From an uncultured Methanosarcinales archaeon (GTDB lineage Archaea; Nanobdellota; Nanobdellia; Woesearchaeales; CALCXY01), in contig CAYLOA010000005.1 of assembly GCA_964385185.1 (NCBI GenBank), forward strand, positions 1 to 61,655: 61,655 nt of DNA, in the 5' to 3' direction. Of the stretch, positions 1 to 61,655 are shown piece by piece (within the stretch, counting starts at the first letter, position 1; each line of letters opens with the position of its first letter). The notes under the pieces were generated by a model. That model was given only the letters and a program-made list of their open reading frames with translations. It was not told where the DNA came from and ran no database searches. Both the position numbers and the translations under genes were made by a program.

Positions 1-8927: not shown

Positions 8928-8944
8928 GGGACTCTGTGAGTCCC
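8928..8944 (-). repeat. short ACA-triloop hairpin (A3), inverted relative to A1
   Basis: Minus strand reads GGGACTC-ACA-GAGTCCC. Confidence 0.6.
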
Positions 8945-9036
8945 TCCATTACCTCCAAATAAACCTAACACCTAATACAAAACTTTATAAAGAATTAAAC
9001 CTAAATATGCAATATACATATTCAAGAGGTGTATTA

Positions 9037-9516
9037 ATGGCTGACGATGATTATGAAATTCTTCCACACAAGGAAATATCAGAGTTAAGAGGAGAACTCA
9101 CTAAATTAAAAGAAGGTAACTATGGTTCTTCAGTATCTGTTCATTCTTCTGTGGACACATTACAAACTTCAATTAATAGCTTATTAGACATCTTCAAGGA
9201 AGCATCGAGATCAATGCAAGAAGAGACAGATCACCATTCACAATCAGGTAAGCGTATGGACGAATTAATGGATAAGATGGATACCATGTTGGAGCAAAAT
9301 GAAAAGATTGCAGAAGGTATTGTTGCTATAGCAGATATGATTAAAGAAGCTAAAGCACCCGCTAGAGAACCTTCTTCTAAACCAACTATGCCTCCAATGG
9401 CAGATATGCCACCACCAATGCCACCGCAGGGGATGCAAAATATGCCACCCCCTCCGAGAGCTATGGGTCGTGCTCCACCACCTCCACCACCAATGTCTAT
9501 GCCCCCTCCACCATAA
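9037..9516 (+). CDS. coiled-coil protein with proline/methionine-rich C-terminal tail
   Basis: Start ATG 9037 after a GAGGTG SD; heptad-rich body, then PPMPPQG...PPPPPPMSMPPPP. Confidence 0.75.
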   Translation: MADDDYEILPHKEISELRGELTKLKEGNYGSSVSVHSSVDTLQTSINSLLDIFKEASRSMQEETDHHSQSGKRMDELMDKMDTMLEQNEKIAEGIVAIADMIKEAKAPAREPSSKPTMPPMADMPPPMPPQGMQNMPPPPRAMGRAPPPPPPMSMPPPP

Positions 9517-9517
9517 A

Positions 9518-10066
9518 ATGATGTCTGACTTTAGAGATGCAGATAGACCTTCTCAGGAACATTTCTTCCATCACTGTGCACAAGCATTCAAAAAATACGA
9601 AACAAGAGATTTTGCTATCGCAGAGATGCACAAGCAACTAAGGAAATTAAAGACGTTAAACAAAAAGGCTAATTATACAGATTTAAGTGGAGATTTAGAA
9701 GAATTAGAAAAAAGAATTGGTTTAGCCTTAGAAAAAGAAAGATTCATAATTCAACATGTCATGGGAGATAATTCTTTCCAAGGGAGAATTAATCAGAAAA
9801 TTAACTTATTAGATAACAAATTTGGTAAATTTCTAGATGGTCAAAAGAATAGATCATTAAAGATTGCAGAAATTGAATCTCAAGTAACAGGAGCTCCAGT
9901 CTCAATTCAATTAGAAGAAGCAAGAAAAGCACGAGTCCACAATCTGTTAAGAAAAATGGAATCAAAGTTAAGAAGGCTTTCACAAAAGAAACAGTCAAAT
10001 AAAGTAAAGATTAAACTCTTAAAAGAGAAAATAGACCATATCAAAAAAAGAGTCCAAGATATTTAA
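9518..10066 (+). CDS. hypothetical basic coiled-coil protein
   Basis: Probable ATG 9518, 2 nt after the upstream stop; K/R-rich helices. Confidence 0.65.
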   Translation: MMSDFRDADRPSQEHFFHHCAQAFKKYETRDFAIAEMHKQLRKLKTLNKKANYTDLSGDLEELEKRIGLALEKERFIIQHVMGDNSFQGRINQKINLLDNKFGKFLDGQKNRSLKIAEIESQVTGAPVSIQLEEARKARVHNLLRKMESKLRRLSQKKQSNKVKIKLLKEKIDHIKKRVQDI

Positions 10067-10236
10067 AAATCTTTAGCCATTAAGGTATTTCTACCGTTTT
10101 CTTTCGCTCGAATAGCTGCTTCATGAATCATTTTGATAATTTTACTGTTTAATTTCTCTGCAACTTCTCCAGAGATATTCAAGGGCTTTTCATTTACCTT
10201 TGCATATTCTTTTATCTTAGCTTTTACAATTATCAT
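10063..10236 (-). CDS. small archaeal histone-fold protein (DUF1931/short-histone-like; 57 aa, not in ORF track)
   Basis: Hand translation MIIVKAKIKEYAKVNEKPLNISGEVAEKLNSKIIKMIHEAAIRAKENGRNTLMAKDF; GAGGT SD; ends with histone-type A..RA...GR.T....D motif. Confidence 0.85.
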   Translation of the reverse strand: MIIVKAKIKEYAKVNEKPLNISGEVAEKLNSKIIKMIHEAAIRAKENGRNTLMAKDF

Positions 10237-10237
10237 G

Positions 10238-10558
10238 TTATACCTCTGGGCAAGAACTTAACTGTTTGTCAAGCTCCACCGCTTCCTGTAAATATATTAA
10301 ATACTGAATGTAATGCTTAGTATTCCCATTATCCTGATATAATTGAACCTCTCTCTGAGATTGTGCTTGATTACTTACAATATTCTCCCTAATCAGACTA
10401 CAATCTCCTCCATAAGCCAATCCTATTAATGAATCTGAAGGTTCAATCTGAGAAATATCAATCTGTCCCCCTAATACAACAATAAGAATGATTGCTATTA
10501 TTGCAACACCTGCACTCCATACTACAATCTGCTTATCTATCTTATCAACATTCTTCAT
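10238..10558 (-). CDS. hypothetical membrane-anchored protein
   Basis: N-terminal TM helix (IVVWSAGVAIIAIILIVVLGG); AAGGTA SD. Confidence 0.6.
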   Translation of the reverse strand: MKNVDKIDKQIVVWSAGVAIIAIILIVVLGGQIDISQIEPSDSLIGLAYGGDCSLIRENIVSNQAQSQREVQLYQDNGNTKHYIQYLIYLQEAVELDKQLSSCPEV

Positions 10559-10590
10559 ACTACCTTCTTAGAAATATGTGTATATAAAAC

Positions 10591-10632
10591 TTATCCTAAA
10601 TATAATTGCGTGTCTGGATGGAAAGCGTACCA
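10591..10632 (-). pseudogene. orphan diverged copy of the DUF3179 C-terminus
   Basis: Encodes WYAFHPDTQLYLG* versus WYAFHPNTQLFIS* at 10684-10725 (9/13 identical, with synonymous changes); preceded by an in-frame TGA. Confidence 0.75.
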
Positions 10633-10683
10633 TCAATTATCTCACTTCGTTCGAAACTCATGGAAACGCAAGAATAATACTAA

Positions 10684-11349
10684 CTAAGATATGAATAATT
10701 GAGTGTTTGGGTGAAAAGCGTACCATGAGAACCAAAAGTCCCTCTCTTTAACAACTTCTTCTCCAGTATCCTCACGAACTACTTTCACAATACCAGCTTC
10801 ATCTCGTGTAACCACTACCTCTACCACACCAACTGTATCACTAATCTCTCCAGCTGCAATTAAATCCTTCTCTTGATAGGCAGAATGCTTACCATCAACT
10901 TCAATCCCAAACACAACAGTCTTGGGATGAATCCTATCATCTTCATTATCTACGGGAAAGATCAAAAAACTATCCTCATAATAACTTCCATACGGATCTC
11001 TTCCATAAGAACGTGAATGACCCGTCTCTTGACTTAACACCTCAGAATCAGGATGCACTTTTTTCCAATCTCTCCAAACAACCGTATCAATACTGATTTC
11101 AGTCAATTCCTGGCCAGTCAACTCTCCCACAATAGCTTTTCCATCAATTTGTTGCCAATAGGTGTCTGTTTTCCGATCATACATCACTAAATTAGAATTA
11201 TATAACTTTCCTGAAGTTCCAAATTCAACTTCTTCTCCAGCTAATACTCTTTCATAAGCAATTCCAGAACCACAAAGAGGGCAATAAGTAATCAATATAG
11301 GATCAGAAGCAATAACATCATTCACAATCTCATGCCATACTAGAATCTT
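10684..11349 (-). pseudogene. DUF3179-family protein, 5'-truncated
   Basis: Homology begins at KILVWHEIVND, then TYCPLCGSG, FGTSGKLYNSNLVMYDR.T...W.Q, FWFSWYAFHP; an in-frame stop lies shortly upstream, so the N-terminal part is missing. Confidence 0.75.
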
Positions 11350-11453
11350 GGAGAGATGAGTATATAAAATGTTCTATTATACACCGATGTCTATATTACA
11401 TTATAATTCCATAAACAATCATCTGATTGTTTAGTTTCAGGGTTAGTCAGAAA

Positions 11454-12593
11454 TTACTCCTCAATACCTGCTTCTTCAAAACTGACACTAGCTCCGAAGT
11501 TTGAGATGCTAAGAATATTGAAGCCATTTTTTGATTCAAAATTGTATTTAACATTAGTTCCAACATTCCTTGGAATAGCTACTACTCCCAGTTGGGGATG
11601 TTCAACTTCATGTTCTTGTAAGTTAACTGAAGTATCTATCCTCTGTAACGGGCCTTCATTAACAATTTCATAATTTTTATCTGTCAACGCAGTACGAATC
11701 AAGGCAAGGCAAGAGTCTATATTCTCTTGAATATAAGAATTCATATTTTGTTCGAATTCTTTTTCACCTGTTTCGCTCCAACTATTGACTAGATTTAGGA
11801 TAGATACTTTGACCGTAGGCTCTTTTAATCTAGTTAAGAGTAATTCGGAAACACATGTATCTCCCACACCTACAATTGATGAGCCTAGGTCCGATGGAGG
11901 AGGAGCAATTCCGTCAAACCTTTCTATTTTTGCATCAACAGGGATTTCGTTTTCAATCTCGAATTCAGAATCATCTATTTTTGGATTAATCTGTATATCT
12001 GTCCTCGTAGTCGAAGACATTAAACAATACTCTTGTACGCAAGGTACGCCAGATACAGTGTTTGAATAAAACTCCTCCTTTAATGGGATAAAAGTTTCCT
12101 TCTCTAACCAAACCAACCACTTAAGGCTCTTATCATCGGAAAGAATTGTTAAGAAATATACTCCTTTACCAGAAAGAGTATCCTCCGATAAGATAACATC
12201 TCTTAGCTTCAATGAAGCCTTCAACTCACTAACCGTATCTATTTTTTCATCCCGATATTCTGTCTGGGTTTCGATATAGGTGTTACCCTTGGCGTCGTAA
12301 TTCATTATATACTTATTTCCTTCTTTTACATGAAATGATAAAATGTTACCGTTATCGTAAATCCTCTTCTCACTTTGAGGGATTTTCATTAAATACTGGT
12401 ATTTTTCAATCTGCCCAGAGTTGTCCATCTCTTCAACCACCATTGATAAGGAACTGATGGAGTTATGAGCTCTTTCCAATTCCCTTGCTATGCTATCAAC
12501 ATCATTTTCGGTAACAACGCATCCAGCGACAAAGACTAGAATAGTGAACGATATACAAATCATCTGAAGTGGATTGTTCAGTTTACCTGCCAT
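11454..12593 (-). CDS. putative lipoprotein with LolA-like/outer-membrane-lipoprotein-sorting-type N-terminal domain
   Basis: ATG 12593 after a GGAGTG SD; lipobox-like FVAGC; LVWLEKETFIPLKEEFY resembles the LolA/MucB-like fold signature (inference). Confidence 0.55.
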   Translation of the reverse strand: MAGKLNNPLQMICISFTILVFVAGCVVTENDVDSIARELERAHNSISSLSMVVEEMDNSGQIEKYQYLMKIPQSEKRIYDNGNILSFHVKEGNKYIMNYDAKGNTYIETQTEYRDEKIDTVSELKASLKLRDVILSEDTLSGKGVYFLTILSDDKSLKWLVWLEKETFIPLKEEFYSNTVSGVPCVQEYCLMSSTTRTDIQINPKIDDSEFEIENEIPVDAKIERFDGIAPPPSDLGSSIVGVGDTCVSELLLTRLKEPTVKVSILNLVNSWSETGEKEFEQNMNSYIQENIDSCLALIRTALTDKNYEIVNEGPLQRIDTSVNLQEHEVEHPQLGVVAIPRNVGTNVKYNFESKNGFNILSISNFGASVSFEEAGIEE

Positions 12594-12697
12594 CACTCCA
12601 AAACGCACTTTGCAGTATTTAAACATTTCCTAAACAATCACAAGATTATTTATCAAGAAATTCTCAACGAAAATAAATCAAAAAAAGGAGGGGTCCC

Positions 12698-12790
12698 TTA
12701 TTTACCCTTCAACAAGAACCAACAACCAATCGCAATAGCCAGTAACGGCACAATAAACACCTGCATCGTAAAAGGAACACCAACCAATCC
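12698..12790 (-). pseudogene. orphan C-terminal transmembrane segment of an unidentified gene
   Basis: Frame offset from ccdA reads GLVGVPFTMQVFIVPLLAIAIGCWFLLKGK*, a clean TM helix with a basic end, followed by a T-rich tract. Confidence 0.5.
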
Positions 12791-13355
12791 TAAGTTGACT
12801 CTTAGCTCCACTAATCACACTAAACACTAAGAGCGGAAAACTTAATCCAATCCCGAAGAACAAAAAGTTTGACATACTACTCACAACATTATCAACTAAT
12901 AATGCTCGTGCAAAGAAGGCAGCAATAAATCCAGGATTACAAGGAATAACAATTGCTCCAAAGAAAAATCCAAAAAGGAAGGCAGTCAAATAAGAGTTCT
13001 TCAAAATAGGTGCACTCTTCTTTGGTATAATGGACGTAAAGTCAACATTAAATATTAAAAGTAAACTAATTACTCCCAAAATTCCAAATGCAATAGGACT
13101 TACAACTCCAATGACGGTTGTTAATGATTTTTGAAACAAGGTTGTAAAGATTAACCCCAATAGTGTCATAAACACCAACACACCCAGAGTTACCAATAAT
13201 CCTAGATACACAGGCAACCGAGAATTTTCTTCTTTGCCTTTTAGTTGATTACTTAGATAAGAAAGAAATCCTGGATATAAAGGTAAAACACAGACAGCAG
13301 TAAGTGGAGTTAACAACCCCAATACAAAACTGGTGCCTATATCAGTAAAACTCAT
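12702..13355 (-). pseudogene. ccdA: cytochrome c biogenesis protein CcdA, 3'-truncated/fused
   Basis: GLLTPLTAVCVLPLYPGFL and VIPCNPG Cys motifs; ATGA overlap with the upstream thioredoxin; homology appears to stop near SGAKSQ (~12795) and the final TM helix is absent. Confidence 0.65.
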
Positions 13356-13957
13356 GCACAAGTCTCCTCAAGTGCTAATTTCAGTTTTTCTTTCCCTTTA
13401 TTTCCACCTGGAAGCAAGGTTGCACTTTGGTCTTCACAAATAACGATAACAGGCACACTCGGTGCACTCACCACCCCTACCCCAAATTCTTCAATAAGTA
13501 ATTTTGTCATTTCTATAGGACTCACACTAAAATACCAATCGAAGTTGTTACTTTTAATATGATCTTCTACTCTCTGTTCATCTTCATTAGGATCAGTGTC
13601 AAGAGAGATATACACCACACCATCCGTCTCTTGTTTAAGAATTTTAATTTCTTTTTGTTCTTTTGTACATTTAGGACACCAAACCGCAAAACTTTCTAAC
13701 AATATTTTCTGTCCTGCAAAATCACTTATCCTATATGTCTCCCTAGTGGAAATATCTTTCAATTCAATATTTCTCCAATCATTCAAATCCTGTTGCACTT
13801 CAGGTACTTCTTCAACATGTTCTTTCTCAATAGGCTCCATAACATGCTCCTCGATAACAGAATCTTCAACAACTGGAATCTCAGCAGTAATTTCTTCAGT
13901 CGTAGAACATCCTAGAAAGATAATCATTAATATTCCAATAAACACCACTTTTTTCAT
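13352..13957 (-). CDS. TlpA/redoxin-like thioredoxin lipoprotein
   Basis: Lipobox-like FLGC; ESFAVWCPKC active site; adjacent to ccdA. Confidence 0.85.
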   Translation of the reverse strand: MKKVVFIGILMIIFLGCSTTEEITAEIPVVEDSVIEEHVMEPIEKEHVEEVPEVQQDLNDWRNIELKDISTRETYRISDFAGQKILLESFAVWCPKCTKEQKEIKILKQETDGVVYISLDTDPNEDEQRVEDHIKSNNFDWYFSVSPIEMTKLLIEEFGVGVVSAPSVPVIVICEDQSATLLPGGNKGKEKLKLALEETCA

Positions 13958-13979
13958 AATAACCCACCTCGTTAATTAT

Positions 13980-14966
13980 CTATATAAATCCTTGTTTTAA
14001 GATATCATCCCAAGTTATTTTACCAGCAACAACCTGAGCCTCTCTAAATGTAATCATAGGCTTTTTATATTTTCCATAATCATCAGTAGCTATCCGAGGA
14101 CATGCTAATTCAACAAAAGCTTCCACATCATAAAAGTTAAACAGTTTGTCAGGAGTCATCTCTCTCATGGTAATAACTATAACTTGTTTTCCAACTTTCT
14201 CTAGATTCTTTTTCACAATTGACGCAGCTCCAAACTGTTGCCCCTTTTTTAACCCTACAATCACACCAATTTTCTTAGCATCTTTAACACGAGCTATAGA
14301 AGCAGCTCGTTGTTGCATAAATCTTTTTTTCTCTTCACCCATACTACGAACAGCATTGTTATAGGTATCCATCAACAAAACCTGTTTATCAACAACAGCT
14401 AATGCAGCACCGAGTCCATGAAATTGATTTCCTATAACAACAACAGAGTCAATCTTATCTCGAATAACCTTTAGTCCTCCATATTCACATCCTACAACAT
14501 GACCAGCTAAAGCACTATACCCTTTTTTACCAGGAATGGTAACAGAAAGACCTTCTTTCTCAAAGAACTTCTTCACTTCACCTAATTTATGAATATGTTG
14601 AATACTACTCAACAAAGCCACTCTTTTACCATCAACTTGCTTAATCACTTTTTTAGCTAAGGGAACTAAACTCTTATCATCTTCAACATGGACATAGAAT
14701 ATAGGAAAAGGATATTTAATAAACGGTGCATGACCAAAATGAACAATTAAATCTGCCTTAACAGCTTTAGCTTCATTAATGTCAATATCACATCCACCCC
14801 AACAGGTTTCACCGGACACAACACATTCAACATGTTTCTCTAATTTCTTCACCACATCGGACGCTTCTTGTTTGATCCCCTCTGGAAACTGCAGCAATAC
14901 TCGTTTAGCCTTTAATCTACGTACTTCAGCTAATACTTCTTTTAATTTGTAATTGAATTTCCTCAT
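13980..14966 (-). CDS. dph2: diphthamide biosynthesis enzyme Dph1/Dph2
   Basis: LQFPEG, CWGGCD, HFGH, VVGC, ACPRIATDD Fe-S motifs. Confidence 0.93.
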   Translation of the reverse strand: MRKFNYKLKEVLAEVRRLKAKRVLLQFPEGIKQEASDVVKKLEKHVECVVSGETCWGGCDIDINEAKAVKADLIVHFGHAPFIKYPFPIFYVHVEDDKSLVPLAKKVIKQVDGKRVALLSSIQHIHKLGEVKKFFEKEGLSVTIPGKKGYSALAGHVVGCEYGGLKVIRDKIDSVVVIGNQFHGLGAALAVVDKQVLLMDTYNNAVRSMGEEKKRFMQQRAASIARVKDAKKIGVIVGLKKGQQFGAASIVKKNLEKVGKQVIVITMREMTPDKLFNFYDVEAFVELACPRIATDDYGKYKKPMITFREAQVVAGKITWDDILKQGFI

Positions 14967-14972
14967 GTTAGC

Positions 14973-15302
14973 CTAAACAACTTCAACTCCTCCTTTTGCT
15001 CCGCCAAAGGGAATGCCTACAACAGCACACTTAAAGGTCATCCAGAACGCTAAACTTTGCACTTCATCCAAATTAACATCAGGATGATATCGAATACCTC
15101 CTTTGGTAGGACCACGCACATCATTAAAATGAACTCTGTAGCCGGTAAAGACTTCTAATGATCCATCATCCATTCGAACAGGAATACTTACCTGTATCGC
15201 TTCTTTAGGACTTTCTAAGATTTTCTTAGCATCGTCACTCAATTCTACATACTGCAATCCTTTTTCAAATTGAATTTTTGCGTCTTCAAATAATGTTCCC
15301 AT
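14973..15302 (-). pseudogene. gdhA: glutamate dehydrogenase (Glu/Leu/Phe/Val DH) N-terminal fragment
   Basis: GYRVHFNDVRGPTKGGIRYHP...WMTFKCAVVGIPFGGAKGG; ends after 109 codons, so the NAD(P)-binding domain is absent. Confidence 0.88.
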
Positions 15303-15303
15303 C

Positions 15304-15957
15304 TTATTCTCCCCTACCTTCTTTTTCTACTTTTACATAGCCTTTCAAAATAAGATTTCCCATATCTGAAAGTTTAATTAATAATTGATTCCTTTCATCC
15401 TTAACTTCTACTAATCTAAATTCCTTTAGCCCTTTATATTTGTAGTTACCATTAATATGGTAGGATAACAAACTAATGGACATATTTACTTTCTTACTGA
15501 GATCCTTTAACGAGGTATACTCATTAACTTCAAGCTCTTTTAATATCTTCAGTTTGTTCTCTGAAAGTTCATTGTAATAAGACAATTTCATAATCGGCAT
15601 CAACATAACTTCATCACCCATAACACCAAATGCTTTCAATCCGTTGGCAAAGCTCGCACTTAATGCTGCACAGGTGCTCATCCTGTCTCCTGTTGCCACA
15701 TTGACAATAACTTCATCAGCGTTATGACTACCAGTAATTCTACCGAACTGGCTAAACATCTCTTCAAGCATATTTCCAGAGACTTCAATAATTTCAGATT
15801 TAATAGTAAACTCTTCTAGTTTATCTCGTAATTTCTGTGCATCTCTTATTTTTTCACTAGGAGTAATTAAATAGACTTTATCTGTTGGAAATTCTTTGAT
15901 ACCTACAAAGAGTGCTTTAAGATTATCTCCCACCGGTGCAATTACTTTGTATCTCAT
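15304..15957 (-). CDS. CARF/Csa3-like Rossmann plus winged-HTH transcriptional regulator
   Basis: VIAPVG...DKVYLI...VIVNVATGDRM CARF-like core; C-terminal SLKDLSKKVNMSISLLSYHI..L....LV wHTH. Confidence 0.7.
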   Translation of the reverse strand: MRYKVIAPVGDNLKALFVGIKEFPTDKVYLITPSEKIRDAQKLRDKLEEFTIKSEIIEVSGNMLEEMFSQFGRITGSHNADEVIVNVATGDRMSTCAALSASFANGLKAFGVMGDEVMLMPIMKLSYYNELSENKLKILKELEVNEYTSLKDLSKKVNMSISLLSYHINGNYKYKGLKEFRLVEVKDERNQLLIKLSDMGNLILKGYVKVEKEGRGE

Positions 15958-16029
15958 TGAATTTCCCCCATGAATGTGTTATTCATATCCCATAATACCA
16001 CAAATACTATTAAAAGGTTTTGGCTGTAT

Positions 16030-16050
16030 TGTCAAAAGTAAGTTTTGATA
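16030..16050. promoter_or_regulatory. candidate operator (imperfect palindrome)
   Basis: TGTCAAAA-gtaag-TTTTGATA between the divergent CARF-HTH and dsbA promoters. Confidence 0.3.
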
Positions 16051-16141
16051 GAGTTTTAAATGAGGCAAAAAACTAAACCTTTTGAAGTAAACGAAAAGTA
16101 TTTAAACCACCATCCTCTGTAAAGTTAAAAAACATTGGGGG

Positions 16142-16840
16142 ATGGTAAATATGCAAAACTTAAAATTACTACAGATTCTAATCGGGGTGACTCTTATAGT
16201 TGGTCTCTTAAATCTGTATGGAACATTTAACATACAAAGTCAATTAGATGGAGGTGTAGCACCAACAGTAGGCGCAGCTGCTCCTTCACCAACACAACCT
16301 TCAGCACCTGCTGCTAAGGTTGATGTAAGTGTAGATGATGACCCATTCAAAGGGGATGCAGATGCACCGATAACGATTATCGAGTTTTCTGACTTCGAGT
16401 GTCCATTCTGTGGAAGGTTCTACAGTCAAACACTAGGCGAATTGGAAGAAAAATACGTTAAAACTGGAAAAGCTAAGATTGTCTTTCGAGACTTTCCATT
16501 AAGCTTCCATCCAAAAGCACAAAAAGCTTCAGAAGCTTCTGAGTGTGCAGATGACCAAGGTAAATTCTGGGAAATGCACGATATGATTTTTGAAAATCAA
16601 AACTCAATCGGAATCACTGATCTTAAAGGATACGCAGCTGATCTAGGATTAGACACAGCAACTTTTGATTCATGTCTAGATTCTGGTAAACACGAAGCTG
16701 AAGTTCAAGCTGATTTCAGAGATGGTTCAGCTGCTGGAGTTTCCGGAACACCAAGTTTCTTTGTAAACGGTGTGAAGTTAGTAGGTGCTCAACCATTTGC
16801 TGCTTTCGAGCAAGTAATTGAAGCTGAACTAAACAGTTAA
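16142..16840 (+). CDS. DsbA-family thiol-disulfide oxidoreductase, membrane-anchored
   Basis: EFSDFECPFC, VFRDFPL, A.ASECA..QGKFW, GVSGTPSFFVNG. Confidence 0.92.
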   Translation: MVNMQNLKLLQILIGVTLIVGLLNLYGTFNIQSQLDGGVAPTVGAAAPSPTQPSAPAAKVDVSVDDDPFKGDADAPITIIEFSDFECPFCGRFYSQTLGELEEKYVKTGKAKIVFRDFPLSFHPKAQKASEASECADDQGKFWEMHDMIFENQNSIGITDLKGYAADLGLDTATFDSCLDSGKHEAEVQADFRDGSAAGVSGTPSFFVNGVKLVGAQPFAAFEQVIEAELNS

Positions 16841-16862
16841 TTTTTTTCTTTTATTTTTTTTC
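16841..16862 (+). terminator. oligo-T archaeal terminator
   Basis: TTTTTTTCTTTTATTTTTTTTC immediately after the dsbA stop. Confidence 0.55.
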
Positions 16863-18326
16863 TTATTTTAAATATTTCTCTCTCAAATAATTCAAGAAAT
16901 CATCACAACCTAACTCTTTACCAGTAGCTTTCTTAACAATCTCTCCAGCCAACAAAGAGCTTCCATGTCTATGTACCTTCTCCTTCAACCATTTTTTAAC
17001 ATAACGAAGATCTCCTTTAGCTAAATCTTTTTGTAACTCTTTTCGATCCATCTCCAATTGCTTAAACAATGAAGCAGAATACATAACTCCTATGGCATAC
17101 GTAGGAAAATATCCAAAATATCCTAGGCTCCAATGAGTATCTTGTAAACAACCTTGTGCATCACTTTTAGGTACTATCCCAAGATACTGTTCGTATTTAT
17201 CATTCCATGCCTTAGGTAAATCTTTCACCTTCAAACTTCCTTCAATTAAGGCAACTTCTAATTCAAATCGAATAATTACATGTATAGGATACGTCACTTC
17301 ATCCGCTTCAATTCTGATGGGACTCGGTCTCACATCATTCAAATGGAGCATAAACTTTTTCTTATCAACAGTTAATCCATGCACTTTCTTAAAATGAGGA
17401 TAGTAATAACTCCACCAGGCATCATGCTTCATAATATGGTCTTCCCAAAACTTTGACTGAGATTCATGTAATCCGATACTCGGTGCCGTATATAAAATAG
17501 AACCTCGAAATTTAGAATCAAAGTTCAATTCATATAATGCATGTCCACATTCATGACAGGTAGAAGTATAAGAGAATAAAGGCTCATCAGGCCTATATGC
17601 AGTTGTCAATCGAACATCATCAGGACTAATAGGATCAGAGAAAGGATGCACAGACTCTCCTAATACCACTCTTTCTTCACCCAATATTCTCTTAACCACA
17701 TCTTCAGCAATCTTTCGTTCACCTTCAATGGAAAATGCCTTATTATGGATACGGACTGATTTCTGATCTTTCAGTTTGTCAAGAATCATCAGTAATCCTG
17801 CTTTTAACTCCCCAAAGACTTTCTTCAAAGTATCTACTGTCATTCCTTCTTCAAAATCATCCAACAAAACATCATAAGGATGTTTTTTGCCATCAATAAG
17901 CTGAGCTTCTTTCTGTCTCATCTCAAATAATTTCTGCAAATAAGGTGCAAAATGTTTAAAGTTATTTCTCGCCTTAGCTTCTTCCCAAGCTTGAGAACTT
18001 TTAGTAACCAAACGTGAAAAGGTATCAATATGCTCAAGAGGAATCTTTTCAATTTTCCTCAACATTTTATGATATTTTTTAACCCTTGCAGCATTAGAAA
18101 ACGATAATTTCCTCTCACCATGCAACTTTCCAATAATACTCTTAAATTCCCCAGAAGTGGATTTCCCATACAATTGCTTTGCAACATACGCAATATGATC
18201 TGCTCGCTGTTCTATCGCCTCAGGAGGCATAATAGTAGCTCTATCATAATTCAAGAGATTAGTAATACCACCCAAGACAGCAAATTCCTTTTCATACTGA
18301 TCGAGAAGTGCAAGCTCTTTTTTCAT
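16863..18326 (-). CDS. carboxypeptidase M32 (Taq-like)
   Basis: HPF, DVRLTT, HECGHALYE (HEXXH), HESQS, IRIEADEVTY..H, GYFPTY. Confidence 0.93.
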   Translation of the reverse strand: MKKELALLDQYEKEFAVLGGITNLLNYDRATIMPPEAIEQRADHIAYVAKQLYGKSTSGEFKSIIGKLHGERKLSFSNAARVKKYHKMLRKIEKIPLEHIDTFSRLVTKSSQAWEEAKARNNFKHFAPYLQKLFEMRQKEAQLIDGKKHPYDVLLDDFEEGMTVDTLKKVFGELKAGLLMILDKLKDQKSVRIHNKAFSIEGERKIAEDVVKRILGEERVVLGESVHPFSDPISPDDVRLTTAYRPDEPLFSYTSTCHECGHALYELNFDSKFRGSILYTAPSIGLHESQSKFWEDHIMKHDAWWSYYYPHFKKVHGLTVDKKKFMLHLNDVRPSPIRIEADEVTYPIHVIIRFELEVALIEGSLKVKDLPKAWNDKYEQYLGIVPKSDAQGCLQDTHWSLGYFGYFPTYAIGVMYSASLFKQLEMDRKELQKDLAKGDLRYVKKWLKEKVHRHGSSLLAGEIVKKATGKELGCDDFLNYLREKYLK

Positions 18327-18360
18327 AGTAGTAATTCAGAATTCCGATTAATATATGTTT

Positions 18361-19722
18361 CTATTCCAATCCTTCAACTATTTCTTTCATATCATTAAAA
18401 TTAACAGCAGAATAATAAATACTCTCATCACTAGTCTCTACGTTTGTAAACACATACCCTGGTGTACCAAGAAAGCCATATTCATCAATCACTTCCCCAC
18501 AATGTCTAATATCATATTTCTCAATAAATAATTGATCACCAAACTCTTCAAGTAATTTTGGATGAACGTTAATCGATTGTTCCCAACACAAATTACAATA
18601 AGGACTATCAATAACTCTCACCCTAATATTTGCAGAAGTATTCCCTTCAACTGAGTGTGGACATTGCTTTAATTCTTCTGTATCAAACGATACTCCCACA
18701 CCATAAGTGATAAGCTGAACAAGTACAAACAACACAGCAACAATTCCTATTATCTTCAGTAGTTGTTTTGTCCCATTTGACTTTGCCAATCTTACCCAAC
18801 TAAAATCTAATCCTTTGCTCATTCCATATAAGAATATACATCCTCCAACTACGAAAAAGACAACGGTGAGACCATGATGCCAAGCACTTACCATATACAC
18901 CCCAAAATCCATCAATAATCCTCCACCGATGAGGTAATACCACCAATTCTTTTGTTGATGGATAGTAGTAATGTCTCTATTTTTTGACATGTTCTTGTAT
19001 ACCATAAGTGTCACACAAACAACAACCAATAACACTAATTGTGTAGCACTCAAACCCATCCAATGCCAAGTATAAGCTCTTAAGAATTCAACACTAAATC
19101 TCATGATACTATATAATAAAACGAAATGAATAAACAACTCTCCTCTAAACTTCTGATGTCCCCTTTTCCATACAATATAACTAAAAATAAACAAATTTCC
19201 AATGGAACTATAGATTTGTGTAGGATGAATTGCAACTCCATCTCTCACAACTGCCCAAGCTACATTGGATCCTTCCCCAAAACAACATCCAGCGAAAAAA
19301 CATCCAATCCTTCCAAAGAATAATCCCATAGATGCAATGAGTGCACCCATATCAGCATAGATTCCTACACCCAATTTTCTCCAGACAACATATCCAAATC
19401 CAAAAAGAAAACCAAAGATCAAACCTCCAATCATAACGAGTCCTGAATAATGATACGGATTGATAACAGCAGTAATCAATTCTATAAACGTTCCTCCATC
19501 ACTCCACGGTCCAAAGGTATAAAATAATCTTGCCCCAAATAGTATTCCAAAGAATACCCAGAAATAAGACCAAAATGTTTGTTTACCATTGAGCTTCTGT
19601 CTTTTCACTTCAACATATAAAATTACAGCACCAAAAAGCAATACTAAAACATACATCAAACTATACAAAAAGAATTTCTGATTACCTACAAAGAATGTAT
19701 TGGTAATCTCATAAGGAATCAT
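18361..19722 (-). CDS. lgt: prolipoprotein diacylglyceryl transferase-like protein fused to a C-terminal thioredoxin-like domain
   Basis: GRIGCFFAGCCFG, HPTQIY and RFSVEFLR Lgt motifs; extra TMs, then DSPYCNLC...GTP thioredoxin fold. Confidence 0.8.
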   Translation of the reverse strand: MIPYEITNTFFVGNQKFFLYSLMYVLVLLFGAVILYVEVKRQKLNGKQTFWSYFWVFFGILFGARLFYTFGPWSDGGTFIELITAVINPYHYSGLVMIGGLIFGFLFGFGYVVWRKLGVGIYADMGALIASMGLFFGRIGCFFAGCCFGEGSNVAWAVVRDGVAIHPTQIYSSIGNLFIFSYIVWKRGHQKFRGELFIHFVLLYSIMRFSVEFLRAYTWHWMGLSATQLVLLVVVCVTLMVYKNMSKNRDITTIHQQKNWWYYLIGGGLLMDFGVYMVSAWHHGLTVVFFVVGGCIFLYGMSKGLDFSWVRLAKSNGTKQLLKIIGIVAVLFVLVQLITYGVGVSFDTEELKQCPHSVEGNTSANIRVRVIDSPYCNLCWEQSINVHPKLLEEFGDQLFIEKYDIRHCGEVIDEYGFLGTPGYVFTNVETSDESIYYSAVNFNDMKEIVEGLE

Positions 19723-19766
19723 ACTCTATCTCAATCCTAAAAGTTTAAATAAGTTGTTATCCTAAA

Positions 19767-19904
19767 ATGGATATGACTGTTTTTACATGTAACGAATGTA
19801 ATATGAAATTCAAAGATAAAGCTATAGCTCAAAAATGTGAAGACTGGTGTAAAAAACATAAAAGTTGTAATTTAGATATTATTAAACTTGCAATTAAATC
19901 CTAA
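19767..19904 (+). CDS. small Cys/His-rich putative zinc-binding protein (45 aa, not in ORF track)
   Basis: Hand translation MDMTVFTCNECNMKFKDKAIAQKCEDWCKKHKSCNLDIIKLAIKS. Confidence 0.7.
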   Translation: MDMTVFTCNECNMKFKDKAIAQKCEDWCKKHKSCNLDIIKLAIKS

Positions 19905-19937
19905 TATTTTCATACTAATTGATTAATCTAATATTTT

Positions 19938-20426
19938 ATGAAACCAAAACAACTTGGAATAGCAATTATTCTTCTCAGTATTACTGTAATTGTATTAATG
20001 CTTTCTTTTAAAGTTCAATTTGACAGTCAACAACAAAAAGCGTGTGCAAGTGCATGTGGGGATTCAGATTTGGATACTTGTGCCATAACTTCTTGCCCCT
20101 TTCATAATACAGGAGCTCTTGGATGGATACCGATTCTTGTAAGTATTTTAGTTGCAGGATTAGGCGGAATTGGTGTATTCCTCTCATTTTCAGGGGAGAA
20201 AAAGATCATTCACACAAAAGAATATGACTTGAGTGGGTTAGATGAAGAAGAAAAGAAAGTATTCCACCTCATAAAAGATAAACAAGATGGAATCTATCAA
20301 AGTAAAATTGTAGAAACACTCGATTCATCAAAAGTTAAAATTACTCGAATTCTAGATAAATTAGAACAAAAAGAGCTTATTGAACGTAAAAGAAGGGGCA
20401 TGACGAACATTGTAGTCCTACGTTGA
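19938..20426 (+). CDS. membrane-anchored winged-HTH (MarR-like) regulator with Cys-rich loop
   Basis: Two TM helices flanking C.SAC...C....CPFH; C-terminal GIYQSKIV...SKVKITRILDKLE.K.LIERKRRGMTN. Confidence 0.75.
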   Translation: MKPKQLGIAIILLSITVIVLMLSFKVQFDSQQQKACASACGDSDLDTCAITSCPFHNTGALGWIPILVSILVAGLGGIGVFLSFSGEKKIIHTKEYDLSGLDEEEKKVFHLIKDKQDGIYQSKIVETLDSSKVKITRILDKLEQKELIERKRRGMTNIVVLR

Positions 20427-20498
20427 AACTAGTTTCACCTTATACTTATAAAGCGTTTCATTCTTTATTTCTTGTATAAACTACACGGAGATGATACA

Positions 20499-20630
20499 AT
20501 GCAAAGCATAAAAATGTTACAAGTTTTAGTGGGAGTTACCTTACTTATAGGGTTGCTCAATTTATATGGAACCTTTGGGCTACAATCTAGCTTATCTTTT
20601 ATTATGGGACTTCTTATATTCCTCGCATAA
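20499..20630 (+). pseudogene. truncated dsbA paralog (N-terminal anchor only; 43-aa ORF)
   Basis: MQSIKMLQVLVGVTLLIGLLNLYGTFGLQSSL is 22/32 identical to the N-terminus of DsbA at 16142; GGAGA SD; the frame then runs into the antisense 3' end of the radical SAM gene. Confidence 0.75.
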
Positions 20631-21600
20631 TCTGGTGAGCCATATTGATCAGGGGTTCTCCTTTCAACTGATACACATGAGTAGTTTCCCAAGTTCCAGA
20701 GTCTCTACACCTTGAACATTTATCACTGAGTTTTAGACTATCCAAATAACTTTCAGAATTCATCAGCACAGATAAGGGAGTTTCCAATATATTGCCAATA
20801 TCTTTACCTGTAGTACAAGATCTTACCCCTCCATCAGCCCAAACGGTAAGATATATTCTTTGACTACGACAAGTATACGTATGAGGACCTAGAAACTGCT
20901 TGAGATAGGTAAATGAATTAAAGATAGGATATCCTTTTTTCTTTAAGCTTATAATCTCTCTACCAACATGAGCCCTTTCCTCTTGATTTAGATCACAAGT
21001 CTGCCCTCTAGGATTTCTTGCTAAATTTTTATCCATATGTTGGAAAACAATTCCACAATCAATCTGTTTACCAAATTCACAAATGTCTTGGATGTGATCT
21101 TTGTTATGTTGTGAAAGTACACAGCATATTTTAATGGAACATTTGGAATTTTTTTTCTTCACAGCTTCTATCCCTTTTTTACACGCTAAAAACGTTCCCT
21201 CTCTTCCTCGTATTATATCATGTTTTTCCGAAGGAATATCAACACTCACCAATAATTCATTGACATATTTTCCTACACTTTCAGCCTTATTTTCCAAAAA
21301 GGTTCCATTGGTAGCAAGAGTAACCCACCAACCAAGCTTATGGTCATGCTCTAAAATCTTATCAATATCGTTTCGCAATAATGGCTCTCCACCCCAAAGA
21401 AAACAGCCCACAAAGCCTTCTTTTTCAGCTTCACTATGGAGTGTAAGAATTTCCTGAGTAGTCATTCCCTGTTGTGTATTATCTTTCCATAAACAATAAC
21501 CACATGAAAGATTGCATTTTTGCGTTAATAAGTGTGAAAGAAGTACGGGTTTTTTAGTGAGCTTACACCGACCCAAACCTGTGAGTAATTTGAGTTTCAT
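20614..21600 (-). CDS. radical SAM protein with SPASM/twitch-like C-terminus
   Basis: CNLSCGYC, WGGEPLLR, TNG; C-terminal C...C and CSRC. Confidence 0.88.
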   Translation of the reverse strand: MKLKLLTGLGRCKLTKKPVLLSHLLTQKCNLSCGYCLWKDNTQQGMTTQEILTLHSEAEKEGFVGCFLWGGEPLLRNDIDKILEHDHKLGWWVTLATNGTFLENKAESVGKYVNELLVSVDIPSEKHDIIRGREGTFLACKKGIEAVKKKNSKCSIKICCVLSQHNKDHIQDICEFGKQIDCGIVFQHMDKNLARNPRGQTCDLNQEERAHVGREIISLKKKGYPIFNSFTYLKQFLGPHTYTCRSQRIYLTVWADGGVRSCTTGKDIGNILETPLSVLMNSESYLDSLKLSDKCSRCRDSGTWETTHVYQLKGEPLINMAHQIMRGI

Positions 21601-21643
21601 ATAAAGTTAGAATTCTCCAAAATATAAAAACCTATCTAGGTTA

Positions 21644-22390
21644 TTACCTCTCACGATAATAGGTACGCAACACATAAAATCCAACAATAACCATAACAAA
21701 ACTCAACCATTGTCCCATACTTAAGAATATAAATCGAGCATTTTCTCTATAGAAATCAACAAAAATTCTACCAAGCCCCATCAAGATAACAAACCACCAA
21801 AAGAGATAGCCATCTTTCCGTTCTTTTTTATCAATAACATACAATACTCCAAAGATTACAAAACGTGTAAACGCTGCATACAATTGTGAAGGATGTCTAC
21901 ATCCTTCTGCTCGAGGAAATACAACACACCAATTCACGTTGGTAACATTCCCCCATAATTCTCCATTAATAAAATTAGCAATCCTACCTAATGCTAAAAA
22001 GAAGGCTGCTGGTAAGACTACAATATCAGCCATTTTAGGAACACTAATATGATGTTTTTTACAATACCAAACCCCTAATAATCCTCCACCTAATAATCCT
22101 CCATGAAAACTCAATCCTCCTTTCCACACTTTGAAAATCTCTACAAAATTACTCAAATAATAATTTGGCTCCCAAAAAAAGACATGAAACAATCGAGCAC
22201 CCAAAAGCATTCCAATAAAGATGTAAAAAAGAAAATCATCAATCTGTTTCTCATTAATCCCTAAAGATTCTTTTTTCTTTTTAAGAATAATATACAATGC
22301 AATAAAAGCAAAAACATACACTAAACCATAGAATCTAATTTCAAACGGTCCTAATGATAAAAGTGTAGGATTGATATTATGAATAAACAT
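21644..22390 (-). CDS. lgt: prolipoprotein diacylglyceryl transferase
   Basis: FYGLVY, GGLSFHGG, LGRIANFINGELWG, HPSQLY; canonical motifs retained. Confidence 0.92.
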   Translation of the reverse strand: MFIHNINPTLLSLGPFEIRFYGLVYVFAFIALYIILKKKKESLGINEKQIDDFLFYIFIGMLLGARLFHVFFWEPNYYLSNFVEIFKVWKGGLSFHGGLLGGGLLGVWYCKKHHISVPKMADIVVLPAAFFLALGRIANFINGELWGNVTNVNWCVVFPRAEGCRHPSQLYAAFTRFVIFGVLYVIDKKERKDGYLFWWFVILMGLGRIFVDFYRENARFIFLSMGQWLSFVMVIVGFYVLRTYYRER

Positions 22391-22835
22391 CTTGGTCGAA
22401 TAGATACAAGAGCTTTCCTAAAGCACTCTGTCTAAGACCTCCCAATTTCTTATCTAAGCACCATCTATCAGGACCATGATATACAATAGAAATGGTCGCT
22501 AATAGTAATCCTAAATCTCGTATCATGATTTCATTATAACCTACACTAAGAATGATAGGTACAAGGTGCAACACCCCTAATATGGCCATCCACCGTGTGA
22601 ATAGTCCTAGTAAGAGTCCAAATCCAATAATTGATTGACTAATTCCAGCAATAAGGATAAATGTATTTGCGGAAACAGGAAAAACAGATGCCCAAGAAGG
22701 CAAATAACCCAACCAAGAAGCAGGATCAAGAACTTGACTTACTCCAAACCATAAAAAAACTAAGGCCATGGCAATTCTCACTAATCGTGTGCCAACGCCT
22801 CGATGGTTATTAAAATAATCCATTTTAGTTAACAA
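22377..22835 (-). CDS. DoxX-family membrane protein
   Basis: LVRIAMALVFLWFG...GLLLGLFTR...RDLGLL. Confidence 0.8.
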   Translation of the reverse strand: MLTKMDYFNNHRGVGTRLVRIAMALVFLWFGVSQVLDPASWLGYLPSWASVFPVSANTFILIAGISQSIIGFGLLLGLFTRWMAILGVLHLVPIILSVGYNEIMIRDLGLLLATISIVYHGPDRWCLDKKLGGLRQSALGKLLYLFDQDVYS

Positions 22836-23298
22836 TTAACGTTCCAGTCATACCCTTGTGACCTCCGCCACAGAATACACTACAAACAATAGGATACTCT
22901 CCTTTTTTATCAGCTACAAAGGTGATCTCAACTGTTTCTCCAACAGGCATGTTAGCATTGACACCAAATTCTGAAATGGAAATTCCATGATCAGTATCGG
23001 TGCTCGTTGCTTTCAAAATAACAGTATCTCCTTCGTTTACTTCAATAGTTCCAGGAATAAATTCAAATCGTTTAGCTTCAACAGTAAATGTTTTAGTTTC
23101 TGGAAGATCTTTTACTTCTGCTTCAACAGTATCTTCTGGTGATTCAACAGTAGGTGTTTCCACACTAGGAGTTTCAACTGCTCCTGGTAATGCCGGTAAA
23201 CTATCAATGACAACTGCTTGTGGCACAGGTTCTGCAGGTTCACTCCCACACGCAGTAAATAGAATCAACATAATACTCATAATGATAATTTTTTTCAT
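22825..23298 (-). CDS. cupredoxin-domain lipoprotein (CuA/COX2-like)
   Basis: Lipobox-like FTAC; DTDHG and CSVFCGGGHKGM CuA-type ligands. Confidence 0.85.
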   Translation of the reverse strand: MKKIIIMSIMLILFTACGSEPAEPVPQAVVIDSLPALPGAVETPSVETPTVESPEDTVEAEVKDLPETKTFTVEAKRFEFIPGTIEVNEGDTVILKATSTDTDHGISISEFGVNANMPVGETVEITFVADKKGEYPIVCSVFCGGGHKGMTGTLIVN

Positions 23299-23345
23299 AA
23301 TATTCCCTCCAATACCTTCATTATATAGAAAATAGTATTTAAACC

Positions 23346-24047
23346 TTACCCTCCCAAATAAACACTCTTAATCTTCTTATGTTTTACGATCTCCTTCCCA
23401 CCAGTTAAAGCAATATTACCATTTTCTAATAAATACGTTCTATCTGCCATCTCAATTGCTTTCTTAGCATTCTGTTCTACAATCAAGATACTTATTCCCT
23501 CTTTCTTCAAATCTTCAATAGTTTTGAACAATTCTTTCTGCAACTTAGGACTTAAACCTAAAGAAGGCTCATCTAACAACAGTAAACTAGGATCATTCAT
23601 CAAAGCTCTACCCAAAGCTAATTGCTGTCTTTGTCCGCCAGAAAGAGTATACGCTAAAGTATTCTCTTTTTCCTTTAAGACAGGAAACTTATCATACACA
23701 GCTTCCAATTTCTTCTCAACAATTTCTCTATCTTTAACCAAATCTCCACCTATCTCTAAGTTTTCTTTCACACTCAACTCACCAAAAACAACTCTCCCTT
23801 GAGTGACAAAGCTAATCCCTAACTCTAATAATTCATGAGTTTTAATTCCCATAATATCTTTTCCTTTGAATTCAATCTTTCCTTTGGTAACGTTTGCCAA
23901 ATCATAGATGGATTTAATCACCGTACTCTTCCCCGCACCATTAGGGCCAATCAGTGCAACAATCTCTCCTGCTTTGACTTCTACATTAACTCCTTTCAGA
24001 ACAGTAAGTTCCTCATACCCAGCTTCTAGGTTTTGTATCTTTAACAT
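23346..24047 (-). CDS. livF: branched-chain amino acid ABC transporter ATPase LivF
   Basis: Start ATG 24047; GPNGAGKS, LSGGQRQ, LDEPSLGL, VEQN. Confidence 0.9.
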   Translation of the reverse strand: MLKIQNLEAGYEELTVLKGVNVEVKAGEIVALIGPNGAGKSTVIKSIYDLANVTKGKIEFKGKDIMGIKTHELLELGISFVTQGRVVFGELSVKENLEIGGDLVKDREIVEKKLEAVYDKFPVLKEKENTLAYTLSGGQRQQLALGRALMNDPSLLLLDEPSLGLSPKLQKELFKTIEDLKKEGISILIVEQNAKKAIEMADRTYLLENGNIALTGGKEIVKHKKIKSVYLGG

Positions 24048-24072
24048 TTTTATTGGTTTTTTTGTAGTAGGT

Positions 24073-24115
24073 CTTAGCACCACCACCGGCACCCACAGGG
24101 TGCAGTGGTGCTAAG
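24073..24115 (+). repeat. ACA-triloop bulged hairpin element, copy B1
   Basis: CTTAGCACCAC[CAC]CG[G]CACCC-ACA-GGGTG-CA-GTGGTGCTAAG. Confidence 0.8.
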
Positions 24116-24120
24116 GACGT

Positions 24121-24165
24121 AATCACCACTACTGCTCACTGTGTGAGCCAGTAGTAGTGGTGACT
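24121..24165 (-). repeat. ACA-triloop bulged hairpin element, copy B2 (inverted to B1)
   Basis: Minus strand AGTCACCACTAC[TAC]TG[G]CTCAC-ACA-GTGAG-CA-GTAGTGGTGATT. Confidence 0.8.
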
Positions 24166-24180
24166 CAACATTATCCTCAA

Positions 24181-24906
24181 TTATCCTCCTAAATAAGCAT
24201 CCAAAACTTTTTTATTCTTTTGAATTGCTTTAGGTTTACCCTTTGCTATAACTTTCCCGGCATCTAACACATAGACTTCTTGAGCTAAATCCATAACAAA
24301 GTTCATATCATGTTCTATAATCAATATTGTCTCACCTTGTGCATGCAAATCTAACAACACATCCCGAATAACTTTTCGCAAAGTAGGATTAACTCCGGCA
24401 ACAGGTTCATCCAACATAAGTAAAGTATGTGGTTTAGCAATTGCAATTGCCAAATCCAACAATTTCCTCTGACCATAACTTAAATCGGTTACAAAAGTTC
24501 CAAGAGGTTTATCCAAATGTACTTTTGCCAACATTTCTTTAATTCTTTTATCACGAACAGTATCAAACACTAAAAAACTTTTAATCAAAGATTCATCATC
24601 TCCCATTGCTATTTGCAAATGATCACGTATCGTCAAATGCTTAAACAGTCGAACTTCTTGAAATGTTCTGCTAATACCCTTTTTACTCACCCTAAATCCA
24701 GCCATTCCACTAATATTCTCCCCACTCAACTCAACCATTCCACCATCTTGGGGAACTAATGAACTAATAACATTAAACAACGTACTTTTGCCACTACCAT
24801 TCGGACCAATTAATGCAGTAATTTTCCCTTTCTCAATCTCCATACTACATCCTTGGAGAGCCTTCACCCCTCCAAAATGCTTTGACACATTCTTAACAAG
24901 CATCAT
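24181..24906 (-). CDS. livG: branched-chain amino acid ABC transporter ATPase LivG
   Basis: GPNGSGKS, RTFQ, LSYGQRK, LDEPVAG, IEHDM. Confidence 0.9.
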   Translation of the reverse strand: MMLVKNVSKHFGGVKALQGCSMEIEKGKITALIGPNGSGKSTLFNVISSLVPQDGGMVELSGENISGMAGFRVSKKGISRTFQEVRLFKHLTIRDHLQIAMGDDESLIKSFLVFDTVRDKRIKEMLAKVHLDKPLGTFVTDLSYGQRKLLDLAIAIAKPHTLLMLDEPVAGVNPTLRKVIRDVLLDLHAQGETILIIEHDMNFVMDLAQEVYVLDAGKVIAKGKPKAIQKNKKVLDAYLGG

Positions 24907-25775
24907 ACGAGATCAACCCTCCCATACATACCTCGTGGACGATACAATAAGATTCCTATTAAAACAAGTGCATACACAATAAGTCGAGCAGGTCCTAGAA
25001 TACTGGTAGGCAATGCAAACAATCGCAAGACTTCAGGTATTAACAAGACGACAATTGTCCCTACAATACTTCCCCGAATACTTGCTGCACCACCAACAAT
25101 AACAATGGTCAATATCAATATTAACTCACTCAAATAAAAAGTTCCTGGATCAATATAAGAAATATAACTTGCAAACAAACTTCCAGCTATACCCGCAAAA
25201 AAGGCACTGATCATCATGGCTTTTGCTTTAATGGCAAATGTATCTTTACCTAATACAAGCAATCCAATCTCATCATCCCTAACCGCTTCCATCAATCTCC
25301 CAAATCCACTTTTGATAATTCGAGACATAATTACTATACATACAACAGCAACAACAAAAACCAAAACCAACATCTCCAAATTACTACCAATACTCAATCC
25401 AAGGAAAGCAGGTTTCCCAATTCCAGGCAATCCTAAAGCCCCTCTTGTTAACTGAGTCCAATTTAATAAAATGCTATAGGTAACAAACGCAAAACCTAGC
25501 GTGGCTAAAGCTAAATAGTCTCCCTTTAATTTCCGAGTACTATACACCAAAAAGAAGCCAAAAAAACTAGCAACAATGCCTGCGAATAAAAATCCCACAA
25601 TAAAAGGCATTCCTGAACGAAGCAATAAGGCACTGGTATAAGCTCCAATACCAATAAATGAAATATGGGCTAGATTAATCAATCCTGTATATCCTAAGGC
25701 AAGATTATAACTCACAGAGTAAATACTATAGATACAGATTAAGATCAATATGTGAATTACATAATTCTCAAGCAT
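24903..25775 (-). CDS. livM: branched-chain amino acid ABC transporter permease LivM
   Basis: GYTGLINLAH, LKGDYLALATLGF, GRLMEAVRDDE. Confidence 0.9.
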   Translation of the reverse strand: MLENYVIHILILICIYSIYSVSYNLALGYTGLINLAHISFIGIGAYTSALLLRSGMPFIVGFLFAGIVASFFGFFLVYSTRKLKGDYLALATLGFAFVTYSILLNWTQLTRGALGLPGIGKPAFLGLSIGSNLEMLVLVFVVAVVCIVIMSRIIKSGFGRLMEAVRDDEIGLLVLGKDTFAIKAKAMMISAFFAGIAGSLFASYISYIDPGTFYLSELILILTIVIVGGAASIRGSIVGTIVVLLIPEVLRLFALPTSILGPARLIVYALVLIGILLYRPRGMYGRVDLV

Positions 25776-26652
25776 CTTTAACCCCTTTATTCAATCCAAA
25801 TATCCCTGTAGGTTTCCATAAGAGGAAGGCAAACAACAATCCAAATGAAATGGCATCTTTATAGCCACTCGGCAACCAGAGGATACCAATATTTTCAACA
25901 ACCCCTACAACATAACTTCCTACAACAGCTCCAGGCACAGAAGTAATTCCACCGACAACAGCTCCAGTAAATCCTTTAATGATCAACATGGTGCTCATCG
26001 TAGGGAATAAGTTTTGTTCCAATCCAATTAATATTCCTGCAATACCTGCTATCGCACTCCCAATCATAAAACTGTAATCACTTATTTTGATAGGATTAAT
26101 TCCTGCAATACTTGCCAACTCCTTATTGTCAGCCACCGCTCGCATATCTCTTCCGAGTTTTGTTTTTTTCATGAATAAATGCAGTAAAATCATTAATACA
26201 ACACTAATAGCTACAATCCAAATTTGTAAGGGGGTAATAATAGCGCCACCAATACTCATTCCTGTTTTAGTTTCTAACCATCCAATTGATTTCACTCCAG
26301 GACCAAATGCAATCATAATGACGTTATTGAATAAGGTGAGGAGAGCTAGAGATGCAATTAACAATACAATATTAGAACCTTTTCTCCTTTGTAAAGGAAT
26401 ATAGATTAATCTGTTCATCCCTAATCCAAATAAAGCAGTTAATACTATAGTGCCTAAAGCGGCAAGAAAAAAAGGTAATCCTAGAAGATTAAATAATGCA
26501 AAGAGAAGATATCCTCCAATTGCCACCGTAGCTCCATGAGCAAAATGCATAAATCTGTTAGTTGCATAGATTAAACTAAAACCACTTGCAACTAAAGCAT
26601 AGATACTTCCAGCTATTAATCCATTTACAAACAATTGTCCAATAATGGCCAT
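25768..26652 (-). CDS. livH: branched-chain amino acid ABC transporter permease LivH
   Basis: NGLIAGSIYALVASGFSLIY, FAHG, GRDMRAVADN, P.G.FG. Confidence 0.9.
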   Translation of the reverse strand: MAIIGQLFVNGLIAGSIYALVASGFSLIYATNRFMHFAHGATVAIGGYLLFALFNLLGLPFFLAALGTIVLTALFGLGMNRLIYIPLQRRKGSNIVLLIASLALLTLFNNVIMIAFGPGVKSIGWLETKTGMSIGGAIITPLQIWIVAISVVLMILLHLFMKKTKLGRDMRAVADNKELASIAGINPIKISDYSFMIGSAIAGIAGILIGLEQNLFPTMSTMLIIKGFTGAVVGGITSVPGAVVGSYVVGVVENIGILWLPSGYKDAISFGLLFAFLLWKPTGIFGLNKGVKDA

Positions 26653-27284
26653 TAAGAAGCTTTAGTAGAAGTAATTAATAAATCTTCTGTCAAAGGAATT
26701 GTCCTGGAGAACAATCTCCTACTTGATGTATATACTTGTGCTAGTCGTTTCATAGTGTATATACCGACATTGGACTCTGGAGATTCTTGTACATTGGATG
26801 GATTAGCCTCTGCTTGTGCAATCATCATCGCACTATATAATGCATCAACCTGCCCATATTCCTTACAAACAGTACTTAAATCTGGATAGGTCATATGGAA
26901 TATTTTCTGCAGATGGATATTTTCAGGAGGATATGGAAAACTAGCAGCTCCAATATCTTTACTCCATTTCTGAAATTCTTCTGTTTTACCTTCATAGCAA
27001 AATTGCCTATAATGGTCAACAGCGTGCATCAAATAATCAGCAACTTCACACTCGATTTGAGGGTTACGTATCCAAGGAGCGTCAAACCTACCCACGAGTC
27101 TTTCCACCATACTACTGTCAATCTCAGCATTTATGTCATTAGCTTCTTGAAGAATAATTCTTTGCATTTTCAAATATAAATTAGGATCACTAGGATCAGT
27201 TAAGTTTTCAAAATTGAGTACATCAGTCAATTTTTGACCACTATATCCCATTTCAAATTTTAATAAATCACTATGTACACTCAT
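26652..27284 (-). CDS. hypothetical protein
   Basis: Long ORF; probable ATG 27284; stop overlaps the livH ATG (TAATG); no signal peptide or binding-protein motif. Confidence 0.6.
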   Translation of the reverse strand: MSVHSDLLKFEMGYSGQKLTDVLNFENLTDPSDPNLYLKMQRIILQEANDINAEIDSSMVERLVGRFDAPWIRNPQIECEVADYLMHAVDHYRQFCYEGKTEEFQKWSKDIGAASFPYPPENIHLQKIFHMTYPDLSTVCKEYGQVDALYSAMMIAQAEANPSNVQESPESNVGIYTMKRLAQVYTSSRRLFSRTIPLTEDLLITSTKAS

Positions 27285-27356
27285 AGAAATCAGAACTGTA
27301 CACTTATTTAAAAACATTTGCCATATATTTAAAAAGCAAACCAACTTCTCAGCATC

Positions 27357-27941
27357 ATGGGATTAGAAGTAAATTGGAGAGATAGACAACCTGCAATAGG
27401 TGAAGAGTCTGATCACATCGTAACATCTGATATCGCTTCAGATTTATTTAGTTTAGTTCTAGCTTATGATTTAACCAGGGGTACACTTACTTGGGATAAG
27501 GAACACTATGGATTAGGAGAGTTTCAATTATCCATTGGAGATGAATCACATGAAGAATTTTCTATTTCAATTACACGACACGGTGAAAATTATAGTTATG
27601 CTCAGGGTAATGTGAAGAAGGATACAGTAGAAAAAAAAGATATCTGGGTACCAACTCACAATATAAGCGAAGTTAAATTTAAGCAAGGTACACAAAGACC
27701 AGAATTTTCGCAATTAGCTAACTCAAGTCTATCTCAAGATTTAAGACAGAAAGTTGAGGATGCCCAGGCCATAAATGGTACTGCAACATTTCCGGTTGAT
27801 AATACAATCTATGAGAGTTTTAATATTTCAGCTTCCTTATTTCCCACACACTGGATCATCAAACCAGGATATATAAGTCCTACATCATATCCTCTAGTGG
27901 AGTCATACTGCGCAATACATATTGCAAGAAATACTATCTAA
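27357..27941 (+). CDS. hypothetical protein
   Basis: 194-aa ATG ORF, no motif recognised. Confidence 0.55.
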   Translation: MGLEVNWRDRQPAIGEESDHIVTSDIASDLFSLVLAYDLTRGTLTWDKEHYGLGEFQLSIGDESHEEFSISITRHGENYSYAQGNVKKDTVEKKDIWVPTHNISEVKFKQGTQRPEFSQLANSSLSQDLRQKVEDAQAINGTATFPVDNTIYESFNISASLFPTHWIIKPGYISPTSYPLVESYCAIHIARNTI

Positions 27942-28506
27942 AACTCTTTCCACAACCACAACTCTTCTTAGCATTAGGATTTTCAATCTTAAATCCAGCA
28001 CCTTGAAGACTATCAACGTAATCTACTGTAGAACCATGTAACATTTCTAAGCTTTGTTTATCCACATAGAATTGCTGTCCTTTAACTTCAAGAATAGTAT
28101 CATCTTTTTGTTTAGTATTTTCAAAATCAAATCCATATTGGAAACCAGAACCTCCACCTGGCATAACTAAAACTCGTAATCCATATCCTTCTTTATCTTG
28201 ATCTTTCTTGATTTTACCAAGCATTTCAGCTGCTTTTTCAGTAACAGTAAGTGCTTCTCCTGATTTTTTCTCTTCCTTAGGAGCATTTTCAACAGCTTTG
28301 TTTAATTCAACAATAATTTCAGAAACATCATCTGTAGTCATACCATGACCCATTAATCCTTGTTCAATAGTTTCTTGAGTTGCAGCTCCACAACCAACAC
28401 ATTGAACACCAGTACTCATAAGTGTATCAACTGCTTGAGGATACTTCTCAATCATATCCATAATTAACATATCTTTAGTAATCTTTTGAATTATTGCTTC
28501 TGCCAT
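27934..28506 (-). CDS. DUF1858 plus HesB/IscA A-type Fe-S carrier fusion
   Basis: N-terminal ITKDM...YP......G..CVGC..A..ETIE.G...HG; C-terminal VD..SL..L.G..VDY......GF...NPNA..SCGCGKSF. Confidence 0.88.
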   Translation of the reverse strand: MAEAIIQKITKDMLIMDMIEKYPQAVDTLMSTGVQCVGCGAATQETIEQGLMGHGMTTDDVSEIIVELNKAVENAPKEEKKSGEALTVTEKAAEMLGKIKKDQDKEGYGLRVLVMPGGGSGFQYGFDFENTKQKDDTILEVKGQQFYVDKQSLEMLHGSTVDYVDSLQGAGFKIENPNAKKSCGCGKSFR

Positions 28507-28542
28507 GCTTATCTATAGTTAAGATGTAGTTTTTAAATGTTA

Positions 28543-29754
28543 CTAAACTTTCCTCACTTCTCCTTTTTCAGCATCAACAATAACTTTATCTCCATCTTTA
28601 AAAACAGAAGTAGCATTCTTTGTGGCAATAATACAAGGTTTCTTCATCTCACGAGCAACAATAGCCGCATGACATAATATGCCACCCATATCTGTTACAA
28701 AAGCTCCTGCTTTTTCCATAGCTGGAATATAGTTGGGATCAGTCATAGAAATAATTAAAACATCTCCTGGTTCTACCTTTTTCATATCATCAATATGTTG
28801 TAAAACTCTTGCTGTTCCTTCATACATACCAGGGAAGGCTACATTTCCTTCTACCAAATTACTATCAATTTCATTCGAGACAGAGATGAGTCCTTTAATT
28901 TCTTCCATAGTGGCTCTATCACTAATTTCATAGTGCTGATCATCTATTTGTATAGAAATCATACCTTGTTTTCTTTCTTGAATTAATGTTTTGTACTCTT
29001 TTCCTTCAAGTAATGATGACTCAACCTCTTTACAACTGAGATATTTTACAAGAAGTGGATCCATGTCCAATCTTTTTCCAATCTCTGAAAGAAGATTCCA
29101 ATGGATTGCCAGAGTCATATAAGATGTATCAACCCTAAAGGATCTCACATAGCCAAATACTTGGATTGTCTTTGCCAAAATTGAAAGTTCTTCCTGATCC
29201 TTAATTATTTCCATATACTTTACTTGTTCTTTTTTGAGATGATCCTCATCTTTTTTCATCTGATCATATTCTTTGTCTACATCAGAGGCAACAAACTCTT
29301 TGAGTTGTTCCTTATAATGTTCAAAGGTATAGGGCTCTTTCTCCAAATGAAATCCCCCAATCCACCCATACATGAGTGTATGATGCTTTAACATTTCTTC
29401 TACTTCTTTCCCTTCCATATCTAGTCCTTTCTTAACTTGGATAGCTATTTTAAGAAATGCCTCCTTATCTTCAAGGACAGATATTTTTTTGAAGGGCAAG
29501 GTCAAGGCAATATGATAATCATAATAACTCTTTTCAGGCAATTTCTTATCTTTGATATATTCTTTAAGCCGAGATTCAAACCTTTCTGTCAGAAACTCAT
29601 CAAAAAGATGAAGGCTATACATATAAGGAAGAAAATTAATAGATTTTTGATACATCTCTTTATACAGATCAACTAATTCTGTATTAGAATACGTACTCAC
29701 ATCTAACAGTTGATTTTTCCGAGCATAGGCTATTAATTCATTTCCATGAGTCAA
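28543..29754 (-). pseudogene. PEP-utilising enzyme mobile-domain protein, probably 5'-truncated
   Basis: C-terminal TDMGGILCHAAIVAREMKKPCII His-swivel domain; TTG start two codons after an in-frame stop, no SD, abuts an opposite-strand purL relic. Confidence 0.6.
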
Positions 29755-29759
29755 CTTTA

Positions 29760-30065
29760 GTTACATCAGATTTTAAACTCACAGGAGATCTTATCTATAT
29801 TGTTGGGGAAACACGAAATGAACTTGGTGCCTCAGAATTTTATTCCATGCATGATGAAACAGGAGCTAATGTACCAACAAGTGATTTTGAAGAAATAAAA
29901 GAGAATTTTAAGGCTCTGAGGGATATTTTGGATCGATCATATATTAATCAATCAGCTCAAAGTGTCCAAGAGCGAAAACAGAGGGCAGGTCCTTCAGAAA
30001 CAGAAGGAGCAGGACTCAAAATATTCAAAAATGGTGTTGACTATGCACGAGAAAATCTTCTTTAA
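29760..30065 (+). pseudogene. purL: fused relic of FGAM synthase genes (purL internal segment plus probable purQ C-terminus)
   Basis: VTSDFKLTGDLIYIVGETRNELGASEFY...GANVP matches PurL; the end EGAGLKIFKNGVDYARENLL* resembles the PurQ C-terminus. Confidence 0.65.
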
Positions 30066-30105
30066 TTAACCAAATATTTATATATTCTATACACTATCTT
30101 CTGTT

Positions 30106-30552
30106 ATGTGTGCACCATCAAGTAATCCAGGATCAGGTCCTGAAAGAATAATTGTATATATGAATGATCACAGATTCAATGAATCATCTGGAGTTTTTGA
30201 AGGAATTACATCAGTTGAAGAGATGAATTACCGATCAGACGAACCAGTATATTCTTTAATTTTTGAAGGAGACTTTGAGCCAACATCAAGACGGTGGAAA
30301 TGGTTAGAGAAAAATCCATTTCATTATCATGCTAGACCGTCAATTCCATTTTCAACTCGTTCGGAAGCAATTCTGTACGCAAATTGGGACCTAAAAAGAA
30401 ATTTATACCTTCCTGACGTATTTAAGCTAGCTAGTAATAGAGGTATAATATCACAATCAACTGAATTTCCATTTTCAATCTCAAATCATAGATCTTCTCA
30501 CCCAAAAGTTTCTCAACCAAAAACTTCTTATACTGCTATCTATCGAAGATAG
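30106..30552 (+). CDS. hypothetical protein
   Basis: 148-aa ORF after a TATA-like motif; ends 2 nt before the VIT1 gene. Confidence 0.5.
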   Translation: MCAPSSNPGSGPERIIVYMNDHRFNESSGVFEGITSVEEMNYRSDEPVYSLIFEGDFEPTSRRWKWLEKNPFHYHARPSIPFSTRSEAILYANWDLKRNLYLPDVFKLASNRGIISQSTEFPFSISNHRSSHPKVSQPKTSYTAIYRR

Positions 30553-30554
30553 CT

Positions 30555-31418
30555 ATGGACAAAACTCTCATTAAAGCTCAAAGAAGAGAAATTACTGAGC
30601 ACTTAATCTATAAACATCTTGCAACGAAGTGTAAAGATAAAAAAAACAAAGATATTCTCAATCATATTGCTAAAGATGAACAAGGTCATTATAACATCAT
30701 AAAAAAAATAACAAATGAAGATTATCCCCATTATAGATTCATGTATGTTTGGTATGTTTTTCTAGCAACTATCTTCGGACTCACATTCGCATTAAGACTT
30801 ATGGAAAAAGAAGAGCAAGATGTCCAAGAAGTATTTGGACCTTACAAGAAATCTCATCCTAAACTTCTCCAATTAATGGAAGATTCAGAAAAACATGAAA
30901 TGAAAGTATTAGCAATGCTCCAAGAACAAAGAATTGAATATGCAGGATCAGTAGTCCTAGGATTAAACGACGCATTAGTTGAATTAACAGGAGCTTTAGC
31001 AGGATTAACATTTGCTCTAAGAAATGGAACCATTGTAGCCATAACAGGATTAATTACAGGATTTGCTGCATCTTTATCTATGGCGGCATCTGGATATTTA
31101 CAGTCTAGAGAAGAAGCTGACCAAAATGAAGAAAAGAATCCATTAATCGCAGCATTCTATACAGGAATTGCTTATATTGTAACTGTAATTTTGTTGGTAC
31201 TTCCTTATTTCCTAATTGAAAATATCTACGTAGCATTAATCGTAATGCTCACGGTAGCAATATTAATTGTATTATCATATACATTCTATATAACAACGGC
31301 TAAAGACCAACCCTTCTGGAGAAGATTCTTAGAAATGGCTATTATTTCATTAACTGTAGCTGTCATATCCTTTGGAGTAGGATCATTACTGAGATATATC
31401 TTTGGTGTTGAGATTTAA
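30555..31418 (+). CDS. rubrerythrin/ferritin-like plus VIT1/CCC1 iron transporter (MbfA-like)
   Basis: E..EH..Y...A, DE..H and E..HE di-iron motifs; VLGLNDALVELTGALAG and LSMAAS.Y VIT1 motifs. Confidence 0.88.
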   Translation: MDKTLIKAQRREITEHLIYKHLATKCKDKKNKDILNHIAKDEQGHYNIIKKITNEDYPHYRFMYVWYVFLATIFGLTFALRLMEKEEQDVQEVFGPYKKSHPKLLQLMEDSEKHEMKVLAMLQEQRIEYAGSVVLGLNDALVELTGALAGLTFALRNGTIVAITGLITGFAASLSMAASGYLQSREEADQNEEKNPLIAAFYTGIAYIVTVILLVLPYFLIENIYVALIVMLTVAILIVLSYTFYITTAKDQPFWRRFLEMAIISLTVAVISFGVGSLLRYIFGVEI

Positions 31419-31865
31419 CTTTTTCTCAGATACAACTCTCTTTCCAGTATGCAATTGTAACTTCTTCCTTGCATCTCCAGCTATTCTACCACCTTTTTTT
31501 GCAGCTACTTCATTCTCAACAAATCCTTGAGAGTCTGTAGCCTTGGCAATCTCTGCTGTAGCCTTCTCTCCTAGCATAGAAAATATCATCTCTATATCAG
31601 TCATATGATCCCGAATATTTTCTTTTCTAAGACCTTTTATCGTTTTGTGTTGTTTAGGGGTTATTCCAAATGTCGCCTTGGCAATTTCAGCTGAAAGAAT
31701 AGAAAAATCGTTTCCTGTCTTAATCCCCCTCTGAGCCCATTTCTGAATCAGTTCACCTCGTATAGACATACCTCTGACTCTATCTTGAATCCAAGATTCG
31801 GAATAACCTTTCGCTCTATACATCTTCCTCATTCGTTGAAATGCTAATTCAGGATTTTCAATTTC
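31386..31865 (-). pseudogene. C-terminal part of a Bro-N/antirepressor-associated protein, 5'-truncated
   Basis: EIENPELA..R....Y..KGY...WI..R....L...W..RG...ENIRDHMTD.E..F..LGE...A..GG.IAG.AR family pattern; the N-terminus is cut at the ATG of the divergent ORF. Confidence 0.7.
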
Positions 31866-31866
31866 T

Positions 31867-32760
31867 ATGGCAAAAAAATTTATTGGAAGTCTCACTCCTG
31901 GGCAATTAGAAGAAGCTCATAGATCTATTTGTGAATATTTAGATACGTTAAAGGATAAAAAGCAACCTGATTTTACAAAGGTACCACAATTAAATCTTTA
32001 TCCTTTATTTGAGCACCCTATAGATATTCTACCAATGGATGGATTGATTGCTGAAAATGTTCTATCAAGGTTTAATTCGGATTCTGACCCTAGAACTAAA
32101 TTTGGAGAACGACGTATAGATCTTGCAGTTAAAGGATGGTCACTGAGAACAAATGTTGGAAGAGGGACTCCCATGGTTTCTGAGTACTCAAATCAAGATG
32201 AACCCACACACATTGAAGATATTGCGTACGCGCAAAACGGTAAAGTATATCCTGATGGTTTGGGAGTATACACACGTTCTGATTCAAATACCATGAATGA
32301 CAATGAAGTTCCAAAAGCAACGATTGCAGACGCAAAAATATATCAAAAGAAAAGAGCAAAATCGCCAAAAAAGGCATTGTCATTTTTACTAGATGTTTAC
32401 ACCCAAGTAGTTTCAGAAAAACAAAGAAGATCAACAAGTAATTGGCCTTTAGAATTTTTTAATCATACTACAGCAACTAGACGTTCTGGACAATATAATA
32501 CACGATTTATGGAACAAGATTATTCTCTTGCTCCAACCCTAAACTACTTTGCAGACAAATTACGTTCACATGGAAGAGAGGTTGAAGCAGAAAGACTAGA
32601 AAAAGCAGTTAATCTAAGATTTCCTTCACTGAATCCACTAGATGTCCCATTTAATACTATTGAATATAGAGTCCGAACACTTCCTGAAGAGGATATAAAA
32701 GATAAAATAATCTCATTATCATTCGCTGAGGAAACTCACAATCACCCATCACGTCCATAG
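31867..32760 (+). CDS. hypothetical protein, possible PD-(D/E)xK nuclease fold
   Basis: 297 aa; YPDGLGVY...IADAKIY fits a PD...DxK spacing (weak inference). Confidence 0.55.
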   Translation: MAKKFIGSLTPGQLEEAHRSICEYLDTLKDKKQPDFTKVPQLNLYPLFEHPIDILPMDGLIAENVLSRFNSDSDPRTKFGERRIDLAVKGWSLRTNVGRGTPMVSEYSNQDEPTHIEDIAYAQNGKVYPDGLGVYTRSDSNTMNDNEVPKATIADAKIYQKKRAKSPKKALSFLLDVYTQVVSEKQRRSTSNWPLEFFNHTTATRRSGQYNTRFMEQDYSLAPTLNYFADKLRSHGREVEAERLEKAVNLRFPSLNPLDVPFNTIEYRVRTLPEEDIKDKIISLSFAEETHNHPSRP

Positions 32761-32808
32761 TAACAAAACTTATAAACCTCCTTTTCTAAAATAACTATAT
32801 TAACTATC

Positions 32809-34047
32809 ATGGCATTAACACTACAAATAATCATTTTAGCAATACTACTCTTCCTTTCAGGACTATCCTCAGGATCAGAAGTAGCATTAGTATCACTTTC
32901 TAAAGCTAAAATTAGACATTTATTAGAAAAAAAAGCACCAGGAGCCACATATATCAAAAAGCTCAAAGATGATTCTCATAGAATGCTTGGTACTATATTA
33001 ATCATGAATAATTTAGTAAATGTAGGAGCTTCTGCCTTAACTACCTCAGTCATGATTGGCATGTTTGGAAATTACGCAGTAGGTATTGCTACAGGAATAA
33101 TGACCTTCCTAATCCTTGTTTTTGGAGAAATAACTCCTAAATCAATAGCAGCAAAGAATAATGTGAAATTTGCAACAACAGTTGCAGCACCTATTTGGTA
33201 CCTCTCAATTATCTTCTATCCCTTTCTATTCATCTTAGAAAAATTCATAGTCATTTTCATGAGATTATTAGGAATGAAAACTGAAGACCCTATTGTCTCA
33301 GAAGAAGAAATTATTCATATGGTGGAGCATGCCGAAGAAGAAGGAACAATTAGAGAAATAGAAAAAGACCTTATAGGAAATATTTTTGATTTTGACGATA
33401 TCCAGGTAAAGGAAATTATGATTCCAAGAGCTCAAATGGACATCCTATCAGCAACTACTTCAGTAAAAGGGGCCATGAAAGTATTTCTTAAGCACGCACA
33501 CAGTAGAATGCCTGTTTACAACAAAAGAGAGAGAAATATCATAGGAATCGTATTCATCAAAGATTTAATCAAACTCTACCATGAAGGTAAGAATCCTCAG
33601 GTAAAAACCATCATGCACAAACCTTATTTTGTCCATGAAAGAAAAAGAATTTCAGGATTGTTAAGAATATTTCAAAAGGCAGGACGATCCCATATGGCAG
33701 TTGCCGTGAATGAATATGGACGAGTAACTGGGTTAGTAACCATGGAAGATGTCTTAGAGGAAATCGTAGGAGAAATAATGGATGAGACAGATAAAATAGC
33801 ACCTCACGTTGATAAAGTTACCAGAAATACTTGGATGGTCGATGGAGATACCGATGTTGATGAATTAAAAGATAAAACAGGTCTCAAAATCCCAGAAGGA
33901 GAATATGACACTTTTGGAGAGTTCTTAGTAAAACTATTCAAAAAACTCCCTAGAAAGGATGATGAAATCTCATACAGAAATTACTCGATAATTATTGAAA
34001 AAGTTGCAAAGAAAAAGATTGAACAAGTGAAAGTGGTGAAAGCATGA
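32809..34047 (+). CDS. CNNM/CorC (hemolysin-like) DUF21-CBS-CorC transporter
   Basis: FLSGLSSGSEVAL, FGEITPK, tandem CBS (HSRMPVY, GLVTMEDVLEEIVGEI) and CorC C-terminus. Confidence 0.92.
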   Translation: MALTLQIIILAILLFLSGLSSGSEVALVSLSKAKIRHLLEKKAPGATYIKKLKDDSHRMLGTILIMNNLVNVGASALTTSVMIGMFGNYAVGIATGIMTFLILVFGEITPKSIAAKNNVKFATTVAAPIWYLSIIFYPFLFILEKFIVIFMRLLGMKTEDPIVSEEEIIHMVEHAEEEGTIREIEKDLIGNIFDFDDIQVKEIMIPRAQMDILSATTSVKGAMKVFLKHAHSRMPVYNKRERNIIGIVFIKDLIKLYHEGKNPQVKTIMHKPYFVHERKRISGLLRIFQKAGRSHMAVAVNEYGRVTGLVTMEDVLEEIVGEIMDETDKIAPHVDKVTRNTWMVDGDTDVDELKDKTGLKIPEGEYDTFGEFLVKLFKKLPRKDDEISYRNYSIIIEKVAKKKIEQVKVVKA

Positions 34048-34568
34048 AAAAGTTAGCAATAGGCATAGTCCTCCTAATCGGAATTGCACTAGCATATTAT
34101 CTGATCTCTCCTGCATTTATTGTGGAAGAACTTCATGAAGAAATCCCTGTAGCAAACCCTACATTTCTCCCTGAAGATCCAGAAATAAAAGAAGAGTTTA
34201 TGGAAGAGATGAAGAAAGTAATGCACGATGAAAAAGAAATGGCTGAACCCACACTTTCCGTTGAAAATATGCTATCAGGCTCATTCACAGAAGCAGCACA
34301 CACAGTAGAAGGATCCGCTTCAATAATACAGTCAGACGCAACCTATCTTAGATTTGAAAACTTCAACACCATAAATGGACCTAATCTTCATGTCTATCTC
34401 TCTTCAGACACCTCAGATAATGATTTTATTGACTTAGGATCTCTAAAAGCTACCAAAGGCAGTTTCAACATGCCCATCCCTGAAGATATTGATCTCAAGA
34501 AATACAATAAGGTATTAATCTGGTGTGTTCCTTTCTCTGTTATTTTTAGTTATGCAGAATTAATATAG
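34044..34568 (+). CDS. DM13 domain protein
   Basis: H.VEG.A...LRFENF....GPNLHVYLS...LG.LK...G...V.IWC..F.V.F..A.L. Confidence 0.88.
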   Translation: MKKLAIGIVLLIGIALAYYLISPAFIVEELHEEIPVANPTFLPEDPEIKEEFMEEMKKVMHDEKEMAEPTLSVENMLSGSFTEAAHTVEGSASIIQSDATYLRFENFNTINGPNLHVYLSSDTSDNDFIDLGSLKATKGSFNMPIPEDIDLKKYNKVLIWCVPFSVIFSYAELI

Positions 34569-34619
34569 AAGTCTCATAACAATAGTCTTTTTATTATGTC
34601 CTTAATTCTATAGAAAATC

Positions 34620-35360
34620 ATGTCAAATATACACAATTATTGGTTCAGAATGCCTAATTTTGATGGCAGACGAATAATGGTCAGTGAAATACAAAACTTT
34701 GATCCTAATCAAAATACTCCACCTTATACAGTTTCTGCAATTAAGGAAGAAGATGTCCAGAATTTTGAACCACAACCAAGTCTCAATTCAAATTGTCCAG
34801 CCCAAGGAGAAATTGGACTTTGGATTCCAAATAAAGAGTTCTATAAAGAAGGACCTCTCCATGAGCAAGGTTTTAGTAAAATTAGGGCGACCGCACATTC
34901 TGGAAGAGATAATTGGATTATTAGTGACCGAATTGCAGATAGACTTGAGAATGTGATTGTCTGGCACACATCAATCTTGGAGGAAAACAGCGAGGGTTAT
35001 TTTTCCAATGGACCCAGCAATACCCCTCATACAGCAAACCATACACAACAAGGAGAATGCTTCGAAAAAGCTTCAATAATTCTAGGCCTATTACCAGAAT
35101 CAACCCATCCGAGAGTAGTAGGGGTTGATAAGTATGGTGATGTCCCTTGGGCTGAAAAAGAAGGAAAGGGACTTCCCTTCAATTGCCACTATTGGGTTGA
35201 AGCCACAGTCAATGATGAACTACGTGTAATAGATACCATGCCAAAGAACTATCGAAATGATGATGCCTACCAAGCTCAAGCAGAACAATACAACTCCTTA
35301 AAATTCACAGCAGCTACCTGTCAAGTACAAGATGGAAAAGTAATATCACAATCTACCTAA
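34620..35360 (+). CDS. hypothetical protein with transglutaminase/papain-like Cys-His-Asp triad
   Basis: GECFEKA (Cys), HYWVE (His) and RVIDT (Asp) in the canonical order. Confidence 0.5.
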   Translation: MSNIHNYWFRMPNFDGRRIMVSEIQNFDPNQNTPPYTVSAIKEEDVQNFEPQPSLNSNCPAQGEIGLWIPNKEFYKEGPLHEQGFSKIRATAHSGRDNWIISDRIADRLENVIVWHTSILEENSEGYFSNGPSNTPHTANHTQQGECFEKASIILGLLPESTHPRVVGVDKYGDVPWAEKEGKGLPFNCHYWVEATVNDELRVIDTMPKNYRNDDAYQAQAEQYNSLKFTAATCQVQDGKVISQST

Positions 35361-35973
35361 ATTCAACAACGTCTTCAAACTTCTTTCGCACTTTTTCTGG
35401 AGTTTCAGCTTTGCTATATCCTAATGGCATTAACACAACAGCATGCATATGCATATCTAATTCTAATATTCTTCCTAATGCCTCTTTATCAAATCCTTCC
35501 ATAGGACAGCTATCTATACCTAACATAGCTGCAGTATGCATCATATTACCAAGGGCAATATATGCTTGTCGTGCAGCCCAAGACTTAACAGATTCTTCAT
35601 CAAGTCCATCAATCGCTCCACCATACATTTTAGTAAATCCTTCTAATTTCTCAGCTGGAATTCTATCACTAAAAACTTCTTTGAAATGAGCATCCGTTGA
35701 TTTAATATCAGTTCGCTTACAAATAATTACTAAATCACTACAAGTTGTAATTTGAGGTTGATTATAACAAAAGGGAGCCATTTTTTCTTTAAGTTCAGGA
35801 TCTTTAATAACAATAAACTTCCAAGGCTCAACTCCATAACTGCTAGGACTTAATCTCCCAGATTCTAGAATAAACTTTACATCTTCTTCAGGAATCTTTT
35901 TACCATTAAATTCCTTAGTAGCATGTCTAAAATGCCAAGCATCTTTTAATAATTTTTTAACATCTTCCATCAT
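35353..35973 (-). CDS. nitroreductase (NfsB-like)
   Basis: FRHATKEF, LSPSSYGVEPWKF, GIDSCPMEGFD, LGY...K.RK. Confidence 0.92.
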   Translation of the reverse strand: MMEDVKKLLKDAWHFRHATKEFNGKKIPEEDVKFILESGRLSPSSYGVEPWKFIVIKDPELKEKMAPFCYNQPQITTCSDLVIICKRTDIKSTDAHFKEVFSDRIPAEKLEGFTKMYGGAIDGLDEESVKSWAARQAYIALGNMMHTAAMLGIDSCPMEGFDKEALGRILELDMHMHAVVLMPLGYSKAETPEKVRKKFEDVVEFR

Positions 35974-36015
35974 TAATCAGAACTAAAACTTCTATTTAAG
36001 CGTTTTGTAACTTAT

Positions 36016-36681
36016 TTAGGAATCTATTTGTAACGCTGCATCTAAAAAATAGTCGTGTGTATCTTCCACTTCTTTAAAATCTTTACCTGCAATAATAATT
36101 CCATCTGGATGAGATTCCATAGCAATAATTTTTCGTTCATCAGATGAAAAATCGTTTGCTAAATACCGAATATTTTCAAACATTTCAAGAGTACCTTCTC
36201 TTACACCTTCGTCTGTACAAGGAATACCTAACAAATGTCTTTGAGCAAAAATGTGATGATTATGTTCATGTGCAGAAGCATAGGTTCCATTATTGCCATA
36301 TACATTCTCATCAGGATCAAGATACATTGCCAAATGACTTAAAAATTCAGATGTAGGATCATCTTTCCAACGGACATCACATTCCCAATCTTCAAAATTA
36401 ATACCTAAAATTCCACAGAAATGTTCCGCTGTAGCATTATCTACATGTGAAGTCTGACTTCTGGATACAATAAAAGAATTATCCAATTCTGCATCAGGAT
36501 CCTTTATTAAAAATGCCAAATTGCCATAATCAAGACCCCCATATCTCATGTCGTCTTGTCCGACATATCCTTGCCGTCTTAATTTACTTCGTATACCCAA
36601 AACAGGATCAATATATTTGTCAGGGATTGGCCATTCATCCACTAAATTTCTCCCATATTTAATAAGTTCTTGCTCAATCAT
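36016..36681 (-). CDS. class II aldolase/adducin-like protein
   Basis: YGNLAF, PTSEF..H..MY, AHEH, plus a later HG; metal-binding pattern of class II aldolases. Confidence 0.55.
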   Translation of the reverse strand: MIEQELIKYGRNLVDEWPIPDKYIDPVLGIRSKLRRQGYVGQDDMRYGGLDYGNLAFLIKDPDAELDNSFIVSRSQTSHVDNATAEHFCGILGINFEDWECDVRWKDDPTSEFLSHLAMYLDPDENVYGNNGTYASAHEHNHHIFAQRHLLGIPCTDEGVREGTLEMFENIRYLANDFSSDERKIIAMESHPDGIIIAGKDFKEVEDTHDYFLDAALQIDS

Positions 36682-36719
36682 AGTATTAAATTGCTCTCAG
36701 GAGTATTTAAACTTATATA

Positions 36720-37678
36720 TCATTCACCCATTGCTTCGCCGAATATAGAATGATAATTATTAATACATCTCTTTAAAACAGTCCAATAGCTTTCTTCAAC
36801 ATACTGATACCCCTCTCCTTCAAGATGGCTTTTAATAATAGGTTTAACCTCTTTGAGCATACTATTAGATAAGGAAGGAAACAAATGATGTTCTACATGT
36901 CCATCAACAAAACCAATCCCTCCTAAACTGCTCAAAAACCAATTTTTCTTCAAGTTTCTAGTAGTGGAACTTTGATGATCTAACCAGGAAGGTTGAGTTT
37001 TAGGATTATCCAATGCAATATGATTCAATACAGCTATCTGCATAAAAACAGGACTCCAGACAGAACGTACAACATATACCATGACAAAACTCCACCAAAC
37101 ACCCAGTATAGGATAAAACAAAGCCCATTGAGCCAAAATACCCAATCCAAGTAAACAACTATACAATATTGTCTCTCCAAAACTTTTCAAATATTTATAG
37201 CTATGATAAACAGACCAAAATACTCCAGTAAAAGGAATTAAAAAGAAATATACATACGGACCAACCCGAGGTAAATAAAAGATCTTAGGTTCTTTGCCAG
37301 GCATATTGGTATGTCGGTGATGAATTGTATTATGTCGATACAACCACCAAGAGCTACTCTGTCCCAACATCATATCACTTGTAAAATACAAAAGTAATCG
37401 ATTTACCCAATGTCTCTCGCTATATCCATTATGTCCACTCTGATGAACCCTGTTAAACACAGAGCATATAATCCATAAGACATAATTATCATCCCTATAA
37501 TTCTATACCCAACGCCTACTTGAACAAAGATGCCATATCCCAATAAAAATACCAAAAACCGTAAACCTGCAACACCCCAATCTACTCCGAATTTCTGCCA
37601 CCAACTTTTTGACTTTACCACACTATTTACTTTATCACATAGAGTACGAAAGCTTTCTTTGCTCAGTTGTGGTTCCAT
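36720..37678 (-). pseudogene. membrane fatty-acid desaturase, frameshifted
   Basis: Two ORFs join if one G is added at the GGG at 37448-37450, giving LTGVHQSGH; His boxes HQSGH, HNTIHH, HVEHH. Confidence 0.82.
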
Positions 37679-37758
37679 ACAAAATAACATACAAACAGCC
37701 TTTAAAAATATTGTTGCGAAGCACAATGTATATAAAGAATCGTCTCACCCTCAAATAC

Positions 37759-38301
37759 ATGGAATTTCAAGAAGAATACAAATTGAAAAAAGGTGATTCA
37801 GCAATTGATTTTAATCTTCCCGCAGTGGAAGGCGGTTCTAACACTTTGGCAGATTTCCCAGGAGAAGTCATTGTAGTGGTATTTATGTGTAATCACTGTC
37901 CATATGTAATCGCATATCTAGAAAGAATTAAAAATCTCCAAACAGAATTCGGTGGAAGACTAGATGTTATTGGTATTAACTCAAATGATGCAGAGAAATT
38001 TCCTCAAGATTCATTTGAAGCTATGGTAGCAATAAAGAAGGAAAAATTCATTAATTTTGCATATCTTCATGATGAATCTCAAGAAATTGCTAAAGCATAT
38101 GGTGCTGTAGTTACTCCCCATTTTCTAGTGTTCGACAATGACAGAAAACTACAATACCAAGGACGATTTGATGATCATATGGATGATGAAGAGAATGAAT
38201 CAGCCGATATCAAAGATGCAATTCGTTCAATCTTAGACGGACAAGAAGTAAAAGTACCTACAACTCCTGTGGAAGGATGTAGTGTTAAATGGAAAGAATG
38301 A
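37759..38301 (+). CDS. thioredoxin/AhpC-TSA redoxin family protein
   Basis: Start ATG 37759; FMCNHCPYV, INSND...DSFE.M, YLHDESQ..A..YGA..TP, YQGRFDD, GCSVKWK. Confidence 0.9.
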   Translation: MEFQEEYKLKKGDSAIDFNLPAVEGGSNTLADFPGEVIVVVFMCNHCPYVIAYLERIKNLQTEFGGRLDVIGINSNDAEKFPQDSFEAMVAIKKEKFINFAYLHDESQEIAKAYGAVVTPHFLVFDNDRKLQYQGRFDDHMDDEENESADIKDAIRSILDGQEVKVPTTPVEGCSVKWKE

Positions 38302-38858
38302 AAAAACGTCCTTTTTTATTAGGAATACTTATTTTACTAATAGCAACCATTCTCTTTACTCAATTATCAAACAGATCCTCCAATGAATTAGGAACATTAG
38401 GAGATGTCCATGAACATGCTGATTTTAAAGTTATTATCCTCGGAGAAGAGTTAGATTTTTCCAAAGATATCTATCAATCTACCGAAGATAATCTGCTTAA
38501 TAACTTTCTCCACGTCCATGATAATGACGGACAAGTAATTCATAAACACATATCAGGCATAACAATCTCAAAATTCTTCCAATCATTAGATATGGATTTT
38601 AACTCCACCTGTTTCAAAACAGAAACACAATCATATTGTACTGATAGTGAACATCAATTATTTTTTCTTGTAAATGGAAAAGACAATCCTGAATATGGTA
38701 ATTACATATTAAACGATTTAGATAAAATAGTGATTCAATATGGTACAGAAGGAAACCTCACAACAACAGACAGAGCTTGTATTTATTCAGAAACATGTCC
38801 AGAAAGAGGTTCACCCCCTGATGAAGTTACCTGTGGCTTAGGCGGTTGTACTGCTTAA
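38298..38858 (+). CDS. membrane-anchored His/Cys-rich conserved protein
   Basis: ATGA overlap with the upstream gene; TM anchor; HEHADF, LHVHD..G.VIHKH, C-terminal Cys cluster. Confidence 0.65.
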   Translation: MKKRPFLLGILILLIATILFTQLSNRSSNELGTLGDVHEHADFKVIILGEELDFSKDIYQSTEDNLLNNFLHVHDNDGQVIHKHISGITISKFFQSLDMDFNSTCFKTETQSYCTDSEHQLFFLVNGKDNPEYGNYILNDLDKIVIQYGTEGNLTTTDRACIYSETCPERGSPPDEVTCGLGGCTA

Positions 38859-39295
38859 TTGTACAATTTCTTATTATAAGCTACCTTATCACTAGTAGAA
38901 TCAGCTTTATTTGCAGCATATCCTGGCTGTTTATCAACATCCATATGTCCATCAGATTCTTCATTATACCCTTTAATTGTATATCCTGATTGCTGCGCAT
39001 CTTCTAACAATTGTGCAACAGGTTTTTTCCAACCACAGGTGCAACTAAAAGTTCCCTGAGGTTCAAACTTTTGTCCATACATAGGATCATTATGCTCATC
39101 ATGGACAATCTCCTTTTTAGGAATAACATCTGCAATACTTTCTTCTTTTACAAGTTCAATCTTAAAGGATTCATCTTTATGATCTTTTTCATGGACTTCT
39201 CTTGCAATCTTAAGAGCTTGCTCATAGAATTCTTTATTTACTTCCTCTTCTTGTTCTTCTTGTTGGCTAAAATCCATACTTAATCCTAGTTTCAA
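38855..39295 (-). CDS. hypothetical acidic protein
   Basis: 146-aa ORF containing FSCTCG; no family recognised. Confidence 0.55.
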   Translation of the reverse strand: MKLGLSMDFSQQEEQEEEVNKEFYEQALKIAREVHEKDHKDESFKIELVKEESIADVIPKKEIVHDEHNDPMYGQKFEPQGTFSCTCGWKKPVAQLLEDAQQSGYTIKGYNEESDGHMDVDKQPGYAANKADSTSDKVAYNKKLYN

Positions 39296-39359
39296 AACTA
39301 TATAAACATTACTTCCCGAGTAGCATAAAACTTAAAAACAATTCCTCCATCTTAATTTC

Positions 39360-40172
39360 ATGCACAAAATTACACTCCCTTCTGGCCATAAAATGCCAGT
39401 ATTAGGTTTAGGAACTTGGCAAGCCACAGGTGATGAAGCTAAACAAGCAGTTAAGCGAGCAATTGAATTAGGATATAGAGCAATAGACACCGCTTGGATC
39501 TATCAAAATCAAAAAGAAATTGGAGAAGCGTTGAAAGAAATCTCCATTCCAAGAGAAGAATTATTCATCACATCAAAATTGTGGAATGATATGCATACAT
39601 ACGATGATGTTATTGCAAGCTGTAAAGAGACTCTCCAACAACTTCAGCTAGAATATCTCGATTTGTTTCTTATCCATTGGCCCGTGCCATCTGTTCCTAT
39701 TGAAGAAACCATGAGAGCATTAAAAACGTTAGTAGATGAAGGTCTGGTTAAATCCGTAGGAGTTTCAAATTTTTCAATTAAAAACCTGAGAGACGCTTTA
39801 GCAGTTTCAGATGTTAAAATTTCCATGAATCAAGTGGAATTTCACCCAGGTTTGTACCAAAAAGATCTTTTAGAATTTTGCAATAAAAGTAATATTGCTG
39901 TAACGGGCTATTGTCCAATTGCTAAGGGGAAAAACTTTGATGATCCCTCATTAAAAAGTGTTGCAGAAAAGCACAATAAAACTCCTGCACAAGTATCATT
40001 AAGGTGGCTTATCCAACATGGAATTTTTGTTATTCCTAAATCAGTCTCTGAAGAACATTTGAAAGAGAATATGGAAACAGATTTTGAATTAGATGCAGAA
40101 GATATGGATAAAATTGACTCCATGCCAGCAATGGATAGGATATGTGATCCTCCTTTTGCCGAATGGGATTAA
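39360..40172 (+). CDS. aldo/keto reductase
   Basis: LGLGTW, DTAWIY, ITSKLW, DLFLIHWP, GVSNF, NQVEFHP, IPKS. Confidence 0.95.
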   Translation: MHKITLPSGHKMPVLGLGTWQATGDEAKQAVKRAIELGYRAIDTAWIYQNQKEIGEALKEISIPREELFITSKLWNDMHTYDDVIASCKETLQQLQLEYLDLFLIHWPVPSVPIEETMRALKTLVDEGLVKSVGVSNFSIKNLRDALAVSDVKISMNQVEFHPGLYQKDLLEFCNKSNIAVTGYCPIAKGKNFDDPSLKSVAEKHNKTPAQVSLRWLIQHGIFVIPKSVSEEHLKENMETDFELDAEDMDKIDSMPAMDRICDPPFAEWD

Positions 40173-40951
40173 GGTAAAGATACTATATTTTTCTCGACAA
40201 CAATCACTCCATCTCGTACCATACCTTTAATCACTCTTTCAGCTCGATCATCAACAATACTATCTCTTTTTAATGATTTCTCTTGTAAAAGCCGTTTAAC
40301 AATATCTCCCCTTAACTGTCGATCACTTCCTTCAAACTTTCCTTGTTTAGACAAAGATTCAATCCCTGTTTTTCGAGCAGTCTTGAATAAAGCACCATAA
40401 TCCATCAAAGCATTATACCAAATACAAGACTTTCCTTTAGGAACGACTTCAAGTGCTATTTTTTCTAACTCATCATTGGAAATGTCTTCATCTAATTTTA
40501 GTTCATGAATAAACACTCTACGAATATTAGTATCTACAACAGCAACTTCTTTATTATAGGCAAAGGCCATCACAGCACCTGCTGTATAGGGGCCAATACC
40601 TGGCAACGACAACAAAACATCTTTCTGCCGAGGCATTTCACCATTATTCTTCTCAACTAGAAACTGACATAATTTCCGTAACCGTAAAGCTCGATTGTTA
40701 TACCCTAATCCTGACCATAGCTCCAATAATCGATGTGTATCCGCTTTAGCCAAGCTTTTTACATCTGGCCATTCTTTTAACCACTGATTAAAGAAGGGAA
40801 TCACTCTATCAACTTGTGTCTGTTGTAACATCACTTCAGAAACCAATATCTTATACGGATCAGTCGTTTTTCTCCAAGGGAGGTCTCGCTTATTTTTTGA
40901 GTACCAAGTTAATACCTTATTTTGAAACGATTTCATACAATCCTTAAACAT
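40169..40951 (-). CDS. mutY: A/G-specific adenine glycosylase (MutY-like HhH-GPD), lacking Fe-S cysteines
   Basis: RDLPWR, LVSEVMLQQTQV, W.GLGY..RA, LPGIGPYTAGA, VDTNIRRV, ALMDYGA. Confidence 0.85.
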   Translation of the reverse strand: MFKDCMKSFQNKVLTWYSKNKRDLPWRKTTDPYKILVSEVMLQQTQVDRVIPFFNQWLKEWPDVKSLAKADTHRLLELWSGLGYNNRALRLRKLCQFLVEKNNGEMPRQKDVLLSLPGIGPYTAGAVMAFAYNKEVAVVDTNIRRVFIHELKLDEDISNDELEKIALEVVPKGKSCIWYNALMDYGALFKTARKTGIESLSKQGKFEGSDRQLRGDIVKRLLQEKSLKRDSIVDDRAERVIKGMVRDGVIVVEKNIVSLP

Positions 40952-41023
40952 TCATCACTTTTATACCTTTTTATCGTTTCTACAACCATAATGCTTATAA
41001 TAGAATTAACCAATCTTACCTAA

Positions 41024-41404
41024 ATGCAAGAATTGTTAGGTAAAGTAACTAAAGGCTTAGAAAAATCAAAGTTTTTCATGACCTTGGAAGGATATCAAAA
41101 GCAACTTCAAGAACATCTTGGAAATACACCCTTTCCCGGCACCTTAAATCTCACGGTAGACGTAGACCAAAGAGATGCATTTCTAAATGAGTTAGAACCC
41201 ATCACTATTCCAGGATTTTGGGCAGAGGGTAAGCAATACAACAAAGTCACCTGCTATAGAGCTACCATTAAAAATATTCCCTGCTTAATAACCATCCCAA
41301 AACAAACATCACATGGCCCCGAAGTAGTTGAGATTATATCAGAATTCAACCTTAGAGAAAAATTAGGTCTCAACGATTATGACGAAGTAGCTATACAACC
41401 ATAA
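41024..41404 (+). CDS. ribK: CTP-dependent riboflavin kinase (archaeal, DUF120)
   Basis: G.V..GL....FF....Y..Q....LG..PFPGTLNL, H..EVVEIIS...LR..L.L. Confidence 0.85.
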   Translation: MQELLGKVTKGLEKSKFFMTLEGYQKQLQEHLGNTPFPGTLNLTVDVDQRDAFLNELEPITIPGFWAEGKQYNKVTCYRATIKNIPCLITIPKQTSHGPEVVEIISEFNLREKLGLNDYDEVAIQP

Positions 41405-41436
41405 CACTTAAAAACAGATTCAATATCTTAATTAAA

Positions 41437-41694
41437 ATGGCAAAATTAACTATGATTGACGGTGAATCCAGAGAGGTTCAAGACGGTGAGAAAGTACATC
41501 AACCTGCTGAAGAGCTCGGTGTTCAGTTTGGCTGCGAAGATGGTGTGTGTGGAACATGCATTGTTGAAGTAGAAGAAGGCGCTGAAAACTTTGAACCGTT
41601 AACTGACAAAGAAAAAGAAATGGGTCTAGAACCTGCTCAAAGACTGTGCTGTCAAGCTAAGATTAAATCTGGCGAAGTTAAGTTTAGATATTAA
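41437..41694 (+). CDS. 2Fe-2S ferredoxin
   Basis: CEDGVCGTC plus RLCCQ. Confidence 0.9.
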   Translation: MAKLTMIDGESREVQDGEKVHQPAEELGVQFGCEDGVCGTCIVEVEEGAENFEPLTDKEKEMGLEPAQRLCCQAKIKSGEVKFRY

Positions 41695-42404
41695 GAATAC
41701 TCAATATCTTCTTCATCTACCCTTCTAACGGGTTTTTCATTCTCTTTTTCCTCAACAGCTTGAGCAACTAATCCAGGAGTTCTTGCAATAATAAAAACAC
41801 CTCTTCCCGCTTCAGCAGAAAAACCCATCTCAAGAAGTACTGCTGCCATAAAACCATCAACATTCAAACAAATTTTCTTCCCTTTTTTCTCCTCAAGTGC
41901 TTTTTCAATCGCAAAAGCTTCATCAATAAACATACTATCAAACTTTTCCTCTTCACAGATTGCAGATAATTGTTTTACTCTTGGATCTTCATCTTTGTAG
42001 ACTTTATGACCAAATCCATAAATAACTTCTTTATCTTTAACAGCTTTCTCAACAAATGATTCAGCATCATCAACAGTAGCTAACTGATCCATCGCTTTTT
42101 CAATAGCTCCTCCATGTTGATCGCCTAATGCTAATATTCCAGCACCAACCGCAGTATTGAGACTATTTCCTGTTGACATAACAAATCGTGAAGTCAAGCT
42201 GCTAGAAGTTCCCATACCATGGTCTATACTTATAGTCAACATAGCTTCAAAGATTCTACTCTCTTTTTTTGAAGGTTTCTTTCCTCGTAAAATCAAATAG
42301 ACAGAATCTGAAAAACTTCCTGCTTTCACTAAATCGGACAACTTCTGCCCTCTAATAATATGATCTTTCTTTGTCATCTTTGATATGCTAGTTTTGTATT
42401 CCAT
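41691..42404 (-). CDS. ccl: citryl-CoA lyase
   Basis: Citrate-synthase-like IDHG, HGGAIE, GFGHKVY, NVDG, RTPGL. Confidence 0.88.
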   Translation of the reverse strand: MEYKTSISKMTKKDHIIRGQKLSDLVKAGSFSDSVYLILRGKKPSKKESRIFEAMLTISIDHGMGTSSSLTSRFVMSTGNSLNTAVGAGILALGDQHGGAIEKAMDQLATVDDAESFVEKAVKDKEVIYGFGHKVYKDEDPRVKQLSAICEEEKFDSMFIDEAFAIEKALEEKKGKKICLNVDGFMAAVLLEMGFSAEAGRGVFIIARTPGLVAQAVEEKENEKPVRRVDEEDIEYS

Positions 42405-42413
42405 GTGTATCCC

Positions 42414-43292
42414 TCAAATCAATTTTTTTACCAAGTTAGGTATTTCATCGTGATAATGAGCAATTAGTGCTCCTGATTCTTTTAAAACTTTCTTCTTTTC
42501 AGCTGCACTACCAGAACCTTTCTCCAGTATTGCTCCTGCATGTCCCATAGCTACTTCCCTGCCCACCTTTTCTGCAAACTGACCTGAGATAAAGGCAACA
42601 ACAGGTTTAGTAACCTTTCCAGCTTTAATCATCTTAGCAACTTCCTCTTCATACCGTCCACCAATCTCACCATACATAACAATAACTTTAGTATCTTTAT
42701 CTTTCTCTAATACTTCAAACATATCTGTGAAGCTAGTGCCTAATATTTGGTCTCCACCAATACCTACACAGATGCTTTGTCCTATTTTGTTCTGTGATAG
42801 TAATAGAGCAGTTTCTCCACACATACCGCCAGATTTAGAGACAATCGCAACATTTCCTTTTGTATACATTCTTTCTTCAGAACCAATACTTCCGAGTTTC
42901 ATCTCACCCACTTTAATAATTCCCACAGAAGCAGGACCTAATAACGTTACACCTTTCTCCCGAGCATCTTCAACTAACTTAGCAGAATCCTGAACAGGGA
43001 CATTCTCTGATATAATCACAATGAGTTTAATTCCTGCATCTAACGCTTCTTTTGCTGCAGCATACAAAAATAAGGGAGGAACAAAACAAACAGTAGCTTC
43101 AATCTTATTATCAAATTCAACAGCTTCTTTTACCGTATTAAAGACAGGTTTTCCTTCTACTTCTTGCCCACCTTTTCCAGGAGTAACTCCACAGGTAATC
43201 TGAGTACCATAGTCAAGCATCTCTTTAGTAGCTCTACTTCCTTCTTTGCCAGTAATACCTTGCACCATCACGTGCATATCTTTAGTAATCAT
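42414..43292 (-). CDS. CoA-binding alpha subunit (SucD-like) of citryl-CoA synthetase/ATP-citrate lyase
   Basis: VQGITG, GVTPGKGG, SKSGG, GIGGD, GEIGG, phospho-His MGHAGA. Confidence 0.88.
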   Translation of the reverse strand: MITKDMHVMVQGITGKEGSRATKEMLDYGTQITCGVTPGKGGQEVEGKPVFNTVKEAVEFDNKIEATVCFVPPLFLYAAAKEALDAGIKLIVIISENVPVQDSAKLVEDAREKGVTLLGPASVGIIKVGEMKLGSIGSEERMYTKGNVAIVSKSGGMCGETALLLSQNKIGQSICVGIGGDQILGTSFTDMFEVLEKDKDTKVIVMYGEIGGRYEEEVAKMIKAGKVTKPVVAFISGQFAEKVGREVAMGHAGAILEKGSGSAAEKKKVLKESGALIAHYHDEIPNLVKKLI

Positions 43293-44437
43293 GATTTCAC
43301 CTTCTTTACAATATCTTTAACTGCAACAGTCATAGGAGTTTCCTCTCCATAAAAGGTAATGTCAAATCCATTCTTGGAAGCAAATTCTTCCACCATCTTT
43401 TTAGCTTCATCATCTCGAGGACCTGCTCGTCTAATAACAATAGGATAATCAATTTTAGGTTTTACTTTCAACAATCCATCACAAAATCCTGATAAAGTTT
43501 CAAAGATATCAGTAAAGTTTGCTGTTCCACCAACAACTAAACATCCCTTTAATCCTTTTTTAGATAATGTCAACTGAGTTAATTTCTCCACTTTCTCTCT
43601 TGGAGGATTTCCAGAATATTCTGTATAATTAGCAGCTTTTCCCCCAGCTTCATCTAAAGCATCCATACAAGTAAGACTAGCCCCTCCACCAGAAGCAAGA
43701 ACGGCAATATCTCCATCGAACTCTACAAAAGTTTTACCAGAAACTCCTCGATGATCATCTTCATCAATTTTTCGAGCATCTAATTCCATTTTGGATAAAA
43801 AAGTAGGATCGTCTGCTTCTGTATATTCTTTAAACTTCTCAACACGTTTTACAGCAGAGTCATCGATTGTAATTTTGCAATCTCCTGCAATATATCCCTC
43901 TGAAGTTTTAAACAAAGGATTAATCTCTAATATTCGGCACTCATATGTTCTAAAACATTCAACAGCCTGTAAACAAACAGTAGCAAAGGCATCATCCAAG
44001 CCAACTTTGGAAGCAAACGCTTTAGCATCATCTTCACTTAAACCATTCAAAGCAGAAAAAGACAAAGTCTCAGCTTCTCCCGCTTCTTCAACATCTACCC
44101 CACCTGTTTTTAAAAAAGCCAAAACAGGACCACGAGTTACACTGTCATACACAATAGAAAGATACAATTCTTCTCCAGATAGTGTATCTTCGATTAACAC
44201 TTCAGTAATAGGCATTTTATTGTATTTTTGATCCAATATAACCATGATTGCTTGCTTTGCAGAATCAATAGATTCGGTCATGGTAATCAAACCAGCCTTA
44301 CCCCGCTTTCCACCAACAACTTGTGCCTTAACGACACCAAATCTATTTACATGGGCATTGGTAAAAACTTCTCCTTGAGGGATAGCTATCCCTACCGATT
44401 GCAACAATTCTTTACCCTTATATTCCTTTAATTTCAT
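43289..44437 (-). CDS. ATP-grasp beta subunit of citryl-CoA synthetase/ATP-citrate lyase
   Basis: EYKGK, VKAQV..GKRGKAG, EINP; citrate-binding-type ASGGGAS, NYTEYSGNP, GGTANFT, IRRAGP. Confidence 0.85.
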   Translation of the reverse strand: MKLKEYKGKELLQSVGIAIPQGEVFTNAHVNRFGVVKAQVVGGKRGKAGLITMTESIDSAKQAIMVILDQKYNKMPITEVLIEDTLSGEELYLSIVYDSVTRGPVLAFLKTGGVDVEEAGEAETLSFSALNGLSEDDAKAFASKVGLDDAFATVCLQAVECFRTYECRILEINPLFKTSEGYIAGDCKITIDDSAVKRVEKFKEYTEADDPTFLSKMELDARKIDEDDHRGVSGKTFVEFDGDIAVLASGGGASLTCMDALDEAGGKAANYTEYSGNPPREKVEKLTQLTLSKKGLKGCLVVGGTANFTDIFETLSGFCDGLLKVKPKIDYPIVIRRAGPRDDEAKKMVEEFASKNGFDITFYGEETPMTVAVKDIVKKVKS

Positions 44438-44545
44438 TGAAATAAGTACTCCAAATGGCTATTTAAGGGTTATGCATCCTTTTTCACATCAAATACACAT
44501 TCAAGAGTCGAAATTTATATAAAGTGGCTCCTGCTTCTACAACAC

Positions 44546-45238
44546 ATGCCAATCGCAACACATACCTGTAAAGTTATCAAAAATGATAAGATTTCAGAAG
44601 ATTGTTACCATCTAGAATTAACCAGACCAAAAGAATTACAATTCAAAGCAGGACAATATTACAGTATAGCAGTATTTAATCAAGAAAAAAAGAAATGGAC
44701 TCCGTATTCTATTTTATCACATCCAGACCAATTCGAAGACTTAGCAATTTGTTACAAACTTATTCCAGAAGGACATTCAACACCTATTCTCATCCAAGCA
44801 AAGCCAGGAGATTCTTTCGATCTTAAAGGTCCTCTAGGAACTTTCATATTCAAAGAAGATTCTCCACATAAAACACATTGGTTTATCGGAACAGGAACAG
44901 GAGTTGCTCCTTTGTACAGTATGATCAAACAGTACAAGGACAAATTGAATGACCATTCCTTCAGACTCTTTTTTGGATCAAGAAATGTTTCCAACTTAGT
45001 CTATCATGAAGAATTTGTAGAGTGGGAAAAATCCAATGATAATGTTACTTATACTCCTACTTGTACAAGAGAAGATTGGGAAGGTTGTCAAGGAAGAGTC
45101 CAAGAACACTTTGGAGACGACTTAAAGAATAAGGATTTCTACATCTGTGGATTAAAGGATATGGTGTTAGACACCGTGAAATACTTAGAAGAACAGGGTG
45201 TTGCAAAAGAAGATATTCACTTTGAAAGATATACCTAA
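44546..45238 (+). CDS. FAD/NAD(P)-binding oxidoreductase (ferredoxin reductase-like)
   Basis: FKAGQY, TPYSI, GPLGTF, GTGTGVAP, FGSR, YICG, FERY. Confidence 0.9.
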   Translation: MPIATHTCKVIKNDKISEDCYHLELTRPKELQFKAGQYYSIAVFNQEKKKWTPYSILSHPDQFEDLAICYKLIPEGHSTPILIQAKPGDSFDLKGPLGTFIFKEDSPHKTHWFIGTGTGVAPLYSMIKQYKDKLNDHSFRLFFGSRNVSNLVYHEEFVEWEKSNDNVTYTPTCTREDWEGCQGRVQEHFGDDLKNKDFYICGLKDMVLDTVKYLEEQGVAKEDIHFERYT

Positions 45239-45279
45239 AACATAACATTTATAAATAAGTCCGACTTAGTTCAACTAAG

Positions 45280-45522
45280 ATGGTAAACGCACTGGTAACA
45301 TTGGATGAAAACACGAACAGAGTTCTCAATGTGGTTAAAGCCACCCATGATCTTAAGGATAAAGGGGAAGCTATCCAGTTTGTAGTAAAAAAGTTTGCAG
45401 AGCAAGAGGATGAACCAGAGTTAAGACCTGAATTTATAGAGAAAATGAAGAAGATTGAAAAGGAAAAGAGTATCAAGGTAGGCACATTAGAAAATTTCAG
45501 AAAAAGGTATGGAATGAAGTAG
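45280..45522 (+). CDS. antitoxin, DUF2683-like
   Basis: MVNALVTLDENTNRVLNVVKA...EPELRPEF; paralog of 3092-3319. Confidence 0.75.
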   Translation: MVNALVTLDENTNRVLNVVKATHDLKDKGEAIQFVVKKFAEQEDEPELRPEFIEKMKKIEKEKSIKVGTLENFRKRYGMK

Positions 45523-45523
45523 T

Positions 45524-45787
45524 ATGTATTCTTTTGATATTAAGGAGCAGTTAGACAAGAAATTTCAAAAGCTCAGCAAGAAAAATCCTACTCAACTCAA
45601 AATAATCCACAACAAGATTCAAGAAGTCATACAAAATCCTCAGCATTTTAAAAATTTAAGAAAACCATTCCAGCGATACAAGAGAGTCCACATCGATAAA
45701 AGCTTTGTACTCATATTTTCTGTGGATGAAGAGAACAAAAAGGTGATATTTGAAGAATTTGATCATCATGATAGAATCTATCAATAG
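45524..45787 (+). CDS. type II toxin, RelE/ParE superfamily
   Basis: NPQHFKNL, KRVHIDKSFVLIF, EFDHHDRIY; paralog of 2828-3091. Confidence 0.8.
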   Translation: MYSFDIKEQLDKKFQKLSKKNPTQLKIIHNKIQEVIQNPQHFKNLRKPFQRYKRVHIDKSFVLIFSVDEENKKVIFEEFDHHDRIYQ

Positions 45788-45829
45788 AAAACCAAACCCC
45801 TTAAATACCTCTTCTGAAATACACATTCT

Positions 45830-46966
45830 ATGATAATCGTTCATTATGGAGAACTTGCCCTAAAGGGAAAAAACAGATCTCAATTTGAGAAACTCCTAAG
45901 GAAAAATATTGAAGCTAAAATCCCCGATGCCAAAACTAAGATGGATATGGGACATATTAATGTAGAGACTACTATCTCAAACAAAAAAGCTATTGAAATT
46001 CTCACAAAAATTCCAGGAATTGAATACTTCTCATTTGCGGAACAAGCAGAATTATCCATTGAATCCATTAACAAAGTAGGATTAAAAGTGGCAAAAGCTT
46101 TTCAAAAGAATAACGATGTGAAGACCTTTAAGATAACAACTAAAAGAAGATACAAAGATACAGAATTAGACACACCCACTATAAACAATAAAGTAGGATT
46201 CCATATTGGCGATAAACTAAACGTTCCTGCACGAATGAAAGATCCAGATCTCGATCTTAAAGTAGAGATTGTAAAAGACGCTGCATACATTTCAACTGAA
46301 GATATTCGTGGAGTGGGAGGATTTCCAGTCAATCCAGAACAAAAGATTGTTGCCCTATTATCAGGAGGATTTGACAGCCCCGTAGCAGCATATCAATTAA
46401 TCAGAAGAGGCTGTGAAGTGATCTTAGTCCATTTTCAAAATAAAAACACATTAACTAAAGCGGTCCAAGATAAAGTTGAGAAATTAGCTAAGCAACTTTC
46501 TAAATTTCAAACTAAAACAACTCTCTACATTGTTCATTTTGAAGATATCCAGAAAGACATTATTAAAGATGTGAAAGCAGACTACAGAATGTTAATCTAT
46601 CGAGGTGTCATGCTGAGAATCGCAGAAGGGATAGCTCAAAAACACAAAGCTCGATTCTTAATTACTGGAGATGCATTATCTCAAGTAGCTTCTCAAACCA
46701 TTAACAACCTAGAAGCAGTCTACCCATCGGTAGATATGAGAATATTTACCCCTTTAATTGGATTTGATAAAAACGATATTTTGAAAATTGCCAAAAAGAT
46801 TGGCACTTATGAAATCTCAAACTTACCCTATGGTGACTGTTGTTCATATTTCGTTCCTGAACATCCTAAACTAAAAGCAAGAAAAGAAGAAGTACAACAC
46901 ATCTTAGACAAAGTTAAAGTTGACGTTGTTAAAGAAATCAAAGAATCTGATGTACAAATCTATTAA
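45830..46966 (+). CDS. thiI: tRNA 4-thiouridine synthase ThiI
   Basis: [17 protein letters not shown] domain, PP-loop [22 protein letters not shown]. Confidence 0.93.
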
Positions 46967-47195
46967 ATTCTAGAATCCTGCCTTTTTGGCAATTTTCAAA
47001 CGTTATCTGTTTTTCATCAAATTCAACCTCAACCGCTTCCGCATGACTAGTAGTATGACTGCATACATCTTCATAGGTAGGATTCTCCATCGTCCCCCCT
47101 GTATAACCCACTGTAGTTTTAGTAACTCCTTTGGTAGTCCTAAAATTCTCCTCCACCCCCCAAAAACAACCTGCTGCAAATGTAGCTTTTGCCAT
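46938..47195 (-). pseudogene. msrA: peptide-methionine (S)-S-oxide reductase MsrA, 3'-truncated
   Basis: [31 protein letters not shown]; homology ends at QITFE (~46993), so the HDPT/YRS/C-terminal half is missing. Confidence 0.82.
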
Positions 47196-47287
47196 ACATA
47201 CATACCATCTTATCACTTTATAACCATTTCGAAACAAAACCCATATAAACAACCTAGCCATCTATAATTCTATTGGAAGCGATTAAC

Positions 47288-47884
47288 ATGGAAGAACTAC
47301 CAAAACTAGATTATGAATATGACGCATTAGAACCACATATAGATAAAGAAACGATGGAAATTCATCATTCTAAACATCATCAAGGATATACAGATAAATT
47401 TAATGCAGCAATTGAAGGAACAGACTTAGCCGATAAGAGTGTTTGTGAAATATTAAAAGATTTAGCAGCAGTACCTGAAGATATTAGATCAGCTGTCCAA
47501 AACAATGGTGGCGGTTTTTGCAATCATAGAATATTCTGGAGTATTCTCTCACCAAACGGTGGAGGAGAACCCTCTGGAGCCTTAGCAGAAGCAATAAACA
47601 AAAAATTCGAGTCATTTGAAAAATTCAAAGAAGAATTCTCTGCAGCAGCTGCTACAAGATTTGGCTCAGGCTGGGCATGGTTAGTTCTAAACGATGGAGA
47701 ATTAGAAATTACTTCAACAGCAAATCAAGACTCACCTATCTCTGAAGGTAAAAAACCACTTCTAGGATTAGATGTCTGGGAACACGCTTATTACCTTAAG
47801 TATCAAAACAAAAGAACTGATTACATAGAAGCATTCTGGAATGTTGTTAATTGGGATGAAGTGGGCAAGAGATTCGAAAGTTAA
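47288..47884 (+). CDS. sod: Mn/Fe superoxide dismutase (Mn-type signature)
   Basis: [31 protein letters not shown]. Confidence 0.95.
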
Positions 47885-48534
47885 GAAGGATGTTGACTTT
47901 CGTACCAATAATTGTAGGATATTAAGAAAACATCGACTAAATTCACAGATTCTAGTAATTTGTTCAACAGAGGTAGGACATTCCTATGTAAATCTTTTCC
48001 ACCTTGCGGACTTACCATAATTGCTGCATAAGATTCACATCTACCCTGACATAAATGATCAACTTGAGCATACGCTTCTTCATATATCGGAACTATTTGA
48101 GAAAACGAGTCAACAAATCGCGATGATATAGGATCATCTTCTGTAATTTTCTCAATATCGGAGAAGGAATCTGTATACGCAGTCGGATGAGATTGATCCA
48201 ACATAAAAACCACACTTTTTTCTTGTTGAAGTAATTGTAGTTGATAATCAACAATACTTAAATTTAAGGTTTCTATCTCGGGACGTTGTCCAATAACATA
48301 TGCATGAAAACCATTTTTTAGAACAGTAGAACGAGCATATTCTAATTGAGCTTTCAAATAACTACAGTGTAGTTCCATCTTGAATGTGTCTCCTAATATT
48401 TCTTCATCAGGAGTGCCACCTACTGGCAACATAGCCCTAACCTGTTCCTCTCTTACCCTACTTTTTTCTTGTTTACCTGCCAGGAATGTAGTCATAGGTT
48501 TACAAGCCTGAATAAACATATCAGAATCGTCCAT
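47881..48534 (-). CDS. hypothetical protein
   Basis: 217-aa ORF; no motif recognised. Confidence 0.55.
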
Positions 48535-48610
48535 GATTTCATAATATCTATTCCATTTTTAAACATATCCCTACATATACCTTTATATAACGAATTTCGT
48601 TCCAATCTTT

Positions 48611-49696
48611 ATGCAAGAACAACTCACACAGTCGGCAAAAGACGCTTTAACTAAACAAGCCTATCGAATTATTGGTTCACATAGTGCTGTTAAAACATGC
48701 CACTGGACTAAATCCATGATCAGAGGTAATGGTGGTTGTTACAAATTAACCTTCTATGGTATCATGTCCAACCAATGTATGCAGATGTCAACATCAATTT
48801 CCTGCGCAAACAGATGTTCTTTTTGCTGGAGAGACTACAAATCTCCTGTTTCCAAAGATTGGAGATGGAAAGTAGATGAACCAAACGTAATTTTTGAAGA
48901 ATCTAAACAAAACCATGAAAAATTATTAGTGGGATTCAAAGGAAATGAAAAAAGAAACAAAGGAGCATACTTAGGATCTAAAAATATCAAACATGTTGCA
49001 TTATCATTAACGGGAGAACCTATAGCATATCCAAGAATGAACGAACTTCTAGATTTATTTAACAAAGATGGAGTCTCAACGTTTATAGTAACCAATGCAC
49101 AATTCCCAGATGAAATTAAAAACTTAGAACCCATAACACAATTATACATTTCACTTGATGCTCCCAATAAATCATTGTTAAAAACAGTTGACCTTCCTTT
49201 ATTTTCGGACTATTGGGAGAGATTAAACTCATCATTAGATCATTTAGCAAAAAAACCAGAGAGAACTACTATTAGATTAACCTTAGTAAAAGGAATAAAC
49301 GATAAAGATATGGAAGACTATGCAACCTTAATCAAAAAAGGAGATCCTGATTTTATAGAAATCAAAGCATACATGCACGTAGGTGCATCTATGCAACGTT
49401 TGAACAGAGATAATATGCCAACACATGGAGAAGTGGTTGATAAAACTAAAGAACTTGCAAAATTCCTGGAAGATTACGAATTAGTCTCTGAGCATATTTC
49501 TAGTCGTGTAGTTATGATGGCTAAAAAGAAATTTAAAATTAAAGGAGAATGGCATACCTGGATTGACTTTCCTAAGTTTCAAGAATTAGCTATTGCTAAG
49601 AAACCCTTCACAGCTATGGACTATACTAAACTTACACCTAAGAGATGGATTGGGATTAAAGGAACGTATGAAGAAACTGAATTTATTTCACAATAA
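48611..49696 (+). CDS. taw1: 4-demethylwyosine synthase Tyw1 (radical SAM)
   Basis: HSAVKTCHWT, CYK..FYGI.S.QC, CANRCSFCWR, ALSLTGEP, FIEIKAYM.VG. Confidence 0.93.
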   Translation: MQEQLTQSAKDALTKQAYRIIGSHSAVKTCHWTKSMIRGNGGCYKLTFYGIMSNQCMQMSTSISCANRCSFCWRDYKSPVSKDWRWKVDEPNVIFEESKQNHEKLLVGFKGNEKRNKGAYLGSKNIKHVALSLTGEPIAYPRMNELLDLFNKDGVSTFIVTNAQFPDEIKNLEPITQLYISLDAPNKSLLKTVDLPLFSDYWERLNSSLDHLAKKPERTTIRLTLVKGINDKDMEDYATLIKKGDPDFIEIKAYMHVGASMQRLNRDNMPTHGEVVDKTKELAKFLEDYELVSEHISSRVVMMAKKKFKIKGEWHTWIDFPKFQELAIAKKPFTAMDYTKLTPKRWIGIKGTYEETEFISQ

Positions 49697-50320
49697 TTAG
49701 GTCATATGATTAGTAAGGCAGAATCTAAAGGTGTGCAGATGACTATCCCATTCTGCTTTCATTTTAGGACTTACTGGACCTGTTTTTGCATTCTTTAAAA
49801 CTGTTTTACCTGTGCTTACAGTTGGTGCAGGATCATATCCTTTCTCTCCACCACTCATGCTATAGAATAAAGCTCCCCCAGATCGATAACTATCTGGATA
49901 ACCAGGAGAAGAAAGTACAAAAGGATCTTTGTTTGGATTAGGTATACGTCTTGGGTTAAATTCTACCTCGATAGAATTAACTTTTGCAACTCTGCTAACC
50001 TGTACCTCAACGAGTCCCAAATGGGGATTGGATGCCGACTCTTCAAGAGATTCAGATCTCCTTAATGATTGATATACCAAATCTGCTGCATCTTCTTGTC
50101 CATCATATTCTAAGGTAACTCTTCCTATTGGAATAAAATCATTTGGCATATCAGATGCTAACATGAATGGTATCTCCACATACTTTTCAGTAGAAATTCT
50201 TCGTTTTAATGGATTACTTCTTGGCTGTTGACCTTTTATAACATATCCAGAAATATCAAAATTACTTGCAATCGGTAATTCATGTTTTACTCCATCACTA
50301 TTCAACATCTTAGATGACAT
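49697..50320 (-). CDS. hypothetical protein
   Basis: 207-aa ORF; no motif recognised. Confidence 0.55.
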   Translation of the reverse strand: MSSKMLNSDGVKHELPIASNFDISGYVIKGQQPRSNPLKRRISTEKYVEIPFMLASDMPNDFIPIGRVTLEYDGQEDAADLVYQSLRRSESLEESASNPHLGLVEVQVSRVAKVNSIEVEFNPRRIPNPNKDPFVLSSPGYPDSYRSGGALFYSMSGGEKGYDPAPTVSTGKTVLKNAKTGPVSPKMKAEWDSHLHTFRFCLTNHMT

Positions 50321-50344
50321 AGGTCTATATCCATCAGTCCTTAT

Positions 50345-50941
50345 TCAAATCAAAGGAAGTCTCTCAACTTCCAGAGATAGTGTGCAATCACCCTGAGGAA
50401 TTATAAATCCCTCGTGAAATCCAGAGATAGCACCTCTTACTTCATCTTCACAGGGAATATTAAGTGGAACAACTATATCATTAATGTTACTTCCTTCATG
50501 CACTGAAATAGTATGTTCTTCAGAAGAAATTCCAAATAATTCCTCACCATAATTAAGTAAAAAAGCATACTGAAATTCACCCTCGGCTGGAAATACCACC
50601 CTAGGATATAATCCTGTAATTAAAGGTTGATCTCCACTCAAGGCATCATCTAATGGAACAGCTTTTTCAAATTTCATTCTTTCAAATTGTTCACCTTGTT
50701 TGTACACCATTCCTATATGAAGTCCATTTTGATTATTAATAGATAATCTTGTATCGGACAGAGCAACAGATCGACATTGTCTTACATTTTGATCAGCTAA
50801 TTGGTCAATAGATGACATTCCTGCCCGGAAATAATTTATACCTTTAGCATACGGCAAAACTCCCTTTTCAGGGGAGGGATAACTCCAAGTTGCAAATTGA
50901 TCGTTTAGAAAATCATCTGTCATACTTTGTACATTATTCAT
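50345..50941 (-). CDS. hypothetical protein
   Basis: 198-aa ORF, beta-rich C half; no family recognised. Confidence 0.55.
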   Translation of the reverse strand: MNNVQSMTDDFLNDQFATWSYPSPEKGVLPYAKGINYFRAGMSSIDQLADQNVRQCRSVALSDTRLSINNQNGLHIGMVYKQGEQFERMKFEKAVPLDDALSGDQPLITGLYPRVVFPAEGEFQYAFLLNYGEELFGISSEEHTISVHEGSNINDIVVPLNIPCEDEVRGAISGFHEGFIIPQGDCTLSLEVERLPLI

Positions 50942-51013
50942 ACATTATTCATACAAACTAAGAAGCTATTTACATTTATAAATTTATGTGTTTGAAGATA
51001 CTCCTGTTATATC

Positions 51014-52051
51014 TCAATGATTCTGAATACGGAATGTTGCTATATCAGAAGCTACAATATCGTTTCTCCCATGTAAATCCCTATAATCTCGATCTAAAAG
51101 CAGACTAAAGACTGCTCCAGCATATTCAGGGATAGCATTAAACAGATATTCTCCAGATCTTTGTTGAACACAACTTATGACGTGATTCCTAGTATTACTA
51201 TTGAGATGTAGCATATTGATTTTTTCTCGCTCTTTAAATCCAATTTCCATAGGTTCATCAAGAAACTCACTGAGTAATCGTTTGGCAACATATTCTTGAT
51301 AATCGGTTGCTCCAACCTGAGCAATTTGACAATCCATTTGAAATTCTAATTGCTGCAAACCAGCACATATTGTATACTCTTCCGCCTCTAAGGCCTCAAT
51401 CATACGATGCTTTAAACTATATTCTACGGGCTTAGAAATTCCCATGGAATAATTATTCGGAAGAACACTCCAATCTCTCCCAGAATGATTTAAATGTCGA
51501 CTTACACACCCCCATATTTGAGCACTACCTTCAGAACTTACATGATCACTGCCCATAGCTATACCGCCTGATCCCTCTGTTATAATTATTCCATCGCTAC
51601 CTTCACCGTTTTGAGCTTCATCATATAGTTGTTGAGCAAACTTCTTATTACCTCTAAATACAGCACTTAATGCAAGCATAGCATTTTGAATCTGTAGGTA
51701 TTCGGGATAGTGTGCATGAACATCTGCATCATCTGAACAATGAACCAATACCCGCATGCATTGCTCAGCTTTATCGATATCCTCAAGTGATTGTAAGCTA
51801 TCAGTCAGACACAGATACCTCCCTCTTGCCATATAAATACTTGATTCTGCCCAAACCTCTGCCACAATTTCCTCTCCAAGTCTCACAGATGATTCATCAT
51901 CACATAAAATGGATTTCCCGAATTCTAGCAATACCTCTTCTAACATAGAATCATTCCCTTCAAATAAGGGTCCTGATAAAGGAATTTCTTCGATAGTCCT
52001 CCCCCTATATTCTATACCAAAATCTAATTTTTTAAATTCACGATTATCCAT
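51014..52051 (-). CDS. hypothetical protein
   Basis: 345-aa acidic ORF; no motif recognised. Confidence 0.6.
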   Translation of the reverse strand: MDNREFKKLDFGIEYRGRTIEEIPLSGPLFEGNDSMLEEVLLEFGKSILCDDESSVRLGEEIVAEVWAESSIYMARGRYLCLTDSLQSLEDIDKAEQCMRVLVHCSDDADVHAHYPEYLQIQNAMLALSAVFRGNKKFAQQLYDEAQNGEGSDGIIITEGSGGIAMGSDHVSSEGSAQIWGCVSRHLNHSGRDWSVLPNNYSMGISKPVEYSLKHRMIEALEAEEYTICAGLQQLEFQMDCQIAQVGATDYQEYVAKRLLSEFLDEPMEIGFKEREKINMLHLNSNTRNHVISCVQQRSGEYLFNAIPEYAGAVFSLLLDRDYRDLHGRNDIVASDIATFRIQNH

Positions 52052-52214
52052 ACCAGTTAGAAGTTTAATAATACCATATAAAATCTTTGGTTTTGGAGAG
52101 AATTAAACCTTTTTACCAATCACATGATCTTTAATTTTAAGGATATACATTATTCGTACCCTAATACGATTTTCACACCAACCTTTTATATACTATGTAA
52201 GATCCCAATCCAAG

Positions 52215-52781
52215 ATGTCCAACAAAGAATCAGCACTACAATTTGCAGAACCCATACTCTTTGAGGGAAGACGAATTGTATACAATGATTTTCCATTTCT
52301 TCCCAATTCTGATGTCCACGATTCACTCCATGTATTTGGCAATACACCTAGATCTGAGCGGAGGATATCCGTAGTCGATAATTCAATATCTTACACCGAT
52401 TTCGAAAGAAAAATTGATGTGGCAGACTTAAATGGAGCATTTGAAGAAAAACTAAGAATTATGCATGAATATATCAGCTCCATTGCCCCTACATTGTTGG
52501 ATTTACATAATGGAATTGCAGGAACAAGAGGCACAGGTATAGGACTAACATTGGCAATGTATAAAGATACTATAGTAGCTAGAATGTATTCTTCTAATGT
52601 AATGATGGATTCTGGATCAATCCAGACCACAATGCAAATAACCAAAACAGGAGTGCCCATATGTGGGGGTAAAATCCTCGCTCCAAGATTCACTGATCTA
52701 TCTGAAACTACAAAGTATTTCCTAGAACCTGATTTCAGAACATCTCATGGTCCCACACCTGTGTATAAGTTTAGAAAATAA
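52215..52781 (+). CDS. hypothetical protein
   Basis: 188-aa ORF after a TATA-like TTTTATATA; no motif recognised. Confidence 0.55.
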   Translation: MSNKESALQFAEPILFEGRRIVYNDFPFLPNSDVHDSLHVFGNTPRSERRISVVDNSISYTDFERKIDVADLNGAFEEKLRIMHEYISSIAPTLLDLHNGIAGTRGTGIGLTLAMYKDTIVARMYSSNVMMDSGSIQTTMQITKTGVPICGGKILAPRFTDLSETTKYFLEPDFRTSHGPTPVYKFRK

Positions 52782-52788
52782 TAAATCC

Positions 52789-53388
52789 TTAGTAAAACTT
52801 CTTCATAGCTTTATATACCATTTTATGAATGTCTTCCTTAATCTTATCATCCAACTGCCGTGCAGGTCCATATCGAATAACTTTAGCCTTTACCCCAAAG
52901 AATCTCAAACAATCAATCTTAGCATGTTTCATGGCTCTCCTCTTCATGAAAAACCACCAAGCCCACCAAGGACCTCCTGTTGTAATGAACACTAATGCTT
53001 TCTTTCCTTTAAGTAAAGGTTTTGGCAATGCACCAAATATCGGTGCTGGAACATACTTAAATGCAAAATGTGAAACAAACACTTTCTCGATAAATCCTTT
53101 GAGAATGGCTGGCATACTTCCCCACCACACTGGATAGACAAAGATTAATTTCTTAGCATCCAAAACCTGTTTTTGAATAGCCTTATTGACTTTACTCACT
53201 TTCCGATGTTTAGCTCCCGCTGTGTAATGCTCATCTTCATGCAAAACAGGATCGTACTTCATCTTATACAGATTGAAAAAATCATATTTGATTTTGTGCT
53301 TATCCAAATAGGTCAACACATTATCAAATATTTCAGGACAATGTCCTGGAGTAGAGGGATGAGCGTAGATTACTAACGTATCACTCAA
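52789..53388 (-). CDS. NAD(P)H-dependent (quinone) oxidoreductase, flavodoxin-like fold
   Basis: IYAHP, VYPVWWGSMPAILKGFIEKVF, ITTGG. Confidence 0.9.
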   Translation of the reverse strand: MSDTLVIYAHPSTPGHCPEIFDNVLTYLDKHKIKYDFFNLYKMKYDPVLHEDEHYTAGAKHRKVSKVNKAIQKQVLDAKKLIFVYPVWWGSMPAILKGFIEKVFVSHFAFKYVPAPIFGALPKPLLKGKKALVFITTGGPWWAWWFFMKRRAMKHAKIDCLRFFGVKAKVIRYGPARQLDDKIKEDIHKMVYKAMKKFY

Positions 53389-53804
53389 AAGAGTTCACCC
53401 TTAGTCATCATTTTCTCCAAACTTGCTTTACCATTTCCATGTTGAACAACAAGTAAGAAACATGCAAAGTACAAGACAGCTAATTCTCCTCGATTTACAA
53501 TCGGAAATAATCCCAATCCTAATACAAATCCTGGAAAGTGTGCCTTGAAATAAGCTAATAACATTAAAATAACGCCACCAGCTCCTGCTAATCTAGACCA
53601 AAAGCCAACTAAGATGGCTAATCCACCAATTATTTCAAAAATACCTACAATACCAAATGTACTCATCAAAGCTGCAGCAGGATTTTCTGTAAACCATCCT
53701 AATACTTTCTGAGCTCCATGACAGAAGAACATTAATCCAATTAAAATCCTAAATATAACATAAAATTGATCATGATATTTATTCACATATTTTCCGATAT
53801 ACAT
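53385..53804 (-). CDS. DoxX-family membrane protein
   Basis: RILIGLMFFCHGAQK, GFWSR.A, Y..AH, NRGELA. Confidence 0.88.
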   Translation of the reverse strand: MYIGKYVNKYHDQFYVIFRILIGLMFFCHGAQKVLGWFTENPAAALMSTFGIVGIFEIIGGLAILVGFWSRLAGAGGVILMLLAYFKAHFPGFVLGLGLFPIVNRGELAVLYFACFLLVVQHGNGKASLEKMMTKGELF

Positions 53805-53893
53805 AGTATCACCCTACATCCATGAGTTTTACTTATTAATAAATGTTGTGTCCATTAAGAAACATTTAAATATTCACCTATTAAAAAACTGTC

Positions 53894-54439
53894 ATGAAGA
53901 AACTACTTTTGTTTATTACTATCTGTATATTAGCAACAGCTGTTGTGTTTGCAGCAGGCTCAACAGCAGGAGCAGTTAAGAAAACAGATAGATATGGAAA
54001 CTCAGAAATTAACTGTGAAGGATTCTCAGTTGCAAAGAATAGGATTAAATGCAGATTACAAAATGATAAAGATGCATATGGCAATCCAGAACCGTGCCGT
54101 GCATTATCTAGCAATCAAGCAGAAGCTTGTGTCCAATTATACACAGATTCACTCCCTTGCTATAAAAAAAGAGGAACAGAAAAAGATGCTTGTTTTAAAG
54201 GACTCACCATAGCTAAAGACGCAAGCTCAAAAAGAGAATACATTTTATTGTTACTATACGATCTTGAAGAAATAGCTGAAGAAGGTTTTGAAGATAATCT
54301 CTTAACTGCTGAAGAAACGGCAACCGTTATTGATGATATTGTTTCAATAAAAATAAACGTTATGAAATTCAGTCCAAAATCACAAATAAAATCTGAATTA
54401 GCTGCATTAAAAGCAAGTTGGCCAGAGGTGCTCTCATGA
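53894..54439 (+). CDS. secreted Cys-rich hypothetical protein
   Basis: Signal-peptide-like N-terminus; six Cys in the mature region. Confidence 0.6.
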   Translation: MKKLLLFITICILATAVVFAAGSTAGAVKKTDRYGNSEINCEGFSVAKNRIKCRLQNDKDAYGNPEPCRALSSNQAEACVQLYTDSLPCYKKRGTEKDACFKGLTIAKDASSKREYILLLLYDLEEIAEEGFEDNLLTAEETATVIDDIVSIKINVMKFSPKSQIKSELAALKASWPEVLS

Positions 54440-54630
54440 AATGGATCTTTAGTCTAATAATAATTACATTACTAATAGGATGTTATCAACCAGAAGTACA
54501 AGCTCCAGAACCAGTTGTCCAAGAAACAATTGAAACGGTTGAAGTGCCAGTTGAACCTGAACATGCAGACCTTCAAACTGCAGATGATACATTCACACAA
54601 TTAGAAAAAACAATAGAAACTTTAGATTAA
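54436..54630 (+). CDS. small putative lipoprotein
   Basis: ATG 54436 overlaps the upstream stop; MKWIFSLIIITLLIGC lipobox-like, acidic tail. Confidence 0.55.
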   Translation: MKWIFSLIIITLLIGCYQPEVQAPEPVVQETIETVEVPVEPEHADLQTADDTFTQLEKTIETLD

Positions 54631-55001
54631 CCTTCTAAACAAATCTTACAATCGTGAGGTAATCCTTTATCCATCTTTTTATGCATTTTACAAACACTAT
54701 CTGCAGCACGTAAACTTACAATCAATCGATGCATTTCCTGCATAATATGTTCACCAGCAAGAATCTTATCAGCAGCATTTACAATTTTCTTTTTCTCCTC
54801 TGTATCAAATTGTAATTCATTCCCACGTTTATCAGAAAGATATTGGGAGATAGCAGCTTCACTAATTCCTAATAAGTCAGCAGATTGTTTTTGAGATTTA
54901 CCCTTAGCAATAAACGCTTTCGCTAACTCTCTTCTAATAGCTGGAATTACAAACCACACTTCAATTTCTTGAGGCATAGCCTTAGTAAGTGATTTCGCCA
55001 T
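54627..55001 (-). CDS. archaeal HTH transcriptional regulator (COG2522-like) with C-terminal Cys/His cluster
   Basis: VIPAIRRELAK, SQKQSADLLGISEAAISQYLS.KRG, C..H......C..C; divergent from the suf operon. Confidence 0.8.
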   Translation of the reverse strand: MAKSLTKAMPQEIEVWFVIPAIRRELAKAFIAKGKSQKQSADLLGISEAAISQYLSDKRGNELQFDTEEKKKIVNAADKILAGEHIMQEMHRLIVSLRAADSVCKMHKKMDKGLPHDCKICLEG

Positions 55002-55084
55002 ATTATCATGATTCCTACCTTAGTATATAATTGTTGTGTTGTAGCAAAACCTTTATAAACCGATTATACTTAACAATTGTTAAG

Positions 55085-56515
55085 ATGCCACCATCAGAAT
55101 CTGCACAAGATAATAATATGGACGATTTTACTATAGATAGATCTACATACGACCAAGCAAACGAAGAACGATTATCATTCAAAGCAGCTCCTGGTTTAAC
55201 TGAAGAATTAGTCAGAAAAATCTCAAAAAAGAAAGATGAACCAGAGTGGATGTTAAAGAAACGATTAGAAGGATTAAAACTATTCCATGAATTAAAAATG
55301 CCAGATTGGGGTCCAGATTTATCAAAACTTGATTTATCAAAGATTATATTCTACATGGAGCCTGATGCTAAAGCAAATGCAAATACTTGGGAAGAAGTTC
55401 CAGAAGATATTAGAAAAACATATGAAAAATTAGGAATCCCAGAAGCAGAAAGAAAATCATTAGGTGGTGTAGGTGCACAATATGAATCTCAAGTGGTATA
55501 TCATAAACTAAGAGAAGATATTGAAAAACAAGGAGTTGTTTTCTTAGACTGTGATGAAGCTCTAAAAGAATATCCCGAATTAATGAAAAAGTACTTTATG
55601 ACGAATTGTGTCTCACCCAAACTCCACAAATTTGCAGCTTTACATGCTGCAGTTTGGTCGGGTGGAACATTTATCTACGTTCCTAAGGGAGTTAAAGTAA
55701 CTGCCCCTCTACAAGCCTATTTCAGGATGAATGCCATGGCAGGTGGTCAATTTGAACATACCCTAATAATCATTGACGAAGGAGCTGAATGCCAATATAT
55801 TGAAGGTTGTTCAGCACCGTCATACACACAAAACTCATTACACGCAGGTTGCGTAGAGATTCACGTTCTAAAGAATGCAAGAGCAAGATACTCAAGTATT
55901 GAAAACTGGAGCAGAAATACCTACAACTTAAACACAAAGCGTGCAGTTTGTCATGAAAATGCAGTTATTGAATGGATTAACGGAAATATGGGATCAAACA
56001 CAACCATGTTGTATCCTGCATCGATGTTAGTAGGAGATAATTCAAAAGCAGATTTTATTGGAATAGCGTATGCAGGAGAAGGACAACATCAAGACACAGG
56101 ATCTAAAATTGTCCATTTTGGAAAAAATACTTCATGTACGGTAACTTCAAAGTCAATTTCAAAAGATGGAGGGATTGCTTCCTACCGAGGACAAGTCTCT
56201 GTAAAAAAAGGAGCATTAAATGCCAAAGTAAAGGTTGACTGTGACGCTTTAATGATGGACTCCACTTCACAATCAAATACCTATCCCTACATGGATGTCC
56301 ATGAATCTACAACAGACATGGCACACGAAGCTACCGTGGGAAAAATTTCAGAAGAACAAGTATTTTACCTGATGAGCAGAGGGATAAGTGCAGAAACAGC
56401 AACTCAAATGATTGTTACCGGTTTTATTGAACCGATTGTAAAGGAACTTCCTCTAGAATATGCAGTAGAATTAAACAGATTAATACAATTAGAAATGGAA
56501 GGATCATTGGGATAA
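55085..56515 (+). CDS. sufB: Fe-S cluster assembly protein SufB
   Basis: AQYESQ, WSGGTFIYVP, GQFEHTL, YIEGCSAP, LHAGCVE, MAHEATVGKI. Confidence 0.95.
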   Translation: MPPSESAQDNNMDDFTIDRSTYDQANEERLSFKAAPGLTEELVRKISKKKDEPEWMLKKRLEGLKLFHELKMPDWGPDLSKLDLSKIIFYMEPDAKANANTWEEVPEDIRKTYEKLGIPEAERKSLGGVGAQYESQVVYHKLREDIEKQGVVFLDCDEALKEYPELMKKYFMTNCVSPKLHKFAALHAAVWSGGTFIYVPKGVKVTAPLQAYFRMNAMAGGQFEHTLIIIDEGAECQYIEGCSAPSYTQNSLHAGCVEIHVLKNARARYSSIENWSRNTYNLNTKRAVCHENAVIEWINGNMGSNTTMLYPASMLVGDNSKADFIGIAYAGEGQHQDTGSKIVHFGKNTSCTVTSKSISKDGGIASYRGQVSVKKGALNAKVKVDCDALMMDSTSQSNTYPYMDVHESTTDMAHEATVGKISEEQVFYLMSRGISAETATQMIVTGFIEPIVKELPLEYAVELNRLIQLEMEGSLG

Positions 56516-56517
56516 TT

Positions 56518-57603
56518 ATGTTTGAAAAAATACAAAAAGAATCACTAGCTAAGTTGAAGAATGCACCTCAACCTACTTACAAGTATGGAATAGGAATTGT
56601 AATCAAACCCTCATTAGATATACAAAAAATCACCCCATCAACTCCTAAAGCTGAAATCACGATCAAATCAGATAAAATTAAGGTTTCTCAAGAATCTCCC
56701 ACAGATAAAGCATTTTTCTCAAAGACATTCACAGACAACACCTATCTAAGCAATTACTTAACAGCACATGCTAATAATTTCATCACGATAACCATTCCAA
56801 AAGATACTCAATTAGAAAAACCGATTGAGATCCACCAAGACATTAGTGAAGGGCCTTTTGTTTCATTAATCCAAATTAAAGCTGAAGCTAATTCAAAAGC
56901 TCAAATATTATTAAAAAAATCTGGAAAAGCAAACTTCGTTGCAGATGATACGAGAATTATAACTGAATCGGGTGCACATATTGACTTTGTCACCTTACAA
57001 CATTTAGATGATAAAACTCACAATGTTCAAAGAAGAATTGCAAAAACGGGAAAAGATTCAGAAGTAAACTGGGTAGACGTTTGCTTGGGCTCAGAATACA
57101 CTAAATCTGATATTATCTCCTCACTTGAACAACCAGGAGCTACTGCAAACAACAAAGTGATCTATTTTGCAAAGAACAATCAAAAATATGATATTTATAC
57201 AGCATCACTACACAATGCACCCAACACCTATTCCGATATTGTAACAAAAGGTGTCTTAAACGACACAGCAAAAGCATTAAGCAGAGGATTAGTCGAAATT
57301 AACAAAAATGCAGAGAATTCAAATGGATATGAAACTCAAGATGCACTTCTCCTTTCAGATAAAGCAGAAGCTGATGCTATACCAAATTTAGTAATCCACA
57401 ATCACGATGTAAAGTGTTCACACGGTTCTACTGTGGGGCAAATTGATGAAGAGATGTTATTCTATCTTATGACAAGAGGATTAACAAAGAAACAAGCAAC
57501 AGCAAAGATTGTTGAAGGATACTTTACACCTGTATTGGATATGTTTAAAGATACAGCCATTAAGGCTGAAGTAGAAAAAGCCGTATTGGAGGGTTTACAA
57601 TGA
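56518..57603 (+). CDS. sufD: Fe-S cluster assembly protein SufD
   Basis: P.L.I...DVKCSHGSTVGQIDEEMLFYL..RGL; follows sufB. Confidence 0.9.
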   Translation: MFEKIQKESLAKLKNAPQPTYKYGIGIVIKPSLDIQKITPSTPKAEITIKSDKIKVSQESPTDKAFFSKTFTDNTYLSNYLTAHANNFITITIPKDTQLEKPIEIHQDISEGPFVSLIQIKAEANSKAQILLKKSGKANFVADDTRIITESGAHIDFVTLQHLDDKTHNVQRRIAKTGKDSEVNWVDVCLGSEYTKSDIISSLEQPGATANNKVIYFAKNNQKYDIYTASLHNAPNTYSDIVTKGVLNDTAKALSRGLVEINKNAENSNGYETQDALLLSDKAEADAIPNLVIHNHDVKCSHGSTVGQIDEEMLFYLMTRGLTKKQATAKIVEGYFTPVLDMFKDTAIKAEVEKAVLEGLQ

Positions 57604-57899
57604 GCGAAGCACTAACAAAAGAAGTTGCTATTGAAGAAATGAAAAAGATTGAAGATCCAGAACTTCACATTGATATTTGGACTTTGGGATTAATCAGAGA
57701 GATTAATCTAGATGATAAAAAAGGAACCAAAGTTACTATGACATTAACAAGTCCTGCCTGTCCCTATGGTCCTATTATTATGGATGCCGTTAAGTATGGA
57801 CTTGAAAACAAAGGATTTCCAGAAACAACTATTGACTTAACGTTTGACCCTCCTTGGGAACCATCAGACGACATAAAAATGATGTTAGGATTATCATAA
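57600..57899 (+). CDS. sufT: SufT/PaaD-like (DUF59) protein
   Basis: DPELHIDIWTLGLI, MTLTSPACP, FDPPW. Confidence 0.9.
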   Translation: MSEALTKEVAIEEMKKIEDPELHIDIWTLGLIREINLDDKKGTKVTMTLTSPACPYGPIIMDAVKYGLENKGFPETTIDLTFDPPWEPSDDIKMMLGLS

Positions 57900-59104
57900 T
57901 GAAACTAGATAAAGCTACAGTTGATAAGATAAAAAAGGATTTTCCTATTTTGAAGAATGTAGTATATCTAGATAATGCGGCAACAACTCAAAAACCAAAA
58001 GCAGTAATCAAAAGAATTACAGATTACTATGAAAAGGAAAATGCAAATATCCACCGAGGAGTCTACAAACTATCTCAAAATGCTACAAAGGCATATGAAG
58101 ATGCGCATAAAACTGTTGCCAATTTTATCAACGCAACACAGGAAGAAATTATCTTTACAAGTGGAACTACAGAATCATTAAATCTTCTTGCATACTCACT
58201 CCAAAAGAATATTAGCAAAGGAGATGAAATACTATTAACAGAATTAGAACATCATTCAAACCTTGTACCTTGGCAACAACTAGCTAAACGAACAGGTGCA
58301 ATTCTAAAATTCATCCCTATTAAAAAAGATTTTACTCTAGATTACAAAGAAGCAGAAAAACTTATTACAGAAAAAACAAAGATTCTTTCAGTAGTCCATG
58401 TTTCCAACGCTACCGGAACAGTAAACGATGTAGAAAAACTATGTAGTCTAGCAAAGAAACAAGATGCTATCACAATTATTGATGGTGCACAATCTGCACC
58501 TCATATGAAAATAGACGTAAAAAAATTAGACTGTGACTTTTTTGCCTTTTCAGGTCATAAACTCTTAGGCCCAACAGGAATAGGAGTTTTGTTTGGAAAG
58601 AAAGAGCTCCTTGAAAAAATGGAGCCCTTTAATTTCGGTGGAGACATGATTCGATCAGTAACACCTGAAAAAGCAACTTGGAACGATCTTCCTTGGAAGT
58701 TTGAAGCAGGTACTCCAAACATTGTAGGAGGAATTGCATTGGCAACAGCTATTGAATACCTTAACAAAATAGGATTAGACAATATTGAAGCGTATGAGCA
58801 AGAATTACGAGCATATGCTCTAGAAAAGATGAAAGGATTAAATCTTACCTTATTTATTCCTAAAGAAGGGGCAGGAATTATTTCATTTAACTTAAACAAA
58901 GTTCATGCCCATGATGTAGCATCCATACTAGATGATGATACTGTTTGTATACGTGGAGGTCATCACTGTGTTATGCCTTTAATGACTAAATTAGGAATTG
59001 CAGGAACATCAAGAGCATCATTCTACTTTTACAATACAACAGAAGATATCGACACCTTTGTTGCAGGATTACACAAAGCGGAGGACATATTTAATGGAAA
59101 ATAG
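57899..59104 (+). CDS. sufS: cysteine desulfurase SufS
   Basis: YLDNAATTQKP, EHHSN.VPW, FSGHK, FEAGTP, RGGHHC, RASFY.YN; TAATG overlap start. Confidence 0.95.
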   Translation: MKLDKATVDKIKKDFPILKNVVYLDNAATTQKPKAVIKRITDYYEKENANIHRGVYKLSQNATKAYEDAHKTVANFINATQEEIIFTSGTTESLNLLAYSLQKNISKGDEILLTELEHHSNLVPWQQLAKRTGAILKFIPIKKDFTLDYKEAEKLITEKTKILSVVHVSNATGTVNDVEKLCSLAKKQDAITIIDGAQSAPHMKIDVKKLDCDFFAFSGHKLLGPTGIGVLFGKKELLEKMEPFNFGGDMIRSVTPEKATWNDLPWKFEAGTPNIVGGIALATAIEYLNKIGLDNIEAYEQELRAYALEKMKGLNLTLFIPKEGAGIISFNLNKVHAHDVASILDDDTVCIRGGHHCVMPLMTKLGIAGTSRASFYFYNTTEDIDTFVAGLHKAEDIFNGK

Positions 59105-59504
59105 AGAGATGTATCAGGAGCATGTCCTTGATCACTATCGAGAGCCTCAAAATTTTGGTAATCTAAAATCTCCAACCCACAAATCTCATAGCTTTAATCC
59201 TATTTGTGGTGATGATGTAACTATTACCCTAGAAATAAAAGATGATAAAGTTGAAGACGTTAAATTTGATGGAAAAGGGTGTGCAATTAGTATAGCAGCT
59301 GCCTCCTTAGTTACTGACGCTATTAAAGGAAAAACCTTAAAAGAAGTCATGAAAATCAATACAAAAGATATTTTAGAAATGCTGGGCATTGAAGTCTCAG
59401 CCCCCAGAATTAAATGCGCGCTTATAGCATTAGAAACGATTCATAATGCGATTAAAAATAAAGAGGATAACATAATTGGAGATGATTCATATGAAACTAC
59501 TTGA
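59094..59504 (+). CDS. sufU: SufU/NifU-like scaffold
   Basis: NPICGD, GCAISIAAAS, RIKCA. Confidence 0.92.
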   Translation: MENREMYQEHVLDHYREPQNFGNLKSPTHKSHSFNPICGDDVTITLEIKDDKVEDVKFDGKGCAISIAAASLVTDAIKGKTLKEVMKINTKDILEMLGIEVSAPRIKCALIALETIHNAIKNKEDNIIGDDSYETT

Positions 59505-60228
59505 AATAAAAGACTTACACGTAAGTATTGAAGGAAAGGAAATCCTAAATGGATTATCTATGGAGATTGAACTAGGAAAGATCAATGCTTTAATGGGACC
59601 AAATGGTTCAGGAAAGTCCACTTTGGCAAATGTCTTAATGGGAAATCCAAAATATGAAGTGACCCAAGGTAAAATTCTCTACAATGGTAAAGACATCACG
59701 GAATTAGAACAGGATGAGAGAGCTAAAGCAGGATTATTTTTATCATTTCAATATCCTCAAGAGATTCAAGGAGTTACTATTGCAAATTTCTTAAGAACTG
59801 CTTTGAATGGAATCAAAGGAGAAAAAGTTCCTGTTATGGAATTTAAGAAATTACTCGATGAAAAGATGGCATCACTTAACATGGACCCTAAATTTGGTTT
59901 ACGATATCTCAATGCAGGATTTTCCGGTGGAGAGAAGAAGAAAGCTGAAATTCTACAATTAGCTGTCTTAGATCCTCAACTAGCAATCTTAGATGAAACT
60001 GATTCCGGATTGGATATAGATGCCCTAAAAGCAGTCTCAGAAGGTGTTAATCAATTTATGAATAAAGATAAGTGTATATTGATTATTACTCACTATAAAC
60101 GAATCTTAGAATTTATCAAACCTGATAAATTGTTCATCATGTTAGAAGGTAAGATTGCCCTAGAAGGTAAAGGTGACCTTGTTGATCAACTAGAAGCGAA
60201 AGGCTATGGCTGGATAGAACAGGATTAA
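59491..60228 (+). CDS. sufC: Fe-S assembly ATPase SufC
   Basis: GPNGSGKSTL, FQYP.EI.GV, GFSGGEKK, ILDETDSGLDIDAL. Confidence 0.95.
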   Translation: MKLLEIKDLHVSIEGKEILNGLSMEIELGKINALMGPNGSGKSTLANVLMGNPKYEVTQGKILYNGKDITELEQDERAKAGLFLSFQYPQEIQGVTIANFLRTALNGIKGEKVPVMEFKKLLDEKMASLNMDPKFGLRYLNAGFSGGEKKKAEILQLAVLDPQLAILDETDSGLDIDALKAVSEGVNQFMNKDKCILIITHYKRILEFIKPDKLFIMLEGKIALEGKGDLVDQLEAKGYGWIEQD

Positions 60229-61199
60229 TTCCTCCCTCTCCTTCTAATAAACAGAGCTTTGACTTTTCTGCCAGGGTAAGTCACAATTTTACCAATATGT
60301 TGAACAGTGTCTCCTCCAAGATGATAAATTGCCTTGACAGGTTGAGCTGAAAGAGGATTTCCTGTAAATGTAAAATCAATACTCACCCCATCACTTTTGG
60401 GCGTAAATTTTAATTTGGCATCAAATCTACCTTCTCTATCAACTTCTTGAAATCCAAGAATGGGGTCTCCTATAAATTTAAATGGCACTGGCATTCTATC
60501 ATAAAATCCTATCAAAGATTCTTTGATCACACCAAATTTCTCACTAGGTCCATTATCAAAATAGTAAGATTGCTCAAAGCCATTTACTCCTTGGAATGTA
60601 ACTCCTTCATCCACCATTTTAGTACCATCCTCATTATGTAACCGGAACTTTTCGAAGCTATCATCATACTGGATATTGATATCCTCTTTTTTATCTACAC
60701 CCTCTCCAATACTAATGGTATCACCTAAAGTGATGTCCACATCAGTACCCGATATTTCCATGGTTCCACCAATCGTAACTAAATTACTCGTCACCACACC
60801 CTCCTCATAATCGATCATGCCTTTAATCGCATGTTCATCCAAATCTCCCTGATAATCTGCATCATCCATACCTGTAATCACTCCATCTGTGATGATAATT
60901 TCTTTGGCAGAAGTAAATGTATGAGTATTTCCTTTAGCATCAGTAACCCTACCACTCTCAATTGACATACTACCTGAGGTAGAACTGGTTATATACACAG
61001 ATCCTCCATAAAGCACAACATTTCCTTGCAATGAATCAATAGATGCATCTCCTGTAATATATGCAGTATCACCTTCCATATATGCTCCATCTTCAGTCGT
61101 AATTCCATAATTGGATTTTAAGTCATCACGTTCGTTGTCATCAAGAGATCCACAAACTAATGGAATAATTAACAACAGCAATAGAATATGAAACTTCAT
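60225..61199 (-). CDS. secreted acidic beta-rich hypothetical protein
   Basis: ATG 61199; signal peptide MKFHILLLLLIIPLVCG; D/G/T-rich beta-strand body. Confidence 0.65.
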   Translation of the reverse strand: MKFHILLLLLIIPLVCGSLDDNERDDLKSNYGITTEDGAYMEGDTAYITGDASIDSLQGNVVLYGGSVYITSSTSGSMSIESGRVTDAKGNTHTFTSAKEIIITDGVITGMDDADYQGDLDEHAIKGMIDYEEGVVTSNLVTIGGTMEISGTDVDITLGDTISIGEGVDKKEDINIQYDDSFEKFRLHNEDGTKMVDEGVTFQGVNGFEQSYYFDNGPSEKFGVIKESLIGFYDRMPVPFKFIGDPILGFQEVDREGRFDAKLKFTPKSDGVSIDFTFTGNPLSAQPVKAIYHLGGDTVQHIGKIVTYPGRKVKALFIRRRGRN

Positions 61200-61654
61200 A
61201 CTTCTGCCTCCCAATCATATTTCAATCCAAAACTGTAGGTATACGATTCATCTTCAAAGTGTAATGTCAATATAACTGTATTGTCATCAAGTTGATCATA
61301 GATATAGACAAAATCTCTCTCTCCAGCTAAAGCCGTAACAAAACTAACAGGGAATTCATTTCCCACTCTTTCTTGTTCAGCCATAAAGATATGCATCGTA
61401 TCAAAGTAGTATCTAAATGGAATGGTGACACTCGTGTGAAATTCAGTAAGGGTAGTAATGGCAGAATCTTGTGTAATCGTTACAGGGAAATTGAGCAATA
61501 GCTCAACAGAATCTGTACCTATGTGTACATCAGGACGCATAACACCTTGTTCTATAGTTACGCCAGGGGGAAATCCCTCAAAGTTCCCAATGCACTCAGG
61601 AAGCATTTCATGAATATATTGTTCCAAGTTGATTTCTATAATTTCAATACTAGG
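61196..61654 (-). CDS. hypothetical protein (5' end outside window)
   Basis: Frame is open to the window edge; stop overlaps the next ATG. Confidence 0.6.
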   Translation of the reverse strand, partial: PSIEIIEINLEQYIHEMLPECIGNFEGFPPGVTIEQGVMRPDVHIGTDSVELLLNFPVTITQDSAITTLTEFHTSVTIPFRYYFDTMHIFMAEQERVGNEFPVSFVTALAGERDFVYIYDQLDDNTVILTLHFEDESYTYSFGLKYDWEAEV

Positions 61655-61655
61655 C

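What the first reader, a model, noticed from the sequence alone, without database searches (positions are those of the whole stretch)
18361..19722. Lgt-thioredoxin fusion with an altered catalytic motif
Seen: an Lgt domain of the GRIGCFFAGCC type in which the FHGG His is replaced (GLVMIGG), followed by extra TM helices and a thioredoxin-fold domain with CNLC and cis-Pro GTP. Established: Lgt transfers diacylglycerol to a reduced lipobox Cys thiol. Inference: the fused CxxC could keep that thiol reduced for lipidation, or the enzyme may use another acceptor or lipid. I do not know this architecture from characterised proteins.
Basis: partly seen in the sequence, partly recalled or inferred. Interest (0 to 1): 0.55.

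Follow-up and report, generated by a model that had tools for sequence, protein, structure and literature searches.

The report
Archaeal Lgt enzyme fused to thioredoxin
A tiny marine archaeon has one intact gene joining a variant of the bacterial lipoprotein-anchoring enzyme Lgt, through three extra membrane helices, to an outward-facing thioredoxin domain; the fusion is rare and uncharacterised, and it suggests that lipid attachment to a cysteine is directly coupled to keeping that cysteine reduced.

Summary
Window 18361-19722(-) is one uninterrupted 453-aa ORF with three parts:
- an Lgt domain (Pfam LGT E 8e-35; model matches E. coli Lgt 5AZB);
- three extra TM helices;
- an extracytoplasmic thioredoxin fold with CNLC and GTP.

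The same fusion occurs in four diverged lineages on many independent contigs, so it is not an assembly artefact.

The "altered catalytic motif" is not special to this gene. GRIGCFFAGCC with Tyr for His103 marks a large bacterial Lgt clade. That clade supplies the only Lgt hit in two large bacterial genomes. The literature already notes H103→Y/W/F, N146→C and E151→C/D. Only the further change to Ile/Leu is peculiar to the fusions.

The Trx module belongs to a small family of membrane-anchored, four-cysteine Trx proteins. In relatives these sit in CcdA operons, and in the sister species the order is Trx–CcdA–membrane protein–Lgt-Trx. That points to a reducing role.

Bacteria have independently made TlpA–Lgt fusions, and this scan had already noted Lgt–TlpA and Lgt–VKOR fusions on other DNA.

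Best reading (about 0.45): a lipidating Lgt paralogue with a tethered, CcdA-fed reductase for the acceptor thiol. This is a new variant of a known kind and of moderate interest.

The parts
18361..19722 (-). Whole gene, 453 aa plus stop: Lgt domain, 3-TM linker and thioredoxin domain in one frame
   Evidence: full-length relatives
19000..19692 (-). Lgt-family 7-TM domain, residues 11-241, of the GC type
   Evidence: Pfam LGT E 7.7e-35. Foldseek hit to 5AZB, TM 0.73 by target. Falls in the GC-type clade, SH-aLRT 99.
19423..19443 (-). GLVMIGG. Ile98 stands where E. coli Lgt has His103 and most GC-type Lgts have Tyr.
   Evidence: Column counts: Y 62, F 5, H 3, L 2, I 1, Q 1.
19276..19314 (-). Signature motif GRIGCFFAGCCFG. 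R138 corresponds to R143, C141 to N146, C146 to E151, C147 to L152 and G149 to G154.
18688..18945 (-). Three additional TM helices (TM8-TM10), including the fusion-specific conserved motif VYMVSAW(H/N)
   Evidence: motif used as a search pattern
18364..18675 (-). Extracytoplasmic thioredoxin-fold domain, residues 350-453. Four family-invariant Cys: C354, C376, C379, C408.
18586..18597 (-). CNLC redox motif at the N-terminus of helix 377-394
18460..18468 (-). GTP, the presumed cis-Pro loop just before strand 422-427
21644..22390 (-). Canonical Lgt paralogue (GGLSFHGG, GRIANFINGELWG). It is the genome's other LGT gene.
12702..13361 (-). CcdA/DsbD-family membrane electron transporter, a candidate reductant of the Trx domain
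16142..16840 (+). Membrane-anchored DsbA-like oxidoreductase, showing that this envelope has an oxidising thiol system

Best explanation
The gene encodes a bifunctional membrane enzyme.

N-terminal part. The seven helices are an Lgt of the 'GC type' (GRxGCFFAGCC; Tyr, Phe or an aliphatic residue in place of His103). This is a natural Lgt variant that serves as the only detected Lgt in some diderm bacteria. The domain keeps the lipid-phosphate-binding arginines and the other core residues. It most likely still transfers a (di)acyl- or dialkyl-glyceryl group from a membrane phospholipid to the lipobox cysteine of exported proteins, alongside the canonical Lgt and an Lsp encoded elsewhere in the genome.

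Linker. Lgt ends in the cytoplasm. Three further helices carry the chain back out.

C-terminal part. A small four-cysteine thioredoxin domain sits at the outer membrane face beside the Lgt cavity. It is probably kept reduced by a CcdA electron transporter. It would use its CxxC to reduce disulfides or sulfenic acids on the acceptor cysteine, and possibly on the enzyme's own three active-site cysteines. The thiol can then be alkylated in an envelope that also holds a DsbA-type oxidase.

Shown here: domain identities, topology logic, integrity, rarity, phylogenetic placement, and CcdA linkage in relatives.

Inferred: catalytic activity, the direction of electron flow, and the identity of the Trx substrate.
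For: Architecture and fold.

Lgt core residues kept: Y20 (E. coli Y26), D124 (D129), R138 (R143), G149 (G154), Y204 (Y235), R208 (R239), E212 (E243) and R215 (R246).

GC type is probably a working Lgt: it gives the sole PF01790 hit in a 4.1-Mb Nitrospinales and a 5.3-Mb Desulfobacterales genome. Natural H103/N146/E151 variation is reported in PMC13251419.

Topology: Lgt has its N-terminus outside and seven TMs (PMC4728403). The three added TMs have K/R-rich inner loops, and the Trx domain is acidic.

Reducing pathway:
- In the sister species the gene order is 3xTrx-like protein, CcdA, 267-aa membrane protein, Lgt-Trx, on one strand with overlapping or near-abutting ORFs.
- G050 has CcdA-Trx-membrane protein-Trx-CcdA.
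- Trx-module genes lie within 5 kb of a ccdA in 5 of 8 loci.
- The window's own genome has two CcdA genes, one 5 kb away.

Selection for the fusion:
- It is retained at 33-38% identity across lineages, with both domains' motifs and a linker motif conserved.
- The fusions form one clade with a stand-alone archaeal GC-type Lgt.

Convergence: bacterial proteins carry an N-terminal periplasmic TlpA-like WCPPC domain joined to a canonical Lgt.

Pathway context: Lsp is present in the genome. Lipobox proteins lie nearby, for example the TlpA-like protein with FLGC at 13352-13957.
Against: No activity data exist for any GC-type Lgt or for any Lgt-Trx fusion.

Position 103 is Ile here. In E. coli, H103A/N/Q/R/Y are all inactive, N146A is inactive, and E151A/Q are inactive in one study (PMC4728403).

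The protein scores below the TIGR00544 equivalog cut-off (71 vs 118.9 bits).

Two of the four fusion lineages also change G154 to Thr, and one changes Y235 to Phe.

In this genome the fusion is not adjacent to ccdA. It is 1.5 kb from a DsbA-like gene, and in two other genomes the stand-alone Trx module overlaps a DsbA-like gene. An oxidising or isomerising role is therefore not excluded.

Model coordinates and PAE were not available, so the position of the CxxC relative to the Lgt cavity is unknown.
Confidence: 0.45

Rival explanations
1. The Trx domain serves the enzyme itself. It keeps, or switches, the redox state of the GC-type active-site cysteines C141, C146 and C147. These replace residues of the N146/E151 hydrogen-bond network near the outer leaflet and might form a disulfide or a metal site. 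Lipidation would then be redox-protected or redox-gated rather than acting on the substrate thiol.
For: C141/C146/C147 are nearly invariant in the GC clade (70-71 of 74 sequences). They sit at cavity positions that form one H-bond network in E. coli (PMC4728403). The variants that replace CC use other classic metal ligands: GCFFAFDH in G001 and GCFFSWDGCHG in G003.
Against: Hundreds of bacterial GC-type Lgts work without a fused Trx. The G001 fusion has lost two of the three cysteines yet keeps the Trx domain. There is no geometry or metal data.
Confidence: 0.2
2. The Lgt-like domain no longer lipidates. It is a diverged paralogue kept as a membrane scaffold or signal-peptide/lipid-binding module for a general envelope thiol reductase or isomerase. 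Alternatively the fusion is a neutral joining of two neighbouring membrane genes.
For: There are substitutions at H103 (aliphatic), N146 and E151, plus G154T and Y235F in some fusion lineages. A canonical Lgt is present to do the housekeeping job. The score is below the equivalog cut-off. Most stand-alone Trx modules have their own single TM anchor (35 of 44), so Lgt is not needed for anchoring.
Against: In the window's protein all lipid-binding and other core residues are conserved. Its clade includes sole-copy bacterial Lgts. The fusion and both domains' motifs have persisted over deep divergence. Bacteria made Trx-Lgt fusions independently, which argues for functional coupling.
Confidence: 0.2
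3. The Trx domain is an oxidase or isomerase of the DsbA/DsbC kind. It would introduce or shuffle disulfides in lipoproteins as they are lipidated, rather than act as a reductase.
For: A DsbA-like gene lies 1.5 kb away in the window. Stand-alone Trx modules overlap DsbA-like genes in G201 and G372. Thr before the cis-Pro is typical of DsbC/DsbG-type proteins (my own knowledge). The CxxC dipeptide varies widely across the family.
Against: Direct operon linkage to CcdA, a reductant importer, in G001 and G050. No DsbB or VKOR partner was seen at these loci. The convergent bacterial fusions use a TlpA-like WCPPC domain, a class that generally acts as a reductase.
Confidence: 0.1
4. Assembly or annotation artefact: two genes wrongly joined, or a pseudogene.
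For: None found.
Against: The frame is continuous. The identical or near-identical 453-aa protein occurs on several contigs from NCBI, JGI, Logan and ENA. Three further diverged full-length lineages exist (453, 460 and 458-461 aa), including Tara Oceans contigs.
Confidence: 0.01

Closest known systems
E. coli Lgt (phosphatidylglycerol:prolipoprotein diacylglyceryl transferase; PDB 5AZB/5AZC)
   Same: Seven-TM fold (Foldseek TM 0.73 by target). Pfam LGT. Conserved Y26, D129, R143, G154, Y235, R239, E243 and R246 equivalents.
   Different: His103 is Ile, N146 is Cys, and E151-L152 are Cys-Cys. The head domain is very short. There are 200 extra residues: three TMs plus a Trx domain. No phmmer hit to 5AZB at E<=1e-3, and the score is below the TIGR00544 cut-off.
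GC-type Lgt clade of Thermodesulfobacteriota, Nitrospinota, Nitrospirota, Acidobacteriota, Clostridia and others (GRIGCFFAGCCYG, GGLVFYGG). It is uncharacterised; its substitutions are noted in PMC13251419.
   Same: Same clade (SH-aLRT 99), same Cys triad, and loss of His103.
   Different: Those are stand-alone proteins of about 255 aa, mostly with Tyr at position 103. This one is archaeal, has Ile there, and carries the 3-TM plus Trx extension.
Bacterial TlpA-Lgt fusions
   Same: A thiol-redox domain is tethered to Lgt on the extracytoplasmic face.
   Different: The origin is independent. In P0180/P0183, the two read in full, the Trx is N-terminal behind a signal peptide, so no extra TMs are needed; P0181/P0182 share the Pfam annotation. 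The Trx is of the TlpA/Redoxin type with WCPPC. The Lgt is canonical (HGG, GNFINGE).
CcdA-dependent extracytoplasmic thioredoxins (ResA, TlpA, CcmG, pneumococcal Etrx1/2)
   Same: Membrane-tethered, outward-facing CxxC Trx fold encoded next to ccdA in relatives.
   Different: This is a different and smaller Trx subfamily with four invariant Cys and the signature CP..GN..SP[YFW]CxxCW..YDIRxC..GTP. No cytochrome c or Msr partner is evident. Here it is fused to Lgt.
Small archaeal thioredoxin/glutaredoxin-like protein, PDB 1NHO ('Probable Thioredoxin')
   Same: Closest solved sequence relative of the C-terminal domain (E 5e-5). Compact Trx fold.
   Different: That protein is 85 aa with no membrane part. 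It is cytoplasmic, from Methanothermobacter, and lacks the extra conserved Cys pair (my own knowledge).
VKOR-thioredoxin fusions (e.g. Synechococcus VKOR, PDB 3KP9; from my own knowledge)
   Same: A polytopic membrane enzyme whose chain is carried back across the membrane by added TM helices to an extracytoplasmic Trx-like domain.
   Different: VKOR is itself a redox enzyme that oxidises its Trx domain. Lgt is a lipid transferase.
AliA/AliB, the archaeal lipoprotein lipidation factors of Haloferax (PMC12462473)
   Same: Proposed role in attaching lipid to lipobox Cys in archaea.
   Different: AliA/AliB are not Pfam LGT members (HHpred 29%). This protein is a bona fide LGT-family member of bacterial type.

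Membership tests
Lgt family (Pfam PF01790) | Profile score above the curated cut-off | tested here: met
   120.8 bits vs 24.9; 125.3 bits in the genome search
Lgt family (Pfam PF01790) | Seven-TM Lgt fold | tested here: met
   AF2 pLDDT 89.8. Foldseek 5AZB E 5e-7, TM 0.73 by target over 284 columns.
Lgt family (Pfam PF01790) | Lipid-phosphate-binding Arg143 and Arg239, plus Y26, Y235, E243 and G154 | tested here: met
   R138, R208, Y20, Y204, E212 and G149 are present
Canonical (E. coli-type) Lgt | His103 in the HGGL motif | tested here: not met
   Ile98 in GLVMIGG. H103 is not universal in natural Lgts (PMC13251419).
Canonical (E. coli-type) Lgt | Signature motif GRxGNFINGELWG (N146, E151) | tested here: not met
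   GRIGCFFAGCCFG
Canonical (E. coli-type) Lgt | NCBIfam TIGR00544 equivalog cut-off | tested here: not met
   71.2 bits vs 118.9. The neighbouring canonical copy scores 182.3.
GC-type Lgt clade | GCxxxGCC triad and placement inside the clade on a tree | tested here: met
   C141/C146/C147 present. The clade has SH-aLRT 99, and the fusions plus the G013 stand-alone protein group at 99.
Lgt (enzyme activity) | Diacylglyceryl transfer from phosphatidylglycerol to the lipobox Cys | not testable with these tools
Thioredoxin fold class | Trx fold with CxxC at the N-terminus of helix 1 and a cis-Pro loop before strand 3 | tested here: met
   C376-C379 lie before H377-394, and GTP421 before E422-427. 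Foldseek thioredoxins TM 0.7-0.87. 1NHO E 5e-5.
Thioredoxin fold class | Pfam thioredoxin-family score above the cut-off | tested here: not met
   Thioredoxin_3, 12.8 bits vs 24.8. Family relatives P0142, P0144, P0166 and others do pass PF00085.
CcdA-dependent extracytoplasmic reductases | Extracytoplasmic location | tested here: met
   Topology from seven Lgt TMs plus three added TMs, positive-inside loops and an acidic domain
CcdA-dependent extracytoplasmic reductases | Genetic linkage to ccdA/dsbD | tested here: inconclusive
   Adjacent in G001 and G050, and within 5 kb in 5 of 8 loci. In the window, ccdA is 5 kb away and a DsbA-like gene is nearer.
CcdA-dependent extracytoplasmic reductases | Low redox potential and electron transfer from CcdA | not testable with these tools
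   Needs biochemistry

The most novel reading that the evidence does not exclude
Lipoprotein lipidation in this archaeal lineage is mechanistically coupled to the envelope reducing pathway. Electrons would flow CcdA -> fused Trx -> lipobox cysteine. The Trx CxxC would deliver a freshly reduced thiolate into a GC-type Lgt active site. That site has replaced the His/Asn/Glu chemistry with a Cys3 cluster (or Cys/Asp/His in a relative), possibly binding metal and activating the thiol. This would be a second, so far unrecognised catalytic solution for Lgt, used by whole bacterial phyla.
Probability: 0.15. Interest if true: 0.75.

Novelty: new variant of a known kind. Interest (0 to 1): 0.5.

Why it matters
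Lgt is the committed step of lipoprotein biogenesis and an antibiotic target. Its chemistry needs a free cysteine thiol on the oxidising side of the membrane, yet nobody has studied how that thiol is protected.

Evolution has repeatedly welded a thiol-redox domain to Lgt. This archaeal C-terminal fusion, the bacterial N-terminal TlpA fusions and the CPR VKOR fusions are Rosetta-stone evidence for such a link, and they offer a compact system to test it.

The work also shows that the Cys-rich, His-less Lgt variant is probably the housekeeping enzyme of several bacterial phyla. That bears on the proposed catalytic role of His103.

Finally, bacterial-type Lgt (two kinds) and Lsp are present in a DPANN archaeal order, whereas recent papers state that Lgt is absent from archaea.

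Tried and rejected
Contexts of P0004 and P0126 could therefore not be fetched, and context came from the genome search, the fetch from genomes and the search for related loci instead.
- The protein atlas was unreachable twice. When it answered, it added only an Lgt structural hit.
- Alignment A3, with all Trx-only sequences, misaligned the last Lgt helices and was discarded. A4 was checked column by column before folding.
- phmmer of the Lgt part against PDB sequences found nothing. The fold search did find 5AZB.
- No sequence similarity was detected between the fusion's linker helices and the N-terminal helices of stand-alone Trx proteins with three hydrophobic segments. The origin of TM8-9 is unresolved.
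- The conserved 267-aa membrane protein of the G001 and G050 operons has no Pfam family and no homologue in the window's genome.
- Literature searches for an Lgt-thioredoxin fusion found none.
- One row in the tree (arch_G031) was a wrongly picked ORF with a very long branch and should be ignored.
Cys-Cys distances and the domain interface could not be measured.
Full report
**1. What is there.**

Window 18361-19722 on the minus strand is one open frame of 453 codons.
- Pfam LGT covers residues 11-241 (E 7.7e-35, 120.8 bits).
GLVMIGG is at residues 94-100, GRIGCFFAGCCFG at 137-149, CNLC at 376-379 and GTP at 419-421.
- The last 114 residues miss every Pfam threshold (Thioredoxin_3, 12.8 bits). 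They do match the small archaeal thioredoxin 1NHO (E 5e-5) and several classical thioredoxins.
- An AlphaFold2 model was built on a hand-checked alignment of 83 sequences. It is confident (mean pLDDT 89.8, pTM 0.79).
- Foldseek returns E. coli Lgt 5AZB for the N-terminal part (TM 0.73 by target). It returns dozens of thioredoxins for the C-terminal part (TM 0.7-0.87, rmsd about 2 A over about 92 columns).

**2. Topology.**

E. coli Lgt has seven TM helices, and its N-terminus contributes to the periplasmic head (PMC4728403). The Lgt core therefore ends in the cytoplasm.
- The model and hydropathy show three more helices, at about 260-280, 283-304 and 316-345.
- The loops at 242-262 and 303-320 are K/R-rich.
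- The final domain is acidic, with 21 D/E against 7 K/R.

The thioredoxin domain is thus outside the cell, on the face where Lgt meets the lipobox cysteine.

**3. Not an artefact, but rare.**

In a collection of 5.8 billion protein clusters, the full-length fusion appears in only three clusters in that search:
- the window's own cluster (453 aa; NCBI, JGI, Logan and ENA contigs);
- P0126 (453 aa, 68% identical);
- P0004 (460 aa, 38% identical).

A fourth lineage comes from the same-genus genome G001 and from Tara Oceans-type contigs (P0128/P0288, 458-461 aa).
- Both domains' motifs and a linker motif, VY(M/F)VSAW(N/H), are conserved across them.
- Among 401 genomes sampled from the archaeal order, the Trx module was found in 9. 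The fusion was found in 2, G000 and G001.

The host is archaeal. The contig carries Dph2 and archaeal LonB. Earlier follow-ups of this scan placed it in marine DPANN/Woesearchaeota.

**4. The 'altered catalytic motif'.**

Most of the best non-fusion hits (70 of the 74 Lgt-bearing rows aligned) are proteins of about 255 aa carrying GRIGCFFAGCCYG and GGLVFYGG. Column counts across the aligned members:
- the N146-equivalent position is Cys in 71;
- the E151/L152-equivalent positions are Cys-Cys in 70;
- the H103-equivalent position is Y 62, F 5, H 3, L 2, I 1, Q 1.

It found at least 595 such loci in Thermodesulfobacteriota, Nitrospinota, Nitrospirota, Acidobacteriota, Elusimicrobiota and others.

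In a 4.1-Mb Nitrospinales genome and a 5.3-Mb Desulfobacterales genome, this GC-type gene is the only PF01790 match. It is therefore very probably their working Lgt.

A 2026 mBio study states that H103 is replaced by Y, W or F in nature. It also states that N146 and E151 are replaced by C or C/D in distant Lgts (PMC13251419). The motif is a known natural variant, not a peculiarity of this gene.

What is peculiar to the fusions is a further step at position 103: Ile (window), Leu (P0126, G001) or Tyr (P0004). In E. coli, H103A/N/Q/R/Y, N146A and (in one study) E151A/Q are inactive (PMC4728403). The GC clade must therefore organise catalysis differently.

The window's protein keeps the equivalents of Y26, D129, R143, G154, Y235, R239, E243 and R246. 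The P0004/G001 branch is more eroded, with G154T in both and Y235F in G001.

**5. Origin.**

On a maximum-likelihood tree:
- the GC-type sequences form one clade (SH-aLRT 99);
- inside it, the four fusions group with a stand-alone 254-aa GC-type Lgt of another archaeon of the order, G013 (support 99);
- the window's second Lgt (21644-22390, canonical HGG and GNFINGELWG; TIGR00544 182 bits) sits with other archaeal canonical Lgts.

With the protein query, Lgt-family genes were found in 45 of 61 genomes of the order. The window's genome also has Lsp. The fusion is thus a paralogue, added to a complete bacterial-type pathway.

**6. The thioredoxin module and its company.**

An exhaustive HMMER search with the last 114 residues found only 53 representatives.
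- Most are proteins of 120-220 aa with one N-terminal TM anchor (35 of 44 scored).
- The signature is CP..GN..SP[YFW]CxxCW..YDIRxC..GTP.
- All four cysteines are essentially invariant.
- Several members pass Pfam Thioredoxin.

Gene neighbourhoods:
- In G001 the order on one strand, with overlapping or near-abutting ORFs, is a secreted three-fold Trx-like protein, CcdA, a conserved 267-aa membrane protein without a Pfam family, and then the Lgt-Trx fusion.
- In G050 the order is CcdA, Trx, the same membrane protein, Trx, CcdA, and a small Cys-rich secreted protein.
- A ccdA lies within 5 kb in 5 of 8 loci examined. In two genomes the module overlaps a DsbA-like gene.
- The window's genome has two ccdA genes, one at 12702-13361 next to a TlpA-like lipoprotein, and a DsbA-like gene at 16142-16840.

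CcdA/DsbD proteins import reducing power. This is the main reason to read the fused domain as a reductase.

**7. Convergence.**

Searching for longer relatives of the canonical Lgt found bacterial proteins of 451-462 aa (P0180-P0183). P0180 and P0183, read in full, have a signal peptide and a TlpA-like WCPPC thioredoxin domain preceding a canonical Lgt. Lgt's N-terminus is periplasmic, so no extra helices are needed there.

The scan's own earlier notes list further Lgt-TlpA fusions. They also list a followed-up Lgt-VKOR fusion in CPR bacteria; I did not check those individually.

Tethering a thiol-redox domain to the outer face of Lgt has therefore arisen several times. That argues for functional coupling rather than accident. 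No paper describing any of these fusions was found.

**8. Interpretation.**

Most likely (about 0.45), the protein is a lipidating GC-type Lgt with a tethered, CcdA-fed reductase. The reductase keeps the acceptor cysteine alkylatable in an envelope that also contains a DsbA-type oxidase.

Rivals:
- The Trx domain maintains or gates the enzyme's own Cys triad (0.2). The replacement of CC by DH in G001, and by D.CH in G003, hints at a metal site. That is speculation.
- The Lgt part is an inactive scaffold (0.2).
- The Trx domain is an oxidase or isomerase (0.1).
- Artefact (0.01).

None can be settled without biochemistry. The decisive experiments are listed separately.

**9. Verdict.**
- Its emphasis on an altered catalytic motif is largely explained by membership of a widespread, probably functional Lgt clade.
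- The finding is a new variant (an independent C-terminal fusion, a different Trx family, an archaeal host) of a known kind of enzyme. Interest is moderate.

Noticed in passing
window 21644-22390(-); G000:C10:11818-12207(-); order-wide search: This DPANN archaeon has a canonical Lgt (TIGR00544 182 bits) and an Lsp (PF01252, 127 bits). Lgt-family genes were found in 45 of 61 genomes of its order. Two recent papers (PMC12462473, PMC13251419) state that Lgt is absent from archaea.
   Followed up: partly
L113 (G401, Nitrospinales) and L114 (G402, Desulfobacterales): The Cys-rich, His103-less GC-type Lgt (GRxGCFFAGCCYG, GGLVFYGG) is the only PF01790 match in two large diderm bacterial genomes. This implies that it is their housekeeping Lgt, although three of its positions are individually essential in E. 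coli.
   Followed up: partly
window 19938-20426(+): Divergently transcribed from the fusion gene. The protein has a TM helix, a Cys-rich ectodomain (five Cys within about 25 residues), a second TM helix and a cytoplasmic winged-helix domain (DUF7343/MarR). It is a candidate membrane-bound sensor of envelope thiol redox state.
   Followed up: no
window 19767-19904(+): An unannotated-looking 45-aa ORF with two Cys pairs (CNEC ... CEDWC) and a fifth Cys, like a zinc ribbon. It lies in the intergenic region between the fusion gene and the TM-HTH regulator.
   Followed up: no
L123:16-4359(+) (= G001 C35); L007/L025 (G050 C5): A conserved envelope-redox operon in relatives. It contains a secreted protein with three Trx-like repeats, a long (329-aa) CcdA, and a conserved polytopic membrane protein of about 260 aa. 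That membrane protein has no cysteines in the G001 copy, no Pfam family, and no homologue in the window's genome.
   Followed up: partly
L004:1492-2877 (G001) and L011 (G003): The Cys-Cys of the GC motif is replaced by Asp-His (GCFFAFDH) in G001 and by D.CH (GCFFSWDGCHG) in G003. This swaps one set of classic metal ligands for another. It hints at a metal site in GC-type Lgts, which was not tested.
   Followed up: no
P0144 (418 aa): The same four-Cys Trx module is fused to an FKBP-type peptidyl-prolyl isomerase behind a signal anchor. This is an extracytoplasmic folding-catalyst fusion.
   Followed up: no
proteins; P0064: Lgt takes part in many other fusions. Partners include PF02578 (many proteins of about 530 aa, some named Alphaproteobacteria), PF02636, PF00929 and PF01925. 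In P0064 (Aeoliella sp. per NCBI), a PDZ domain is inserted in the head region of a GC-type Lgt.
   Followed up: no
window 16863-18326(-) and L124:3007-4524(+): An M32 carboxypeptidase lies next to the fusion gene in the window and within about 2.5 kb of it in the sister species. This is the only synteny seen between the two fusion loci.
   Followed up: no

Follow-up and report, generated by a model that had tools for sequence, protein, structure and literature searches.

The spacer between livG and livF in this archaeal liv operon is occupied by two hairpins in opposite orientation, and it stands where the relatives carry a gene for a binding protein (SBP). The reading that we favor, at a probability of roughly 60%, is that this locus (locus B) is a compact inverted dimer of two subtypes of a dispersed, REP-like hairpin DNA repeat, located at a site of gene loss. 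The stretch of DNA analyzed here, which we call the window, is 61,655 nucleotides long and has a G+C content of 35%. The host of the repeat would be an AT-rich marine DPANN (Woesearchaeota/Nanoarchaeota-like) archaeon in which the family appears to behave like the REP/REPIN/BIME elements, and the dimer with its two short 5' extensions would constitute essentially the whole 133-nt spacer. What is new with locus B is the dimer form, the multiplicity within one genome as read from contig depth, the near absence of G-U pairs, and the link to a precise gene loss.

The first-pass annotation of this DNA had described two homologous units in opposite orientation, 5 nt apart, that fill most of a 133-bp livG-livF gap, and both the sequence and a repeat search bear this description out. 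The gap (24048-24180, 133 nt) contains at 24073-24165 two GC-rich imperfect palindromes that are homologous, bulged, and inverted relative to each other, and these cover 93 of its 133 nt (Table 1). B1 reads CTTAGCACCAC-CACCG-GCACCC-ACA-GGGTGC-A-GTGGTGCTAAG, and its ACA loop occupies 24095-24097 of the + strand. B2, read as its reverse complement, is AGTCACCACTACT-ACTG-GCTCAC-ACA-GTGAGC-AGTAGTGGTGATT. The B2 loop is TGT on the + strand (24140-24142) and becomes ACA on the minus-strand mRNA, so the loops that had been assigned to this message, ACA for B2 and UGU for B1, were correctly placed. In both units the outer stem leads to a 3-nt 5' bulge, which duplicates the triplet next to it, and then to 2 bp, a bulged G, an inner stem of 6 bp, and a triloop of sequence ACA; the two inner stems differ by compensatory changes (GCACCC/GGGTGC versus GCTCAC/GTGAGC).

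Table 1. Features of locus B, the adjoining genes, and the second family locus of the window (positions in the window).
Feature	Positions	Strand	Description and basis
A1 (locus A)	8829-8877	+	Same-family unit in the window; R1 71.9 bits; further hairpins to ~8945
livF	23346-24047	-	ABC ATPase, 233 aa, last operon gene; translation, NCBIfam LivF/UrtE matches
B1 5' extension	24048-24072	+	T-rich, GTAG at 24064-24067 (B1 tag); flank comparison, GTAG count, upstream survey, centroid fold
B1	24073-24115	+	"CAC" (short) subtype hairpin unit; covariance model R1 67.2 bits, E = 2.5e-19
Linker between B1 and B2	24116-24120		GACGT, 5 nt
B2	24121-24165	-	"TAC" (long) subtype hairpin unit; R1 69.8 bits, E = 3e-20
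Left spacer border	24166-24180	-	Second copy of the 9-10-nt tandem repeat GAGGATAAT; GTTGAG tag at the B2 5' foot
livG	24181-24906	-	ABC ATPase, 241 aa, ends ..AYLGG-TAA (stop at 24181-24183); ORF, translation, NCBIfam LivG/UrtD matches

The predicted folds are stable, at -26.2/-28.6 kcal/mol for B1 and -26.3 kcal/mol for B2. The minus-strand RNA of 24040-24200 folds as two hairpins with -62.3 kcal/mol, compared with -39.8 +/- 3.8 for 200 shuffles (z = -5.9; 0/200 shuffles as good), and a sliding fold scan over the window ranks B1 first, B2 third, and the locus A unit fourth among its strongest 50-nt folds. A single long hairpin of the REPIN type across both units was rejected, since it reaches -37.6 kcal/mol, compared with -52 to -56 for two separate hairpins.

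The two short flanks of the spacer are similar to what precedes other family copies on their 5' side: next to B1 the sequence is T-rich with GTAG and AGG, and next to B2 it is ..ATAATGTTGAG. This similarity suggests that nearly the whole 133-nt spacer is repeat-derived; the left border in particular is similar to the 5' flanks of L040 and L066. This border also contains the start of an 11-codon mini-ORF (24136-24171, minus strand; MLSHHYYWLTQ and a stop), which begins 4 nt after GAGGA and directly behind the livG stop and crosses the 5' arm and loop of B2. Its translation, if any, would melt B2, and it is probably a chance ORF. Across the livG stop runs a tandem 9-10-nt repeat (24170-24178 / 24180-24188), whose two copies are ATTATCCTC in the + strand and GAGGATAAT in the mRNA, and AATGTT occurs both in the left border (..GGATAATGTTGAG) and at the start of livF (..AAAAATGTTAAAG). 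These two features could be the footprint of a rearrangement.

The hairpin element had been called dispersed, and locus B does belong to a real dispersed family, further members of which lie in the window itself, in the same metagenomes, and on other contigs. A degenerate pattern that did not require complementarity (CACCA-N3-12-GGCWCNCACAGNGWGCAG) was run on genome contigs and metagenome contigs. It gave just 16 single chance matches in the genome contigs, in GC-rich bacteria, and 31 stretches in the metagenome contigs, 19 of them in contigs of 33-38% G+C that represent 12 distinct loci. At all 12 of these low-GC loci the positions left free by the pattern complement each other and the outer arms form pairs; the 12 high-GC matches have no such pairing. 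The covariance model R1 then recovered every pattern copy and two more units, which brings the family to 17 distinct units; these are spread over 14 loci on AT-rich contigs of marine archaea. A fixed-spacing pattern and an ungapped hairpin scan returned no family copies because the stems are bulged, and the family likewise went undetected in a general search for direct repeats. Rfam had no matches over the window and matched tRNAs only on ten element-bearing loci, and in a permissive Rfam scan of 23950-24300 all matches were far under the gathering score (the best, mir-583, at E = 0.19 and 19.6 bits versus 80).

The layout of B1 and B2 is constant across the family, from the outer stem through the 3-nt 5' bulge repeating the adjacent triplet, the two pairs, and the bulged G to the 6-bp inner stem, which closes on an invariant C-ACA-G loop region; by their triplets, the master subtypes are AAC, TAC, and CAC. 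In the alignment of the 17 units, 96.2% of the stem cells are paired, and double-sided changes affect 10 of 17 pairs, with 48 double-change cells versus only 2 G-U cells. This degree of pairing and covariation was reached by 0 of 500 shuffles, and slid controls collapse. Compensation that is almost purely Watson-Crick looks, as far as the alignment goes, like that of a DNA palindrome family with few master subtypes, not of an RNA-selected helix. The outermost stem pairs vary by locus but remain complementary; simple insertion of a fixed element does not account for them, which speaks against the reading that we favor.

All 17 units are intergenic. Many are placed between divergent promoters of the leaderless type or next to tRNA genes, which argues that mRNA is not the primary setting of the family. 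Seven of the 17 units have a GTAG no more than 14 nt 5' of the conserved stem (41% versus a 3.9% background; P ~ 2e-6), and the mirror CTAC 3' of the stem occurs in 1 of the 17. Other units lack GTAG or carry a variant (TTAG, CTAG, ATAG, or TTGAG), and GTAG is often partly paired in the stem. Two further ideas were set aside: a 5' extension conserved throughout the family, because the similarity is partial and confined to subsets, and TATA boxes upstream of units as promoters of the element, because these boxes are located -27 to -30 from neighboring leaderless genes.

Inverted dimers with the tags outside are found at most loci. Locus B has a "+ then -" arrangement with 5' tags facing outward, and L050 (13225-13347) and L061 (12164-12287) hold dimers of the same kind, with AT-rich linkers of 26-28 nt; the L061 dimer sits between two tRNA genes. 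At seven further loci (window locus A, L040, L041, L056, L057, L065, and L066) an inverted hairpin with a TGT loop comes after the ACA-loop unit and lies inside extra modules, making them composite. Di Nocera et al. (PMC3733652) describe HH dimers, with units 1-5 bp or 20-100 bp apart, as typical of GTAG-tagged REP families, and in those terms locus B would by analogy be an HH heterodimer with a minimal linker. Four of the composite loci (L056:2857-3025, L066:5399-5560, L057:996-1150, and L065:474-625) have a Y-shaped module of ~90 nt after the ACA-loop unit; its outer stem is ACTACTGG.../...CCAGTAGT, and it contains the inner hairpin CTTTACATTTCCAG..CTGGAAATGTAGA as well as the TGT-loop hairpin. 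These modules show compensatory changes between loci and no Rfam match, and from its sequence the module resembles an inverted unit into which a further hairpin is nested.

Contig depth indicates how many such loci one genome may hold. Contigs of four metagenome runs were aligned to 23700-24500 and their depth was summed. The summed depth is flat over livF and livG (16, 8, 49, and 6 in the four runs) and stands at 273, 99, 350, and 28 over the B1 core and at 136, 60, 303, and 23 over the B2 core, a 7- to 17-fold rise at B1 (16 to 273, 8 to 99, 49 to 350). In each run, 13-23 contigs match the hairpin cores only and then diverge into different flanks, several of which are those of L066, L044, L042, L037/L065, L051, and L040. 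The depths of the flank contigs track that of the window contig across runs (for example, 15.4 / 7.7 / 45.7 versus 16.1 / 8.1 / 48.8), and the unique coding flanks of L044 and L066 occur in the same runs as the window. The simplest reading of these sequences is that the other hairpin loci are further parts of the window's own genome or population, which would place ~10 or more loci in a single small genome. Of ten contigs that carry the identical livG, five terminate within the hairpin pair, and L011, on the livF side, stops within B1; such ends fit a repeat, and a palindrome alone could equally break assemblies. The spacer is fixed in the population, as the 133 nt are identical in five independent assemblies, though these are >99.9% identical overall, so the identity is uninformative on selection.

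The relatives show what once stood at the livG-livF site. The closest lineage (L001-L010) shares 88% identity with the window in LivF, 81% in LivG, and ~90% in Kae1, and the LivF and LivG trees both place the window and L001 as sisters (support 100/99). Synteny matches on both sides (ORFan-livH-livM-livG ... livF-cupredoxin-DoxX-lgt-radical SAM), and between livG and livF this lineage has a gene for a 346-348-aa Peripla_BP_6 lipoprotein (signal ..LAGC), with the livG stop overlapping the SBP start and the livF ATG directly after the SBP stop. The order livG-SBP-livF is also found in L018/L019 and in L082/L083/L084, which represent two deeper lineages, so a comparison of livG-livF spacing, as had been proposed, finds the SBP gene with abutting junctions in the sister lineage and in both deeper ones. 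Across the three, the SBP measures 346-354 aa, and the in-position proteins are orthologous (64-69% identity mutually versus 24-30% to other or upstream binding proteins). Because this order lies on both sides of the split between the window and L001, the ancestor had the SBP gene and the window lineage lost it.

On these gene orders, the hairpin dimer stands exactly at the site of the lost binding-protein gene and marks its loss. The window has no SBP homologue, and a collection of 5.8 billion proteins has no SBP orthologue at the 70-95% identity that this species would be expected to show, though a protein identical to the window's LivG is encoded on 13 contigs; the gene was thus probably lost and not moved. 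The 133-nt spacer holds no SBP remnant by local alignment, with a score of 19 that equals the shuffle mean, and R1 found no family copy on ~145 kb of relatives' contigs, including a relative's 40-kb scaffold. The suggestion of an inserted BIME-like element holds in part: a dispersed, BIME-like inverted doublet is there, but it was not inserted into a once-overlapping junction, since the relatives have an ~1-kb SBP gene at that place. The other possibility that had been envisaged, an ordinary terminator conserved identically in all relatives and lacking dispersed copies, does not apply, as the relatives do not have this spacer. The comparison gave no clean pair of filled and empty sites; the nearest relative is distant, with dS saturated, and a deletion followed by an insertion therefore cannot be told from a single event.

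L001 differs from the window lineage in other genes as well. Four additional genes, DUF411 among them, separate its radical SAM gene from the DUF7343 regulator, and it has intact purL and purQ beside the liv region, both of which the window lineage lacks (compared regions: window 20426-20614 and 29740-30065 versus L001:13453-15296 and L001:467-4374). No hairpin is present at the loss junction of purL/purQ or at that of the four-gene block, and by this comparison several independent gene losses appear to surround locus B, none of the others with a hairpin. At L001:15301-15337 there is an AT-rich hairpin with the family's outer-stem sequence only (CACCACCA ... TGGTGGTG) and an 18-nt T-rich loop (R1 E = 0.008-0.016), which may be a relic, a target-like palindrome, or a chance match.

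That the host is archaeal follows from several markers: the window's Kae1 is archaeal (TIGR03722, 4e-138), the nearest named LivF and Kae1 homologues come from Woesearchaeota/Nanoarchaeota MAGs, and element-bearing contigs encode the archaeal ribosomal proteins L40e and S27e (read by eye) as well as intron-bearing tRNAs. Contigs >99.9% identical to the window were found in Tara, seawater, and hydrothermal-vent metagenomes. The liv genes are still under constraint: dN/dS between the window and L001 is 0.06 for livF, 0.07 for livG, 0.08 for livH, and 0.11 for livM, compared with 0.065 for Kae1, where synonymous sites are saturated and the average spans both lineages. As constraint on the liv genes matches that on Kae1, the transporter has not simply decayed. 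The terminal branch of the window is 2.5 times that of its sister L001 in the LivG tree (0.20 versus 0.079) and shorter than that of L001 in the LivF tree (0.046 versus 0.093), and judging from these branches LivG may have evolved faster after the loss of the binding protein.

The position of the pair has potential consequences for livF. Its start is the ATG at 24045-24047, where the homologues (233-235 aa) begin MLxI.. and where the NCBIfam alignment runs from residue 15-17 of the longer ORF. The first genes in the window mostly have a TTTATATA/TTTAAA box centered 27-30 nt upstream of the ATG, an indication that most mRNAs are leaderless; some operon-internal genes have SD-like motifs (GGAGG type), and others overlap the upstream stop. 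The remaining liv junctions overlap, as had been stated, by 1 nt (ORFan/livH), 8 nt (livH/livM), and 4 nt (livM/livG). Upstream of livF there is no TATA box at -29, no SD motif, and no overlap with the upstream stop; on the mRNA the ATG is preceded by 25 A-rich, unstructured nt behind the two hairpins. In the relatives the livF junctions are coupled (TAGATG, TAGAAAATG, or a 1-nt gap), and by this comparison livF appears to have lost the stop/start translational coupling; it is a reasonable inference from the sequence that LivF synthesis is uncoupled from that of LivG.

Our results lead us to propose that the repeat would be spread or maintained at the DNA level, as a single-stranded hairpin or a cruciform, that some protein may read the invariant CACAG loop and the asymmetric bulges, and that the effect on the operon would be a by-product. 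LivF would then be translated from an A-rich, unstructured leader behind two hairpins of -25 kcal/mol, and the hairpins, if they form in the message, could additionally shield the upstream livHMG mRNA. Against this proposal, a crude scan of 815 reading frames of at least 90 aa in the examined sequence found no RAYT-like Y-x-x-N-P-V motif, and Pfam found no Y1_Tnp among ten window ORFans.

It is possible, if unlikely, that the dimer caused the gene loss, either by recombination between repeats that flanked the SBP gene or by an element-associated adjacent deletion that left a chimeric dimer. A CAC-type B1 beside a TAC-type B2 is what two different parental copies would be expected to leave, the replacement is precise in that the livG stop and the livF start are intact, the spacer is free of SBP sequence, and the 3' end of the relatives' SBP gene (TTGGTGTTGGTGTAG / ..GGTCTAG) resembles the unit arm GGTGGTGGTGCTAAG, a microhomology that could guide the junction. 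That microhomology was, however, noticed post hoc and lies in a low-complexity arm; moreover, hairpins flank the SBP gene in none of the relatives, and the purL/purQ and four-gene-block deletions took place with no hairpin at their junctions. We are doubtful of the bolder scheme of a REPIN-like replicator of DPANN archaea, in which a bulged ACA-triloop hairpin doublet would be spread by an archaeal enzyme acting on single-stranded hairpins and would itself contribute actively to genome reduction, by precisely excising or replacing entire genes between neighbors that stay intact, as at livG-livF. A role in the liv mRNA, for which the pair would have been retained as a decay barrier for livHMG or as an attenuator lowering LivF relative to LivG, seems to us improbable. 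Such a role would suit a pair inside a polycistronic operon with two stable hairpins predicted in its mRNA, a spacer that is identical in five assemblies, and a livF that has neither the coupling of all its relatives nor an SD motif or promoter; yet elsewhere the family lies largely outside transcription units and in both orientations, its stem changes are nearly all Watson-Crick swaps with few G-U pairs, unlike those of RNA-selected helices, and the near identity of the assemblies (>99.9%) leaves the spacer silent on selection.

The same scarcity of G-U pairs, together with inverted dimers that are typical of DNA repeats, makes it very improbable that the units are small structured RNA genes or parts of such genes, with locus B a pair of them between livG and livF. 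The strongly conserved architecture and covariation, the larger Y-shaped folds of the composite loci with their compensatory changes, and the many copies near tRNA genes and TATA boxes do invite that idea, but no Rfam family matches, the TATA boxes near copies lie at -27 to -30 as expected for neighboring leaderless protein genes, and locus B has no TATA box on either strand. We give almost no credence to the hairpins being integron-type attC sites or an ordinary intrinsic terminator. It is true that attC sites are bulged hairpins with a conserved structure and a variable sequence, that they have been reported in Nanoarchaeota MAGs (PMC9668308), that a gene is missing at livG-livF, and that one GTTGAGT at the B2 foot fits GTTRRRY, at chance level; against this, the family alignment and flanks have no paired RYYYAAC/GTTRRRY core at the stem bases, the units are inverted and do not form an array of one orientation, and there is no integrase among the window ORFans tested. 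The attC identity was rejected on the paired R''/R' core and the same-orientation array. On the mRNA, B1 is followed by ACCUACUACAAAAAAACC, an A-run, and no U-tract follows the hairpins, which makes an archaeal terminator unlikely; the intrinsic terminator was rejected on this point, and family copies also stand between divergent promoters.

The dispersed REP-like DNA repeat that we favor would have implications beyond this operon. REP/REPIN repeats and their domesticated transposases are regarded as bacterial, and a GTAG-tagged archaeal analogue would extend this biology to the other prokaryotic domain; a structurally analogous family in ultra-small archaea would also point to a hairpin-reading enzyme. 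Locus B may serve as a dated natural experiment, in which an ABC importer has been left with no in-operon binding protein and with its last cistron uncoupled, while the four remaining liv genes appear to be still under strong purifying selection despite the loss. It is relevant to the way in which DPANN symbionts reshape their nutrient uptake as their genomes shrink, and the 133-nt spacer compared with the junction of a relative would make a simple construct for studying the effects of hairpins on archaeal polycistronic expression.

Several known systems resemble locus B in part. The REP/BIME between the malE and malF cistrons of E. coli is an mRNA stabilizer. Like it, locus B is an inverted hairpin pair between two cistrons of an ABC-importer operon, with predicted stable mRNA stem-loops that would lie upstream of a less-needed or uncoupled downstream cistron. 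In contrast to malE-malF, the archaeal RNA decay machinery differs, locus B precedes an ATPase gene that is presumably needed in the same amount as LivG, and any such role would be a prediction from position and folding.

The ends of IS200/IS605 elements (Y1 HUH TnpA) also have subterminal bulged hairpins, which are read as single-stranded DNA, and no obvious target-site duplications, but their end hairpins share one orientation on one strand, unlike the two units of locus B. A partial TnpA of the IS200/IS605 family (NF033573, E = 4e-18) is encoded beside livF-PIN-MazE at L084:2332-2643 (minus strand) and L082:7530-7658, in a related Woesearchaeota-like lineage, and has its own hairpin, CCGCCCC-AAG-GGGCGG, just 3' of the gene. 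It was rejected as the enzyme of the family, being of another lineage, with an unrelated hairpin and no R1 match nearby, and shows only that Y1 HUH enzymes exist in the window's clade. Integron attC sites, reported in archaeal MAGs (PMC9668308), share with the family the conservation of structure over sequence, extrahelical bases, and a link to genes being gained or lost; the locus B family differs in lacking R''/R' core boxes, in being inverted and not tandem, and in having no cassette array and no IntI among the window ORFans tested.

The closest resemblance is to REP elements and their inverted doublets (REPINs, and the BIMEs of E. coli), which are mobilized by RAYT/TnpA-REP (PMC3116915, PMC3733652, PMC3479197). 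As in those families, the units are short imperfect palindromes, extragenic and multicopy in one genome, with subtypes that differ by compensatory stem changes; they occur mostly as inverted dimers with the tags outside ("HH" in PMC3733652), including heterodimers of two subtypes, and copies occasionally lie between cistrons of an operon. Of the conserved tag (GTAG or CGTC) that REP elements have 5' of the stem, GTAG is enriched in the locus B family, although many units lack it, carry a variant, or pair part of it. Unlike REP elements, the locus B family resides in a DPANN archaeon, where the REP/REPIN/BIME class is defined by a bacterial host; it has GTAG in 7/17 units only, an invariant CACAG triloop region, a conserved asymmetric bulge (the repeated triplet and the G), and outermost stem pairs that are locus-specific, and its locus B dimer stands at the site of a lost gene. 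Given the archaeal host, a GTAG that is not universal, a loop and bulges of its own, and no motif of a RAYT, the defining partner, in the 815 frames scanned, membership in the REP/REPIN/BIME class cannot be claimed for the family. As an analogy, inverted REP pairs of the BIME/REPIN kind would be the best match available for locus B.
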